From the NCBI GenBank assembly GCA_963797095.1, contig CAWCNY010000001.1, positions 1 through 64,000 of the forward strand: a DNA stretch of 64,000 bases, given 5' to 3'. The notes below the pieces were generated by a model. It had not been told where the DNA came from, ran no database searches, and worked only from the letters and a program-made list of their open reading frames with translations. Position numbers and translations under genes: made by a program. The DNA comes from an uncultured Chloroflexia bacterium. GTDB lineage: Bacteria; Chloroflexota; Chloroflexia; QHBQ01; JADMIH01. Shown piece after piece: positions 1 to 64,000 of the stretch (the first letter of the stretch is position 1; each line of letters starts with the position of its first letter).

Positions 1-8
1 GCGCACCT

Positions 9-905
9 GTGAGCGCGCTGCTTGCGTTCGCGGCGATACTGCTGGGGGCGGCCACGTTCTTTTCGAGCAGGCTGACCCGGCCATTGACCAGGTTGACGAG
101 GGCGGCGCGGACGATGGCGGAGGGGGACCTGAGCGTGAGGGTGGGGAATTCGCCTGTGAGAGAGATTGATGACCTGGCCGGAGCGTTCAATAGTATGGCG
201 TCGTCGCTGTCGGATGCGGACAGGCAGCGCAGGCAGATGACAGCGGATGTGGCACATGAGTTGCGCACTCCGCTGTCGATTATCAGGGGGAGGTTGGAGG
301 GGATACAGGATGGGGTATATAGCGCTACACCCGCCGAGATCGCCACGCTGCTGAATGAGACTGCGTTATTGGAGAGGTTGATCGAGGATTTGCGGGTGCT
401 GGCCCTGGCGGAGGCGGGGCAGTTGCCCTTGCACATGGAGGGGTTCGCGCCGGATGCGCTTTTGAGGAGCGTGGCGCAGTCGTTCGCGCAGCAGGCGAAG
501 GGACGGGGGGTGGAGTTGCGGGTAGGTGAAATGGGGGTGCTGCCTGAGGTGGTGGCGGACCCGCAGAGGATCGCGCAGGTGCTGGGGAACCTGGTGGCGA
601 ATTCGCTCAGGCACACTCCCGGTGGGGGGAGTGTGACGTTGAGGGCGTGGCAGGAGAGGCGAGAGGGGGGGCAGATGGTGTGTATGTCGGTGAGCGATAC
701 AGGGAGCGGGATCGCGCCGCAGGACCTGCCGCACATCTTCGACAGGTTCTACCGGGCCGACGCTGCCAGGACGCGGGCGAGCGGTGGGGCGGGGTTGGGG
801 CTGGCAATCGCCAAGAGGATGATCGAGGCGCACAACGGGGTTATTTGGGCGGAGAGCAGCCCAGGGCAGGGGACTACTGTGGCTTTTTGTTTGCCTGTCC
901 AATAG
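9..905 (+). CDS. Sensor histidine kinase (HAMP-HisKA-HATPase, BaeS-like), probably 5'-truncated by the window edge
   Basis: H-box VAHELRTPL, N-box NLVANSLRH, G1 DTGSGI, G2 GAGLGLAI; preceded by a TM helix and HAMP. Confidence 0.92.
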   Translation: MSALLAFAAILLGAATFFSSRLTRPLTRLTRAARTMAEGDLSVRVGNSPVREIDDLAGAFNSMASSLSDADRQRRQMTADVAHELRTPLSIIRGRLEGIQDGVYSATPAEIATLLNETALLERLIEDLRVLALAEAGQLPLHMEGFAPDALLRSVAQSFAQQAKGRGVELRVGEMGVLPEVVADPQRIAQVLGNLVANSLRHTPGGGSVTLRAWQERREGGQMVCMSVSDTGSGIAPQDLPHIFDRFYRADAARTRASGGAGLGLAIAKRMIEAHNGVIWAESSPGQGTTVAFCLPVQ

Positions 906-1149
906 CTGCGGAGTGGGACACTTTGTACTCACCGAAGACCCCATCCCAACCCCTCCCCAAAGTTTTTGCTCTTTTTAGAAGTAGATTGCACGCATGCGAA
1001 GCTGCATCTAAAATTCGGGTGTTTCATATTTAGAACCAGGTCATAAGCTTACGAGTTTGCATCTAAAATTCGGGATGTCTAATGTCTGGGGTGTGGCTGT
1101 ATAATGGGTGTGGGATGGAGAGCATATTTTCTTGTGCAGAGGGGGCGCA

Positions 1150-2034
1150 ATGACCACACCCGACCTCAAGCCGTATACGGTTGCTATAGCTCAGATCAGT
1201 GTGAAGCTTGGCGACCTGGAGTCTAACCTTAAGAAACATCTGGATTATATTGAGCAGGCGCGAGACGCGGGGGCCGCGCTTCTTATTTTCCCTGAGTTGA
1301 GCCTGACGGGGTACTATTTGCAGGATATCACCAACCAGATCGGGATGTCGGTGTCGAAGCCGCGTGGGCCTTTGCGCGCGCTGATTGAGAGGTCGAAAGA
1401 GTACGACATGGACATCTGCGTGGGGTTCGTGGAGGAGAGCGACCGCTTTGTGCACTATATCGCGCAGGCGTACATCGGGCAGGGGGAGATCAAGCACGTA
1501 CACAGGAAGGTGTATCTGCCGACTTATGGGATGTTCGATGATATGCGGTACGTGGGGATGGGGCGTAATGTGCGGGCGTTCGATACGCGGTTCGGGCGGA
1601 TGGGGATATTGATCTGCGAGGATTTCTGGCACCTGGCGCTGCCCTATTTGCTGTGGCTGGACGGGGCCGATACGCTGCTGATGGTGGCGGCGGGACCGGG
1701 GCGCGGGGTGAAGCCGGGGGATGATTACCTGGATACGACGTTTGATGTGATTACCACGCACAGGATATATGCGGAGTTGTTTACTACGTTCGTGTACCAC
1801 TGCAACCGGGTGGGATACGAGGATGGGGTGGCGTTCGGGGGATATAGCACGGTGATCGCGCCGGATGGCGATTTTCTGGCGAGAGGGGAGCATTTCGAGG
1901 AGTGCCTGGTGACGGCTACGGTGAACCCGGAGTCGGTGCGGTTCAAGAGGAGGAGTTTGCCTCTGTTGCGGGACGAGAAGCCGGAGCTGGTGCTGAGAGA
2001 GTTGCAGAGGATTGTGGGGGAGAGGTATGGGTGA
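1150..2034 (+). CDS. Carbon-nitrogen hydrolase (nitrilase superfamily), probable stand-alone glutaminase partner of NadE
   Basis: E-K-C triad motifs FPELSLTGY, HRKVYLP, ICEDFW; lies upstream of nadE. Confidence 0.85.
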   Translation: MTTPDLKPYTVAIAQISVKLGDLESNLKKHLDYIEQARDAGAALLIFPELSLTGYYLQDITNQIGMSVSKPRGPLRALIERSKEYDMDICVGFVEESDRFVHYIAQAYIGQGEIKHVHRKVYLPTYGMFDDMRYVGMGRNVRAFDTRFGRMGILICEDFWHLALPYLLWLDGADTLLMVAAGPGRGVKPGDDYLDTTFDVITTHRIYAELFTTFVYHCNRVGYEDGVAFGGYSTVIAPDGDFLARGEHFEECLVTATVNPESVRFKRRSLPLLRDEKPELVLRELQRIVGERYG

Positions 2035-2139
2035 GTGGGGAGTGGGGAGTGCTTACTGCTTACTGATTTGTGGGTGGTTGGTTGTTGGTGGGATTTGTGA
2101 GGACCTGGGGCTGCGCATATATGTGATTGTGAATGGAGA

Positions 2140-2679
2140 TTGAGCTACATGGAAACGCGACTTAGTAAAGAGGAGTTGATGAGCGGGATCGAGACGGGTT
2201 GGAGGAAGTTGAACGATACTCTGGGGAGGCTGACGCCTGAGCAGATGACCGACATTCGGAATGCGGAAGGGTGGGCTGTGAAGGACCACCTGGTGCATAT
2301 AGCGGCGTGGGAGCGGTCGGTGGCCTCGTATATGCGGGGCGGAACGAGATATGAGGGACTGGGGGTTGACGAGCAGGTGTGGGATAGCGGCGAGGATGAC
2401 ATCATAAACGCGGCTGTTCAGCAGAATTGGAAGGATGCATCGCTGGACGAAGCATTGGCGGAGTTCCGCGACGCGCACAGTGACCTGATGGGGCTGGTCG
2501 GGCCGATGAGCGATGAAGAACTTTACAGGGCCTACAGCGACTTCCAACCTGAGGGAGAGGGGGAGCGAGACGAGCGGCCCATTATCGATATGATCTATGT
2601 CAATACATCGAGGCACTATAAGGAGCATCAGGAGTGGATTGAGAGTCTGGTTGGTAGTCGGGGGACGAGTGACGAGTGA
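2140..2679 (+). CDS. DinB/ClbS-DfsB-like four-helix bundle protein
   Basis: GWAVKDHLVHIAAWE and NTSRHYKEH motifs. Confidence 0.75.
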   Translation: MSYMETRLSKEELMSGIETGWRKLNDTLGRLTPEQMTDIRNAEGWAVKDHLVHIAAWERSVASYMRGGTRYEGLGVDEQVWDSGEDDIINAAVQQNWKDASLDEALAEFRDAHSDLMGLVGPMSDEELYRAYSDFQPEGEGERDERPIIDMIYVNTSRHYKEHQEWIESLVGSRGTSDE

Positions 2680-2691
2680 CGAGTGACGAGT
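2664..2691. repeat. Heptamer tandem repeat (GACGAGT)x4
   Basis: Read directly; same unit at 54449-54504 (reverse) and ~56897-56917. Confidence 0.9.
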
Positions 2692-2749
2692 GTTCCTAGT
2701 TCGTCGTTTCCGACTACCGACTACCGCTACTATTCTAACAGGGGGATTG

Positions 2750-3619
2750 ATGGACGGTAAGAAGCAGGTACCCAAGCTGGCTGAGCCTCGGAATGTCACC
2801 GATAGGCTGGCTATCCACCCGGAGTTGACCAAGAGGCTGCTGGTGGAGTTTATCCGGAACGAGACGCAGAAGTTCGGGTTCAAGCGGGTGGTGCTTGGGC
2901 TGTCTGGGGGTATCAATTCGGCGCTGTCGGCCACGCTGGCGGCGGAGGCGTTGGGGCCGGAGAACGTGGTGGCGCTGATGTTGCCTTATAGGACGAGCAG
3001 CCCTGAGAGCGAGGGTCACGCGCGGCTGCTGATCGAGCAGCTGGGGCTTCCATACGATAAGATCGATGTTACGCCTATGGCGCAGCCTTTGATCGACAAG
3101 TATCCTGATATCAGCGACCTGCGGCGGGGGAATATCCTGGCGAGGATGAGGATGATCTGTGTGTTCGACAGGTCGGCAGCGGAGAAGGCGCTGGTGCTTG
3201 GCACTTCCAACAAGACCGAGACTTTGCTGGGGTATACGACATGGTACGGCGATAACGCGGCATCGATCCAGCCGATAGGGGATCTGTACAAGACGCAGGT
3301 ACGGGCGCTATCGCGAGCAATCGGGGTGCCGCAGCCGATCATCGACAAGAAGCCGAGCGCGGACCTTTGGCCTGGACAGACGGACGAGTCGGAGATGGGG
3401 CTTGAGTACGATGTGGTGGACCAGGTGCTTTATCTGCTGGTGGACGAGAGGCTGGACCCTGACAGGATCGTGGCGAGGGGGTTCAGCAAGACGCTGGTGG
3501 ACAAGGTGATAAAGACGGTAATGAATATGCAGTTTAAGAGGATGACGGCGGTGATCGCTAAAGTGGGGTCAAGGACGCCTGGGATCGATTTCCGATATCC
3601 GAGGGATTGGGGACATTAG
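2750..3619 (+). CDS. nadE: NAD+ synthetase (synthetase domain only)
   Basis: GLSGGINS PP-loop, GNILARMRM, GTSNKTE, GYTTWYGD, DLYKTQV, KKPSADLWPGQTDE. Confidence 0.93.
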   Translation: MDGKKQVPKLAEPRNVTDRLAIHPELTKRLLVEFIRNETQKFGFKRVVLGLSGGINSALSATLAAEALGPENVVALMLPYRTSSPESEGHARLLIEQLGLPYDKIDVTPMAQPLIDKYPDISDLRRGNILARMRMICVFDRSAAEKALVLGTSNKTETLLGYTTWYGDNAASIQPIGDLYKTQVRALSRAIGVPQPIIDKKPSADLWPGQTDESEMGLEYDVVDQVLYLLVDERLDPDRIVARGFSKTLVDKVIKTVMNMQFKRMTAVIAKVGSRTPGIDFRYPRDWGH

Positions 3620-3688
3620 GGATTTTGGATTTTGGATCTTGGATTTTGGATTTTGGATTTTGGATTTTGGATTGCGGATCTTGGATTT
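3620..3688. repeat. Heptamer tandem repeat (GGATTTT)n, about 10 units with variants
   Basis: Read directly after the nadE stop codon. Confidence 0.9.
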
Positions 3689-3748
3689 ATCGGTGCGGAA
3701 GCGTGGAGATGGAGTCTGGTAGAGGGTTTTGGAGAGTGGAGGAGTGGT

Positions 3749-4324
3749 ATGGCACTTACTAAGCTGACGGTTGAGGATTTTGTTGAGCAGTTGGCTTCGG
3801 CCAGCCCCACGCCGGGTGGGGGGAGCGCTAGCGCACTGGCGGGGGCTATCGCGGCGGCGCTGGTGGAGATGGCTTGCAACCTTACGGTGGGGCGAGAGAA
3901 GTTCCGGGATGTGCAGGAGGAGATGCAGATCGTGCTGGGGAGGGCAAAGGAGTTGCGCGAGCAGCTGCTGGCGGCTGTGGAGGAGGATACGGACGCCTAC
4001 GACAAGGTGAGCCAGGCGTACAAGCTGCCGAAGATGACGGAGGAGGAGAAGAACGCGCGGTCGGCGGCTATACAGGAGGCGTTGAGGTACGCAACGGAGG
4101 TGCCGTTGAAGGCGGCGAAGGCGGCGATGGAGGTCGCGCAACTGGCGTTGATAGCGCTGGAGAAGAGCAACCCCAATGTGGCTTCGGACGCGCGAGTGGC
4201 GCGAGTGCTGGCGGATGCGGCGCGAGAGGGGGCTACCGCGAACGTGGAGATCAACCTGGGGAGCATCACCGATGGGGGATTCGCGGCAAAGATGAGGGAG
4301 GAGCTTGAGAGCTTGCACGGGTAA
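3749..4324 (+). CDS. Cyclodeaminase/cyclohydrolase family protein (FTCD C-terminal domain)
   Basis: LASASPTPGGGSASAL, D..AYDKV..AYKLPK, NPNVASDA, NVEINLGSI. Confidence 0.88.
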   Translation: MALTKLTVEDFVEQLASASPTPGGGSASALAGAIAAALVEMACNLTVGREKFRDVQEEMQIVLGRAKELREQLLAAVEEDTDAYDKVSQAYKLPKMTEEEKNARSAAIQEALRYATEVPLKAAKAAMEVAQLALIALEKSNPNVASDARVARVLADAAREGATANVEINLGSITDGGFAAKMREELESLHG

Positions 4325-4328
4325 GATA

Positions 4329-4640
4329 ATGCCCGACTACACCACTGTAGAAAGCAAGCTGAACGACATAGAGGCCGAGATGAAGCGCATCGGCTACTGG
4401 CGTGAAGAGCCTCTACCCCCTGAGATGTACAACTTCACCCAGGCGTTCGCTATGGATACCATGCCCTACTCCTACTGGCTACAGTTCATCTTCGTCCCTC
4501 GCGTCAGAAGCATCATCGCCGAGCGCGGCCAGTTCCCCAGCCGGAGCATGGTTGGCGCGCAAGCTATCCGAGAGTTCGATGGCGTGGACGAGGCCGCCGA
4601 CCTGGTCACCATGCTATGCGAGTTCGACGCGCTCTTTTGA
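4329..4640 (+). CDS. YqcC (DUF446) family protein
   Basis: AFAMDTM..WLQFIFVPR...FPSRS signature. Confidence 0.8.
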   Translation: MPDYTTVESKLNDIEAEMKRIGYWREEPLPPEMYNFTQAFAMDTMPYSYWLQFIFVPRVRSIIAERGQFPSRSMVGAQAIREFDGVDEAADLVTMLCEFDALF

Positions 4641-4668
4641 GGGCTGATTACCCGGGGATATAGGAAGC

Positions 4669-5946
4669 ATGCCAGAGACACCCATGCCGGAAGATCCCGG
4701 CAAGAGACTACCCGCCCTGTGGCGTAACCGCGATTACATGCTCCTCTGGAGCGGGCAGGTGATCTCCACGCTGGGCACCAGCATGTCGGGGATCGTCTTC
4801 CCCCTCCTGATCCTGGCGCTCACCGCCTCTCCTTTCGCCGCAGGGGTGGCGGGCGCGCTCACCTTCGTGCCCTACGTGCTGCTCAGCCTCCCGGCTGGCG
4901 CTCTTATCGACAGGTGGGACCGCAAGCGCGTAATGATCATCTGCGATGCCGTGCGGGCGCTCGCCTTTTTCAGCATACCTGTCGCCTTCGCCTTTGGCTG
5001 GCTGACGGTGTGGCAGCTATATGTTGTTGCGCTGGTGGAGGGCACCGGCTATGTCTTCTTCAACATCGCCGAGGTGGCTGCCCTACCCCGCGTCGTACCA
5101 AAGGAGCAACTGCCCGACGCCACAGCCCAGAACATGGCAACCTTCTCCATTGCCTCCCTGGTTGGGCCGGGGCTTGGCGGGTTCCTCTACAAGACCGTCG
5201 GGCAGACCATACCCTTCCTGGTCGATGCCGTCTCCTACGCCGTGTCGGCGGTGTCCCTCTCCTTTGTGCGAGTCGGGTTCCAGACCTCACGCTCGAATTC
5301 CGCCCCGCGCAACCTGAGGCTAGAGATCAAGGAAGGGTTGCGTTGGCTCCTGGGTAACAGCCTGATCCGCACCGCAGCCCTCCTCACGGGTGGGATCAAC
5401 GGTCTCTCCTCTATCTTGTTCCTTGCTGTTATCCTGCTGGCGCAACAGTTGCAGGCGGACGAGGCCGCCATAGGTCTCATATTCAGTATCGGGGCTGTGG
5501 GTGGGATCATCGGCTCTGCCCTGGCGGGCAGGCTCCAGCGCAAGCTAAGCTACGGGCAGGTGACCATAGGCTCGATCTGGCTGCTGGCTGTGATCATGCC
5601 CCTGATTGCGTTCGCGCCCAACATAATCATAGTGGGCGTGCTGATCGCCATCGCCGAGACCGTCGTCCCCATCTACAGTGTGGTCCAGATAAGCTATCGC
5701 TTACCCCTCATCCCCGATAAGCTACAGGGGCGCGTCAACAGCGTGTTTCGCCTGCTGGCCTTCGGCTTCCAGCCTCTGGGATCGGCGCTTGGCGGTGTGT
5801 TGCTTGAGTTTATGAGTCCGGTAGCTACCGTGCTGGTGGTGTCGGTTGGCTTCGTGGCCCTGGCTGTTGTTGCCAACCTCAACAGGGAGGTACGCAACGC
5901 CCCACGCATCCCTGCCCAGAACGACTCGCTGGAACAGGCAGCGTGA
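4669..5946 (+). CDS. MFS transporter
   Basis: About 12 TM segments, GALIDRWDRKRVM motif A, LQGRVNS. Confidence 0.92.
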   Translation: MPETPMPEDPGKRLPALWRNRDYMLLWSGQVISTLGTSMSGIVFPLLILALTASPFAAGVAGALTFVPYVLLSLPAGALIDRWDRKRVMIICDAVRALAFFSIPVAFAFGWLTVWQLYVVALVEGTGYVFFNIAEVAALPRVVPKEQLPDATAQNMATFSIASLVGPGLGGFLYKTVGQTIPFLVDAVSYAVSAVSLSFVRVGFQTSRSNSAPRNLRLEIKEGLRWLLGNSLIRTAALLTGGINGLSSILFLAVILLAQQLQADEAAIGLIFSIGAVGGIIGSALAGRLQRKLSYGQVTIGSIWLLAVIMPLIAFAPNIIIVGVLIAIAETVVPIYSVVQISYRLPLIPDKLQGRVNSVFRLLAFGFQPLGSALGGVLLEFMSPVATVLVVSVGFVALAVVANLNREVRNAPRIPAQNDSLEQAA

Positions 5947-6015
5947 GAAGCCGAGCACAGAGGCCATAGCCAGGTTATAACGGAGAGCTTAAAATAGGTA
6001 GAATGTGAGGGATCG

Positions 6016-6543
6016 ATGGAGCACAATGTCAAAGTAGTCGTAAATGGGCAAACCTACGCCCGCTCGGTAGAGCCGCGCACCCTCCTGAGCGATTTCATTC
6101 GCCATGACCTGGGACTGACAGGCACCCATGTCGGCTGCGAGCATGGCGTGTGCGGGGCCTGCACCATCCTCCTAGACGGCGTGCCAGTTCGCTCATGCCT
6201 CACCTTCGCGGTGCAGACCGACGGCCGCGAGATAATGACCGTCGAAAGCCTCTCCGGCGACCCGTCCGACCTCCACTCCCTCCAGCAAAGCTTCTGGGAG
6301 GCCCACGGCCTCCAATGCGGCTTCTGCACCCCCGGCTTCCTGATGACCATCCTCCCCTTCCTCGATGAGAACCCCGACCCCTCCGAGCAGGAGATACGCG
6401 AGGCCATTTCGGGCAACATCTGTCGCTGCACAGGCTATCAGAACATCGTGGACGCGGTCAAACTGGCAGCCGCCAAGCGCCGCGCAAAGATCGTAACTGC
6501 CGCAGATGAACAGGATGAGCCGGAGGAAGGGGGGGTACTATGA
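6016..6543 (+). CDS. (2Fe-2S)-binding subunit of a xanthine dehydrogenase/CoxS-like molybdoenzyme
   Basis: GCEHGVCGAC, QCGFCTPG, CRCTGY. Confidence 0.93.
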   Translation: MEHNVKVVVNGQTYARSVEPRTLLSDFIRHDLGLTGTHVGCEHGVCGACTILLDGVPVRSCLTFAVQTDGREIMTVESLSGDPSDLHSLQQSFWEAHGLQCGFCTPGFLMTILPFLDENPDPSEQEIREAISGNICRCTGYQNIVDAVKLAAAKRRAKIVTAADEQDEPEEGGVL

Positions 6544-9005
6544 GCAACCACTCCCAGGCCACGGAGGGCGAGGGCAACACAATCCGCACCGGAGAGACGC
6601 GCACATTCGGCGCGCGCATCAAACGCAACGAAGACCCACGTTTGCTCACCGGGCAGGCCCAGTTCGTGGACGATATCGACATCCCCGGCGCATTGCACGC
6701 AGCCTTCAAGCGCAGCGACTACGCCCACGCCCGCCTCCTCAATGTAGACGTTGCAGAAGCCCGCGCCATGCCCGGCGTAATCGCCCTCTATGTGGCCGAT
6801 GACCTGGGCGACTACTGGCAGCCTTCGCCCCTGCTCGTCCCGCCTCCACCCGCCCAGCACGTCGAGTTCAACCAGCGCACCGCTGGACAACTCGCCCGCG
6901 ACAAAGTGCGCTACGTAGGCGAGCCTATCGCCCTGGTGATCGCCGCGAGTCGCTACCAGGCCGAGGATGCCGCCGATGCCATCGTGGTCGACTACGATCC
7001 CCTCGATGCGGTAGTTGACCCCGCCGCCGGTCTGGAGGAAGGCGCCCCCCTCATACACGAAGATCTCGGCTCAAACCTTGCTGCCCACGTAATTCAGACC
7101 AAGGGCGATTGGGAGACCGCCCGCCGGCAAGCCGACCTGATCATCAAGCGCCACTTCGATTACGACCGTGGGAGCGCCGCCCCTATGGAAACGCGCGGCA
7201 TAGTCGCCCAGTGGGATCGAAACGCCCGCCACCTCACCGTGTGGGACTCCACCCAGGCCCCCATCGTGATCCGCAACATGCTTGCGGGCATGCTCGACCT
7301 CTCCCAAAGGCAGGTGCACGTGATCGCGCCCTACATCGGCGGCGGCTTTGGCCCCAAGATCATGATGCCTTATCCCGAAGAAGCCCTGGTGCCCTGGGTG
7401 GCGATCAAGCTGGGCAGGCCCATCAAGTGGATCGAGGACCGCCACGAAAACTTCCTCGCCATGACCCAGGAGCGCGGCCAATCCCACAACTCCGAGCTTG
7501 CCCTCACCGGTGATGGTAAGATCCTCGGAGTGCGCGATATCTTCCTCCACGACAACGGCGCATACGACCCCTACGGCCTTACAGTCCCTCTCAACACTCA
7601 GACCCATCTCCTTGGCCCCTACATAATCCCCCACTACTACGCCGAGTTCAAAGCGGTCTTCACCAACAAGATCATCGTCACCCCCTACAGAGGCGCGGGC
7701 CGCCAGCACGGCGTGTTCGTGATCGAGCGCCTGCTCGACATAGCCGCCCGCCAGCTTGGCCTCGACCCCATAGAGATCCGCCGCCGCAATCTGATCCCCC
7801 CGGATGCCTTTCCCTGGAACAACGAGGTGATCGGCCAGGATTTCACCCATCTAACCTACGATAGCGGCAACTACGAGCCGGTCCTCGATGCTGCCAAAAA
7901 GATGATAGGCTGGGACATTTTTGTCGCGACAAAAAACGAAGGACGCACGATGGACGACACCCAACCAAAACAACCGTCCACCAAGCAACCTTCGTCATCA
8001 GTCCTTCGTCCTTCGTCCACACGCCAGGGTATCGGCCTCGTAATGTACGTCGAAGGCACGGGTATCGGTCCCTACGAGGGCGCGCGCGTGCAGGTCGAGC
8101 CTACGGGCAAAGTGACCGTGGTCACGGGCGTGGGCACTCAGGGCCAGGGCCACTACACCAGCTTCGCCCAGGTGGCCGCCGAGCAATTAGGCATCGGCGT
8201 AGAAGATGTATATGTCTCTACGGGCGACAGCGGCCAGTTCAACTGGGGCACCGGCACATTCGCCAGCCGGGGCGCCGTGGTGGCCGGGTCTGCCGTCCAC
8301 TCGGCCGCCGTCATGGTGGCCGACAAGGCCAAGAAGCTGGCAGCCGACGAATTGGAGGCCGCCCCCGAAGATATCGAGCTTGTGAATGGCTACGCCCAGG
8401 TGCGCGGCGTGCCCGGTGCGCGCATTGCCCTCAAAGAGCTTGCCGACAAAGCCAACCCCCTGCGCGGGGCGGTCCAGCCCGGCACCGAGCCTGGTCTAGA
8501 GGCCACCGCCTACTTCGGCCCGCCCATGCAGGCTACCGCCGTTGGCGCGCATGCCGCTATGGTGGAGGTTGATACCGAAACCTTCGACGTGCGGGTGAAG
8601 AAATACGTGGTTGTGCACGACTGCGGCCGCGTGATCAACCCCATGATCCTCGAAGGGCAGGTGCACGGTGGCGTGGCGCAGGGGATCGGCAATGCCTTCT
8701 ACGAAAAGCTGGAATTCGATGAGACGGGCCAGCTTCTCAACGCCTCTTTCATGGACTATCTCCTCCCCACCGCCAACGACGTGCCCCGCATAGAAGTCGG
8801 CCACGAGGAAACCCCCTCCCCGCTAAACCCCATCGGCGTCAAAGGCGCGGGCGAGGCAGGGGCCATCCCGGTGGGCGCTCTCTACGCCCAGGCCATCGAG
8901 AACGCGCTGGGCATCGACGGCTTCGAAGTGCTGGAAATACCCCTGAGCCCCGCCAAGCTGTGGGCGCTGGTCCAAGAGACGTCCTTTGCTGATACTGGCA
9001 CCTGA
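6540..9005 (+). CDS. Molybdopterin-binding large subunit, xanthine dehydrogenase family (form II CoxL-like)
   Basis: GGGFGPK, active-site loop PYRGAGR, QGQGH, GTFASR, GQVHGG, KGAGEAG; overlaps the coxS-like stop. Confidence 0.9.
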   Translation: MSNHSQATEGEGNTIRTGETRTFGARIKRNEDPRLLTGQAQFVDDIDIPGALHAAFKRSDYAHARLLNVDVAEARAMPGVIALYVADDLGDYWQPSPLLVPPPPAQHVEFNQRTAGQLARDKVRYVGEPIALVIAASRYQAEDAADAIVVDYDPLDAVVDPAAGLEEGAPLIHEDLGSNLAAHVIQTKGDWETARRQADLIIKRHFDYDRGSAAPMETRGIVAQWDRNARHLTVWDSTQAPIVIRNMLAGMLDLSQRQVHVIAPYIGGGFGPKIMMPYPEEALVPWVAIKLGRPIKWIEDRHENFLAMTQERGQSHNSELALTGDGKILGVRDIFLHDNGAYDPYGLTVPLNTQTHLLGPYIIPHYYAEFKAVFTNKIIVTPYRGAGRQHGVFVIERLLDIAARQLGLDPIEIRRRNLIPPDAFPWNNEVIGQDFTHLTYDSGNYEPVLDAAKKMIGWDIFVATKNEGRTMDDTQPKQPSTKQPSSSVLRPSSTRQGIGLVMYVEGTGIGPYEGARVQVEPTGKVTVVTGVGTQGQGHYTSFAQVAAEQLGIGVEDVYVSTGDSGQFNWGTGTFASRGAVVAGSAVHSAAVMVADKAKKLAADELEAAPEDIELVNGYAQVRGVPGARIALKELADKANPLRGAVQPGTEPGLEATAYFGPPMQATAVGAHAAMVEVDTETFDVRVKKYVVVHDCGRVINPMILEGQVHGGVAQGIGNAFYEKLEFDETGQLLNASFMDYLLPTANDVPRIEVGHEETPSPLNPIGVKGAGEAGAIPVGALYAQAIENALGIDGFEVLEIPLSPAKLWALVQETSFADTGT

Positions 9006-9089
9006 TACGGCCAGGCAGATACAAGAGTCATGAGCGAAGCGCCCAGCGTGGGCGCTGTCATCTGGCTCGCGTCAGAGGGGAATTGCGCA

Positions 9090-9548
9090 ATGATGCTCAA
9101 GAATGGCCCTGAAGCAGTCTTTCAATTGGAGATCGCGGGCTACGAATTTCCCGAAGCCCAAACAGGCTACGACTCCAACTGGCTCATGATCCGTATGACC
9201 GCCGCCATGCCTCAGGGCACGTGGACCGTCACCGACCCCTCCCTTCTCACCTACGAAGTCGAAGAACTGGCCGCATGGCTTGACGCCGTTGCGGCCAACC
9301 GCGAAACGGGAACCGCGCTGCGTTTCACCGAGCCTAACCTATCCTTCCGCACAATCGCACGAGAGGATGGCACGCGAGCCTTGCGCGTATCCTTCGCCGC
9401 CGAGTGCAGGCCGCCCTGGGCGCGACCGGCATCATCGGGCGCAAGAGACGCCTATATCGAGTTCCCCAAGGAGCTTCTCGACCTGCCCGCCGCAGCCGCA
9501 TCACTGCGAGCGCAACTGGCGCAGTATCCCCCGCGTGCCGCTCTCTAA
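9090..9548 (+). CDS. Hypothetical protein resembling the WapI-like family
   Basis: GYEFP..DSNWL..DPSLLTYE..FTEPNLSF pattern; family recalled from memory. Confidence 0.55.
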   Translation: MMLKNGPEAVFQLEIAGYEFPEAQTGYDSNWLMIRMTAAMPQGTWTVTDPSLLTYEVEELAAWLDAVAANRETGTALRFTEPNLSFRTIAREDGTRALRVSFAAECRPPWARPASSGARDAYIEFPKELLDLPAAAASLRAQLAQYPPRAAL

Positions 9549-9652
9549 AACCCATTCACCGGCATAACCCCCGCACGAGTATCCACAAAAGGGGATACGA
9601 GGCCCATCCTGCTCAGTATATTCTTAGGGTATACTTATAATACGCGCAACGG

Positions 9653-12133
9653 TTGGCAAGGAAGGTAAGGGCATTGACAGCAAGAGTAACACAGAACCGC
9701 CCCGGAAAGCCGTCCGCACGGAGGCGGCTTCCCCACATCATCTATGTGCTACTGGCAGCTACAGCGACGCTCGTGCTGCTGGCAGGAGTGGGCCAATCGC
9801 AGGCCAGCGGTGGCGAACAGACGCCGGCGCAATTGCCTCTGTGGGGCACCGATATCAAAGTAAACCCCACCCCCGTTGGCACCCCTTACCGCCCCATGCA
9901 AAGGAATTACTCGCTGGCGGTCAATCCCACCAACCCCGACAACATCATCGCGGGCTGGGAGAGCTTCGAAAACGACCCAAGCTACTCGGCATACGCGTGG
10001 AGCACAGATAGGGGCGTTTCCTGGTCGGCGGGCCGGTTTGAGGGTCCGTGGGAGCCGGGTGATATGGTGCCCCTCGGCTCTGTAACGGTCGGATTCGATG
10101 GGCACGGCACCGGGTACGCCGCCAGCTTCGCCCAGGGCAGCAATCTGGTCGGCCATTTCGTGCTGACCACCACCAATGGCAGCACATGGGGCACTCCGGT
10201 GCCGGTAGTCATCCACGACTTCAACAACTACTACTCCGAGAGCAATATGGCGGTGGACCCGCGCGTAAGTGGCCCCTACGCGGGAAGCCTGTACATGTTC
10301 TGGCTCTATACCGACATACATTACCCTAACTACTGGGAGGGGGTGCGCGCCCGCTATTCCCGTGATGGCGGGCTGACCTGGAGCGACGATGTGCAGGTCA
10401 CCGACCCCACCAACGATGACGTCTATTACCCCTTCGGCGTTGTGGCCTCCGACGGCACCGTGTATGTTGCTTTCGAGGAGCTTGATAACTTCACCATAAG
10501 CAATGCACCCAGGCTTTATCTCGCCCGCAGCACCGATGGCGGCCAGACCTGGGGTACAAACCGGTTGATAGGTGATGGGCCCATCGTGAAGATCGGCAGG
10601 CCCGATTTCAAGAACTTCGAGCTTACCCTGCAGGGCGACTCCGAGTGCAACCTGTTGCGCATCAACCACTTCCCCTACATCGCAGTGTCACCGACCGACC
10701 CCCAGTCTGTGTATGCTGTGTGGAACGACGGGCGCTGGGAGACAGAGTCGGAAATTTGCGGGACTTCTGCCCATCATAGCGACATAGCTTTCAGCCGTAC
10801 CACCGACGGTGGTGCCACCTGGAGCACTCCTATTCGCGTCAATGACGATGCGTTGAGCAACGGCGTGGACCAGTTCCAGCCTAATGTCTCGGTCAAGCCC
10901 GATGGGGTGGTGGGGGTGACCTGGCTCGATAGGCGCTACGATCCCGACCATCTCCTCTACGATGCACAGTACAGCCAGTCGACCGACGGCGGGCTGACCT
11001 GGAGCGCCAACCAGCGCGTTAGCGATACTTCCAGCGATCCCGATCAGGTGCAAGACCTGAAAGGTATAGATAGTGTGGGCTATCGCAGGGGCCTCGTTTA
11101 CGGCCCCGACTATGTGCTCCCGAGCTGGGAAAATGCCCTCCCCAACCCCACGCCTTTCTCCATGCCGGGCAACTTCTTTGTAGATCGCGGTCTGTTCGAC
11201 ACAGTCACTCCCACCCCGATTTCCACGTCCACATCCACCGGCACCCCTATCTCAACATCGGCAGCTTCGCCCACCGGCACCCCCACCGGCACCCCCACCG
11301 GCACCCAACCCGCCTCCACACCCACTTCCAGCCCGACGTTCACACTTACACCTGCACCTATCTCCACTGCCACCTCCACCACCATACCCACCTCTAGCAC
11401 TGTACCTACCTCCACCACCGCACCCACCTCTAGCCCCACTAGCACTGTACCTACCTCCACCACCGCACCCACCTCTAGCCCCACGCCATGCGCGATCGAG
11501 TTCAACGATGTGCCACCGGGCAGCACTTTTTACTCATTCGTGCGCTGCCTGGCCTGCCAGGGGGTCGTGTCCGGGTACGATTGCGGCGGGCCGGGCGAGC
11601 CATGCCCAGGTTCGTACTACCGGCCCTCCAGTAATGTCACCAGGGGGCAGGCTGCCAAAATAGTATCCAACTCGGCCAATTACCAGGACACGATCCCGCC
11701 CGACCGCCAGAGCTTCAACGACGTGCCCCCCGGCTCGACCTTCTGGCTCTACGTCGAGCGAGCCTATTTGCACGGGGCCATTCATGGGTATCCCTGCGGC
11801 GGCCCCGGCGAGCCGTGTCCCGGCGCGTACTTCCGCCCGGCCAGCAACCTGACACGCGGTCAAATGGCCCAGATCGACGCCACCATCGCGGGTTACCAGG
11901 ACACGATCCCGCCCGACCGCCAGAGCTTCAACGACGTGCCTCCCGGCTCGACCTTCTGGCTCTACGTCGAGCGAGCCTATTTGCACGGTGTGATCGATGG
12001 CTATCCGTGCGGAGGGGTGGGCGAGCCGTGCCCAGGCTCATACTACCGGCCTGCCAACAACGTGACCAGAGGCCAGATAGCCAAGATAGTGTCGATTACT
12101 TTCTTTCCCGCCTGCGAGTTTGCTGAGAGATGA
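9653..12133 (+). CDS. Secreted BNR/Asp-box (sialidase-like) protein with Thr/Pro linker and three C-terminal SLH-like repeats
   Basis: Repeated SxDGGxTW boxes; TP-rich linker; FNDVPPGSTF..GYxCGGPGEPC..NVTRGQ repeats. Confidence 0.85.
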   Translation: MARKVRALTARVTQNRPGKPSARRRLPHIIYVLLAATATLVLLAGVGQSQASGGEQTPAQLPLWGTDIKVNPTPVGTPYRPMQRNYSLAVNPTNPDNIIAGWESFENDPSYSAYAWSTDRGVSWSAGRFEGPWEPGDMVPLGSVTVGFDGHGTGYAASFAQGSNLVGHFVLTTTNGSTWGTPVPVVIHDFNNYYSESNMAVDPRVSGPYAGSLYMFWLYTDIHYPNYWEGVRARYSRDGGLTWSDDVQVTDPTNDDVYYPFGVVASDGTVYVAFEELDNFTISNAPRLYLARSTDGGQTWGTNRLIGDGPIVKIGRPDFKNFELTLQGDSECNLLRINHFPYIAVSPTDPQSVYAVWNDGRWETESEICGTSAHHSDIAFSRTTDGGATWSTPIRVNDDALSNGVDQFQPNVSVKPDGVVGVTWLDRRYDPDHLLYDAQYSQSTDGGLTWSANQRVSDTSSDPDQVQDLKGIDSVGYRRGLVYGPDYVLPSWENALPNPTPFSMPGNFFVDRGLFDTVTPTPISTSTSTGTPISTSAASPTGTPTGTPTGTQPASTPTSSPTFTLTPAPISTATSTTIPTSSTVPTSTTAPTSSPTSTVPTSTTAPTSSPTPCAIEFNDVPPGSTFYSFVRCLACQGVVSGYDCGGPGEPCPGSYYRPSSNVTRGQAAKIVSNSANYQDTIPPDRQSFNDVPPGSTFWLYVERAYLHGAIHGYPCGGPGEPCPGAYFRPASNLTRGQMAQIDATIAGYQDTIPPDRQSFNDVPPGSTFWLYVERAYLHGVIDGYPCGGVGEPCPGSYYRPANNVTRGQIAKIVSITFFPACEFAER

Positions 12134-13455
12134 GCGAATTGACGGAACTCTCCGCTACGCGCCTGGTCGAGATGATCAGAGCGCGGAGGGTGTCCGCCTC
12201 GGAGGTGCTGGAAGCTTCCTTATCGCAAGTGGCAGCGGAGAACCCGCGTATCAACGCGGTAGTTACCCTTGACGAAGCGGGAGCAAGGACGCGCGCGCAA
12301 GCCGCTGACGATGCGCTCAGACGTGGCGAACTGTGGGGCCCGCTTCATGGCCTCCCCATGACCCTCAAAGACGGTCATTCGACCGCCGGGATGCGTACCA
12401 CTTCGGGATATGAGCCGTTGAAAGATTACGTGCCCGCCGAGGATGGCACCGTCTCTGCGCGCCTCAAGGCGGCCGGGGCGATCATATTCGGCAAGACCAA
12501 TGTTTCGCCTCTCCTTGGCAACATCCAAGCCGACAATCCCATCTTTGGCCGCACCAACAACCCCTGGAGCGTCGAGCGCACGTCCGGTGGGTCGAGCGGC
12601 GGCGCGGCTGCTGCCCTGGCTACCGGCATGACCCCTCTAGAAGTGGGCAGCGACCTGGCAGGCTCCATCCGGATCCCGGCGGCCTTCTGCGGCGTGTACG
12701 GCCTCAAGACCACCGAGCACCGCGTATCAATGTGGGGACATATCCCAGACCTACCAGGACAGGCGCACAGGACGCGCATACTCTGGTCGATTGGGCCGCT
12801 GGCTCGCACCGTCGAAGACCTCGCTCTTTGCTACAGGGTGATCGCCGGGCCGGACGGCCATGATCCTGACGTGCCTCCGGTTCCCATAGGCGACATAGCC
12901 CCCACGCAGCTACAGGATCTGAAAATAGCCTGGGCAGGCACGTTCCCAGGCGTGCCCGTAGAACCCTCTATAAGAGACGCCATCGAGGGCTTGGCGGTGA
13001 AGCTGGAGCAGGCGGGCGCAAGAGTGGCCGAGGCGCTACCGCAGGTCGACTTTAAAGAACTTGCTCAGAATAGGTTTGTGCTATCCCGGTCGGTCATGGA
13101 CGATGAATTGCCAGCCATGCAAGAATACATAGATGCTCTCGATGCCAGGGACCGTATCATCAACCTGTGGGAAGATTTCCTTGGGGAGTGGGATGCCCTG
13201 CTCTGCCCGGTCAGTATGACCACCGCCTTCACCCACCGCCCGGTTGAGGCCCCTGTCGTGGTGGATGGCGAGGAGGTCAATTACTGGCGCGCCATAGGCC
13301 ACTGCGCCCCCTTCAACTTCACGGGGCAACCTGTGGTGGCGATCCCGGTCGGCTGGGACAGTCAGGGATTGCCCATTGGCGTTCAATTGGTCGGCAAGCT
13401 GTGGAGCGAGGAGAAGCTGCTGGGGATCGCCTCTCAAATAGCCGCCGTCCTGTAA
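12130..13455 (+). CDS. Amidase signature family enzyme
   Basis: GLPMTLKD, GGSSGGAAAA, GSDLAGSIRIPA. Confidence 0.93.
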   Translation: MSELTELSATRLVEMIRARRVSASEVLEASLSQVAAENPRINAVVTLDEAGARTRAQAADDALRRGELWGPLHGLPMTLKDGHSTAGMRTTSGYEPLKDYVPAEDGTVSARLKAAGAIIFGKTNVSPLLGNIQADNPIFGRTNNPWSVERTSGGSSGGAAAALATGMTPLEVGSDLAGSIRIPAAFCGVYGLKTTEHRVSMWGHIPDLPGQAHRTRILWSIGPLARTVEDLALCYRVIAGPDGHDPDVPPVPIGDIAPTQLQDLKIAWAGTFPGVPVEPSIRDAIEGLAVKLEQAGARVAEALPQVDFKELAQNRFVLSRSVMDDELPAMQEYIDALDARDRIINLWEDFLGEWDALLCPVSMTTAFTHRPVEAPVVVDGEEVNYWRAIGHCAPFNFTGQPVVAIPVGWDSQGLPIGVQLVGKLWSEEKLLGIASQIAAVL

Positions 13456-13465
13456 CCCGCCACCG

Positions 13466-13585
13466 TCACATTTCCTCTTTAATACCTTTCCTCACCAGGA
13501 ACCAGTTGGCGGGATAGCTGGTCAGGAAGTTGCTAAGTGTTGCTAAGGCAATATAAGCAACAACCGCCAACCAATCGGGTGGCAT
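13466..13585 (-). CDS. 39-aa small ORF, apparently an internally deleted DUF4396-like gene
   Basis: GGAGG RBS then ATG; MPPDWLAVVAYIALATLSNFLTSYPANWFLVRKGIKEEM*; tail resembles the DUF4396 C-terminus. Confidence 0.6.
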   Translation of the reverse strand: MPPDWLAVVAYIALATLSNFLTSYPANWFLVRKGIKEEM

Positions 13586-13783
13586 GCGAACCTCCTCTGC
13601 TCTCTAAAAAACAAAGTGCTTGCTATCTATCGGGTATCAAGAACCGGACCATACCCGCCGATCTAGCTAATTCCTTGACTAGATTCGACTCGCCATACAT
13701 ACTGGAACTCGTTGTCCACACACCTGGCAGTGGCGGTGTATCTGCTTCCCTGTCACAACATACCTTGGAAGGGACGGTTTGCG

Positions 13784-14374
13784 ATGGAGTTTGAACAGGT
13801 AGTGCGTAAGCGTCGGATCGTGCGGCACTTTACGAGCGATCCCGTCGATAGAGAGGTGATCGAGAAGATCCTCGACCTGGCGAGGCACGCCCCCAGCGCC
13901 GGGTTTACGCAGGGGCAGTCGTTCGTGATGGTGACCGAACCTGCCCTCAAAAAGCAAGTGGCCGACCTGTGCGGTGAAGAGTTCTATGTAGCGCGCGGGT
14001 GGGCGCCCTGGATCTCAGAAGCGCCCCTGCTGGTCGTGCCGTGCACCAGCGAGGAAGCCTATCACCGGCGCTACAAAGAATCCGACAAAATACAGGACGA
14101 TGGCACCGAGATCGAATGGCCCATACCCTACTGGTTCATGGATGGCGGGTGCGCCACGATGGTCTTGCTGCTGGCGGTCGTGAACGAGGGCCTGGCGGCG
14201 GGCTTCGCGGGCGCGCACGACCTGAACGCCCTGCGCCAATTGTTGGGCATACCCGACGAGGTTACGCCGCTGGGCGTAATCCCCATCGGGCATGGAGCGC
14301 CCGACCAGCCGTCGCCTTCCTTGAAGAGAGGGAGAAAAGCGCAAGGCGAGTGGACGCATTGGGAGCGGTGGTGA
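13784..14374 (+). CDS. Nitroreductase family protein
   Basis: RKRRIVRHF, APSAGFTQ, MDGGCA..LLLA, GVIPIGH. Confidence 0.9.
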   Translation: MEFEQVVRKRRIVRHFTSDPVDREVIEKILDLARHAPSAGFTQGQSFVMVTEPALKKQVADLCGEEFYVARGWAPWISEAPLLVVPCTSEEAYHRRYKESDKIQDDGTEIEWPIPYWFMDGGCATMVLLLAVVNEGLAAGFAGAHDLNALRQLLGIPDEVTPLGVIPIGHGAPDQPSPSLKRGRKAQGEWTHWERW

Positions 14375-14408
14375 CCCGGAAGTAAGTAACCCGCCTGAGT
14401 GCGCCCCT

Positions 14409-15188
14409 TTAGCTGGGGCTAGCCGAGGACTGATCGTAGGTTTCAGGATTCGTGGCGATGTGTCCCGTACCCGTGCCGGTGCCTGTGGTTGTGTCGGTGA
14501 AGTTGGGCTTCTCCTGCTGGGTGGCCTGGATGCTCTCCTCGGAGGTTTTGGTCTCCGCTTGCTCGCTCCGCCCGGCCCCGGCTATCGGGATGCGCTTGCG
14601 TGGTGGGTTCAGTGCGCGTGCCGCCCCCGGTATCGTAACCTGTAGCACTCCGTTGTTGAGGGTGGCTTGCGCGTCCTCTGCCTTGACCCCTGGAGGCAGC
14701 GGTATGCTCCGGTAAAAAGAGCCGTAGCTGCGCTCGGTATACCAGTAGCCCTGTTCCTTGTCGCCTTGCTGGGTCTCGTTGCGCTGCTCGCCGCGCACTA
14801 TCAATTGGTTGTCGGCGGTCTCGATCTCCACATCCTCAGGCTTGAGGCCGGGCAGATCGATGCACACCATCAGATCATCCCCTCTGGTGCTGATATCGAC
14901 CGAGGGCGACCAAGCAGAGCCGGTGGCGGTTCGCGATGAAGTGCGGTCCTGCGTACCGGACCCGGTTGGACGCGTCCAGTTTGGCCCGCGACGGCGACCG
15001 CCGAAGCCAAGGGACGAGAAGATACGGTCCACATCATCAGAGAAGCGCTTCATCAGGTCCCAGGGCGATGTGGTCCACCCATAGCCATCAGGTTGTGCGT
15101 TGCGCCCTTCGTCGCTGCCGGCGGTCTGCCCGCTGGCTTCGTTGTTCTCCGGTGTGTTTGTTGGTTGTTGATTGTTGTTGTCGTTCAT
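14409..15188 (-). CDS. Hsp20/alpha-crystallin small heat-shock protein with long disordered termini
   Basis: WSPSVDI, DLPGL, ERSYGSFYRSIPLP, NNGVLQVTIP; AGGAGG RBS before ATG 15188. Confidence 0.92.
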   Translation of the reverse strand: MNDNNNQQPTNTPENNEASGQTAGSDEGRNAQPDGYGWTTSPWDLMKRFSDDVDRIFSSLGFGGRRRGPNWTRPTGSGTQDRTSSRTATGSAWSPSVDISTRGDDLMVCIDLPGLKPEDVEIETADNQLIVRGEQRNETQQGDKEQGYWYTERSYGSFYRSIPLPPGVKAEDAQATLNNGVLQVTIPGAARALNPPRKRIPIAGAGRSEQAETKTSEESIQATQQEKPNFTDTTTGTGTGTGHIATNPETYDQSSASPS

Positions 15189-15251
15189 TACGATCCTCCT
15201 GCTAGCGGTCGCCGTTTCTGATGACAAGGAGGCGGGTGCTTCGCTCTACGC

Positions 15252-15467
15252 TTATTGGCAGGTGCACCCCGTGCCGGTTGCACAGCCCTGGCAGCAATAG
15301 ACTTTGTCACCCATCTGGAAACCCTCGCCTGCGTTGCCGCGCCACTCGTCCTTGGGCATGCCACAATTGGGGCAAACTCGCACCTGATTGGGGTCTGTAG
15401 TAATGGCCGCCGCGTCGCCGGGCATGTTCACGGGCATGTTCACATTGATACTGGTTTGTTCGTTCAT
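15252..15467 (-). CDS. Small Cys-rich metallothionein-like protein
   Basis: CPNC...YCCQGCATGTGCTC (7 Cys); strong RBS; directly upstream of Hsp20. Confidence 0.65.
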   Translation of the reverse strand: MNEQTSINVNMPVNMPGDAAAITTDPNQVRVCPNCGMPKDEWRGNAGEGFQMGDKVYCCQGCATGTGCTCQ

Positions 15468-15814
15468 TGCAATCCCTCCTGTGCGGCTGTTGTCGCCGCA
15501 TTACCGGCATAGTTCTAGCAAATCGCGTACCACCACATTCATTGAGATACGCATCTTCTCAAACCTACAACCTGTCTCTAAGAAGACAAAAATGGCGATG
15601 TGACTTTGCACGTTGTGTAGGCATCGCGATAGCAAGGCGGATGCAAAGTCGGTATTGAGCACACCAAGATTGGGTGTGTCATTCTGAACGAAGTGAAGAA
15701 TGACGAGGCGTAGATGGGCGGCGCTTCCTTCGGCTTTATCTGACTTTGCATCTGCTCTGATCGCAATAGTGCGTACCTGTGCTTCCTTCACGCTAATTGT
15801 CTAGAATAGTGAGT

Positions 15815-16603
15815 ATGCAAGATATTCCGCGTGAGATGTCGCTAACAAACGAAAAAGGCCCGTTTGATATCATCGGAGATGTGCACGGATGCTATGAGGA
15901 GCTTTGCGACCTTCTAATTAGCCTCGGATGGGCTTCGATCCCCGCGCCTAACGATGGCGCACTCCTTGCTGCCTACCGGCATCCCGAAGGCCGCAAGGCC
16001 GTATTCCTGGGCGACCTTGTTGATAGGGGACCGGGCGTAACAAAAGCTTTAGGCCTCGTGATGCAGATGGTATCCGCAGGAGATGCGATCTGCTTGTTGG
16101 GCAACCACGACTTCAAGCTACTCCGAAAGCTGGTGGGCAGGAATGTGCGGGTGGCGCACGGCCTCGCCGAAACATTGGAGCAGTTGGCCCGCGAGCCTGC
16201 GGGCTTCGTAGATCGAGTGCGCGATTTCCTGTCCGGTCTGGTAACCTATCATGTGCTGGACGAAGGAAGGTTGGTAGTGGCGCACGCAGGCATCAAAGAG
16301 AGTATGATCGGGGAGACCGGCGGCAAGGTGCTGTCGTTCACCATGTACGGCGACACCACCGGCGAGATGGACGAGCTCGGCCTGCCCGTCCGCCTCGATT
16401 GGGCGTCTGAATACCACGGGCAGGCTATGGTAGTATACGGTCACACGCCTGTGCGCGAGCCTCGATGGCTCAACAACACGATCAACATCGATACAGGATG
16501 CGTCTTCGGAGGAAGCCTCACCGCGCTCCGGTACCCTGAGCTGGAACTTCTGTCGGTGCCGGCGCGCAAGTTCTATTACGAAAGAGCAGGAGGCATACGG
16601 TAA
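15815..16603 (+). CDS. Metallophosphoesterase (PrpE / Pnkp phosphatase-domain-like)
   Basis: IGDVHGC, GDLVDRGP, GNHD, AHAG, YGHTP, IDTGCVFGG. Confidence 0.9.
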   Translation: MQDIPREMSLTNEKGPFDIIGDVHGCYEELCDLLISLGWASIPAPNDGALLAAYRHPEGRKAVFLGDLVDRGPGVTKALGLVMQMVSAGDAICLLGNHDFKLLRKLVGRNVRVAHGLAETLEQLAREPAGFVDRVRDFLSGLVTYHVLDEGRLVVAHAGIKESMIGETGGKVLSFTMYGDTTGEMDELGLPVRLDWASEYHGQAMVVYGHTPVREPRWLNNTINIDTGCVFGGSLTALRYPELELLSVPARKFYYERAGGIR

Positions 16604-16647
16604 GCTGACAAACTTGCCTTCAGTCTATAGCATGGAAAGGAGTCGAA

Positions 16648-18030
16648 ATGCCACGCAAAGCGGCGAAGCGATTGTTGATCGTAAGCTCAGACAATAGCAA
16701 CGGAGATGTTGACGGGCCGCCGCAGTTGAAAAACGCGGCCAGCGGCCCCCTCGGAGCCGTACGTGCCATGCAGGAAGGTGGCACATGGCCCCAGGGCCTG
16801 GAACTGGTGATTGTCTCCGACTGCTATGGTATTGTAGAGCCTCTCGACGAAGACCTGGAGCCTCTCCTCGTGCCCTTTTCTCGCCAGCAGAACCCCGGCT
16901 GGTGGGCCGATTTCATCTCCCATAATCTCGGCAAACTGGTGGAAAAAGGGGGCTACAATTCGGCGCTGGTGCTGCCCAACCCGGAGCACGAGCACGCAAT
17001 CCGCCATTGTAGCCAATTGCAGGAGATCAACACCGTCTGGGGCAATACCGGAGTGGCCGGGCTTGCCGGTGCGGAACTGCTAAGGGCCTGGCTCAGCGGC
17101 AAAGCCCGCTCCAACCGCCGCACAAAACCCGAATTACCTCCAACAGAGCAGATTGTGGCTACCGGCATCGAAACTCCTGATACTGTTCATATATCACGTA
17201 TCACGTATCACGAACCCCTCCCACTCCGCCCATCCCACGCCGCACTGGTAGAGGAGTCGGTCTATTCGGAGAGGTTCATGCTCGTAGTGGGCAAGGTGGA
17301 TCGCCAGGAAGCGCAAAACATTCAGTACGCGATAAAGCGGGAGTGGGCGCAGAGGCGCTCCAAGGGCCGTGGCCGTATGTCGGTCAGCAACGTGGTCGTG
17401 AAGGGGGCGCGCCTCCCCTGGGCGTACAGACCCGCCGCTACCCTTGGCGGTCGCTTGCTTGAGAGCATCGGCATGCCAGCCCTGCTTGGCAGCCTTAACA
17501 AAGCCGTGGCCCAGCTTGCCATCACCGAGCCTGGACGCTACAGGGATATACTGGCCCGCATACCGGAGGACGAGAGCGAGTTCATGATCGATCTGCTCCA
17601 CCTGCTATGGGAGGCAAGCTCGCGCATGGACAAAGACGAGATAGCCCTTTTGCGCGCCTACCTCTCCGATGGCTGCACTCCCGGCGAGCTAAGGCGGCTC
17701 GGCCTCCCGCGCAATCTGGCCCTGGAGGATAAATATGAAGTCATGCGAGCCGTCGTCAAGAGCTTCATCGGCCTCGCCCCTGATGGCGTCCTCTCCGACT
17801 ACAGAAGGGTCTGGCTCTGGTTCGACGAGATCGAGAACCTCCTGGGCTATGAGGAGAAAGAGCGCTGGGAGACCGTCAAGGCCCTCGAAACCCTTTTCGG
17901 AGATAGGCCCTTATGCCTCACTGTCTGGCTGAATATCTCTCCCACCAAAGAGACGGCCTCAGAGGATATCCAGAAGATTCTTGAAAACGCGCTCGTCTTT
18001 ACTGACGACCTGACCGGCGAGCATAAATAG
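16648..18030 (+). CDS. Hypothetical protein, 460 aa
   Basis: AAGGAG RBS, long ORF with typical codon usage; C-terminal Walker-B-like LWFDEIENL. Confidence 0.75.
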   Translation: MPRKAAKRLLIVSSDNSNGDVDGPPQLKNAASGPLGAVRAMQEGGTWPQGLELVIVSDCYGIVEPLDEDLEPLLVPFSRQQNPGWWADFISHNLGKLVEKGGYNSALVLPNPEHEHAIRHCSQLQEINTVWGNTGVAGLAGAELLRAWLSGKARSNRRTKPELPPTEQIVATGIETPDTVHISRITYHEPLPLRPSHAALVEESVYSERFMLVVGKVDRQEAQNIQYAIKREWAQRRSKGRGRMSVSNVVVKGARLPWAYRPAATLGGRLLESIGMPALLGSLNKAVAQLAITEPGRYRDILARIPEDESEFMIDLLHLLWEASSRMDKDEIALLRAYLSDGCTPGELRRLGLPRNLALEDKYEVMRAVVKSFIGLAPDGVLSDYRRVWLWFDEIENLLGYEEKERWETVKALETLFGDRPLCLTVWLNISPTKETASEDIQKILENALVFTDDLTGEHK

Positions 18031-18043
18031 GTCTTAAGACGGG

Positions 18044-18072
18044 TTGACTTGCCCTAATCGGGCTGGTATACT
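18044..18072 (+). promoter_or_regulatory. Sigma70-type promoter
   Basis: TTGACT-17 bp-TATACT. Confidence 0.75.
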
Positions 18073-18115
18073 TGGCGCAGATTACTTCATCTAGCTACTG
18101 GAGAGCAAGATCCCA

Positions 18116-18193
18116 ATGCAAAGCTGGCAAACCCACAGCACAACAGGCATCGCCTTCGTTGTACAAGGGGGGAGTCTGCCCGTTTTCCGTTGA
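18116..18193 (+). CDS. Candidate 25-aa leader peptide upstream of the ABC exporter pair
   Basis: GGAG RBS; MQSWQTHSTTGIAFVVQGGSLPVFR*; followed by a GC-rich hairpin. Confidence 0.45.
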   Translation: MQSWQTHSTTGIAFVVQGGSLPVFR

Positions 18194-18370
18194 GTAGCTA
18201 GGTTTTCCAACGCTTTTCGTGGCCGGGGGCGCTCCTCTCTAGAGTGGCCCGCGGCTTTGTGCGTCTTAAATACGGCGCTCAGGGCCTACGTTTTGAGATG
18301 CCTGCCATAGTTGTGTGCTTCAAATATGATGCTGCACACGGCTCGATAGACAATCAGTAAAGAGGTATCA

Positions 18371-20116
18371 ATGTCCATACCGATAAGACAATACATAGCA
18401 CTGCTGGCGCAGTACCTGAAACCCCAGAGGTTGCGCGTCGCCTTCCTGGCGGTGCTCTTGCTGGTCTGGATCGGCCTGCAATTGCTCAATCCCCAGATCG
18501 TGCGCTACTTCATCGACAGGGCAAGCGAAGGCGCTACCCTCGACACCCTGGCGTGGGCGGCGCTGCTCTATCTGGGCGTCGCCATTGTCACACAGGCCTT
18601 GTCCGTGGCGGCAACCTACGTGGGCGGCAATGTTGGTTGGACCGCCACCAACAGCCTGCGCGTCAACCTGGCCCGCCACTCGCTCAAGCTCGATATGCCC
18701 TTCCACAAAACCCACACACCCGGCGAGATGATTGAGCGGATCGACGGCGATGTGACCGCCCTCACGCAGTTCTTCTCGCAGTTCGTGATCAACATCCTGG
18801 CTAACCTCGTCTTGATGCTTGGCGTGGTGATCGTGCTTGCCTGGGAGGACTGGCGACTGGCTCTTGCCGTTGGCGGGTTCGTCCTACTTACCCTGATCGT
18901 TCTCAACTTCATAAGGAACATGGCCGTCGATGCCATGACCAGGGAGCGCCAGGCCAGCGCCGACCTCTTCGGCTTCATCGAGGAGCGCCTCTCCGGCCTC
19001 AGCGACATCCGGGCCAACGGCGCGGGCGCTCACGCCATGCGCGGGCTGGCGGTGGTGGCACGCGGCCTGTACAAAGCGGGCCGCAAGGCATGGGAACGCG
19101 AGGGGCGCATGTGGGGCGTTATGATCGCCCTCTTTGCTATCGGTATGGTAGCCACCCTGGGCGTTGGCACCGCTCTTTTCGAGGCGGGCCTGCTCACTGT
19201 CGGCACAATGATCATGCTCTACCAGTACACCGAGATGCTCCGCCAGCCTATCGACCGAATCACCGATGAGCTGCGCGAATTGCAAAAGGCCAGCGCCGGC
19301 ATCGGGCGGGTCCAGACCCTTTTCGACACCCAGATCGAGGTGAAGGAGGGCCCAGGTGTGCGCTTCCCCTCCGGCCCCCTCTCCGTCGAGTTCGACCGAG
19401 TAATGTTCGGCTACGGCGAGCAAGAGATGGTGCTCCATAACCTCACCTTCAACCTCGCGCCGGGCCGCGTGCTTGGCCTCCTTGGCCGCACAGGCAGCGG
19501 CAAGACCACCATCACGCGCCTCCTTTTCCGGCTCTACGACCCGGCATCGGGCGTGATCAGACTTGGCGGGCACGACATCCGCGAAGCGAAGCTGGACGAT
19601 CTGCGAAGCAGCATCGGCATGGTAACCCAGGATGTGCAGCTGTTCGCCGCCTCCGTGCGCGAAAACCTCACCCTGTTCGATCCCGACGTGCCCGACGACA
19701 AGGTGCTCGAAGTGCTGCGCGACCTCGGCATGTACGGCTGGTTCCAGGGCCTCCCCAACGGCCTCGACTCGGAGCTTGGCCCTCATGGAAGCGGCCTCTC
19801 TGCGGGCCAGGCGCAGTTGCTCGCCTTTGCACGCGTCTTTCTGAAAGACCCCGGCCTGGTGATCCTCGACGAGGCATCTTCCAGGCTTGACCCCGCCACC
19901 GAGGCCCTCATCGAGCGCGCCGTCGAGCGTCTACTTCGGAACCGCACCGGCATTATCATCGCGCACAGGCTCAACACGGTGCAGCGCGCTGATGAGATCA
20001 TGATCCTCGAAAGTGGCGAGATTATAGAGCATGGCGAGCGCGCCGCGCTGGTCGCCGAGCCCTCCTCTCGCTTCTCTCACCTGCTGCGCACCGGTCTGGA
20101 GGAAGTCCTTGTCTAG
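18371..20116 (+). CDS. ABC exporter half-transporter (TMD+NBD), subunit 1
   Basis: [24 protein letters not shown]. Confidence 0.93.
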
Positions 20117-20154
20117 CAACGATACAGAAGCCTTCCGAGGCTCAGGGAGTACGT

Positions 20155-22089
20155 ATGGAAATAAGTAGCACAATACTCGAAACGCTTGAGCGGGGCATCG
20201 ACAACTCGGATCGAGACGAAACCTCGCCCGCGTTTCCTGCTGCACAGTCCGAGATGACCACGGGCCGCGCCATCTGGACCCTTGCGCGCTACCGCCCGTG
20301 GCTCTACCTGTTCAACTTCGGGTTGTGGGCTGCCTTCTACCAGTTGCCCCTCGCGGGCGGCCTGCTGGTGGGGATGTTCTTCGATGCCCTATCGGGGCAG
20401 GCCGGGGCCGGGCTGAACGCCTGGACCCTGATCGCCCTCATCGCCGGGGCGCAACTGGCGCGGGTCGGGGTGCTTTATGTGGCCCTCGTCTCGTGGTCCG
20501 ACTTCTGGTTCACCATCGAGGCGTTGCTGCGCCGCAACATGTTCGGCTGGCTCGTCAGTGGTCCCGGCTCGCGCAGGCTGCCCGGCTCCACCGGCGAGGC
20601 CGTCAGCACCTTCCGCGACGACGTAGAAGCCGCCATCGAGTTCATGGACGGCTGGCTCGACCTGTTTGGTGAGGCTGTCTTCACGGTGATAGCGTTGATC
20701 ATCATGTTGAGCATCAACCCAGTGATCACCCTGGTGGCCGCCGCGCCCCTCGTAATCGTGGTGCTCTCGGCCAATATGCTCACCGGTAAGCTAAAGTACT
20801 ATCGCAAGCTGAACAGGGATGCCACCTCGCGCGTGACCGGATTCGTGGGCGAGCTTTTCGGTGGGGTGCAGGCCGTGAAGGTGGCTTCCGCCGAGAATCA
20901 CACCATCGGCCACTTCGCCAAGCTGAACGATACACGGCGCAAAGCAGCCCTCATGGACACTCTGCTGACCAACCTGCTCGACTCACTTAACATGAACACC
21001 GTGAGCCTTGCCACCGGCCTGATCCTGCTCCTTGCCGCCGATGGCCTCCGCAGCGGCAGTTTCACCGTGGGCGACTTCGCGCTCTTCGTCTCCTACATGG
21101 GCGGGGTGACCGCTGCCCCACGCTGGATAGGGCGGCAAATGGCCCGCTTCAAGCAGGTCAGCGTGTCGGTAAGCCGCATGCAGGCGATGGTCGCCGACGC
21201 GCCGGTGGGCACGCTTGTGGCTCACGAGCCTGTCTATCTGCATGGCGACCTACCTCCCGTCCCTCAAGCTACCAGCACCGATGCGGACAAACTGGACACT
21301 CTGGAGGTGCAGGATCTGACCTACAGATACCCGTCGTCCACCAAAGGCATATCGCGCGTAAGCTTTACCGTGAAACAGGGGTCTTTTGCAGTGGTTACCG
21401 GTCGGGTAGGATCGGGTAAGAGCACCCTGCTTCAGGTGCTGCTGGGCCTGCTGCCCAGCGATAGCGGCGCTATCAGGTGGAACGGGCAGGAGATCGAAGA
21501 CCCTGCTACCTGGTTCGTGCCCCCGCACTCCGCCTACACGCCGCAGGTGCCGCGCCTCTTTAGCGCCACTTTGCGAGAGAACATCTTGATGGGCATAGCA
21601 GACGGAACGGGTGAAGAAGGCGACGCCAAACTACGGAACGCCATCCTCCTGGCGGTAATGGGAGGCGACATCGCAGGGATGGACGACGGCCTGGATACCC
21701 TGGTCGGCCCGAAGGGCGTGCGCCTGTCGGGCGGCCAGATCCAGCGGGCCGCCGCTGCCCGCATGTTCGTGCGCGAGCCCGAACTGCTGCTGTTCGATGA
21801 CCTCTCAAGCGCCCTCGACGTAGAAACTGAGGGGCTGCTGTGGGAAAGGCTCTTCCACATGCGAGACATGGATGCCTCTGAACTGCCCGCCAACCCTCGA
21901 TCAAATACCACCTGCCTTGTGGTGTCACACAGGCGGGCTGCTTTGCGTCGCGCCGATAACATAATCGTCCTCAAAAATGGGAGAGTGGAAGCGCAGGGCA
22001 CCCTCGACGAATTGCTCACGACCTCTGAGGAGATGAAAAGATTGTGGGCGGGAGAGAGTGACTACACTACGTCGGCTGACGCCGAGTAG
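20155..22089 (+). CDS. ABC exporter half-transporter, subunit 2; last codons supplied by an IS end
   Basis: [13 protein letters not shown], degenerate Walker B FDDLSS typical of heterodimers. Confidence 0.9.
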
Positions 22090-23363
22090 CTTCTACGGAT
22101 TGGATACCGATGCTAGATAGTCCTCCAGCAAGAATTACTAGGGCGGCAGCAATATCACGATGACACTCCATCCCACATTCGCATTTGTGCCAACGTTCCG
22201 AAAGCTCCTTCTTTCGGACCCTACCGCACCCTGGGCATGTCTGAGAGGTCATGCGAGGGTCTACTTCCACCAACTGAGCACCGGCACTTTCAGCCTTGTA
22301 CCTCAGCATATTCCTCAGCATACTCCTCAGCATACTCCTCAGCATATTGATGAATGTGGACCAACCCGCATCGTTCACAGATTTGGCAAGCATACCTCCT
22401 GCCAGTCCCTTGATACTCAACTTCTCGACAGCAATCACAGAATAGCTCTGTACCAATCGTGCAGACAGCTTGTGCACAAAGTCAGATCCTTGGTTACGCA
22501 CCTTGCGATGGACGGTGGTTACCCGCTTCTTATACTCTCCCCGCTTAGGGTGGCCTCGGTGCGCCTTGGCAAATTGGCGCTGGGCTTTGGCGAGACGCTT
22601 CTGAGTGCAGCGTGCGTAGCGGGGGTTATCTACTGGCTCACCATTGGACAGATTAGCGAAATGCTCAAGCCCAACGTCGATACCCACTGCTTCGCCCTGT
22701 GGGCGGAGTGGGCAGAGTGGGCAGAGTGGGTCAAACTCATACTCAACAGAAAAACAACCGTACCAGTGCTCACCGTCCCGCCCGTCTCGTCTGATGGTGA
22801 CGGTCTTAACCTTCCCGCACACAGGGCGATGCAGCTTGAGCTTGAGTACCGCAATCTTGTCTTGGAGAGTGTCAACCGCTCGTTATGCGTCGTCCATCCC
22901 AATTGGGGTAAGTGAAACTGTCGTACCAACCCGCTCCCTTGAAACGAGGATAACCACCTCGGTGGAAGAAGGCCTTGAACGCTTTGTCTACCCTGTGCAG
23001 AACATCCTGCAAAGTCTGGCTGTACACGTCGGTGAGGTCAGGGCGTACCTGTTTACACTCCACCAACTCAGCGCACTGGTGGGCAAAGCCGAAGCTCTTA
23101 CCAGCCATACGGTAGGCATCCCTACGATGCTGGAGGGCCGCGTTATACAATTCGCGGCACAGGTCGAGGTTATGTTGCAACAACCGAGCCTGCCGGGAGG
23201 TGGGGCGAAGGCGGTATTTAGTATTTATATGTGCGTCTGGCACTCATTGCACTCATTGCACTCATTGCACTCATTACTCATTACTCATTACTTATTACGC
23301 TGGAGAGTGTAGTCCGGCAGGCGTCCATTATAGCACATATGTGCTGTTATGCTGTCCGGACTA
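22058..23363 (-). mobile_element. IS200/IS605-family (IS1341-type, tnpB-only) element, decayed
   Basis: Right end hairpin followed by GTAGTCAC ending at 22058; left hairpin TAGTCCGG...CCGGACTA; left boundary approximate. Confidence 0.75.
22067..23243 (-). pseudogene. tnpB: TnpB RNA-guided nuclease, frameshifted
   Basis: KYRLRPT..CRELYNAAL, YPRFK, RuvC GIDVGL / IAVEKL / HRDIAAA, CPGC..CECG zinc finger; split across frames near 22850-22910. Confidence 0.88.
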
Positions 23364-23690
23364 GAGATAGTACACACTGTGCAAACGCGAATATGAGCAA
23401 CCACACACTTGACCACCTTATTCGCGCCTGACCACAGCCCATGAATGGGCATGGCTTTAGCCATTCTATTGTAAGACAATAGGTGGCAAGTCCACAAAAC
23501 GAAGGACTTTCGCGGTCTTACTCTATGTGCTATATGTTATGATGTAAACTTGCAGGCATAGCGCTTGCCGCCTGCCTGCAAGTTTGTACCTGCCGATCAT
23601 CACTCGCAGTTGGATAATTTGGTCTCTTTTATCGAACCGATATGCTTCGTATAGCAAGTGTAGCGATCACGCGCGGAAGGCAAGACAGAC

Positions 23691-25631
23691 ATGCAAAAGA
23701 CTAAAGCTACCGCCATCGTTATTGCCAGGTCCTCGGTCACACACCGCGCCAGGAGCAAAGTTCTCTTGTCCGCGCTAATGGCAGGCGCAGCCATCTTGTT
23801 GGTTGCGTCGGCCCTGTTCACCTCGCCTACATTTGCCACCAAAGCTCCTGCCACCCCCCAGGCTGGAATGGCTCCTGAGTGCGGCCCCAACTGGACTGCC
23901 GTTTCCAGCCCCAACCCCGGCTCTGCTGACCACATCCTCACAAGCATCACGGCCGCGTCACTGGACGACGTGTGGGCCGTCGGCCACTACAAAGTAGGCA
24001 CCCTCAATCAAACCCTCATCATTCACTGGAACGGCAGCAACTGGTCTGTTGTTCCTAGCCCCAACCAGAGCAGCGTCAACAACTACCTCTATGGCGTAAC
24101 GGCCATAGCCGAAGATGATATATGGGCAGTCGGCTATTACAACGACTACGACAACTCCCAAACCCTCATCCTCCACTGGGATGGCATAAGCTGGACACAG
24201 ATCGCAAGCCCCAGTCCGGGCTATGGCTATAACTATCTCTATGGCGTCACCTCCATCTCCTCCAACGATGTATGGGCGGTTGGCGCCTATCTCGGCGACG
24301 ATGGCGATGTCACTCTCACCATGCATTGGGATGGCTCAAGCTGGACTGTTGTGCCAAGCCCCTTCCCCGGCGTCGCCGAGAACTATCTCTACGGCGTCGA
24401 TGCTATCTCCTCCACCGATGTGTGGGCAGTCGGCTACTACTACGATGGTGCCGGCGATGCCCGCCGTACACTCACCATGCACTGGGACGGCTTTAGCTGG
24501 ACTGCTGTCCCCGCCCTCGACCCTGGAAGCTACTCCAACTACCTCAGAAGTGTGGCGATCACGGCCCCTGCCGATGCATGGGCCGTCGGTAACTACAATG
24601 ACGGTCTGGCCGATCATACTCTTCTTCTCCGCTGGAATGGCTCGAGTTGGAGCTCCACGCCCGGCCCCGACCCCAGCGTTACGGCCAACTATCTTAACGC
24701 CATCGCAGCCGTATCCTCCAGCGATATCTGGGCCGTAGGTTACTACGCCGACAGTGGCACTCCCCGCACCCTCATAATCCACTGGAATGGGAGCGCGTGG
24801 AGCGCCGTGCCCAGTGTCGACGTCAGCGACAGCGATAACTATCTCTATGGACTAACCAGCCCATCTTCCGGCGACGTGTGGGCTACGGGCTATTACATCG
24901 GCACCACCGCATCGTCCCAGACCCTGATAGAACGCTACAACCCTTGCGCGCCCACGGCTACGCCCACACCCTTCCCCACGACCACGCCCACCCCCGTCCC
25001 TGTCTGTTCCGTCAGCTTCTCCGACGTGCCCGAAGGTTCCACCTTCTACTCCTATATCAGATGCCTTGCTTGCAACGATATCGTCTCCGGCTATTCTGAT
25101 GGCACGTTCCGCCCCAATAACAACGTTACCAGGGGCCAGATAGCCAAGATAGTATCTAACGCCGCAGGCTACAACGAAGCCCACCCCGAACAGACCTTCC
25201 AGGATGTGCCTTCCGGCTCAACCTTCTACGACTTCGTTGAGAGACTTGCCAGCCGCGCCATAATCGGCGGCTATCAGTGCGGTGGACCGGGAGAACCATG
25301 CGTCGGACCCGACAATAAGCCCTACTTCCGGCCTGGAAGCAACACCACCAGGGGCCAGCTATCGAAGATAGTGTGCCTGGCATACGGGTGTGGAGATACC
25401 ATAACCGGGCAGAGCTTCCAGGACGTGCCCCCGACACACACCTTCTACGAGTACGTAGAGGCACTGTACGGCCTTGGCGCGATCAACGGCTACGCATGTG
25501 GCGGTCCCGGCGAACCATGTGTATCACCGGACAACAGGCCATACTTCAGGCCGGGTGCGCTGGTAACCAGGGGGCAGACCTCTAAGATAGTCTCTACTGT
25601 GTTCTTCCCTGGTTGCGCTACCTCCCGCTGA
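23691..25631 (+). CDS. Secreted beta-propeller-repeat protein with three SLH-like repeats
   Basis: About 7 repeats of NYLYGVTA..DVWAVGYY..TLxxHWDGxSW; SLH FxDVP..GYxCGGPGEPC..TRGQ. Confidence 0.85.
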   Translation: MQKTKATAIVIARSSVTHRARSKVLLSALMAGAAILLVASALFTSPTFATKAPATPQAGMAPECGPNWTAVSSPNPGSADHILTSITAASLDDVWAVGHYKVGTLNQTLIIHWNGSNWSVVPSPNQSSVNNYLYGVTAIAEDDIWAVGYYNDYDNSQTLILHWDGISWTQIASPSPGYGYNYLYGVTSISSNDVWAVGAYLGDDGDVTLTMHWDGSSWTVVPSPFPGVAENYLYGVDAISSTDVWAVGYYYDGAGDARRTLTMHWDGFSWTAVPALDPGSYSNYLRSVAITAPADAWAVGNYNDGLADHTLLLRWNGSSWSSTPGPDPSVTANYLNAIAAVSSSDIWAVGYYADSGTPRTLIIHWNGSAWSAVPSVDVSDSDNYLYGLTSPSSGDVWATGYYIGTTASSQTLIERYNPCAPTATPTPFPTTTPTPVPVCSVSFSDVPEGSTFYSYIRCLACNDIVSGYSDGTFRPNNNVTRGQIAKIVSNAAGYNEAHPEQTFQDVPSGSTFYDFVERLASRAIIGGYQCGGPGEPCVGPDNKPYFRPGSNTTRGQLSKIVCLAYGCGDTITGQSFQDVPPTHTFYEYVEALYGLGAINGYACGGPGEPCVSPDNRPYFRPGALVTRGQTSKIVSTVFFPGCATSR

Positions 25632-25664
25632 GGAGGCATCTATCTCCAACGTCGACAAACCTCT

Positions 25665-25743
25665 GTAGGGGCACTCTGTATGGGTGCCCTGGTGGGGAGA
25701 GATCGTGGCAGGCGTACAGGGCGCCCACCAAGGATGCCCCTAC
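25665..25743. repeat. REP/REPIN-like inverted pair
   Basis: GTAGGGGCAC..GGGTGCCC ... GGGCGCCC..GCCCCTAC with GTAG/CTAC ends, intergenic. Confidence 0.7.
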
Positions 25744-25850
25744 GACGCTGTCCCACCTCAAATCTGAATGCTCACCCGACGAAAGGCAATTGACGGCCCT
25801 AGTCCAGTATGGTAGTGTGTAACCAGCCTTATGATCGGGGAGCGTTCTCT

Positions 25851-28091
25851 ATGCACGTCTATCGTCGTTTGTTGCTGGCCTTCGGATGCCTTATTGTGGG
25901 CACTCTTGGCCTGCTTGTGATGGTTGCCTTTGCCCGAACCACCGAGGCATCCGCGCCCTCGGCCAGTCTGCCCCGTGCGGCAGCCACCTGCGTGCCCTAC
26001 TGGTCAGCCGTTGCCACTCAGAACGTAGATACCAACGACAACGTGCTCGCGGGAGTGGCGGTGAACTACCCTACCGACGTGTGGGCGGTCGGATACTACA
26101 CCGACACCGGTGGGGTTGGGCAGGCGATGATCCAGCATTACGACGGCAGCACCTGGTCCCTGGTAGCCATCCCTCACCCCGGCACAGGCGGGAACTACCT
26201 AGAAGCGATAACCGCACGCGCCGCCAACGATATGTGGGCAGTAGGGTTCTATCGAGCAACCGCCGGCAGCGTGCCGCAGACTTTAGTGCTCCATTCTAGC
26301 GGTGGCGCATGGACCCAGATGACGAGTGCAAGCCCAGGAGCCGCCGAGAACTACCTGTACGGAGTGGCGGCGGTATCGGACAGCGATGCCTGGGCTGTCG
26401 GTTATTACGCGAATACCGCGGGCTTATACCGCACCCTCACGCTTAGATGGAACGGTGGCGGTTGGAACACCGTTTCAAGCCCAAGTCCTACGCTCGGTGG
26501 GGCCGGGCTGCGCGGTGTGGTGGCTGTATCGGCCAGCGAGGTCTGGGCTGTAGGCATTCAAGTTGACATAACCCTAACCTACAGGATGTACGCGCTGAAA
26601 TGGGACGGCGCATCGTGGAGCACAACCACCACGCCCAACACGGCGGGGTGCATACTGGTGGCGGTGGCGATTGCCACCCCCGGCAACTTGTGGGCGGTTG
26701 GCGGCTGCCAGAACCCTTCATTCCAGACCGCAATAATCAAGTGGAATGGCTCTGCCTGGTCCACCGTGGCATCGCCCAACCCTGGCACCGGAGATAATCT
26801 CCTGGGTGGGGTTATATCGTCCTCTACCGGGGCCGAAGCCTACGCCGTCGGCGGCTACAACGACACGGGCGGCCCCACCCAGGCCCTCACTCTCTACTGG
26901 AACGGTTCCGCCTGGACACCTATACCCGCCGATAACCCCGGTTCGACCGGAAATGCCCTGCTGGCTATATCGAGCAGCCCTACTATCGCGGATACGCTCT
27001 GGGCGGTGGGATCACAGGATAGCGGTGGGCCTTCCCAAACGCTTGCCGAACAATTCGGCTACCTGTGCGAGACGGCCACCCCCACGCCTGTCGAGGGCAC
27101 ACCATCCCCCACCTCTACCTCAATCCCCACCGCAACCAATACATCCACGCCAACGGCTGCGGCCTCCACATCTACACCAACCGCCGCCTCGACCACAGCC
27201 ACAGCTACGTCCACACCGATATCCACCGCTACATTCACAGACACCCCAACGGCAGAGCCGACTTCCTCATCTACACCTATGCCAACCGCCACCCAGGTTA
27301 CAGGTACCACACCAACATCAACCCCGCCTATTTCGACTAACACGCCGACGAATACCCCGGCTCAGCCAACGGCTACGGCCACGGCCACAATAGCCGCAAC
27401 TGCCACGCCGACCGCTTGTACTTTGCAGTTTGCCGATGTGCTGCCGGACAACACGTTCTATGCGTTCGTCGAATGTCTTGCCTGCAAAGGCATTATCAAC
27501 GGCTACGCCTGCGGAGGGCCGGGAGAGCCGTGCAACGGGAGCAACGACCCCTATTTCAGGCCGGGCAACAATGTGACGCGAGGCCAGATCGCAAAGATCG
27601 TGTCGAACGCGGCGGGCTTCAACGACACGGTCACGGGCCAGACATTCGAAGATGTAGCGCCAGGTAGCACCTTCTACGATTTCGTGGAAAGGTTAGTGAG
27701 TAGAGATATAATGTCGGGCTATGCCTGCGGCGGCTTCGGAGAGCCATGCATTGGGCCAAACAATCGCCCTTATTTCAGGCCGAACAGCAACGCCACCCGT
27801 GGGCAATTAGCCAAGATCGTGTCGAACGCCGCGAACTTCAACGACACGGTTACAGGCCAGACTTTCGAAGATGTAGCGCCAGGTAGTACCTTCTATAACT
27901 TCATTGAGAGGTTGGTATCACGAGGTGTAATGAGCGGGTATGCCTGCGGCGGCCCCGGTGAGCCATGCGTCTCACCAAACAACAGACCCTATTTTCGGCC
28001 CGGCAATCTGGTGACCAGGGGGCAAACCTCAAAGATCGTTGGCAATACCTTCTTCCCGTCATGCGAGCCAGCTCAGCTAAATCCACAATAG
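25851..28091 (+). CDS. Paralogous secreted beta-propeller protein with Thr/Pro linker and SLH repeats
   Basis: Same WAVG/WNG repeats and SLH repeats as the upstream gene. Confidence 0.85.
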   Translation: MHVYRRLLLAFGCLIVGTLGLLVMVAFARTTEASAPSASLPRAAATCVPYWSAVATQNVDTNDNVLAGVAVNYPTDVWAVGYYTDTGGVGQAMIQHYDGSTWSLVAIPHPGTGGNYLEAITARAANDMWAVGFYRATAGSVPQTLVLHSSGGAWTQMTSASPGAAENYLYGVAAVSDSDAWAVGYYANTAGLYRTLTLRWNGGGWNTVSSPSPTLGGAGLRGVVAVSASEVWAVGIQVDITLTYRMYALKWDGASWSTTTTPNTAGCILVAVAIATPGNLWAVGGCQNPSFQTAIIKWNGSAWSTVASPNPGTGDNLLGGVISSSTGAEAYAVGGYNDTGGPTQALTLYWNGSAWTPIPADNPGSTGNALLAISSSPTIADTLWAVGSQDSGGPSQTLAEQFGYLCETATPTPVEGTPSPTSTSIPTATNTSTPTAAASTSTPTAASTTATATSTPISTATFTDTPTAEPTSSSTPMPTATQVTGTTPTSTPPISTNTPTNTPAQPTATATATIAATATPTACTLQFADVLPDNTFYAFVECLACKGIINGYACGGPGEPCNGSNDPYFRPGNNVTRGQIAKIVSNAAGFNDTVTGQTFEDVAPGSTFYDFVERLVSRDIMSGYACGGFGEPCIGPNNRPYFRPNSNATRGQLAKIVSNAANFNDTVTGQTFEDVAPGSTFYNFIERLVSRGVMSGYACGGPGEPCVSPNNRPYFRPGNLVTRGQTSKIVGNTFFPSCEPAQLNPQ

Positions 28092-28113
28092 ATGGTGTAT
28101 CTGCCTGCTGGGA

Positions 28114-28311
28114 TTACCCCGATTTAGATGACTCGCGGTTTGATTCGAAATGGATGTTCTCGAATGTTTCCGGGCTAGCGTAACCGAGAGCTGAGTGCCG
28201 GCGCTGGCGGTTGTACCACACCTCGATGTATTCGAAGATCGACTGACGAGCTTCGGCTCGTGAGGGGTAGACACCGGTGGCGCATTCAGCCTTGAGCGTG
28301 GACCAAAAGCT
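28114..28311 (-). pseudogene. IS3 orfB C-terminal exon
   Basis: SFWSTLKAEC..IFEYIEVWYNRQRRHSALGYASP. Confidence 0.88.
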
Positions 28312-28316
28312 GGTGG

Positions 28317-29600
28317 CTAAGGTTCTACGGTCGCCCGCAGAACCTCGCCTTCAAATCCGGACGTGAGGGTTTCCCGCTCATCCGGCTCCTTAGCTATACG
28401 GTCCTTGTCCTGGATACCTCGTACGGTAGACTTATCGCCTGCCGTTTTTACGTCGTGACAATGCCGATGGAGTAGTTGCCAGTTCGCGTATGTTTCTCGT
28501 CCTCCCCGACTTTGCGGTGTTATGTGGTCCACTTCGCGTAGCTCTTCTCCACCTCTGAAGTACAACTTGCACCAGGCGCATTGGCCGGCCTGCCGTTTGA
28601 GCAGTACTGCTGCTCTCGTTGTCAGACCCGGATAGCGCCCTAGCCTGCTTGCCCAGTATGCCCAGTCGCCGTTGTATGGGCTTTGTCGTCCCTCGACTTT
28701 GACATGCCGTCTGATTGCGGTACTTGCGTGCCTTATCAGCGCAGGTCCATTGTCGGAAACGAATAGCCAGCGCATCTCGCCAGGACGCTTGCGGCCTTCA
28801 ATGTTGAAATACTTGCGTACTACCCACCGATTGCCTTTACGTGGGTGGCGATATTGCGCCCAGCGCATCAGCTTGCGCCAGACCAGGTGGTCTAGCCTGC
28901 TGTATGCTCTCGACGCTACAACTGTGCGATAATACCCACTCCAACCCCTGATTTTCGGGTTCAGTGTTGCTATCACGGTGTCTTGTGACGCCCCTCTTAG
29001 CTGGGTAATTACCTCACCTAGCGCTGCATAATGCCGCTGCAACGCACTTTTGCTGGGTTTGATGATGGTCTTGAAGTCTACCCATTCCTTAGTTCGTCCT
29101 CCTGTTTTCACAAAGTGCGTTTTACCTACCTGGTAATGCCGCACATTGAAGCCCAGAAAGTCGAACCCCGCTTCGCCCGCTTCGCCCGCTTCACCTTCAA
29201 CTGCTTGCAGTGTGTGGGTTATGCGAGTTTTGCTTGGCTTCAACTCCAGACCCATGTGTTTCAGCCATTCCGCTACCACTTCCTTGCTCCGCTGGATTAC
29301 TGCCCGGTCACGATGCAGGATGACCAGATCGTCGGCATAGCCAATGATCTGGGGTTTCCAGTTCTGTATCCTGTGGCCATCGACTATGTGATTGGCAGGG
29401 AAGGCATCACGCACGGCTGTTTCCAGTCCATGCAGCGCCACATTGGCCAGCAGAGGAGAGATTACACCCCCTTGCTGGGTGCCTTCTTCCGTCGGGAACA
29501 GTTCGTCTCCATCCATCACCCCTGCTCTTAGCCAGCCTTTGATGACCCGCCTCAGCATTGGGGTAGTGTCCAGTTTCTCAAGCAGTGCCGCCTGGTCGAT
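28317..29600 (-). CDS. ltrA: Intron A RT/maturase/HNH, C-terminal exon
   Basis: GTQQGGVISPLLAN, GYADD, GFDFLGF, LNPKIRGW, C-terminal CAWC..EVDHI..LLHRHCH. Confidence 0.9.
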   Translation of the reverse strand: MDQAALLEKLDTTPMLRRVIKGWLRAGVMDGDELFPTEEGTQQGGVISPLLANVALHGLETAVRDAFPANHIVDGHRIQNWKPQIIGYADDLVILHRDRAVIQRSKEVVAEWLKHMGLELKPSKTRITHTLQAVEGEAGEAGEAGFDFLGFNVRHYQVGKTHFVKTGGRTKEWVDFKTIIKPSKSALQRHYAALGEVITQLRGASQDTVIATLNPKIRGWSGYYRTVVASRAYSRLDHLVWRKLMRWAQYRHPRKGNRWVVRKYFNIEGRKRPGEMRWLFVSDNGPALIRHASTAIRRHVKVEGRQSPYNGDWAYWASRLGRYPGLTTRAAVLLKRQAGQCAWCKLYFRGGEELREVDHITPQSRGGRETYANWQLLHRHCHDVKTAGDKSTVRGIQDKDRIAKEPDERETLTSGFEGEVLRATVEP

Positions 29601-32146
29601 GTGGAGTCAAGGTGGGACGCCTTGCTGCCTTGCGGCTGGTAGGTTTTCCCACCGTGCTCCCCAAACCGGACAGACCGCTTTCGCAGTATCCGGCTCTCAC
29701 TGTCATCCTGTGCTTTGTTGCTGCTTTTGCTGCTTTTGCTGCTGTGTCCGCCGCACGTGACAGGCATGGCATAACCCTGTTTTCTGGAGTGCGTAGCCTG
29801 CTGCCGTCCGGTCGTTTTTCTTCGCCAATCCGCTCCGATGATGTACTTCTGCTACTTCTGCTCCACATTCCGCACATTTGTAGTTCTGCATGGCTTTGGT
29901 TTCCTCGCGTTGCCAGGGGCTGCGCCCTATTGCTGCCGAGTACACCGCCCACGGGTTTTCCTGTCGATCTACGTCCGTCGCGGGTTTGCGCACTTCATAT
30001 AGCGACTTTCGGCCAATGGACCGTACTAGCCATACTTGTTTGCCTGTCTGCGGCGATTTGTAGACGATGCTCCGTCTGCCGTTGACCATGCCGTAGTATT
30101 TGCGCATCACCTTCTTGGCCCCACTTTGCTTGTGCCGTTTGTTCAGATAGCGCACCAGGCACCAGAAGGCATGGTGCAATACTCTGGCGAACACTCGATG
30201 CGGGTTTGTTGCATAACAGTAGTAGTTCATCCAACCTCTCAGGACGGAGTTCAACCCTTGATCATGTCGCCCGGCTCGATGCTGGTTTGGCGGGTCAGCT
30301 TAGCCACTTTGTGCCGCACTGCCATTTCTTTGTCGTGAGGTATGAGTAAACGAGGGGCTTTGTTCACGCCATTTAGGCGTGATTTGTCCCCACGTATATC
30401 AAACCCCAGAAATCTCACCCGGTCCGTCCAGTGCGTTACCAACGTCTTTTCCGGGCTCAGTGTCAGCTTCAGGTGGGTCTTTAGCCACTCTGCCAGTCGT
30501 TGCTTGACGGCATTTGCTTCGTCCTTTGAGTATCCATACAGTAGCAGCGCCCAATCGTCGGCGTATCGAACGTAACCTAAGTGTCGTACGGGTAGCCTAT
30601 GTGGTAGGCGCTGTCGTTGCTCTTTCAACTGGGCGATTTCGCTGAGCAGTTGGGCATGTTTTTGCGGGTCCGTTTCCCGTTGCAGCCGGTGCGAGCGGCG
30701 ATTGACCTTGAGATTGATACGGTTGTAGGCAGGGTTAGTGCCTTCGTGACCGCGTTCTAAGGGTTGGTTTGCCCCAAGCTCATCTTCGATGTACTGGTCA
30801 AATTCATGCAAAATTACGTTGGACAGTAACGGCGAGAGTGTTCCACCCTGGGGTGTACCACTCCAGGTCGCATGCCATTGCCAGTCTTGGAGATAGCCAG
30901 CCTTGAGGAATTTGTGGATCAACTCGATCAGTCGTTCGTCGGCGATTTTCTTGCGCAGGAGCCTAAGCAGCACCTCATGATCGATTCGGTCGAAGAAACT
31001 TTCTAAGTCTCCCTCAATCGTCCATGTAGGTGTACGCTTTAGCAGATATGCTCGTAGGGCTGTATGACAGCTCCGTTGGGGCCGAAAACCGTGCGCACAG
31101 GAGCGAAACATCGGTTCGTAGATTGGTTCCAATACGAGCTTGATGGCGCTCTGGACCACTTTGTCTTCAGCGGACGGGATACCTAACGGGCGAAACTTTC
31201 CGTTGCGCTTGGGAATGAAAACTCGTCGTACAGCAGTAGGTTGATAGGAGCCGTCGCGTAGTTTTGCTGCCAGCTTGTCCAGGTGGGCAGTGTCCAGGTC
31301 CTTGCCTTTGACACCATCTGGCCCAGGGGTGTTGAAGCCCTTGTTGGTCCTTATGGCGTCGAGGGCGAAGCCTAGCCAGGCCCGGTTGCTAACCAGTCGA
31401 TAGAGTGTATCGAAGCGTTTCTGCGAATTGGCCTTGGCGTTGGCCGCAGCCAATTTAGCCAGGTGTGCTTGTTCCAAACAGACGTTGTTCATGGGTCTAG
31501 TTCCCTCCATCGCTTGAAACATTCACGTCAACACTACCGCCCTTCCCCATGCACGCGGCTTTCCCGCGCTCGGAGTACTATGGCGGCTCCGCGCCAGGAG
31601 TAAGCTTCGGCTCTCTCACAACCTATCCTTCTCCTTTCGGAGTGGGAACGCTTGCACCTGGTTCCCCGGTAGCACCATATGACTTTGCCCACTGGCCGTA
31701 GGTGGGACAACCGCATACGCGACCTATGTCGCGCTGAAACCCATCCTGCTTCGGTGGTAGAGCCATTGCAGTCCTCCGTTCCGCTCCGTGTGGGGGAGAG
31801 GCCGCATACGACAAACATGTATACAACCGTAGGGTTTCACCAGCCCGTCAATCGCTCTGAACTGGTTATGCTATGTTAGCGGCTATATCCTTTGCAAATT
31901 CGACCTGCTCACCATAGTCAGCTATCCGTGCAGCAATCTCCTGTTGGTACAGCGATTTCCCGCAAGACCGCCGCATGTCCCCCTCCGGGCTAACCACTAT
32001 TGCACCGGGCTTATTGTGCTTCGTCATTCGTCACCGGCACCCCCTACTGAGTGAAGTCAGCAGGGCGGGAGGGGTTAGGAACAGATATCTCTACCGTATC
32101 TGTGGGCTGTTCACAGCCCAGTCATATGGCACCCTAACGGGCGCCC
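29601..32146 (-). mobile_element. Group II intron B (IIA / Ll.LtrB-like), inserted in the RT gene of intron A
   Basis: 5' GGGCGCCCG at 32146; DV GAGCCGGATACTGCGAAAGCGGTCTGTCCGG; ends ..TTGACTCCAC; removal restores TTC GAT AGA|ATC GAC CAG. Confidence 0.9.
29703..31492 (-). pseudogene. ltrA: Intron B RT/maturase/HNH with one frameshift near 30252
   Basis: TPGPDG, RPLGIP, GFRPQRSCHTA, SGTPQGG, RYADD, FLGF; second frame LNSVLRGWMNYY..CAEC..EVHH..CHACH. Confidence 0.88.
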
Positions 32147-32740
32147 TCTATCGAAGCAACTGGCAATGTCGGCATCAAGTACATACTTTTGCATGTACTT
32201 GATACTTTCAAAGATAGCGGCAATGGCATCATGGGCTGAGCGTCCTGGCCGAAAACCATAGCTATTGGCTTCGAATTTGGCTTCCCATTCGGGTTCAAGA
32301 GCCAGTTTGACCAATGCTTGTGCTGCTCGGTCATGCATCACGGGAATACCGAGAGGCCGTTTATCCGTTGTGCCAGGTTTGGGTATCCAAACCCTTCGCA
32401 CCGGTTGTGGCTTACCTCGCAGGTCCAGGGATTGTACAAGCTCCATGCGTTGTTGAGGAGTTAGAGATTTCACCCCGTCAATTCCGGCGGTTTTCTTGCC
32501 CTGGTTATCCTGTGTTACCCGTCTTACCGCCAGGCATCTGGCTGCCCAGGACCTAACCATCAGGTGTTGCAAGTTGTGTACAGTTTTTCTATCGTCACGT
32601 TGTGAGGCTTGGTAAATGCGCTTTTGGAGCTTGAAAACCGCCTGTTCGATTGCTCGCCAGGGGAGGGTTTTCCATTCATACACTGGCATTGGCGCTGGTG
32701 CTTGCTTTTGCATTGGCACTTGCGCTGATACCGTGCTCAT
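32147..32740 (-). CDS. ltrA: Intron A RT, N-terminal exon
   Basis: VFKLQKRIY, AVRRVTQDNQGKKTAGIDG, RPLGIP, SYGFRPGRSAHDA, DADIASCFDR. Confidence 0.9.
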
Positions 32741-33343
32741 GACATTCGACTCCTACTCATGCCCTTACCATCCGTATGCCGACCTGCTCCTCATGAGGAG
32801 CATTTTCCTCGTGAGGAGAACCAACTGAGTGGTTACCCCGTTCCTGGTATTCGTTTTACGCAGTTTTAGGACCGTACTATCCGCCGGGTTTAGTGGGAAT
32901 GAAAACTGGTCAGATGGAAAGCCGCCAGCCCCTATCCTTATCCTTTTGGACCAGGCCATAGAACCTGCGTAGGCCTGTTCGCGCTAACGACGGTTCAGCT
33001 GTACGTTCACTTTCGTTGTCCATGACTGCCTGCTGGCAAGTTATCGGCATCAGGTTTGTCGTTGGCTTGCGTTCCACCCATGCACCGCACTGAGATTGAT
33101 GGTCAGTCGCATCCATGTGGGTGGCGCATTTCCTTGTTCATTTCAAGGATGGGGAATTGGACCAGACCTTACACCACGCTAGACTGTGCTAGACCGTGCT
33201 GGACTGTGCTAGACCGTGCTAGACCGTGCTAGGCCGCACCCCACATCGAATACCAAGTTATCTGAGAAGGCTGATCGGCATACATCCTCCTCAGTCTCAC
33301 ATTCGAGTCGTTATATTGACAATTATGTGAGAACGGGTCGCAC

Positions 33344-34416
33344 TTCCATTACGGCATTGTCGTAGCAATCTCCTTTCCTGCTCATGCTGCACACCATCTT
33401 GTGAGCATCAAGCAACTGCTGATAGTCTTGGGCGGCATACTGGCTCCCTTGGTCCGAGTTATGCAGCACGCCTTCTTGGGGCCGCCGCTGCGTAGTGGCC
33501 ATCTGCAATGCTGAAGCCACTAGCGTCTCCTCCATGTGCTTGTCCATCGCCCAGCCTACTATCTTGCGAGAATAGATGTCGAGCACCGCTGCCAGGTACA
33601 GCCACCCTTCTTTGGTTCTCAGGTACGTAATGTCGCTGACCCATTTTTCGTTAGGTCCGGCCGCCCAGAACTGGCGGTTCGGTGTGTTTGGAGCCACAGG
33701 GTAGCTGTGCTTGGAAAAGGGTGGTTGTTACCTTGTATGCCCGTCGCCTGAGGGCTTTTATGCCTGCCTTTCGCATCAATCGAGCCACACGGTTGAGGCC
33801 GCAAGGTGTGCCTGTACTGTTCAATTCAGCATGTATGCGTGGCGCTCCGTAAGTGCCACGGCTCCTCTTGAATGTGGCTTGTATTGCCGCAGTTAGCTGT
33901 TCGTCAGCCATCTCTCTCCTTGAAGGCGGCTCTTCCTGGCGCTTGACCCACGTGTAGTATCCACCTCTTGAAACCTGCAGTACCCGGCACATTATCTTGA
34001 GTTCGTACTTGCCTCTGTGCCTGTGAATGAAGGCAAACTTCAGTCTTGGTCTTGCGTCTTGGAGAAGATGGCAATGGCTTACTTTAGTATGTCCCTTTCT
34101 TGTCGAACGATCTCCAGCTCTCGCTTTAGCCTGTGTACTTCAGCTTCCGCATCACTTTGATGGCCTGTGCCTGGAAAGGCTCGCTCCACATTTCCCCCTT
34201 CCTTATTGAATGCCCTTTCCCACAGGTGGATCTGGCCAGGGTACAACCCAAGCTCTCGTTCCAGGTCGGCCTTGGTCTTACCACTGCTTTTCAGCAGCCG
34301 CAACGTTTCAAGCTTGTGCTTTTCAGCAGCCGCAACGTTTCAAGCTTGAATTCTCGGGTGTATACTTTCTTCGACGGCCTCTCTGCTCTTTTTGTTTGGG
34401 ACTTGTTAGGCATCAT
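33344..34416 (-). pseudogene. IS3 orfA and N-terminal orfB fragments
   Basis: YTREFKLE, RQERDILK*, YGAPRI, WVSDITY, DQGSQY, CYDNAVME; 32-bp duplication at 34285-34348 breaks orfA. Confidence 0.88.
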
Positions 34417-34479
34417 TTAGACTTCCTCCATATTGTGGACCAGGGTCTTCCTCGTGTCCACTTTGATGGGGGAATCCCA

Positions 34480-34695
34480 GGAAGAGGAGGTGGTCAGAGC
34501 ACGCACACTCCCCAGCCTGTCTGCGAACCGGTTGCCGATCAGGCGTACCAGATTTGCAGTAATAGTGTTGTGCTCAGGGCTAGCGCAGGCCATCGCGTAT
34601 ATCTGGCCGTTGATAAGCTCGCTCTTGTAATCGGCCCTGGTCTCAAGAGCGAGGCATTCTTCCTGGGTATATTGTTTATGGGGTAATGCTGCCAT
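34480..34695 (-). pseudogene. Uma2 (DUF820) family endonuclease, 3'-truncated at the IS3 end
   Basis: KSELINGQIYAMA.ASPEHN.I N-terminal motif only. Confidence 0.75.
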
Positions 34696-34771
34696 GATGC
34701 CCAGAGTCTGCTCCTTTTGTGCCCGTTATTATCCTGGCCCCGCCTCTTCCTGGGGCCATTATGCCAACAGG

Positions 34772-34817
34772 AGAAAAGAAAACGAACAGGCCCGTCGCTC
34801 CGGCGGGTCTGTTCGTT
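34772..34817 (-). terminator. Rho-independent terminator of the SBP gene
   Basis: About 17-bp stem AACGAACAGGCCCGTCG / CGGCGGGTCTGTTCGTT followed by a U-rich tract on the minus strand. Confidence 0.8.
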
Positions 34818-34834
34818 CGAGAGAAGGAGGTATT

Positions 34835-37276
34835 CTACTTGAAGTACCACTGAGGGCTGTTCCACCACTGTGGCCAAGAGCTGTTAGTGGTCTTGCGGTT
34901 CACCATCTTGTTTGTGTAGATCTCGATGGTTGGGCGGGCTGCCAATGGGATGGTCGCCGCATCGTTCATCATCTCCACCTGTATAATCGCCGACTGCTCA
35001 GCCTGCTTGCTTCTATCAAGTTCGGCCTTGAAGAGCGCGTTGGCGTTCGTTACCTTCTCGTTGATGTACTGCTGACGGTTCGGGTTGCCCGGGTTGTTCG
35101 CCGTCACCAACTGGCCCGAGTCCCACGGGTCGAAGTTAGAGGTGGAAAGCTGAGTGTAAGCGAACTGGCACAGCTTGCACTTGCCCGTGCTGATAGGGCC
35201 GTCCGGGGCGAAGTAGCCGGTTGGGTAGTTCACCACCTGCGCGTCCACCCCGATCGATTTCAGGTCATTCGACACAAGAGCCTGGATTGCCTGGCGGGTG
35301 GTGTTGCGCGTGGTCGCGTACTCGAACGATAGCTCAACGCCGTTCTTGTCGCGTATGCCGTTGCCGTTAGTATCTTTCCAACCCGCTTCGTCGAGTAGCT
35401 GGTTGGCCTTGTCAGGGTCGTAGTTGTACACAGGCAACTTGTACTTGGCTGCCAGGTCCGGGAAGTTCTTGGCGAAGTCGGGGTTTGAGAGCGAATGGAA
35501 CACCGAAGGAGGCACCGGGCTATCGAGCACGCTCGATTTTCCTTTGAACACCACGTCCACGATCTGCTGGCGGTTGATGCCATAAGCCAGCGCCTGCCTC
35601 ACCTTCAGGTCCTTGAACGGCTCATACAGGAAGTAGGGGTCGAGATGCTCCCACGAAGCGGCCACCTTGCTCACTACCACGCCACCTGCCGCCTCGATCT
35701 GGGCCGACTGATCGGGCACTACCACGAAACCTTCGGAGGCGATCCCGTCCACCTGTCCCGTCAAGAAAGCGTTCACCTGTGCGTTGACGTCGGTGTTGAA
35801 CTTTGTGATGATGCGCTTGAGCAACGGGGGAGCGGTCAGGTTGTAGTTGGGGTTGGCAACCAACGTCATGCTTTCTCCCTGCTTCCATTCCTGGACCATG
35901 AACGGCCCGTAACCTGTCGGCTTCTGCCCCTCTGTCGATTGCTGAATCTGGTCAACAGGTATCTTCTCCAGTATGTGCTTTGGATGCACAGTGCCGATCA
36001 GGGCATACTGGAGGTCCACTACCGGCCTGTTCAGGTCGATGAAGGTCTGAAGGAACGCGAACTGTGTCTTGTCGGTGGCTGGGTCGGCCAGCTTGGCTTT
36101 CGCTTCGCGCACCGACATCCAGTTGTACACCACGGTGTACTTGTCAGGGTTGTCTACGCTCGATATCTTCTGTTGGAGTGATATGGACGCCGAGAACGGG
36201 TCGTCCAGGATCAGCTTGTAGCTGAACACGGCATCGTTCGAGGTCAATTCCACGCCGTCCGACCACTTGATGCCTTTGCGCAGCTTGTACTTGGTCACCA
36301 GGTGGCGGTCATCGCCCGCTCCTACAAAGAACGAGCCACCGTTCTCGATGGTCGGCACGTACCAGGCTGCCAGCGGGAGGAGGTTCTCCTGGTCGTCGCC
36401 TATCACCAGGCCATCATCGAAGGTAATGGCCGCACATATACGGACCGCCACCACCGTACCGGCCTCGTTGCAGAACATCGTGTCCGGTTCCTGGAGCGAG
36501 CCGTCTGTAAAGGTATCTTTGCTGCTCGTCACACCCGAAGGTGGGGCAATGGACAGCTGGTCGGCGGCCACAGGAGTGGTCTTGTACTGCTGCACACCCA
36601 GCAGACCCAGCTCTACCTCGTAGGGGGCTTGCTTCTCAGGGTGTACCTCGAAGCGTGCTCGCTCGAAGTACTGCACATTGTACGTCTTGCCGTCTGTAGC
36701 CGACACCTCGTCGAATGCTTCGCTCAGAGGATAGCCGAACTGAGAAAGACCACCGTACTGCTGCCAGTACTGGAGTATCTTGCCTGAGATAGTGTGTCCG
36801 GTCTCGGGGAACCACAGCTTGGTGGCGCTCAGATCGCTCGGTTGATCTACCTTTACGAACGGTTCGTCAGCGGCGTTGCGCGCTTTATTAGTAGTGGGAT
36901 CTAGCGAGCCACGGCCTTCGACGAAGTTAGCGCCGAGGCGGCCGAGGAGCACGTCGTAGGGGGCTGTATTTTCGGGGTGAGCCTCATACTTAGCGCGCTC
37001 GAACCACTGGGTTGAGTACGATTTACCGTCTTCAGTCGAAATCTCGGCGCGGCTAGCGGTGATAGGGAGGCCGTTGACATAGGTGGAAGCCTGGTCATTA
37101 CCCTGGGCTTGCCACACTTCGAGGAAGCGGCCTGTCACATCGAAATCGCCGATTTTGCGGGACGCGCCCTGGGCTGCTGCGGGATTGGCGGCCACGGGCA
37201 GCAGGCTCGCCGCCATCGATCCTACCATGCCTGCATAGAGCGCTGTGCGTAACAGAGTTATTTTGGGTTTTTCCAT
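34835..37276 (-). CDS. Peptide/nickel ABC substrate-binding protein (family 5) with an N-terminal FERAR-type surface domain
   Basis: Signal peptide; QWFERAKYE / QYFERARFE repeats; KWSDG..DAVFS, GYGPF, VRQAL..GINRQ. Confidence 0.88.
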   Translation of the reverse strand: MEKPKITLLRTALYAGMVGSMAASLLPVAANPAAAQGASRKIGDFDVTGRFLEVWQAQGNDQASTYVNGLPITASRAEISTEDGKSYSTQWFERAKYEAHPENTAPYDVLLGRLGANFVEGRGSLDPTTNKARNAADEPFVKVDQPSDLSATKLWFPETGHTISGKILQYWQQYGGLSQFGYPLSEAFDEVSATDGKTYNVQYFERARFEVHPEKQAPYEVELGLLGVQQYKTTPVAADQLSIAPPSGVTSSKDTFTDGSLQEPDTMFCNEAGTVVAVRICAAITFDDGLVIGDDQENLLPLAAWYVPTIENGGSFFVGAGDDRHLVTKYKLRKGIKWSDGVELTSNDAVFSYKLILDDPFSASISLQQKISSVDNPDKYTVVYNWMSVREAKAKLADPATDKTQFAFLQTFIDLNRPVVDLQYALIGTVHPKHILEKIPVDQIQQSTEGQKPTGYGPFMVQEWKQGESMTLVANPNYNLTAPPLLKRIITKFNTDVNAQVNAFLTGQVDGIASEGFVVVPDQSAQIEAAGGVVVSKVAASWEHLDPYFLYEPFKDLKVRQALAYGINRQQIVDVVFKGKSSVLDSPVPPSVFHSLSNPDFAKNFPDLAAKYKLPVYNYDPDKANQLLDEAGWKDTNGNGIRDKNGVELSFEYATTRNTTRQAIQALVSNDLKSIGVDAQVVNYPTGYFAPDGPISTGKCKLCQFAYTQLSTSNFDPWDSGQLVTANNPGNPNRQQYINEKVTNANALFKAELDRSKQAEQSAIIQVEMMNDAATIPLAARPTIEIYTNKMVNRKTTNSSWPQWWNSPQWYFK

Positions 37277-38012
37277 GTTTGGGATTCCTTCCGTTCTCGA
37301 TCATGCTATCTGACACAATCATCGAAACGTCGGGCAGCCTTGCAAGTGATCAATCTTGTCTGCTGCTGGCTCTGGCCCTTTGCTTCTCATCTTCGCTACG
37401 GTGGGCTGTTGTAGGTGGCTCTTGTCGGCTACACGCGATCGGTGCAGGGACTCAAATTCGGGGTTAGCCACAGTACACGCTCAGATCATGAAGACGAATC
37501 GTTTCCTGCCCGCCGTGCCCCATGTGCGCCTGGTATTCTGCCTCGAACCTGTAAATAAGTTGAGCGTCCGGTTCCGTGTGAGGATTTCAGCCTTTTACCT
37601 GGTTACACACCCCATGTGAAGTGGGTGTGGGAGGATATTTCGGCGCACCTTTGGGGCCAGGCAGGATGGGAACGCCGAATGAGGAACAGTCCAGCGTCTG
37701 CCCAATGCCTCACATCCATTCTAGACACGGCCCGGCTCGTGGACTATCGCATATTTGGGTAGTTTGTTGGGCTATCTGCTCGTGGCCCAGGTGACCGCTA
37801 CCAACGGAGATTACCCGTTTGGGTAATACCTTTCAGCAAATTGCAACCTTCGTATACCCTACCCTTTACTATTTAGCGCTAACATAGACTCGGATGAGTC
37901 TACTTACTTTTCGTCCTATCCTGACTCGTAAGTGGCGGATAGGGCAGGTTTCAAGCCTGCATCTATCAATCTTCTGTTTTCGGTAGGCGTATTTGACGGA
38001 GGAGGCATTTCA

Positions 38013-38495
38013 ATGAAAGCGCTCGTTATCTACGACTCCAAATTCGGCAACACCAAGCTGCTGGCTTCAGAGATTTCCCACGTGCTGTCCGAATACGGAG
38101 AGGTAAACATGGTGTATGCCCCTGAAGTGGACCCAACTATCTTTGAGAGCGTGGACCTTCTGGTAGTCGGCGGCCCCACCCAGGCGCACGGTCTAAGCCC
38201 GGACATGAAGCAATTACTGGAGGACATCCCGTCAGGCGATAAAATGGGGGGTGGCCCCTCGGCTCTGGCCTTCGACACACGCCTGGACTGGCCCACATGG
38301 CTATCGGGGTCCGCTTCCAGCAAAATCGCTCATGCCCTCGAAAAGCTCGGTTATACGCTGTTGGCTCCTCCTGAGAGCTTCACCGTAAAAGGCACCTCTG
38401 TGCCGGAGCTTTTAGAGGGCGAAAAAGACCGGGCACGCGCCTGGGTCCGCCTGGCCGTGGAGCACATAGCGACCCCTGCGCCCGTCGCTCAGTAA
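38013..38495 (+). CDS. Flavodoxin-family protein
   Basis: YDSKFGNT, VVGGPT, AFDTR; GGAGG RBS. Confidence 0.88.
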   Translation: MKALVIYDSKFGNTKLLASEISHVLSEYGEVNMVYAPEVDPTIFESVDLLVVGGPTQAHGLSPDMKQLLEDIPSGDKMGGGPSALAFDTRLDWPTWLSGSASSKIAHALEKLGYTLLAPPESFTVKGTSVPELLEGEKDRARAWVRLAVEHIATPAPVAQ

Positions 38496-38546
38496 GAGCC
38501 AAACGACAATAAAGTAAGTCCGTGGCTTGGATGAAGGGAGCGGCTG

Positions 38547-39305
38547 TTGAAAAGTCTCACTCTATCTCAACCCGCGAATCCGCCTGCTTATGCAAGCAGC
38601 ACGTTGGCATACCCCGTGGTTGGACTCGTCAGCCGAACGATCCTCTTCCTGGCCTGGCAAGCCGCCATCGCCCTAGTGATTGCACTATCAGGTGGCTCAG
38701 GGGCATGGGAAGCATCGGCGGCATGGTGGCCGGTGACGGCCACCCTCACCAATATCGTCTCGATAGGCTTGCTGGTGTTCTGGTTCAGGCGGGAGGGCGC
38801 GCGTTACCGCGCTCTGTTCCATGTCGAGCGCGAAACCTGGAAGCAAGACCTGAAGGCAGTTGCCGGAGTCGCCCTCGTAAGCGCGGTGCTGGCGATTCTT
38901 CCCAACTTCGGGCTGGCAATATGGCTCTTCGGAGATGCCCAGGTACCGGCAGATATGTTGTTCCGGGCGCTGCCTGCCTGGGCCGTGTGGATCAGCCTGG
39001 CGGCTTTCCCGATCACGATCGCGCTCGCCGAGCTTCCCACCTATTTCGGCTATGTAATGCCCCGTCTCGGGCAGGGCACGCGGGCGGTGCTGCTGGCCGC
39101 CTTCTTTCTTGGCATCCAGCATGCCACTCTGCCTCTGTTGTTCGATTGGCGCTTCATCCTCTGGAGGGCAGGCATGTTTCTGCCGTTCGCTCTCTGCTTG
39201 GCGGTCGTGCTACGCTGGCGACCACGTTTGCTCCCGTACCTGGTGGTCGTCCATGGCTTGTTGGACTTGCAGGCGGTGTTGATGGTGCTCCCGCTATCGT
39301 ACTGA
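38547..39305 (+). CDS. Multi-pass membrane protein, CPBP/CAAX-protease-like
   Basis: Hydrophobic helices; AELPTYFGY..QH..VVHGLLD. Confidence 0.6.
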   Translation: MKSLTLSQPANPPAYASSTLAYPVVGLVSRTILFLAWQAAIALVIALSGGSGAWEASAAWWPVTATLTNIVSIGLLVFWFRREGARYRALFHVERETWKQDLKAVAGVALVSAVLAILPNFGLAIWLFGDAQVPADMLFRALPAWAVWISLAAFPITIALAELPTYFGYVMPRLGQGTRAVLLAAFFLGIQHATLPLLFDWRFILWRAGMFLPFALCLAVVLRWRPRLLPYLVVVHGLLDLQAVLMVLPLSY

Positions 39306-39382
39306 GGGGAGCCGGGAATCGATCATACTGAACCTGACGAGGACTCGTCGTAGTCAGGAGGAACACTGAGAGGGACATTGAA

Positions 39383-40051
39383 ATGAAAAGCATTGACTTT
39401 CGCGTTATAGGAGGCGCTCTGTTGGTGGTGGCCGGTGCGCTGGCGCTCCTGCAAACTCTGACCGGCCAGGAAACTATGTGGGGGTGGGTTTGGGCTTTCC
39501 TCTTCGCGTTGGTTGGTTTGACCTTCCTCGCGTTGTATGCCAACACTCCGACCCGCAACTGGTGGGCAATCATACCGGGCATTACACTCGTCGCTCTGTC
39601 GGCCCTGATCGGCCTGAGCCTGCTTGGTTTCGGCGACGACACTGTTGAGGGCACCTGGCTTGGCGCGTTCTTCCTCGGCTCAATAGGATTGAGCTTCTGG
39701 ATCGTCTACCTGACACGGCGCGAGTTCTGGTGGGCGGTCATCCCCGGCGGCACCCTGTTCACACTGGCCGTCGTAGCCCTCATGTCCATTCAATTCCAGG
39801 ATGAGGTCGTGGGGGCCGTCTTCTTCTTCGGCCTTGCCGTCACTTTTGCCCTGCTCTACTTCCTACCCATACCCCATGTACATACTGCCTGGGTGCTCAT
39901 CCCTGCTGTTGGCCTCGTCGTCATGGGTTTGGCGGTGCTGCTTGCCTATACCAACCTGGTCAACTATATCTGGTCGTCGGCGCTTATCCTGATCGGCATC
40001 TATCTGCTGTTCAGGCAAAGAGGCGGCGGTGAGATGACCAGGAAGGGGTAG
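39383..40051 (+). CDS. Hypothetical multi-pass membrane protein
   Basis: About 8 TM segments with repeated WWAxIPG motifs. Confidence 0.75.
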   Translation: MKSIDFRVIGGALLVVAGALALLQTLTGQETMWGWVWAFLFALVGLTFLALYANTPTRNWWAIIPGITLVALSALIGLSLLGFGDDTVEGTWLGAFFLGSIGLSFWIVYLTRREFWWAVIPGGTLFTLAVVALMSIQFQDEVVGAVFFFGLAVTFALLYFLPIPHVHTAWVLIPAVGLVVMGLAVLLAYTNLVNYIWSSALILIGIYLLFRQRGGGEMTRKG

Positions 40052-40053
40052 AG

Positions 40054-40779
40054 GTGAAAACCCGAAGGCGCTACAGGATGCGGTGGCTTGCCCTATCGAT
40101 CCTGATGGTGATCCTGCTACCTGTGAGTGGTGTTGGCGCGGCTGCTTCACCTGTGGTTGCCGACCCTTTTGTGGAGTACTACAACGCACATGAAGGGATG
40201 CGCGTGCTCGGCCTACCCCTGAGTGAGTTGGTGGAGGTGGGCAGCTACCCCGCCCAGTACTTCGAGAAAGGCCGCATCGAGGACCACAGCAGCGACGTTA
40301 CCGACCCCAACTGGGCCTTCATGTACGGGCGGCTCACGGTTGAACTGATCGGATTGCATGACCAGGAATTAAAGGTCAGCGGCACCGATTTCACCTATGC
40401 TGACCTGGAGGAAGCCGCCGACCCGAAGCACCGGGTGGCCCCGCCTCCGAGTTTCACCGGGGGTACGGTTGGCGTGCTCGATGGCATGTTTGTGCCTTTC
40501 GACAGCCAGCTTCGTCCTGCTCCCGGCTACGCGGTAGCGCCCTACTTCTGGGCTTACGTCAACCGCGCCGACCTCTTCCCCGGTGGGTGGCTACACGACG
40601 TCGGCCTGCCTATGACCAACACCTTCACCGCCACGGTACTCAAAGGCGATGGCGAATCGCATACAATCTTTGTGCAGGCGTTCGAGCGAGCTGTCCTGAC
40701 CTACGACATGCGTAATCCCGCCGGGTGGCAGGTCGAAAAAGGCAATATCGGTGCTGATGCGCAGGAAGCTATCAAGTAA
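40054..40779 (+). CDS. Secreted protein consisting of one uncharacterised ~200-aa domain
   Basis: Signal peptide; QYFEKGRIEDH..GGWLHDVGLPMT..QAFERAVLTYD. Confidence 0.8.
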   Translation: MKTRRRYRMRWLALSILMVILLPVSGVGAAASPVVADPFVEYYNAHEGMRVLGLPLSELVEVGSYPAQYFEKGRIEDHSSDVTDPNWAFMYGRLTVELIGLHDQELKVSGTDFTYADLEEAADPKHRVAPPPSFTGGTVGVLDGMFVPFDSQLRPAPGYAVAPYFWAYVNRADLFPGGWLHDVGLPMTNTFTATVLKGDGESHTIFVQAFERAVLTYDMRNPAGWQVEKGNIGADAQEAIK

Positions 40780-41781
40780 TCAAGTAGCAGGCGCGTGTTC
40801 CTGGAGGAACTCGTAGACGCCCGTGAGCGCGACCTCTTTGTGGGTCACAATTGCCAGGTGGCTGCCGCCTTCGATCGTAAGAAGGCGCGCCCCTGGCACG
40901 CTATCCACAAGAGATCGCGAATGCTCGATAGGCACCGTATGATCGGCGGTGCCGTGCACCGCCAGGGTGGGCACGGCGATCTTTTGGAGCGGGTAGCGCG
41001 GCAGAGTCGGGAAGAGAGCCAGGTCCAGGGCGAAGCCTGCCCGCCGCAAGCTTAACGGGTGTGGGAAGTAGATCTCTTCCATAACCCGCAACTTATCAGG
41101 CTCCGACCTGTAACTTTGAAGGCGCTCCGGGGTCATACCGTAAAGAGCCAGCACCTTCTCTTTGGCAAATGTCCGGAGGGTAAGCAGCCCCAGGTCGTTG
41201 TTCAATACCGCTATCATCGCGCGCTCGCGCCGCGTAAGGCCGGGGTCCAGCCTCCCTGTCACCCCTGCGATTGACACCAAAGCCCAGCATCGATCAGGGT
41301 GGCGCAACACAAACTGAACAGCTGATGGTCCGCCCCCCGACACACCGATCATCGCCACGCGCTCTATGCCAAGCTTATCGAGGAGCGCCACGTAGGAATC
41401 GGCCTGGGCCTCGTAGGTGCGATGAGCAGGATCGTGCGGGACAGGGGTGCGCAAATATCCCCATCTGGATACCGACACCACATGCAGTCTGCGCTGGTCT
41501 GGTGGGGCGAGCTGCGTGATCAGCATACCCTGATCCCAGCCGCCCAGGATGCCATGTGCAATAAGCACCGGCGGCCCGCTCCATTCCTCGGCATATTCGA
41601 GGGGACCGAAGGGGGCAGCAACCAGGTGGCTCTGGGCCGCAAGGTGGCTGCGCATTGAGTGCAGCCATGCCTCGTACAATCCAAACCCCACGGAGGCAGC
41701 GCTTCCCACACCTATAACCGCCAGTGCGGACACAGGCGGCAGAATATGGGTATCAGGTTGGTTTAGAACATTCGCGGACAT
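40780..41781 (-). CDS. Alpha/beta hydrolase
   Basis: HGILGG, GVSGGG nucleophile elbow, HGTADHTVP, GGSH. Confidence 0.88.
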   Translation of the reverse strand: MSANVLNQPDTHILPPVSALAVIGVGSAASVGFGLYEAWLHSMRSHLAAQSHLVAAPFGPLEYAEEWSGPPVLIAHGILGGWDQGMLITQLAPPDQRRLHVVSVSRWGYLRTPVPHDPAHRTYEAQADSYVALLDKLGIERVAMIGVSGGGPSAVQFVLRHPDRCWALVSIAGVTGRLDPGLTRRERAMIAVLNNDLGLLTLRTFAKEKVLALYGMTPERLQSYRSEPDKLRVMEEIYFPHPLSLRRAGFALDLALFPTLPRYPLQKIAVPTLAVHGTADHTVPIEHSRSLVDSVPGARLLTIEGGSHLAIVTHKEVALTGVYEFLQEHAPAT

Positions 41782-41864
41782 ACAGCTACTTCGCGCTGTG
41801 GATAGCACAGTACCCTATTATACAACAGGCGCGCAACCCCATCCGCGATGACTCGTGTCCACGC

Positions 41865-42962
41865 CTATGGTCCCTGGCCCGTGGTTGGTGTAACAGTGGG
41901 TACCGGCACAGTAGGCGTAGCTGTGCCCACCGACTGGCCTCCGGTGTCGGTGGTGGGTGTCGCCGGGACGGTTGTAGCTCCTGTCGTGGCGGTTGCCTCT
42001 ATAGTAGCGGTGGCGGGCAGCGCGATGGTAGCAGTGTTGACAGGAGTGAGAGTGGGCGCGGATGTCGGTATCGTCGTAGCAGTTGCCGCAGGCGGGATAG
42101 GGGTGTTGCTAGGCGCGCGCGTATAGGTGGGCGCCGGCACAAAGGTAGCCGTAGCTGCCACCGTGTTTGTAGCGACAGGTGCTGTCGTAGCTGTGTTAGC
42201 AGGAGCAGTCGTGTTCGTAGGAGGCGCACCTGGCGGGTTGGTCGGTGGTAGAGGTGGGTTGGTGGGGTTGGGTGCGGGCGTGTTCGTGCGGTTTGACACG
42301 GCAGTCACAGTGCTTCCCACTGCGGGTGGGCTGCTCGGTTGTGCCGCACGTGTATTCGTGGGCTGCGTCGCGTGTGTAGCTGTGGTAGCGGGCGTCATAC
42401 GTCGCGTAGCTGTAGGTACGGGTGTTTCCGCCCCACCCGTATCGGCCGGATCGTTACTGATCTGTGGGCCGGAGTCTCCTTTGGGCGGCTGGCTATCCTC
42501 CTCCTGGCTCGAATCTGATTGCGATTCGCCCGAAATTGTAGAGGTAGCTTTGCCGGATATGCTCGTCGGAACAACTGTGATGGTTATGCTCACCATCGTG
42601 CCCTCCGGCGTGCGCGAGGGAACGGGCGTGCCCGCTCCCGGGCATCCCTCCGGTGGTGCAGGGATAATATCATCCAGGTATGTGTAATAAGCGCGTAAAT
42701 TAGCGCCCTGCGCCGTGACCAATTCATATGGCCTGTTGGGATCGCCTGTTGCGTGGCAAAGTGCGACCTTCGTTGGGCCGGGCGCGCTTACAGCTTGCGC
42801 GGTGGCATCAGGCGCAAGCGTGCCTATGGCTGTCGGGGTTGGCAGCCTCGGCTTGTTATCGTCGTTTCCGCACGCTGCGAGAATAAGGGCAATGGATATT
42901 ATCAAAATGGCGAGCCAGATTTTGTGAATATGTGAACCGAAGCGTGAAGTGGGCTTGAGCAT
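41865..42962 (-). CDS. Lipoprotein with long Pro/Thr-rich tail
   Basis: Lipobox LAAC; small KVALCHATG..PY domain; low-complexity C-terminal half. Confidence 0.7.
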   Translation of the reverse strand: MLKPTSRFGSHIHKIWLAILIISIALILAACGNDDNKPRLPTPTAIGTLAPDATAQAVSAPGPTKVALCHATGDPNRPYELVTAQGANLRAYYTYLDDIIPAPPEGCPGAGTPVPSRTPEGTMVSITITVVPTSISGKATSTISGESQSDSSQEEDSQPPKGDSGPQISNDPADTGGAETPVPTATRRMTPATTATHATQPTNTRAAQPSSPPAVGSTVTAVSNRTNTPAPNPTNPPLPPTNPPGAPPTNTTAPANTATTAPVATNTVAATATFVPAPTYTRAPSNTPIPPAATATTIPTSAPTLTPVNTATIALPATATIEATATTGATTVPATPTTDTGGQSVGTATPTVPVPTVTPTTGQGP

Positions 42963-43093
42963 GATGTTGTGTCCCTCTTTTGCAATTCCGTGTGCGTAGT
43001 GGTTTCAGCCAGGACGTGAGTTCGCCCACCACACCTATTGCAAATTCAGTACCAACAGCCGTTTTGCCCCTAGTCGTCCGCCTCGTCGAACGC

Positions 43094-44848
43094 TCAATTG
43101 CCCAGTACTTTGTCAGGGAAGAGGTCCCTGTACGCGAGGCCCACGTTGGCCCGTTCCACCTGGAACCCCGTGGGATTCAGCGGGTCGTAAGTTAGAATGG
43201 CGCGCTCGAATACCTGCACCGTGACCGTGCGCTTCTCGCTCCCCTTTGTCACCTCAATGGTGAAGGCTTCGCTCATCGGTAGCCCGGTGTCGTGCAGCCA
43301 GCCGCCGGGGAAGAGCCAAGCGTCATTGATATAGCGCCAGAAATAGGCAGGCACAATATGCCCGCTCCGGCCAGCAAGCCCGGCATCGAACGGCACGAAC
43401 ACAGATCCATCCGCGTTATTGACAACACCCCCAGCCGTCGAAGGAGTGGTGATGCGCGCATCCGCCGCTACCCTGCCCGCCAGGTCGCCATAAGTTGGCC
43501 CCTCGCTTCCCGCTATCTTCACATTGGCCCCGCTGCTGATCAGCTCCGGCACAAGCAAGCCATAAGCATATGCCCAATCGCCCAGGAACTCGGCGCTGTG
43601 GTCTTCCAACCGCCCCTTCTCAAAATACTGCACGTTGTCGAGCACCGGGCCAATTGGCGGCCCCAGCACCTTCTCTCCCGTAACCCGTGCGTAGTACCTC
43701 TCGAACTGCGGTCCGATTTCGTACGCTTGCGTCGGATTAGCGGTTGGCACGGGGGTGGCAGCCGGCTCCTGGCCCGCTGGCATATCGTCTCCGCGCGGGT
43801 CGACATTCGGGTTGGCCTTCTCCCACCCGCTATACGCGTCCGCCATTTCCGAGAATGTGGCCCACTGCGCCTTCCCCGACCTCACGAGCGGATCGACTAT
43901 CGTGGAGAGCCACCGGTCAAGCAAAGCATAGGGCTGGTTGCGCGCCCCCACAAGCTCGCCGGGCCTGATCGTGATATGAAACACATTCACCTTGCCTGCC
44001 TGCGCGCTCTTGAGCGAGTTTTGCAACTCCCCGGTCAGGTATTGGAAATAAGCCGCGTCACCTATCTGGTTCCGCCGCAGATCGTAGTCCACCCGGCGGA
44101 ATTTGCCGTCGGGCAGATACACAACCTTCCCCTTGGGGTCGTTGCGCGCGAAGGCGGTCAGGCCCCGGTCGCCAGGTCCCCCGGCGGGCCGCCACGGATT
44201 CACCCCAAGCACCAGCGCATCGGTCAGTTGGGTCCTGGGGTTCTGGTAATCGCTCATCACGTCCAACCCTGCTTGCGAGGCCGCCTGAAGGATGCCCGGA
44301 AATAGATACCCTCCGCTCAGGTATCGGATCGGCCCCGTCACTCCCGTTTCCTTAATGATCCCAACTTCCTCCGACAGGGCCGCGGCCCATGTATCCACCG
44401 GCAGGGTTTGTGGGTTCGCGCCGAGATGGGCATACTCGTTGAAGTGCAGCCCGATCTCGTGCCCGTGCGCCTGGAGGTCGCGCAAGATCGTGGACCCCGT
44501 ATCGGCAACTATCTGCGTGAAGGGTGTCTGTACCTGCACAGTTAGCACGCCGCTGTGCTTCTCCACAACCGCCGCCAGCAGGCGCAGCATCATCGAATGC
44601 TGGTTGAATAGCACGCGGTTGTTGTAGTCAAGCCCGTTGCCAATCGGCACCGGGGTGGCTCCCGGCACAAGCTTGCTGGGCCTGGCGCCGAACGGCTCGA
44701 TCTGCACCCCTATCCCGATCAGCAGCTTGCCCTCAGGTGCATCAACCATACCCGCGCTAGCAGAAGGCGCAGGCGCGTGCAGGCTCGATATTATGAGAGC
44801 GATAGCGGCAAGCCACCCTACCACTCTGTAGCCGTGTCTGTCTCTCAT
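43094..44848 (-). CDS. Secreted protein: polysaccharide-deacetylase-like N-terminal domain plus the ~200-aa domain
   Basis: GHEIGLHF motif; C-terminal QYFEKGRLEDH..GGWLHDTGLPM..FERAILTYD. Confidence 0.75.
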   Translation of the reverse strand: MRDRHGYRVVGWLAAIALIISSLHAPAPSASAGMVDAPEGKLLIGIGVQIEPFGARPSKLVPGATPVPIGNGLDYNNRVLFNQHSMMLRLLAAVVEKHSGVLTVQVQTPFTQIVADTGSTILRDLQAHGHEIGLHFNEYAHLGANPQTLPVDTWAAALSEEVGIIKETGVTGPIRYLSGGYLFPGILQAASQAGLDVMSDYQNPRTQLTDALVLGVNPWRPAGGPGDRGLTAFARNDPKGKVVYLPDGKFRRVDYDLRRNQIGDAAYFQYLTGELQNSLKSAQAGKVNVFHITIRPGELVGARNQPYALLDRWLSTIVDPLVRSGKAQWATFSEMADAYSGWEKANPNVDPRGDDMPAGQEPAATPVPTANPTQAYEIGPQFERYYARVTGEKVLGPPIGPVLDNVQYFEKGRLEDHSAEFLGDWAYAYGLLVPELISSGANVKIAGSEGPTYGDLAGRVAADARITTPSTAGGVVNNADGSVFVPFDAGLAGRSGHIVPAYFWRYINDAWLFPGGWLHDTGLPMSEAFTIEVTKGSEKRTVTVQVFERAILTYDPLNPTGFQVERANVGLAYRDLFPDKVLGN

Positions 44849-45142
44849 GCCATCACCAAATCCAAAACTGTACCAAAGTACACCCCAAAACCTGTCCCGT
44901 TTGTCCCACTAATGTCATTTAGTAAGTGAGGGCGGATCCACGCACCCATCCATTCTACCGCCTCAAGTATAACCGTATGTTCGTCCATCTGTGTTATTGA
45001 GCGATTAGCCGCGTGTAAAAGGAATGTAAAACCCTCAACGAACAATAAGACATATCCCACATGGGTAAGCGTTCTCTGTATCTCGGTGCTATAATGTGGT
45101 GCGGACGCAAGCGAGTATGTAAGCCTATCCAGATGGGTATGT

Positions 45143-47725
45143 ATGGCTGACCGGATTACTTTTGGACGCTGGTTGATGACCCGGCGGCAATCCCTCGACC
45201 TCACACGGGATGAGCTTGCCGACAGAATAGGTTGCGCTCCCATCACCATCGCCAAGATCGAGCGCGACGAGCGAAAGCCCTCTCGCCAGATGGCCGAGCT
45301 ACTGGCTGATGTCTTCCTCCCTGCCAACGAAGATCGCGAGCGATTTGTGCGGTGGGCGCGCGGAGTGCCCACCAATCAGGGGCTTCTCGAACTGCCCACG
45401 GCCCCCGTAATCACCGATCAAAGCCCCATAGATCCTGCACAGTCCCAAGAATCCGCGCAAAATCGCTTCAACAATCTCCCGTTTTCGCTCACCTCCCTCG
45501 TAGGGCGCGAAGACGATGTAGCCAGGGTGCGCTCCATACTGTGGCGCTCGGATGTGCGCCTCCTCACCCTTACAGGCCCGCCCGGTATCGGCAAGACCCG
45601 CCTGAGTATGGCCGCAGCCTCCTCTATAAGCGATGATTTCGAGCACGGCGTTTGCTGGGTTCCTCTCGCCCCTATCACCGACCCCGATCTGGTTGCCTAC
45701 ACCATAACCCAGGTGCTCAACCTGCCCGAGTCCACACGCACAGATCCACTTCGTACCCTGCGCACCTATCTTCGCAACAGGCACATGCTCCTTGTAGTGG
45801 ATAACTTCGAGCAGGTGGTATCCGCTGGCGGTCTCATCTCGGCGCTCCTGTCGTCTTGCCCCATGCTCAAAGTGATCGTGACCAGCCGCGAGAGGCTCCA
45901 CATCTACGGTGAGCACGAATACCCACTTTCCCCCCTCGCACTGCCAGGCCCCGGTTCGTCTTCTCCAAAGAAAGAGATGGGCAACGACGAAGCACCATCA
46001 GCAAGTAGCCGTTTGGCCGCTGTTTCCTCGGTAGCCTTGTTCGTGCAGAGGGCGCAAGCGGTCAGCCCCTCGTTCGAGCTAACCCTTGAGAACGAAGATG
46101 CAGTTGCCGCAATTTGCAGAGAGTTGGACGGTTTGCCCCTTGCCCTCGAGCTTGCCGCTGCTCGCGTGCGCTTCCTGCCGCCTCAAGCCTTGCTATCCAG
46201 GCTGGACAACCGCCTCGGCCTGTTGACAGGTGGGGCTCGCGACCTTCCCCCCAGGCAGCAAACTCTGCGCGGAGCCATAGGCTGGAGCTATGAGCTACTC
46301 ACTCCCTCCGAGAAAGCTCTTTTCAATATGCTGGGTGTGTTCGTAGGGGGGTGCACCCTTGAGGCGATTGAGGCTGTGGCCGGTACGCAGCCCGCCCATT
46401 TAGACGTGCTGGATGGGCTTGCCTCCCTGGTGGACAAAAGCCTCGTGCGGCAAGACGAACTGGAGTCGCAGACGGTCCATGCGCAGGACTCGCCAGATGT
46501 AAAAGAAAGTCCTTTGCCTGAGCATGACCCGCGTTTCACTATGTTGGAGATGATAAGGGAATACGCCCTGGAACAACTGGCCATCAGTGACACTGTCCAG
46601 GAAGTACGCGAGCAACATCTTGAGTATTACACAGCCCTGGCCGAGCGTGCCGATGCCTACTATTACGGGAATGAGCAGATCAAATGGCTGGAGCGTATGG
46701 AACTGGAGCGAGACAACTTTCGAGCGGCCATGAGGTGGGCGCTGGACTCCGAGCGCCATGTGGACGCCCTTAGAGTGGCTGTTGCGTTGTGGGCGTTCTG
46801 GTACAAGCGCCTCTATGTGCACGAGGGCTTGCAGTGGCTGCACGAAGCTTTGGACGGTGCCGCTGATGCTTCTCTCAAATTGCGGGCCGAGGGCAACCTT
46901 GCCCTTGGGGCGCTGATGATCGCCCAGGATGAATACGCGCAGGCCAAGCCATATATGGAGCGGGCATTGCAGTTCTATACCTTGATCGGGGATGCCGGCA
47001 GCGTTGGGCGTTGCGTGAATGGCCTTGCTCTCTCCTACCTGCAACTGGGCGATCCCATCAAAGCCGTGCAACTGATCGAGCAAAGCATAGCTGTCCAACA
47101 GGCGGCAGGCCACAAGGTCAGACTCGCGCTGGCCCATTCCAACATGGGCTACGCACTCATGCAGTTGCGGCGCTATCAGGAGGCCAGGGTCCACGCCGAG
47201 CAATCGTTGGTGCTCAGACGCGAAAACAGCGACCTGGAGGGGATTGGCACATCCCTGTTGATCCTGGGCGGGATCGCCATGCACGAAGAGCAGTACGACA
47301 GTGCAATCGTCCTGTTCGAGGAAGCGCTGGATATATGCCGCCAGGTAGGCGACCGTCGCGACGCGGCTACTGCCCTCATGGGTCTGGGGTTATGCAGGTT
47401 GAACCAGGGGCATTACGAAGAAGCGGAACCGTGGTACAGGCAAAGCCTGTCGATGTATCGCGACCTGGGCAACGAGTTCGGCATAGCTCGCGTGCTGGTT
47501 GGCCTGGCGGGCATTTTATCCGCCAGGCGCGAAGACGCGCGCGCTGTGCGCCTGTGCGGGGCCACTCTCCACTACTACGAGCCTCTGCTTACCAGGGTCT
47601 TGCCTGCCGAGTTGGATCTATACAACAAAGTGCTGGCCGATGCGCGTGCGCGCCTGGGTGACGCGGTTGTAAATACCCTGATGTACGAAGGCGGCCTCCT
47701 CGGCAGAGAAGAAGCAAGGCCCTAG
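45143..47725 (+). CDS. XRE-HTH + NB-ARC (STAND) ATPase + TPR transcriptional regulator
   Basis: FGRWL..KIERDERKPS; GPPGIGKTRL; LVVDNFEQ; DGLPLALELAAAR; TPR repeats. Confidence 0.9.
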   Translation: MADRITFGRWLMTRRQSLDLTRDELADRIGCAPITIAKIERDERKPSRQMAELLADVFLPANEDRERFVRWARGVPTNQGLLELPTAPVITDQSPIDPAQSQESAQNRFNNLPFSLTSLVGREDDVARVRSILWRSDVRLLTLTGPPGIGKTRLSMAAASSISDDFEHGVCWVPLAPITDPDLVAYTITQVLNLPESTRTDPLRTLRTYLRNRHMLLVVDNFEQVVSAGGLISALLSSCPMLKVIVTSRERLHIYGEHEYPLSPLALPGPGSSSPKKEMGNDEAPSASSRLAAVSSVALFVQRAQAVSPSFELTLENEDAVAAICRELDGLPLALELAAARVRFLPPQALLSRLDNRLGLLTGGARDLPPRQQTLRGAIGWSYELLTPSEKALFNMLGVFVGGCTLEAIEAVAGTQPAHLDVLDGLASLVDKSLVRQDELESQTVHAQDSPDVKESPLPEHDPRFTMLEMIREYALEQLAISDTVQEVREQHLEYYTALAERADAYYYGNEQIKWLERMELERDNFRAAMRWALDSERHVDALRVAVALWAFWYKRLYVHEGLQWLHEALDGAADASLKLRAEGNLALGALMIAQDEYAQAKPYMERALQFYTLIGDAGSVGRCVNGLALSYLQLGDPIKAVQLIEQSIAVQQAAGHKVRLALAHSNMGYALMQLRRYQEARVHAEQSLVLRRENSDLEGIGTSLLILGGIAMHEEQYDSAIVLFEEALDICRQVGDRRDAATALMGLGLCRLNQGHYEEAEPWYRQSLSMYRDLGNEFGIARVLVGLAGILSARREDARAVRLCGATLHYYEPLLTRVLPAELDLYNKVLADARARLGDAVVNTLMYEGGLLGREEARP

Positions 47726-48081
47726 CACACCTGCTCGTCGTCGGCTCGCCATGCCGGGTGTACTATGCACAGGAACACAAGGTCGTCCGGCCCTCTGTTC
47801 TCGATGTGCTGCACAGCCCCAGGCGGCACATATATTACACTGCCACCGGAAACCTCAGACTCCTCACCCTCGACGTGCATAATGCCCGCCCCTGAAAGGA
47901 TGTAATATACCTCAGACCCAAGCAGCACATGAGGCCGCGATGCCTCCCCCGCCCGAACAAGCGCATGAGCCAGACTGTAAGGCACGTCCACAGAGACCTG
48001 CGAGGGGTGCAACACCTCCCGCAAAATCGTTCCATCGCCCGCCACAAACGCAGCCATATCGGCAGCATCAATCTTCAGCAT
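47722..48081 (-). CDS. Cupin domain protein
   Basis: PH..EVYYILSG.G, YVPPGAVQHIEN. Confidence 0.88.
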   Translation of the reverse strand: MLKIDAADMAAFVAGDGTILREVLHPSQVSVDVPYSLAHALVRAGEASRPHVLLGSEVYYILSGAGIMHVEGEESEVSGGSVIYVPPGAVQHIENRGPDDLVFLCIVHPAWRADDEQVC

Positions 48082-48175
48082 AAGTCAAACCGGTGCGTAC
48101 TGCGTATCGCTTACTGCGTATCGCGTCCACTCGTCCCTCGTCCTCTGACTACCGACTACCATCGTGCCTCGTTCC

Positions 48176-49642
48176 TCATGGCTGCAAAACCCCTTCGCTC
48201 CTGCCTCCAACCTCTATCCGCACATCCCGCACCGTCGAGAACTGCTTCAGCGTGGCGGTGATCTGGTCGCGAATAGCTTGCACCCGCGCCGACCCTCCGC
48301 CATAAGCATTGATCTCCTCCGAGAAATCGGCGGTCGCCACTCCGTCCTTGATTATCAGGCCGCGCAGCGTCACGCGTGGCCCCCAGGTTGGCTCGCGGCC
48401 CGTGAAGTTCAGAACCTTTTCAGGCGAGGGTAAGGCCGTGCCGAACCCCGCTAGCGAAGACGGGTCGATGCCCCACAGTAGTTCCTGAAGGGCAGCCGTC
48501 GCGGGCGCGGGTGTCTTAGGAATTGCCCTTCTCGTCTCTTGAAGCTGCTGGTCGTCGTCAAGGAAATACAGTTTGACCTGCTGGCTGTCCGGGCTATCGA
48601 AGTACAACACGCTTACGTTTTGCCGCGCAATCACTTCACCCAACTCGTGCCTGAGCGTGAGCATGGCTTCGGGCGACGCAGGGCGTGGCGGCTGGCTCTC
48701 GATCAGCCAGTTGATGCTATCTACAACTATAGGGTCGCCATCTTCGCGCAGCACCTGTAGCGTGTTGGTGAATACAGTGCCATCCTCCCACCGCAATTCG
48801 GCCTCTATTTGCGTATCGTCACCTTTGAACCGCGCCACGATATGCAACGGCAAAGTGGTGACCGCACTGGGAGCGGGCATCTGGATGGCGGCGTCCGTGA
48901 CCCCCGCGAGTTGATCGGTTATCTGCACCGCATCCGCGCCGATATTGCCGCGTTCAACCTGGAAGTCGGCGGGGTTCTTCGCGTCGTAAGTCAGCACCGC
49001 GCGCTCGAACGCCTGGAGCATAATCGCTCGCGTTTCCCCGTTCTTCTCGACTGTGGCACTCATGACCTGGGTCATGGGTAGGCCCACATCGTGCAGCCAG
49101 CCGCCGGGGAACAGGTCGGCACGGTTGATGTAATCCCAGAAGTAGTCGGGCACCACGTAACCGGGGGCCGAGCCAAGCCCGGCGTCAAACGGCACAAACG
49201 TGCCATTCACCATCTTGATCACGCCTGTTCTTGAGCCGCCCACCACCGTCCTGCGACCCGGGTCGTGCGCCGCGCTCAGATTGGCATACGTGATACTGGT
49301 CGTGCTGACCGAGTCATCGGGGCTGCCTTCCATCAACTCCGGCACCAGCAACCCGTAAGTAAAGGCCCAGGCCGGGTTGTCGCTCTCGCCCCGGTGGTCT
49401 TCGATGCGTCCTTTCTCGAAGTACTGGGCCGGGTAAGTGTAGGCAAACACCTCACCTCCCACCGGGTTGCCCAGCACGCGCAATCCCTCATGCTCGTTGT
49501 AGTACGATTGGAAGCGCTGCGCCACCTCCGGGGCCGCCACGGCTATCCAAGTCGGTTGAAGCCTCTGCGGCACGAACAAAGAGATAGCGAGCACGATTGC
49601 GCATAGAGCCAGACGCGTCAAAATAAGGGGCTTGAGGGGCAT
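48176..49642 (-). CDS. Secreted protein: ~200-aa domain plus C-terminal GerMN domain
   Basis: VKLYF..AALQELL..ATADFS..QITATLKQFSTVRDVRI. Confidence 0.8.
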   Translation of the reverse strand: MPLKPLILTRLALCAIVLAISLFVPQRLQPTWIAVAAPEVAQRFQSYYNEHEGLRVLGNPVGGEVFAYTYPAQYFEKGRIEDHRGESDNPAWAFTYGLLVPELMEGSPDDSVSTTSITYANLSAAHDPGRRTVVGGSRTGVIKMVNGTFVPFDAGLGSAPGYVVPDYFWDYINRADLFPGGWLHDVGLPMTQVMSATVEKNGETRAIMLQAFERAVLTYDAKNPADFQVERGNIGADAVQITDQLAGVTDAAIQMPAPSAVTTLPLHIVARFKGDDTQIEAELRWEDGTVFTNTLQVLREDGDPIVVDSINWLIESQPPRPASPEAMLTLRHELGEVIARQNVSVLYFDSPDSQQVKLYFLDDDQQLQETRRAIPKTPAPATAALQELLWGIDPSSLAGFGTALPSPEKVLNFTGREPTWGPRVTLRGLIIKDGVATADFSEEINAYGGGSARVQAIRDQITATLKQFSTVRDVRIEVGGRSEGVLQP

Positions 49643-49723
49643 TGATACTCCTTTGAGTGCAGATGTGGATTGTGGATAGTCTAGCAAGTGGGAGAGAAAG
49701 GCGTCAAGCCACCTATTGTGGGG

Positions 49724-50299
49724 TCAGCGCCGGGCGATTACGTGGAACGCGTGCCAGTATTTGGGCGCGCCGCTGGCGACGGTGCCCATCCTCTCCTCTT
49801 CCGTAAGCTCGATCACCTGCATATCGCTCAACAAGTCGTCGATCTCCTCGCGCGTCAGAAAGGTCATATCGCTCTCCGGTGTGTTCCAGCCATCATGTAT
49901 CCCGAAGAACTGCCCAGCGAAGATCCCGCTCGGCCATAGAGAGCTTTTCAAGCGGGCGAACGCATCATCGAAGCGCGATCTTGTAATGAAGGGAAGGGAG
50001 AATTGGGCGTTCACGAAATCATAGGTCTCAGGCTTGAACTCGAAGTCCTCGATACTCGATTGGACGGCCGTCAGCCTCTCCTGCGGTAGCTCTGCCAGCA
50101 GCGCGATGGCCTCGGCCTCACGATCCACGGCGGTGACGTGCCACCCTTTCGCCAGCAAATATCGTGTATCGCGACCCGCCCCGCAGCCAAGATCGAGCGC
50201 ATACTTCTTGCGCTGAGCCAGCGCGGCGGCCCTCTCCATCAAGGGCCAGTGCGGGTTGTCTTTGGTGGCCCTGTAGAAATCCGACCAACTTCTGTTCAT
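49724..50299 (-). CDS. Class I SAM-dependent methyltransferase
   Basis: ALDLGCGAGRD motif I. Confidence 0.88.
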   Translation of the reverse strand: MNRSWSDFYRATKDNPHWPLMERAAALAQRKKYALDLGCGAGRDTRYLLAKGWHVTAVDREAEAIALLAELPQERLTAVQSSIEDFEFKPETYDFVNAQFSLPFITRSRFDDAFARLKSSLWPSGIFAGQFFGIHDGWNTPESDMTFLTREEIDDLLSDMQVIELTEEERMGTVASGAPKYWHAFHVIARR

Positions 50300-50353
50300 A
50301 CTTTATACCCCGAGCCAGGTTCGGTGCACCGCGTGGCTCTTCCTGTTGTCATC

Positions 50354-51986
50354 TTACTGCGGCCAATGCCTGTTAGACCAGTGGACCGGATAGGTGTCGA
50401 GTTTGCCTTTGGTTGCCGCATCCAGCAGTGCATTATACGCATTCCACCGCGAAAAATGGAAGGACTGCCAATCCTGCCACTGCGTGTCCTGCTGCATTCC
50501 GGCGAGGCGATACGAAAGTTCATATGGTAGATCGTAGTTGACCTGCCCCGTAGTAGTGTCCAATCCCGCTACCAGGGCGGGCACCGCGTCATCGGACAAC
50601 AGGTAGAGATAGCGCGTGGCAAGCTCATCGTTGCGGCGCAGGTTGTGGGCGGCCACATCCGCATCCGGGTTGAGCGTATTGGCAATCACAATAAAGGCCA
50701 TCCCGGCCATGAACGCGCCGATGGCGAAGCGATCGCGCCTGAACCACATAGTAAGGAGATAGTGAGGAGCAGCCACCAGCACAGCGCGCCCAGGCACACG
50801 ATGAAGGTACGCACGTAGAGTCGGGTGGCCGTGTTGATGTAGAACTCGATATTCTCCCACACCACCATCCTCATAAACGCCGACACGAGCATCACCATCG
50901 CCAGCCCGATCATCACCGTGTTGAGCAACTTGACGTTGCGCTCCTGCCCCTCAGTCACCCGCTGCATCGCCCGGCGCAGCCCCAGGATCAGCACCATCGT
51001 AAGCAAGGCCACCATCAGCAACTCGCCGAAGCCCCGGCGCACGTACTCGCGGTACTCCTCGAAGCCCATCGTGCGGGCGGCCTCGCCCGAGAATAGCACC
51101 GTAAACTGTATCCAGGCGAACAGCGCGAATAAGGCGTTCACCAGCCCCAGCACAAGCGATCCTTCTACATAAGAAAGCCCCCGGCTCCTGAGCGCCACCG
51201 TGGGCTGGCCGCTCGCCTGTTGCGCAGCGGCTGGTGTAGGTTTGAGCGCGTGCCTAAACGCCCCCGCGATGGCCCACGCCGACCCCAGGATGATCAGCAG
51301 GCGCAAGAACGCTTCGGGCGCATCTGACATGAACCGCAGCTTGAGCAGATTCCCCACCAACCCCTCGAAAATGCTGTCGGCCTGCGATAGCAGCACCGTG
51401 AACAGCGCCAGGATCGGTATCGCGAGCAGGATGCCGCGCACTATCTCAAGAGCGCGCTTGCTGTGGGCGGGATTGGAGGTCGCCTGCCGGGCCATGCTCC
51501 CGGCCACCGGCGTGGGCCGCCGCAAGCTCTCCCTCACCATTTTCGCCACGGTCAGCGGGTAGCCGAGCAGCCCAAGCGCCTCCACCCGCCCTCCTGTGAA
51601 GAAGTAGACGAACAGGAGCAGCAGTACAAATGTGGCCCCAGGTTCGTGAGGGTAAGCTCAGGGTTGGCGCGCACCGCCACCATCCCCGCGCAGAAAAAGA
51701 GCGGCACCATAATCCAGAGGTTGCGCCACGCCACTTTCACCCGCTCCATAAGCCCCAGGGTCACCAGCGCCCCTACCATCAGGCTTACGAACAGCAGGCT
51801 CGATATACCCGCCGCCTTCTTGTAAAAGAGCACGTCCACCGACCCACCGAGCACCAGCGCCACAAGCAGGACCCGGTTGATCGATCTCCCTTCCGACTTC
51901 GCGGTAACAGCGTTATTGCCGGCACCCACAACGCGCACACGACGCGCAAGCAGGGTAGTGCGGTTTACCTGTTCACTCACAGCCAT
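50354..51986 (-). pseudogene. DUF4153-type membrane protein, split into three frames
   Basis: LL..AD..F, EYVRRGFGEL, LNPD, YL..LSDDAVP; breaks near 51637 (G run) and 50748-50769 (11-bp duplication). Confidence 0.8.
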
Positions 51987-52217
51987 AGTTGATCCCCTCC
52001 TGAAAGGTGGTGATGCGGGTACAACGGACCGCTAGAATACAGGTTGCGATTCATCGCTCCCTTGCTATCCCAGGACGTTGATATGGGTCGATAGTCTCAG
52101 ATCGTCTTTACTTCTATCGACTCAGGACAGGAGCAGTGAAAACCTGTATAATTAGGCTATCGGTGCCACCCAAAGGGGTGCAGCCGGTCGGGTTTTGGGC
52201 TTAGTAAGGAGTATGGT

Positions 52218-52238
52218 GTGACCAGGATCGCTCTCTAG
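52218..52238 (+). promoter_or_regulatory. Candidate uORF (MTRIAL) of an ABC-F translational attenuator
   Basis: AAGGAG, 6 nt, then GTG; TATAAT at 52147-52152; 3' end complementary to the ABC-F initiation region. Confidence 0.55.
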
Positions 52239-52311
52239 TGATGTAAGTTGTATTATCGGTTTCAAGGCGTGGCGTCAGGCGCTTGCACGTCGTTCGTTCG
52301 CCTCTTAGAGA

Positions 52312-54018
52312 GTGAGCAGCATGTTTCAAGTCCAGAATCTGTACAAAAACTACGGCACATCCCCCGTACTCGCCGGGGTCAATTTCGTCGTCAACGACGG
52401 CGAGCACGTAGGGCTGATCGGCCCCAACGGCTCCGGCAAAACCACCCTCCTCAAAATAATCACACAGCGCGAGCAGGCCGATTTGGGCGCTGTCGTGCTT
52501 CAGCCTCGCGAGCTACGCATAGGATATCTCGCCCAGGCTTTCGAGCATGACGAAGGCTCGACCGTGGGCGAAGTGCTCCGCGAGTTGGAGGCCGATTTGG
52601 CTGACGCCGAGCGTGAAATGCAGCGTGCCGCCGATGCCCTCGCCCAGCCCGTCGATCTTGATGCGGCCCTGCGCGACTATGAAGATGCCAGCGCGCGCTT
52701 CGAAGCCCTCGGCGGCTACGAGCGCACCCACAAGGCCGAGGCAGTAATGCAGGGCCTATCGCTTGGCGACATATCGCATGAGACTGAAGTATCAACCCTG
52801 AGTGGCGGCCAGAAGACGCGATTGGGCCTGGCCCTTCTCCTCCTGCAAGAGCCTGACCTTCTCCTCCTGGATGAGCCGACCAACCACCTCGACGTCGAGG
52901 CACTCGAATGGCTAGAGGGCTTTGTGCAGAGCTACCGCAAGAGCGTCATGGCGGTGTCACACGACCGCGAGTTCCTGGACAAGACGATCACGCGGGTGCT
53001 GTATCTCGACCCCCAAACGCACATGATCAGGAGCTACGAAGGCAACTACACCGATTTTGAAGAGGCCCGCGAGCGCGAGCACGCCGCCCATATTGAAGCC
53101 TGGAAGCGCCAGCGGGAGTACATAGAACATACACAGCGCGACATCCAGGCCAAAAAGAGCAGCGCCCTCTCCCTTGAGCGCTCAACGAGTCCCCGCCAGC
53201 CCGGCCTGCGAGTGCTTGCCCGCAAGAAGGCCGCCGTAGCCAAATCACGCGAGCGCAAGCTGGAACGCTACATGGAATCGGACGAGCGCGTCGATAAGCC
53301 CAGGGCCAAGTGGTGGCTCAAGCTCGATTTCGGCCCGCCCCCGGCAGGTGGTCGCTCGGTCCTCCGGGTGGAAAATGTCTCTTTCTCCTACAACACCCAA
53401 CAGGAGCAAGGTCATGGATCAAGTATCATTTATCCTGACCTAATCAATGACGCCACTTTCGACGTACAATACGGCGACCGAGTCGCCCTGGTAGGCCCGA
53501 ACGGCGCGGGCAAGACCACCCTCCTACGCCTGATCGAGGGGCAATGGCAGCCCACATCCGGACAGATCAAGCTCGGCGCGAACGTGCGGCTTGGCGTGCT
53601 ATCTCAGGAGCAGGAAACGCTCACCCCAGGTAAAACGGTCCTGGAAACCGCCCTCGATGAGCGCTACATGGACGAGTCGGAGGTGCGCAATTTCCTTCAC
53701 TTCTTCCTGTTTGAAGGCGATGAAGTCTTCCGCAAGACCGAGGAGTGCTCGCTAGGCGAACGGACCCGCCTGCAATTGGCCTTGCTGGTGCTGAGAGGTT
53801 GTAACCTCCTCCTGCTCGACGAGCCGCTAAACCATCTCGATATCGATGGGCGCGCCCACTTCGAGGCCGCCCTGGAAGCCTACGAAGGCACTGTCATCGC
53901 AGTAGCACACGACCGGGCGTTCCTCAGGACCTACCCGGAGCGCGTGATCGAAGTGCGCGACGGACAAGTCCGGGTTTACGAAGGTGGATACGAAGACTAC
54001 CTGGCCCACAGGCTCTAG
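52312..54018 (+). CDS. ABC-F family ATPase (ribosome-associated, possible ribosomal protection)
   Basis: Two NBDs (GPNGSGKT / LSGGQ / DEPTNHLD and GPNGAGKT / DEPLNHLD), no TM segments. Confidence 0.92.
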   Translation: MSSMFQVQNLYKNYGTSPVLAGVNFVVNDGEHVGLIGPNGSGKTTLLKIITQREQADLGAVVLQPRELRIGYLAQAFEHDEGSTVGEVLRELEADLADAEREMQRAADALAQPVDLDAALRDYEDASARFEALGGYERTHKAEAVMQGLSLGDISHETEVSTLSGGQKTRLGLALLLLQEPDLLLLDEPTNHLDVEALEWLEGFVQSYRKSVMAVSHDREFLDKTITRVLYLDPQTHMIRSYEGNYTDFEEAREREHAAHIEAWKRQREYIEHTQRDIQAKKSSALSLERSTSPRQPGLRVLARKKAAVAKSRERKLERYMESDERVDKPRAKWWLKLDFGPPPAGGRSVLRVENVSFSYNTQQEQGHGSSIIYPDLINDATFDVQYGDRVALVGPNGAGKTTLLRLIEGQWQPTSGQIKLGANVRLGVLSQEQETLTPGKTVLETALDERYMDESEVRNFLHFFLFEGDEVFRKTEECSLGERTRLQLALLVLRGCNLLLLDEPLNHLDIDGRAHFEAALEAYEGTVIAVAHDRAFLRTYPERVIEVRDGQVRVYEGGYEDYLAHRL

Positions 54019-54448
54019 AAGCTGCGATGCGCTTTCGGACACGAGTTCCTTGTGAGAACCATTTCATCACTTACCATATCTGCTATCTGATTGGCACCCG
54101 AGGCGCTGCCACTTGCCTTGACCCCTTGCGTTGAGGCTATAGAGACCCCTGGATCGGCGAGCCACATCTCTTGTTTGCCCTCTTGCACGAAATCGCCGCC
54201 CATCATCAAGGCCGCTACCACCACGATCAGTAGTGAACTTTGTACCAATCTCCTCTTCATAGACAACCCCCTTCAAAGAGTGCGATTACCTGTCTCTAGC
54301 TCTACTGAAAATCTCGTGCAACAATAGCCTGGCCCGGGCACCTGGCGCGGTCTCTACTCGGTGCTTTAGTTAGTACGCCGGTTTGTTACAGGGTAGTCGG
54401 TAGTCGGTAGTCGGAGGACGATAGAGAAGTAACGGAATACGCAGTACT

Positions 54449-54504
54449 CACTCGTCACTCGTCACTCGTCACTCGTCACTCGTCACTCGTCACTCGTCAC
54501 TCGT
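54449..54504. repeat. Heptamer tandem repeat (CACTCGT)x8
   Basis: Read directly; flanked by GTAGTCG repeats. Confidence 0.92.
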
Positions 54505-54578
54505 CATCGATCGTCTACTGACTACCCATCCTTCGCCCTTCGCTGTAGAATGGAGTATCTTGCAAGCGGAGGAGTGTG

Positions 54579-55388
54579 ATGGGGGAAGGTCTGAGGCTGA
54601 TGTGTGTGTTTGCCCACCCGGATGATGAATCACTGGGGACGGGGGGCGTACTGGCGCGGTATGCTGCCGAAGGGGTGGAAACGCATCTGGTAACGGCCAC
54701 AAGAGGTGAGCGCGGCTGGTTTGGCGCGCCCGAAGATAACCCTGGCCTGGAAGCGCTTGGCCGTATGCGCGAAGGTGAGCTAATGGCGGCGGCTCAGGTG
54801 CTTGGCATTCGCAGCGTCAGCTTCCTCGATTACATAGATGGCGACCTCGATCAAGCCCCTCCTATTCAAGCGATGGATAAGATAGCTCATCACATCAGGG
54901 GCGTAAAGCCGCACGTGATAATCACCTTCCCGCCCGATGGAGCCTATGGCCACCCCGATCACATAGCCATTTCCCAGTTTACCCAGGCTGCGATTGTGCA
55001 GGCAGCTTCCCCGGCCTTCCACGACCCCGAACAGTGCGAGCCTCATGCCGTCTCGAAACTCTATTACATGGTTTCTAATGCCCACGAAGCCAGGCATTAT
55101 GAAGAGATCTTCGGTGATCTCGTCATGCATATCGACGGCGTCGAACGGCGAGCCGTTGAGTGGAACGATTGGTCAATTACCTCGTGGATCGATGTCGCCC
55201 AATACTGGCGTACCACGCTCGATGCGATCTTATGCCACCGCACTCAATTGCCGGGTTACGACACGCTTTTGAACCTGTCGGAGCAACAAATACAAGGTCT
55301 GTGGACTTACTTGAGCTTCTATCGCGTTTACAGCATGGTAAACGGCGGACGCACGCTGGAGCGCGATCTATTTGAAGGATTGAGGTAA
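54579..55388 (+). CDS. PIG-L family deacetylase
   Basis: AHPDDE, TATRGE, YGHPDH, HRTQ. Confidence 0.9.
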   Translation: MGEGLRLMCVFAHPDDESLGTGGVLARYAAEGVETHLVTATRGERGWFGAPEDNPGLEALGRMREGELMAAAQVLGIRSVSFLDYIDGDLDQAPPIQAMDKIAHHIRGVKPHVIITFPPDGAYGHPDHIAISQFTQAAIVQAASPAFHDPEQCEPHAVSKLYYMVSNAHEARHYEEIFGDLVMHIDGVERRAVEWNDWSITSWIDVAQYWRTTLDAILCHRTQLPGYDTLLNLSEQQIQGLWTYLSFYRVYSMVNGGRTLERDLFEGLR

Positions 55389-55393
55389 CTTCT

Positions 55394-56905
55394 ATGGATA
55401 AAGGCGGGGCGCGGAATGCGCCTATCGAGATGACACCTGACCAATTCCGGGCGCTCGGTCATAGCCTGGTAGACAAGATCGCGGCTTTCATGGAGACCAT
55501 GCCACAGGGCAAAGTCACATCGGGCGAGTCGCCTCGCCAGGTGCGCGATGCCCTGAACGCGAAGGCGGGCCTCCCGCAACAAGGGAGCGACCCTTCTCTC
55601 CTCCTGGACGAAGCAAGCGATCTTCTGTTCGAGCATTCCCTTTTCATAGGGCACCCCCGCTTCCTGGGCTTCATAACGTCGGCGCCCGCGCCTATAGGCG
55701 CGCTGGCCGACCTTCTAGCGGCGGCGGTCAACCCGAACGTGGGCGGGTGGGTGCTCTCACCTATCGCCAGCGAGATCGAAGCCCAGACGGTGCGCTGGAT
55801 TGCGGAGTTTCTTGACTACCCCTCCGATTGCGGCGGCCTGCTGGTGAGCGGCGGCAACGTGGCTAACTTCGTAGGCTTCCTGGCGGCGCGGCGTGCCAAG
55901 GCCCCATGGGATGTCCGCGCCGATGGCATCGCGGGTGGGGGCAGGCGAAATCTGCGAGCATACGCCTCGGCTGAGACGCACACCTGGCTGCAAAAGGCCG
56001 CCGACCTCTTTGGCCTGGGCACCACTTCTGTCCGGTGGATCAAGACCGACAACCGCCAGCGTATGGACATGCAGGCGCTGCGCCGCGCTATTGAGGCCGA
56101 CAAAGCCAGTGGCGATCTGCCGTTCCTGGTAGTGGGCGCTGGTGGTTCGGTCAGCACCGGGGCTGTAGACCCCTTGTACGAGATAGCCGACCTCTGCAAA
56201 GAGCACGATATGTGGTTCCATGTTGACGGCGCTTACGGCGGGTTTGCCGCTGCAGTGCCAGAGTCGCTCGGTTGCCCGCCCGACCTGAAGGGCCTTTCGC
56301 TGGCCGATTCGGTAGCCATAGACCCGCACAAGTGGCTTTACGCCCCTCTCGAAGCAGGTTGCGCGCTTGTTCGCAACCGCGAAGCCCTCCACGATACCTT
56401 TGTCTTCCACCCACCCTATTACTTCATGCAAGAGTACGAAGACGAGCCTGAGATCAACTATCATGAGTACGGGTTGCAGAACTCACGGGGCTTTCGCGCT
56501 CTTAAGGTGTGGCTTGCCTTGAAGCAGGTAGGTCGCGAAGGCTATGTCGGTATGCTGGCCGAAGATATCGCCCTCTCTCGCATGCTATACGAGGCTGTCA
56601 GGCTTTTGCCTGACCTGGAAGCCTGCACATCCGACCTGAGCATCGCCACGTTCCGCTACGTGCCCTCCGACCTGCGCGACGGCGCGCCCGCGCACGAAGA
56701 ATACCTGAATAAGCTCAACTCCGAGTTGGTCAAGAAGATCCAGGCAAGCGGCGAGCTATTCCTGACCAACGCCATAATCGACGGCAAGTTCTTGCTGCGC
56801 ACGTGCATAGTCAACTTCCGTACCTCCGCCGATGATATACGCGCCATCCCCGAAATAGTCTTGAGGCAAGGCCGCGAGCTCGACCAGGAGATGCGCAACG
56901 AGTGA
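55394..56905 (+). CDS. Group II PLP-dependent decarboxylase (aromatic-amino-acid decarboxylase-like)
   Basis: HPRFLGFI, SGG..AN, HVDGAYGG, DPHKWL, SRGFRALKVW. Confidence 0.92.
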   Translation: MDKGGARNAPIEMTPDQFRALGHSLVDKIAAFMETMPQGKVTSGESPRQVRDALNAKAGLPQQGSDPSLLLDEASDLLFEHSLFIGHPRFLGFITSAPAPIGALADLLAAAVNPNVGGWVLSPIASEIEAQTVRWIAEFLDYPSDCGGLLVSGGNVANFVGFLAARRAKAPWDVRADGIAGGGRRNLRAYASAETHTWLQKAADLFGLGTTSVRWIKTDNRQRMDMQALRRAIEADKASGDLPFLVVGAGGSVSTGAVDPLYEIADLCKEHDMWFHVDGAYGGFAAAVPESLGCPPDLKGLSLADSVAIDPHKWLYAPLEAGCALVRNREALHDTFVFHPPYYFMQEYEDEPEINYHEYGLQNSRGFRALKVWLALKQVGREGYVGMLAEDIALSRMLYEAVRLLPDLEACTSDLSIATFRYVPSDLRDGAPAHEEYLNKLNSELVKKIQASGELFLTNAIIDGKFLLRTCIVNFRTSADDIRAIPEIVLRQGRELDQEMRNE

Positions 56906-57250
56906 CGAGTGACGAGTGGAGGATCGTTCGGGCAGGCTATTAAGCGTACCTTCCTAAGCACAACTGCCTTTTGCCTTTCCAAAAAACTGTACCAGAGTAT
57001 ACCCGAAAACCTGTCCCGTTTTGTCCCACCAAATGATAACTCATGTTTAGTTTTACGGAAGCAAAAACAAGCGATCCCACGTAGGCTCGATATATGTGGC
57101 TGCCGACAGTAAGGCCAGCACTATACCTGTCGTACCCGTCAGGAGACCAGGGCTGTCGATGTAGTGCCCTCCTTCAACATCACGGAAGCCCAGCAGTGCA
57201 TCCGGGTCGAACTCATCAAGTATGGATCTTTGTACTGCGACCCTAAATCT

Positions 57251-57432
57251 GGCTCTTCGTCACTTTTGGTGAACCAGGGAAGCAAATCGCTCAAAGCGGT
57301 GGCCCAAGAGCCTTCAGGGCATGCTACAACCGGCATGGTGACGCAGAGGCACGCGGATTCGACAGTATATCGGCGCTCACCAGCAATAGATCCACGTTGT
57401 TAGACATGCTTCACCAAAAGTGACGAAGAACC
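57251..57432. mobile_element. 182-bp MITE with ISL3-like ends
   Basis: 23-bp IR GG(C/T)TCTTCGTCACTTTTGGTGAA with 1 mismatch; 8-bp TSD CTAAATCT at 57243-57250 and 57433-57440. Confidence 0.88.
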
Positions 57433-57644
57433 CTAAATCTGGACAGAAAAATCAGGGTTGAAAGTTAGTAACCTCGGTTTCTGACTGTAATGAAAGCCTG
57501 TAGTGTGCAATAACTCGTCCGTGCACAGGAAGGGGCTTATGCAGCATCGATAATGACCGGAAGTGTCAGGAATCAGAGCACGCAATCTCCCCTTTGAGGC
57601 TGAAGACCTTTCAGTCCAGCCTCAAGCGCTGCTTTGGTACATCT

Positions 57645-58112
57645 TTACCCGGTCATCAGTCCATATTGCAGGGCACCGAAGCGCTCCCGGAACATAAGAC
57701 GTTGTTCTGCCAATGGCACTGTCTCTTTAGGTTTTGTCCGATACCTGAAATAGTCCCGCTGCTCATCGAACGCCGAGCAGAAACGTGATGCTGACCGGAA
57801 AGACCCGAACCCCCTCATCGGATAGTATCGCTGCTTTATGCCTCGATGATCTTGTTCCATTCGATTATTAAGATAGCGGTTAGTCCGGTGCACGACTTTG
57901 CGACCCAGTATACGGCGGATGACACGTGGGTAGGCTATGTGACCGTCGGAACTCACTCTCTCAGGGGCTTGGCCCACCACATCTTTGGCCTGTTTGAAGA
58001 ACCTCTTGGCCGCAACCATATCTCGCCTCTTTGACAGCATCGAGTCTACCAGGTTGCCATCCCTATCTACAGCACGATAGAGATAGCACCATTTGCCGCT
58101 GACTTTGATGTA
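57645..58112 (-). pseudogene. IS6-family transposase, C-terminal part
   Basis: YIKVSGKWCYLYRAVD, SSDG..AY, LNNRMEQDHR.IK..MRGF. Confidence 0.88.
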
Positions 58113-58445
58113 ATACCAGTCGGAAGCGGCGCTTGCCTTCGGTTTCCCGAAGGTGCTCGACCCGCGTCCGCTGGCCCGAACCCGGCGTGTACCTTTCGAT
58201 TCACCAGGCTCTCACCTCAACCATCAGCGCGTCTTTCGTGCGTGCTGTGCAACTCTGTTGGGTTTTCAGGAATTGTGCCGTATCCACGACTAACCCTTAC
58301 TCCATTGGAGTCGCGGTTGAGCTAGCTCCCTTCGCCCTGTGAACGGTGTTACCGTCTCCTTGGCGGGTCGTTACTCCCACGGCTACTATGGAGCCTCTGC
58401 CCTGCTGTACTCGATCACTCGAAGCGAAGTCAGCCTCCACACGCC
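58113..58445 (-). ncRNA. 3' half of an ORF-less group II intron (intron C) inserted in IS6
   Basis: DIII-like CATAGTA..GGGCGAAGGG; DV GAGAGCCTGGTGAATCGAAAGGTACACGCCGGGTTCGG; ends ..GACTGGTAT directly before TAC ATC AAA. Confidence 0.78.
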
Positions 58446-58484
58446 TGTAGTGTGCGGGAACGTCATCCGGGTGCTCAACTTCGG

Positions 58485-59023
58485 TTAGGCCGCCTCCCGC
58501 TGGTAGTCATGGATGATGCCTCCAAGTACATCTCGGCATTTCACGGGGCCTTCTCTTCGGCCATGCTCCACTGCTATTGGGCACCTCTGCTCTATGCCTT
58601 GATGCGGTCGAGAGCCGTTGTAGTATTCGTTGTAGTATTCAATGTACTCCAGCAGCACACGTCTCAGATGCGCTTCATTCAGGATCAATAGATGGTCAAG
58701 GCACTCCTCTCGAGCCGAACGGACCCATCTTTCAGCGAAGGCGTTCGCCCGCGGTGCTCGGTAAGGTGTCTGGATAATCTCTATGCCTTCGGCCGCAAAC
58801 ACTCTGTAAAGCTCGCAGTGAACTTGGCATCCCGGTCATGGATCAGGAGCCGGATGGGCAATCGCTCACCCCGCTCACCCCGCTCACCCCGCTCATCCTG
58901 CAGTTTCCATGTTAGCTGCCGAGCCCGTTGGGTAACCCACTCCCCTGTTGGTTGAGCCGTGCACCCTACACGCTCGATCCAGGTGCGAACAGAGCCTGTA
59001 ATGTGCAAATAAGGATCCGACAT
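58485..59023 (-). pseudogene. rve integrase-core transposase fragment
   Basis: LIHDRDAKF, TPYRAPRANAFAERWVRS, YN..RPHQG, LGGIIHDY. Confidence 0.8.
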
Positions 59024-59138
59024 CTGGGACCCTTTATCAGACAGGTTATCAAGCTCGATGTAAGGAGAGTGAGGGGCTTTATGCTATAATTTCTGTACGG
59101 CTACAGAGCAAGCAACAAGGAACGGCAGGTGATAAAAC

Positions 59139-59741
59139 ATGGCGATTCAGCAAGCATGGCCAACGGAGCAATCACAGCCGAACAGGCACCTGTTCACAAT
59201 CGAGGAATACGAGCTCATGTTAGAGGCGGGCGTCTTCGGCGAGGACGACCACATCGAGCTCATTAGAGGAGAAATCGTAGATATGCCACCAATCGGGCCA
59301 GGGCACGGCTTTGGCGTGTCTAATCTTGTTATGCTGCTAGCTCCCTTGGTAGGGAAATCAGCCATCTTGTGGGTGCAAAGTCCTGTTAGAATTAGCCCCA
59401 ACGATCGGCCGGAGCCTGACGTTGCCCTGCTAAGGGCGCGCCCTGACCTGTCCCCAGAATCGCCCCCACAAGCAGCAGACGTGCTGCTGGTCATAGAGAT
59501 CTCGGATAGCTCGATTGCTTATGACAGGAAAGTGAAGAGGAGCCTCTATGCCGAGGCAGGGATCCCCGAATATTGGATAGTCAACCTGCAAGAGCAGATA
59601 ATCGAGATCTACTCCAATCCATCAGAGGGCGAGTACAGGAAAGCAACCCAGGCCAAACGGGGCGAAACGCTCCCCCTGCCTATTGGGCTGAGGGGTGTAC
59701 AGGTCCGTGACATCCTGACCAACACATTGGCGACAGGATAA
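59139..59741 (+). CDS. Uma2 (DUF820) family endonuclease
   Basis: ELIRGEI..M.PIG..H, PEPD, LVIEISDSS..YDR..K..LYA.AGIPEYWIVNL. Confidence 0.92.
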   Translation: MAIQQAWPTEQSQPNRHLFTIEEYELMLEAGVFGEDDHIELIRGEIVDMPPIGPGHGFGVSNLVMLLAPLVGKSAILWVQSPVRISPNDRPEPDVALLRARPDLSPESPPQAADVLLVIEISDSSIAYDRKVKRSLYAEAGIPEYWIVNLQEQIIEIYSNPSEGEYRKATQAKRGETLPLPIGLRGVQVRDILTNTLATG

Positions 59742-59817
59742 TACGCAAGAACTCGTCCGTGCGCGAGAACGTGTAGTGTGCTGGATGGTCGATGGTCGTC
59801 CAGGCGCTCAACTTCGA

Positions 59818-60015
59818 TCAGGCCGCCTCTCGATGATAGTCGTGGATAATCCCTCCCAGCACATTCCGACATTTCACCAGACCTTCTTCACGACCTTGAC
59901 GACCATGCTCGATGGGTATTGGACAGCGCTGCTCGATCCCTTGGTGCGGGCGAGAGCGGTTGTAATACTCCACATACGCTCGTAGTACACGCCGCAAGTG
60001 CGCTTCCCCCAATAT
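59818..60015 (-). pseudogene. Second rve integrase 3' fragment, cut by the IS21 end
   Basis: ILGEAHLRRVL..YYNRSRPHQG..LGGIIHDYHREAA. Confidence 0.78.
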
Positions 60016-60169
60016 TGTTTTTGTCAATAGAAAAGGGAGCCATTTGATAACCAAAAAGGGAGCCACTTCTCCTCCCCGACGAAAATATTGATAATTAAAA
60101 AAGGGAGCCATTTGATAATCGAAAAGGGGGCCACACGGAAATCGCAAGTCTAGTGGGGACATCACGGAC

Positions 60170-60706
60170 ATGACTCTAGTCGACATTTGGAACAACATGG
60201 ACCGCAGCACGGTCGTGGCTTATCGAACGGTCTTTGACGCTTCGCAACAATCGTTTGCATGGTGGGTTGTAATAATCCCTCTGGCGGTTGCGTTCGTCGG
60301 TGTTGGAATATTGGTCAATCGCAGCCGCATACCCAAGGTACCTAGTGCCATAAGGATATCTGGATCTGTAACCCTGATCTGTGCTGGTTTGTGCGTTGCG
60401 ATCTTCCTCTTTGCGTCGACGCTTTCCGCATATCATACTGGCAGCGATTTGCTCGCCACTAATCAGGCACAGGTTGCTGAGGGGCAAGTAATAGACCTAA
60501 CCAGTACGGCCAGTGGCAAGGCCGAGAGCTTTAGGGTGCAAGGGGTCCAGTTTAGTTACTCCGAATACAGCGAGAGCCTTGGCTTTCACCATGTAAGTAC
60601 ACTTGGGGGGCCAATGAAAGAGGGGCTACAAGTCAAGATTTGGTATGCCCACATAGACGGCGATCCCTCGGATCCGGTGATATTGAAGCTAGAGATATCA
60701 CAGTGA
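60170..60706 (+). CDS. Hypothetical membrane protein (two TM helices plus small beta domain), IS21 passenger
   Basis: Two hydrophobic helices; ESFRVQGVQFSYS..GGP...GLQVKI. Confidence 0.7.
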   Translation: MTLVDIWNNMDRSTVVAYRTVFDASQQSFAWWVVIIPLAVAFVGVGILVNRSRIPKVPSAIRISGSVTLICAGLCVAIFLFASTLSAYHTGSDLLATNQAQVAEGQVIDLTSTASGKAESFRVQGVQFSYSEYSESLGFHHVSTLGGPMKEGLQVKIWYAHIDGDPSDPVILKLEISQ

Positions 60707-60808
60707 ATGGTTATAGCCATTTGGCATCGGAAGAGTAGGCACAGGGACCATCCTGCTCATTTACCCAGACGCAATAAGGCTCGGTGTGCCAATTAGGATA
60801 CGCTCAGT

Positions 60809-61132
60809 TCACCAATTCCAAGGCTTGCGAGGCCGTCCTACCCGTGGTCGCCATCCGTAGGGGCTAGTGTCTCGCTTGCGCTTCTCCCGCTGGCGCGCCG
60901 TGTTCATCGCCCTTTGGGCTTCCCTTCGGCAACCATCGCAGTAACGCGGAGCTGCCCCTGGATACTGCCACACCTCTCGCTCCTCGCTGCACCACTCGCA
61001 ACGGAACGAAACGAGTCGAGCGTGGAGGGTTCGTGTGTAGCCCCGGCAGGTCGTTACCACCTTCGAGGGCGGTTCGACGGCAGGTTCGCTAGCTGGGAGT
61101 GCGCTTGGGTTAGAGCTGGAGTTAGAGGTCAT
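60809..61132 (-). CDS. Small zinc-ribbon protein with AT-hook-like tail, IS21 passenger
   Basis: CEWC..YCDGC; GRPRK; co-oriented directly after istB. Confidence 0.65.
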   Translation of the reverse strand: MTSNSSSNPSALPASEPAVEPPSKVVTTCRGYTRTLHARLVSFRCEWCSEEREVWQYPGAAPRYCDGCRREAQRAMNTARQREKRKRDTSPYGWRPRVGRPRKPWNW

Positions 61133-61173
61133 GACTTAATTTCGGCCATTTTGAGGTCAATTTTGCGAAAAAA

Positions 61174-62250
61174 CTAAGGCCGATCAGCGATGCTTGCCAT
61201 TTGCGCCGGTTCTGCTTCCTCTGTCTCCCCGCTCTCCCCGATCTCCCCGATCTCCCCGCTCTCCCCGCTCTCCCCGATCTCCCCCGCTTCTGCCCCCTCG
61301 TCTTCCTCCCCTCCTTCCATCTCTCGGCTCTCCAGACTCTGAATAGAACCGTACCCGAAATTCCCGTTCGCACCATCACCTGTTCTTTCACTTCGCCCCT
61401 GCCCCTGCCCCTGCACCTGTTGCTGTTGAAGACGCTGGCGAAAACGAAACGACTCTCCAACAAACTCCAGAATGTGTGCTTTGTGCGTGAGCCGGTCCAA
61501 AAGTGCAGCCGTCATTCGCTCATCTCCTAACACACTGTTCCAATCTCCAAATCGCAGGTTCGTAGTTATGATGATTGCCACTCTCTCGTAAAGGGTCGAA
61601 CAGAACTGGAAGAGCAACTGCGCACCCGCCGCTGTAAATGGTATGAAGCCTAGCTCGTCCAGCACAATCACCTGCTGCTTGCACATCTGTGTCATGAAAC
61701 GGGACAATCGCAGCTCCTGTTGTGCCTGGATCATATCATTGATTAAGCCTGCTACGTTGTAGAAGCGCACATGATGGCCCTGACGGCAAGCCGCAAGGGC
61801 AAGACTTGTGGCAATATGGGTCTTGCCAAGCCCTGGATTGCCAACCAAAAGGATCGGCTCTGCCCTCTGAATGTACCCACCCTGAGCCAGTTCAAGTACC
61901 CTCGTCTTGGCTAAACCCTGCACGACACTGAAATCGAAGTCAGCAAGCTCTTTGAGCACCGGGAATTTGGCGGAGGCGATAGAGCGTTCCACTCGATGCA
62001 CTTCTCGTTGGCCTACCTCTCCTTCAGCCAGAGCTAACAGAAAACGTTCATAGCTGAGGTTGGTCTGTGCGGCATCTTGAGCCAACTTCTGGTAGTGTTG
62101 CACGAAGCTGGGCAATCGTAACTGGCGTAGATAGCTTTCCAGCAACATGTGATGTTCTGTCGCCCTTGCTGCCCTTGCTGGCTTTACCGTGTTCGTATTC
62201 GCCGTGTTCACGGTCTGCGTCCTCTCCGTTCTCTCCCTCTCTTTCTCCAA
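61174..62250 (-). CDS. istB: IS21 helper AAA+ ATPase
   Basis: GNPGLGKTH, LDELG, TTNL.F.DW, ALLDRL.H, GESFR. Confidence 0.93.
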   Translation of the reverse strand: MEKERERTERTQTVNTANTNTVKPARAARATEHHMLLESYLRQLRLPSFVQHYQKLAQDAAQTNLSYERFLLALAEGEVGQREVHRVERSIASAKFPVLKELADFDFSVVQGLAKTRVLELAQGGYIQRAEPILLVGNPGLGKTHIATSLALAACRQGHHVRFYNVAGLINDMIQAQQELRLSRFMTQMCKQQVIVLDELGFIPFTAAGAQLLFQFCSTLYERVAIIITTNLRFGDWNSVLGDERMTAALLDRLTHKAHILEFVGESFRFRQRLQQQQVQGQGQGRSERTGDGANGNFGYGSIQSLESREMEGGEEDEGAEAGEIGESGESGEIGEIGESGETEEAEPAQMASIADRP

Positions 62251-62251
62251 T

Positions 62252-63946
62252 TCATCCTCCTTGAAGCAGTTGCTCATAACGACGTAAGTCGATGGGCTGG
62301 CTGCCGATTTTGCCAATGGCTTGCAGGTGTGGGTGATCGGCCAGCCCTACCAGATCAAGACCTGCAAGCATGGTCAGCTCTGTTTCAGGCGTGGTGAGTT
62401 GCCTCAAACAATGGGTAACTCCATCAAAATGAACACACCCATACGAAAGAGCCTGCCCAACTGCTCGCTCCACAAGCACAGCGGGATAATCCTGATGAAG
62501 TTGCAAGATGCGGACAAACTCCTTCACTCCTCTGCCTTCCGGCCACTTCTCCCGTAACAGTTCCAACGCCTTCTCATATGTAGGTGGCCATTTGGCTCGC
62601 CACCGGCGCAATGGTTTGGCATAATCGAATGCCCCTGGCCGCTGAGCGAGCAAAGGCAGGTAATGCAGTGGCTCGAAGATATCCTGCTCTCGCTCGTAGC
62701 AGCGGGGATGACGGGCAAGCAATCCTGGTAGGCCGGAGCGGCCGGGCTGGTCATGCGATTGATTACGTGGCTGGCCATCGTTGGGATTGGGGTTGGGATT
62801 GGGGTCGAATATGTCCACATGGAAAGGGTAAGCCTTGACGATCACTTCTCGCCTTGCTCTCTCGACGGGCACCGAGTAGCGATTGGTCTCAAAGATCACC
62901 TGGCTGTATGGAGTGAGATGTGCCGTGCTCGTCACGCAACATTCATATTGGTAGGAAGGTAGAGGACGCAGATGAGGTAGCTCCTGCTCCCAGGCTTCTT
63001 TGATGGTGGTGGGTTGGCGCGCAACCCGGCGCTGATCATCTCGCAGGCACTCGCTCAGAAGAAAGATGTTCAATGCTTCAAATGAGGCCACATCTGGGAT
63101 AGGTACCAGGAAGTTGCGGCGGCTAAACCCTACGCTGTGTTCAACACCTCCCTTCTCATGCCCTTGTCCAGGCGTGCAGAAGTGGCTCTCGAACAGGTAA
63201 TGACTACGAAAGGCTACGAATGCTCTCTGCTCTCGTCGTACTCGTCCTTCGATCAGGAGGCGCACCGAGCTGAAAGAGGCAACCGGATCCACCGCCGAGG
63301 CCAGGTTGTCGTAGCTGATACGTTGGGGAACTCCACCAAAGTGCTGGAAAGCTGCCACATGACCGGCAAAGAAGGCTTCTTGTTTCTGCGAGGGGTAGGC
63401 CATCACGAAGGATCGCCTTGAGTAGTTCAGACGCATGATGAACAACTGCACGGTTTGGCGCTCGCCACCGATGACGGCAACAGCTTCACCCCAGTCAACC
63501 TGGGCGTCCTTCCCAGGCTCGAACTCTAGTGGTATGAACAGGGGTGGTGCGTGATGGGCTTTGCGATATCTGCTCACGTGCAATCGCACGCGAGACTCGC
63601 TACCCTGGTAGCCTTCCTTGACCAAAAGTTCAAAGATCTTGCGAGCGGTGTAGCGTTGTTTGCGTGGGAGACGGTCGTTTTGCTGTAGGAGTTCGTCGAC
63701 ACGGGTCTGGAAAGAGCCGAACACCGGAGCGGGTCTAGGTTTGGTGCGCCGGTAAGTTGGGTAAGGGTACGGTTGGTAGAATTGGGACTGGGATGGGTCC
63801 TGAGCCTGGGCTTGGGCTTGGGCAATGGCTTTGTCAACAGTCTTGCGGGAGTGCCTTTGTTCTCGTGCGATCTGCCTGACACTCTTGTGTTCGAGGTAGA
63901 AGGCGCGGCGGATGGCTTCGTGTTGTTCCACGGTAATCATCTCCAC
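62252..63946 (-). CDS. istA: IS21 transposase
   Basis: PGKDAQVDWG, FGGVP..YDN, HEKGGVE, NRYSVP. Confidence 0.93.
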   Translation of the reverse strand: MEMITVEQHEAIRRAFYLEHKSVRQIAREQRHSRKTVDKAIAQAQAQAQDPSQSQFYQPYPYPTYRRTKPRPAPVFGSFQTRVDELLQQNDRLPRKQRYTARKIFELLVKEGYQGSESRVRLHVSRYRKAHHAPPLFIPLEFEPGKDAQVDWGEAVAVIGGERQTVQLFIMRLNYSRRSFVMAYPSQKQEAFFAGHVAAFQHFGGVPQRISYDNLASAVDPVASFSSVRLLIEGRVRREQRAFVAFRSHYLFESHFCTPGQGHEKGGVEHSVGFSRRNFLVPIPDVASFEALNIFLLSECLRDDQRRVARQPTTIKEAWEQELPHLRPLPSYQYECCVTSTAHLTPYSQVIFETNRYSVPVERARREVIVKAYPFHVDIFDPNPNPNPNDGQPRNQSHDQPGRSGLPGLLARHPRCYEREQDIFEPLHYLPLLAQRPGAFDYAKPLRRWRAKWPPTYEKALELLREKWPEGRGVKEFVRILQLHQDYPAVLVERAVGQALSYGCVHFDGVTHCLRQLTTPETELTMLAGLDLVGLADHPHLQAIGKIGSQPIDLRRYEQLLQGG

Positions 63947-64000
63947 CTCTCTTTGCTATCGTATCGTTTGCGGTCTAACGGTCTAGCCGAGTAACCGAAA

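Follow-up and report, generated by a model that had tools for sequence, protein, structure and literature searches.

A group II intron within a group II intron within a degenerate IS3-family element of a Chloroflexia bacterium

The window analysed was a 64,000-nucleotide stretch of an uncultured Chloroflexia bacterium (GCA_963797095.1, contig CAWCNY010000001.1). It contained a three-level nest, with all elements on the minus strand: an IS3-family element (34479..28109) enclosed intron A (33343..28312), which enclosed intron B (32146..29601). The initial annotation had given the nest these coordinates, and they were confirmed to the base by empty sites for both introns.

28109..34479, minus strand: IS3-family insertion sequence, degenerate, host of the nest (ends, NF033516, Pfam rve, HTH_21 and rve_2)
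28312..33343, minus strand: intron A, 2486 bases of its own plus intron B; CL-type reverse transcriptase (RT), hence IIB-type (GTGCG start, domain V/VI, copy 2)
29601..32146, minus strand: intron B, 2546 bases, LtrA-like RT (exact insert relative to copy 2 of A; domain V/VI)

Excision of 29601-32146 joined TTC GAT AGA/ATC GAC CAG (CFDR/IDQ; slashes mark insertion points) as predicted, and the junction matched a second copy of intron A, which lacks B and reads TGCTTCGATAGAATCGACCAG straight through the insertion point. The ends of B are unambiguous because the flanking bases allow no sliding of the boundary. Excision of 28312-33343 joined ATG GAA/AGC TTT TGG (NAVME/SFW), again as predicted, and matched uninterrupted IS3 relatives in sister genomes. 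The search for intron-free copies that had been suggested as a check thus recovered intron A without B in the same genome and IS3 relatives without A in sister genomes. With B lying wholly within A, on the same strand and with exact boundaries, the pair constitutes a twintron.

Between the two halves of the intron A ORF, Pfam RVT_1 was split at profile positions 81/102 and NCBIfam TIGR04416 at 136/138. The halves were equally diverged from copy 2 (dS 0.173 and 0.176), and the two halves of the IS3 were 72.8% and 73.8% identical to the IS of copy 2. This matching divergence indicates one interrupted element at each level, IS3 and intron A.

The IS3 termini were TGGGATTCCCCC and, as reverse complement, TGGGATTACCCC, TG...CA inverted repeats that match at 11 of 12 positions; the end sequences were common to two related copies (copy 2 and the C5 copy). 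No target-site duplication was seen, and the flanks ...CTTCC and GCAGG... share no repeat. The transposase pieces scored 172 bits against NF033516 (cut-off 160), identifying an IS3-family DDE integrase core. The following features were found in the IS3.

34285..34348, minus strand: 32-base tandem duplication in orfA, frame-shifting (TRF: period 32, 2.0 copies, 100% match)
34079..34090, minus strand: former programmed -1 frameshift site, mutated, now ending in a stop (copy comparison)
33715..33718, minus strand: T-run with one extra T, frame-shifting orfB (alignment with copy 2 and the C5 copy)
33344..33697, minus strand: orfB integrase core, 5' exon of A, ending ...NAVME (Pfam rve 98.5 bits; NF033516 172 bits)
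28114..28311, minus strand: orfB C-terminal part, 3' exon of A, starting SFW... (Pfam rve_2 49.8 bits, rve_3)

The 32-base duplication was missing from both related IS3 copies. At the frameshift site the sequence is CTAAAAAAAGC in copy 2 and the C5 copy and CTAAAGTAAGC in the window. The A-run of the two copies, which we take to be the slippery site typical of IS3 elements, is AAAGTAA here, leaving orfA and orfB with no recognizable programmed -1 frameshift signal. The orfB region appeared in the ORF list as two frames (33992..33651 and 33697..33323); since the T-run is a homopolymer, the extra T may be an assembly error. Both orfB exons were contiguous in intron-free IS3 relatives, and the E of NAVME corresponds to the Glu that is conserved in the transposase motif of IS3 elements. 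As assembled, with three lesions (the orfA duplication, the lost slippery site and the orfB frameshift), the host IS3 is dead.

Copy 2 of intron A (C1, about 428405-430935) was 91% identical to the copy in the window and occupied the same IS3 site. Nine IS3 loci were examined in sister genomes, and in all seven with a 5'-exon match the site was uninterrupted, GA(A/G) being followed directly by AG(C/T)TT. Intron A contained the following features.

33178..33236, minus strand: 10-base tandem repeat, 5.9 copies, in domain I (TRF; missing from copy 2)
32914..32919, minus strand: candidate EBS1, TTCCAT, complement of ATGGAA, the last six exon bases (proposed from alignment)
32147..32740, minus strand: N-terminal part of the protein (RVT_N, RT motifs 0-3), ending CFDR (RVT_N 121 bits, RVT_1 1-81)
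28317..29600, minus strand: C-terminal part of the protein, starting IDQ (RVT_1 102-205, GIIM, HNH; no stop)

The C-terminal part comprised RT motifs 3-7, maturase X and an HNH endonuclease. TIGR04416 matched the halves with 139 and 164 bits (profile 6-136 and 138-353), as is expected of a group II intron RT/maturase/endonuclease. Against copy 2 the ORF had a dN/dS of 0.24. This value reflects past purifying selection, so either this copy of A lost its activity not long ago or the signal stems from copy 2. Copy 2 itself is intact and encodes a protein 89-92% identical. At the candidate EBS1, copy 2 has TTCTAT opposite ATGGAG. The segment TACGGT may be EBS2 of intron A, but its place 3' of the EBS1 candidate does not follow the expected order.

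Group II introns have the consensus termini GUGYG at the 5' end and AY at the 3' end. The claim that both introns carry this consensus held for the 5' end of A (GTGCG) and the 3' end of B (AC), but not for the 3' end of A, ...CACC and identical in copy 2, nor for the 5' end of B, GGGCG. Domains V and VI had been attributed to both introns as well. With RF00029 (gathering cut-off 40), B scored 49 bits and A 36 bits, below the cut-off; the A match (28312-28390) was full-length (1-77), and both matches ended exactly at the 3' ends of their introns. Intron B contained the following features.

32142..32146, minus strand: 5' end, GGGCG in place of GUGYG
31852..31857, minus strand: candidate EBS2, GAGCGA, opposite exon positions -13..-8, TTGCTT (4 Watson-Crick and 2 G-U pairs)
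31810..31818, minus strand: 9-base hairpin loop, the last six bases of which, TTTGTC (31810-31815), are the proposed EBS1 (consensus fold)
30251..31522, minus strand: RT ORF, 423 aa, premature TGA (Pfam RVT_1 126.5 bits; TIGR04416 282.5 bits)
30255..30257, minus strand: GGG run, one base short relative to the family, a -1 frameshift (alignment with five full-length relatives)
29703..30254, minus strand: maturase X and Cys/His endonuclease-like part in the -1 frame (GIIM profile 28-80, Intron_maturas2)
29601..29698, minus strand: domains V and VI, with a bulged branch A seven bases from the 3' end (RF00029 49 bits)

The 5' start GGGCGCCCGTT was common to all eight relatives of B with a 5' end present, so GGGCG is a trait of the lineage and not a lesion. 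In the family consensus fold of domains V and VI, 7 of 35 pairs had compensatory changes; the EBS1 hairpin, folded over nine family members, had 10 pairs, three of them with compensatory changes. The proposed EBS1 would pair with exon GATAGA at six of six positions (4 Watson-Crick, 2 G-U), and the candidate EBS2 segment was conserved in the family; both assignments remain candidates, put forward on pairing and conservation. Six-position EBS1-IBS1 pairing occurred in three of nine members, and the remaining members paired at 3-5 positions. Given such loose pairing, target choice is not explained by RNA pairing alone. The base adjoining EBS1 was G in all members and paired with the first base of the 3' exon in two of the seven with both junctions present, a pattern that appears not to fit the classical IIA rule (delta-delta'). 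GAAGCA at positions 125 and 395 of B offered a perfect complement for EBS2 and was rejected, as these segments are missing or unconserved in relatives.

The RT and the X/endonuclease part of B (183 aa) lie in different frames, and no intact RT/maturase ORF was present. A frameshifted maturase had been suspected, and the assembly indeed has a 1-base deletion relative to five relatives with continuous ORFs of 598-614 aa. Ribosomal frameshifting was rejected as an explanation, there being no slippery heptamer and the relatives having one continuous ORF. The Cys/His endonuclease motifs were recognised by eye; no Pfam match to them was found. No close copy of B was found elsewhere in the genome, where the closest other proteins were about 40% identical, and a search of 25 same-genus genomes yielded no B, only two short matches of 36 and 56 bases in one genome (G001). 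The best match in the genome contig database had 45% amino acid identity. A 17-base pattern from the 5' end of B had two matches in 400 other genomes of the phylum and seven for the reversed control; both matches lacked further similarity and are put down to chance. With a 1-base deletion in its protein gene and no close copy in the genome, B is probably stuck.

Compared with solved proteins, the RT of A was closest to TeI4h (185 bits; LtrA and the IIC proteins at most 35), and that of B to LtrA (283 bits; GsI-IIC 159, TeI4h 123), which bears out the suggestion that the two belong to different classes. The Ll.LtrB intron of Lactococcus and its protein LtrA are of class ML and RNA type IIA. Protein similarity supports the description of B as IIA-like to the extent that LtrA was its best solved match, but on the tree the B family formed one clade (SH-aLRT 99) outside the strongly supported clade (SH-aLRT 100) in which the Lactococcus protein grouped with 31 further sampled relatives. 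The outgroups of this tree were CL-type only, and it had no reference proteins of the classes A, B, D, E and F. The protein of a Lactococcus plasmid intron was 40.6% identical to that of B, and the domain V/VI match covered 98 bases in both; unlike Ll.LtrB, B starts with GGGCG, its family lies outside the Lactococcus clade and the delta-delta' rule was followed in two of seven cases. Against the Rfam model D1D4-1, B scored 28.5 bits, below the cut-off. The Lactococcus intron matches no D1-D4 model, so these models are uninformative as a test of class. TeI4 introns are described as CL/IIB1 (PMC2882425). Intron A, by its protein, has the marks of a chloroplast-like (CL), IIB-type intron, where classes A, B and D-F are also IIB and are without a solved reference.

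Relatives of B with 64-70% amino acid identity were found in metagenomes, at the same target codon in RT motif 3 (F-D-x followed by I, L or V). All eight visible 5' junctions followed (C/F)(F/Y)-D-x, and all nine visible 3' junctions started with an I, L or V codon; in five of nine relatives tblastn found the C-terminal part of an RT directly at the 3' junction. Among 146 more distant relatives (36-45% identity), no RT was split at the motif-3 point of B, which makes the target specific to the family of B. The host RTs include A-like ones, with 70-73% identity to A, and LtrA-like ones, with about 44% identity to B, and by similarity the family therefore occupies at least two RT classes. On two metagenome contigs (L089 and L097) the 5' and 3' host flanks were of unlike type, which may reflect assembly chimerism across repeated introns. 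In the wider lineage, the B family sits at motif 3, intron L102 at motif 4 and intron L104 in a transposase-like gene; given L104, RT genes are not the sole hosts of that lineage.

The same genome held four more inner introns in A-like RT genes, placed after YADD or FADD.

C3:115831-118378: inner intron after YADD
C1:492-496 kb: partial copy of the C3 YADD inner intron, 5' junction not recovered
Same genome: two identical inner-intron copies after FADD

The nest most probably arose by successive site-specific retrohoming events and is now decaying. Its anatomy and lesions, the empty sites for both introns and the target common to the B family are read directly from the sequences. The order of events would have been as follows. 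An IS3-family element inserted at the locus; intron A (chloroplast-like, IIB-type) then would have entered its habitual site in the transposase motif codons NAVME/SFW; finally intron B, of an unrelated lineage, would have entered the RT gene of A at the motif-3 codons CFDR/IDQ. The lineage of B, with its LtrA-like protein and GGGCG 5' end, appears to have motif 3 of RT genes in different intron classes as its habitual target, a position that would offer a conserved and multi-copy site. Because this site lies within the protein-coding loop of domain IV, the host ribozyme would not be broken. Protein would be made from this copy of A only after B had been spliced out, and A would still be able to splice with protein supplied by copy 2, which is intact. 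Retrohoming as the mechanism, the pairings with the exons and the present inactivity of the nest are likewise conditional parts of this reading.

Alternatively, B could still be active and its frameshift a homopolymer assembly error, making the nest a live twintron in a dead IS. The missing base does lie within a GGG run, both frames of B are otherwise open with family-like motifs, and its ribozyme motifs are intact. However, other ORFs in the window (760, 813 and 564 aa) and intron protein genes in the genome (628 and 653 aa) are intact, as they would not be in an assembly full of indels, and B, single-copy in the genome and missing from the 25 same-genus genomes, is unlike an actively spreading element. 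We consider continuing activity unlikely.

Still less probable is a working ordered cascade, an idea in the initial annotation, in which B splices and restores the protein of A, and A then splices and restores the IS3 transposase gene. The three elements do share a strand, both introns can be removed exactly and in frame, the joined A ORF is without a stop at a dN/dS of 0.24, and the ribozyme parts of B show conservation along with compensatory changes. Several points argue against it. The protein gene of B is frameshifted relative to five relatives, and the genome holds no close copy as supplier, its nearest other proteins being those at about 40% identity. B sits in the domain IV loop of A and not in the ribozyme core, so the anatomy implies that A could fold and splice with B inside, given protein in trans, which copy 2 would provide (89-92% identical); of the functions of A, only protein production from this copy would depend on prior splicing of B. 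At the end of the chain, with the 32-base duplication, the lost slippery site and the orfB frameshift, no transposase would result and nothing functional would be restored; the host IS3 being dead, any cascade would have no product to protect. An assembly artefact joining unrelated repeats is scarcely credible: repeated mobile elements are where assemblies fail, but here both inserts begin and end exactly at intron termini and agree to the base with empty sites at other loci, the flanks of each insert show matching divergence, and B sits at exactly the same codon as its relatives.

Twintrons and introns in IS elements are already known, and the nest is a clean new example of both. Thermosynechococcus elongatus has ORF-less TeI3 introns inside TeI4 introns, as well as introns in IS elements (Mohr et al., 2010, PMC2882425), and both habits were interpreted as proliferation in non-essential DNA. 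As in the present nest, these twintrons have an intron at a conserved site in the protein-coding part of another, and introns occupy conserved sites of insertion sequences (PMC2882425). In contrast, the inner and outer introns there are described as close relatives (all CL/IIB1), the site as following the first ATG of the ORF and preceding the second, and the inner TeI3 as ORF-less (PMC2882425), whereas B is of an unrelated LtrA-like lineage, lies in catalytic RT motif 3 and encodes its own protein. The nest of Methanosarcina acetivorans is archaeal, in contrast to the B family, with hosts from at least two RT classes and a lineage with a GGGCG 5' end. Introns of M. acetivorans reportedly home into related intron ORFs (Dai and Zimmerly, 2003). 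The nested introns of that archaeon are attributed to repeated site-specific homing in which group II introns entered one another's sequences or ORFs, with up to five levels and no host gene described as at stake (PMC4424553). A group II twintron of Trichodesmium with sequential splicing has been described (Pfreundt and Hess, 2015, PMC4649490); like the present nest it is bacterial and raises the order of splicing, but there sequential splicing is reported, whereas here the inner protein gene is broken.

In the literature searched, no match was found for introns that target RT motif 3 or for a GGGCG 5' end. Beyond known twintrons, the nest adds a cross-class target in RT motif 3, used by every visible member of the B family, and a tolerated change at the 5' end. 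Tentatively, B and its relatives could be an undescribed lineage with a fixed GGGCG 5' end, deep sister to the mitochondrial-like class and largely parasitic on other retroelements, through catalytic RT motifs common to all intron classes. If so, together with the YADD- and motif-7-targeting introns found here, soil bacteria would harbor networks of introns preying on one another's RT genes. With the most conserved codons of its competitors as its site, an intron finds a target in almost all other group II introns. By tying the protein of the host intron to its own splicing, B would represent a simple natural form of parasite-on-parasite control, and the lineage-wide GGGCG shows that a mobile lineage can tolerate another base at position 2 of the GUGYG consensus.

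The IS3-family element of the window, the intron inserted in it (intron A) and the intron inserted in turn in intron A (intron B) all lie on the minus strand:

34479-28109, minus strand: IS3-family element, with imperfect inverted repeats TGGGATTCCCCC and TGGGATTACCCC at its ends
33343-28312, minus strand: intron A, which contains intron B
32146-29601, minus strand: intron B, inside the protein gene of intron A

The IS3 transposase pieces matched the Pfam models HTH_21, rve and rve_2/rve_3, and reached 172 bits against the NCBIfam IS3 model NF033516 (cut-off 160). The 3' ends of both introns coincided exactly with the end of the Rfam domain V/VI model RF00029, which gave 49 bits for intron B and 36 bits, under the gathering score of 40, for intron A. 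The protein gene of intron A is interrupted by intron B. Its upstream piece contained RVT_N and RVT_1 profile positions 1-81, and its downstream piece contained RVT_1 positions 102-205, the maturase domain GIIM and HNH; TIGR04416 covered the two pieces at profile positions 6-136 and 138-353. Every coordinate of the three-level nest in the initial annotation was right.

The search for intron-free copies that the initial annotation had called for was successful for both introns. Intron A occurs a second time in the genome (8 contigs, 6.0 Mb, with the window at C1:1-64000), in a form 91-92% identical to that of the window and lacking intron B; its site reads TGCTTCGATAGAATCGACCAG and its ORF is uninterrupted. 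This second copy occupies the same transposase codon, but its host, an IS3 relative, has only 73% identity. Because the flanking bases forbid sliding of the boundary, intron B is exactly GGGCG...CTCCAC. For the site of intron A, 25 same-genus genomes yielded nine loci, and GA(A/G)|AG(C/T)TT was uninterrupted in all seven with a 5'-exon match. Remoter IS3-type genes of the same genome were likewise uninterrupted there. Of intron A, a third IS3 copy (contig C5:321368-322754) retained no more than the initial ~280 bases. Relative to the second copy, the two halves of intron A had dS values of 0.173 and 0.176, and the two IS3 halves were 72.8% and 73.8% identical to its host element. With both halves equally diverged, the IS3 and intron A each appear to be a single element with an insertion rather than a chimera.

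Comparison with two related IS3 copies revealed three lesions in the assembled IS3 of the window: orfA contains a perfect tandem duplication of 32 bases (34285-34348), the A-run where orfA and orfB overlap has become AAAGTAA and includes a stop, and the T-run of orfB has one extra T. The IS3 hosting the second copy of intron A (C1:428202-432055) may be defective as well, since one base of orfB that the other copies have is missing from it. At the upstream end of the window's IS3, a 92-codon minus-strand ORF (34417-34695) runs into the element; the other end is 17 bases from the stop of an opposite-strand gene of 760 aa (interval 28091-28108). No target duplication was seen at the IS3 flanks, which suggests a deletion or rearrangement adjoining the element.

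In the assembly, the RT ORF of intron B ends after 423 aa and the maturase part follows in the -1 frame, as had appeared from the sequence. Compared with five full-length relatives, which have a single ORF of 598-614 aa, intron B lacks one base in a GGG run. Other LtrA-like intron proteins of the genome were only ~40% identical to that of intron B. The joined ORF of intron A is open, with a dN/dS of 0.24 against the second copy. A 10-base tandem repeat in domain I of intron A has no counterpart in that copy. The initial annotation had also proposed an ordered splicing cascade. At most, the protein of intron A depends on splicing of intron B: intron B lies within the coding loop of domain IV, leaving the ribozyme core of intron A untouched, and the protein of the second copy (89-92% identical) could serve intron A in trans, in the manner described for the T. 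elongatus twintrons (Mohr et al., 2010; PMC2882425). The nest has probably ceased to be active.

When the RTs were compared with all solved structures, intron B was closest to LtrA, the RT of the Lactococcus Ll.LtrB intron (283 bits), followed by GsI-IIC (159 bits) and TeI4h (123 bits). The C-terminal half of intron A was closest to the TeI4h RT (185 bits; all others <35). According to Mohr et al. (2010; PMC2882425), ML corresponds to IIA, CL and classes A, B and D-F correspond to IIB, and TeI4 introns are CL/IIB1. The two closest matches indicate proteins of different classes, as initially supposed. The term IIA-like is to be used with caution for intron B. A tree of 45 RT sequences, made by a quick method, contained intron B and eight relatives, 30 distant relatives (every fifth distant locus), the Lactococcus plasmid intron protein and the genome's other LtrA-like introns, with two CL-type proteins as outgroup and classes A, B, D, E and F without reference sequences; metagenome locus L117 was left out for short coverage. 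The family of intron B formed a single clade (SH-aLRT 99) outside a clade (SH-aLRT 100) that united the Lactococcus protein with all remaining ingroup sequences (31) except L001 and L102.

Intron B is single-copy in its genome. It was not found among the 25 same-genus genomes, and no relative above 45% amino acid identity was found in species-representative genomes. Relatives at 64-70% amino acid identity occurred on metagenome contigs L089-L101 and L117. All eight whose locus includes the 5' end start with GGGCGCCCGTT; the GGGCG start is therefore characteristic of the lineage and does not reflect damage. According to a review (PMC4424553), introns start with GUGYG in the vast majority of cases.

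All eight visible 5' junctions of these relatives followed (C/F)(F/Y)-D-x codons, in RT motif 3 of another RT gene. At all nine visible 3' junctions the first codon was I, L or V, mostly as I-x-H, and the RT C-terminal part stood directly at five of the nine (tblastn). One 5' site was common to L089 and L099 and one 3' site to L095 and L096, in which a stop is reached 8 codons on; L093 is 5'-truncated. The host RTs were of at least two kinds: A-like, 70-73% identical to the N-part of intron A (L089, L095, L099), and LtrA-like, ~44% identical to intron B (L092, L117). In L089 and L097 the host flanks were unlike on the two sides, possibly through chimeric assembly of the metagenome contigs.

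Among 146 more distant relatives, none was located within an RT that is split at the point used by intron B: the halves were contiguous in 143, and three had no C-part match. Two apparent exceptions were rejected, their halves being contiguous. Three remoter loci also start with GGGCG: L102 (metagenome, position 1598; 44% identical to B), after SPILSNIY (RT motif 4) of another RT, and two at 40-45% identity, namely L104:226 (metagenome), after a translation ELDEMW that is transposase-like by appearance, and L001:2 (MAG record), at a contig edge.

Members of intron B's family share a conserved hairpin whose loop has 9 bases (10 pairs, three with compensatory changes). The final six bases of this loop, TTTGTC in intron B (31815-31810), form a candidate exon-binding site 1 (EBS1), with four Watson-Crick and two G-U pairs possible to the six bases that end the exon, GATAGA. 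The candidate EBS2, a conserved GAGCGR segment (31857-31852), can pair with exon positions -13 to -8, the Cys-Phe codons. The constant GTC opposite the Asp codon was paired across nine family members, while the part facing the variable codon paired fully in only three of nine, the rest having 3-5 of 6 positions. Pairing thus accounts for the conserved half of the target, and the remainder is presumably either tolerated or recognised by the protein. The base 5' of candidate EBS1 was always G, pairing with the first 3'-exon base in two of seven members. Domain V/VI was well conserved in the family, with 35 pairs, of which seven showed compensatory changes; a bulged A precedes the end by seven bases.

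Over the whole genome, RF00029 located 22 domain V/VI sites, 19 above the cut-off. A minus-strand match in the window (58113-58213; 39.6 bits, cut-off 40) has a 3' flank translating to YIKVSGKWCYLYRAV, with several transposase fragments, an IS21-like pair and no RT gene nearby. Four further LtrA-like introns interrupt A-like RT genes:

C3:115831-118378: directly after YADD
C1:492-496 kb: partial copy of the C3:115831 arrangement, its 5' part missing and its 5' junction out of view
C2:823305-825811: directly after FADD
C3:569575-572081: identical copy of C2:823305-825811, after FADD

These YADD- and FADD-sited introns start with the canonical GTGCGCC, and EBS1, EBS2 and the adjacent base fit the exons in C3:115831, C2:825811 and the related intron C5:312906. 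Two ORF-less relatives of 730 and 771 bases occur at C6:300490-302231 and C4:713111-713881; in C6, two ORF-less introns apparently lie within one transposase-like gene, and the C4 intron is located in an AGTGAAG tandem repeat. The C5 intron (C5:310435-312906, minus strand, outside the window) is LtrA-like with an open 653-codon frame, and interrupts a tRNA gene on the 3' edge of its anticodon loop. With the intron removed in silico, ARAGORN predicted a 77-base tRNA-Pro(GGG), the only GGG among five tRNA-Pro genes (two TGG, two CGG). [quoted passage not shown]

In metagenome locus L092 (280-6147), one LtrA-like host RT gene contains two inner introns: a member of intron B's family at motif 3 (838-3289), and a CL-type intron starting with GTGCGAC after FDFLGY (Rfam D1D4-7, 118 bits, 3805-3955; domain V/VI, 6071-6147). 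With inner introns at motif 3, YADD/FADD, FDFLGY and SPILSNIY, RT motifs recur as targets of several lineages.

In M. acetivorans, up to five nested introns have arisen by homing into other introns, according to the same review (PMC4424553), and Mohr et al. (2010; PMC2882425) describe insertion into IS elements or other introns, at conserved sites, as a proliferation strategy. A limited literature search, made without the original M. acetivorans paper or supplements, returned nothing on introns targeting RT motif 3 or on a GGGCG 5' end. The nest is a new, unusually clean case of phenomena already known; the most interesting result is the behaviour of the inner intron's lineage.
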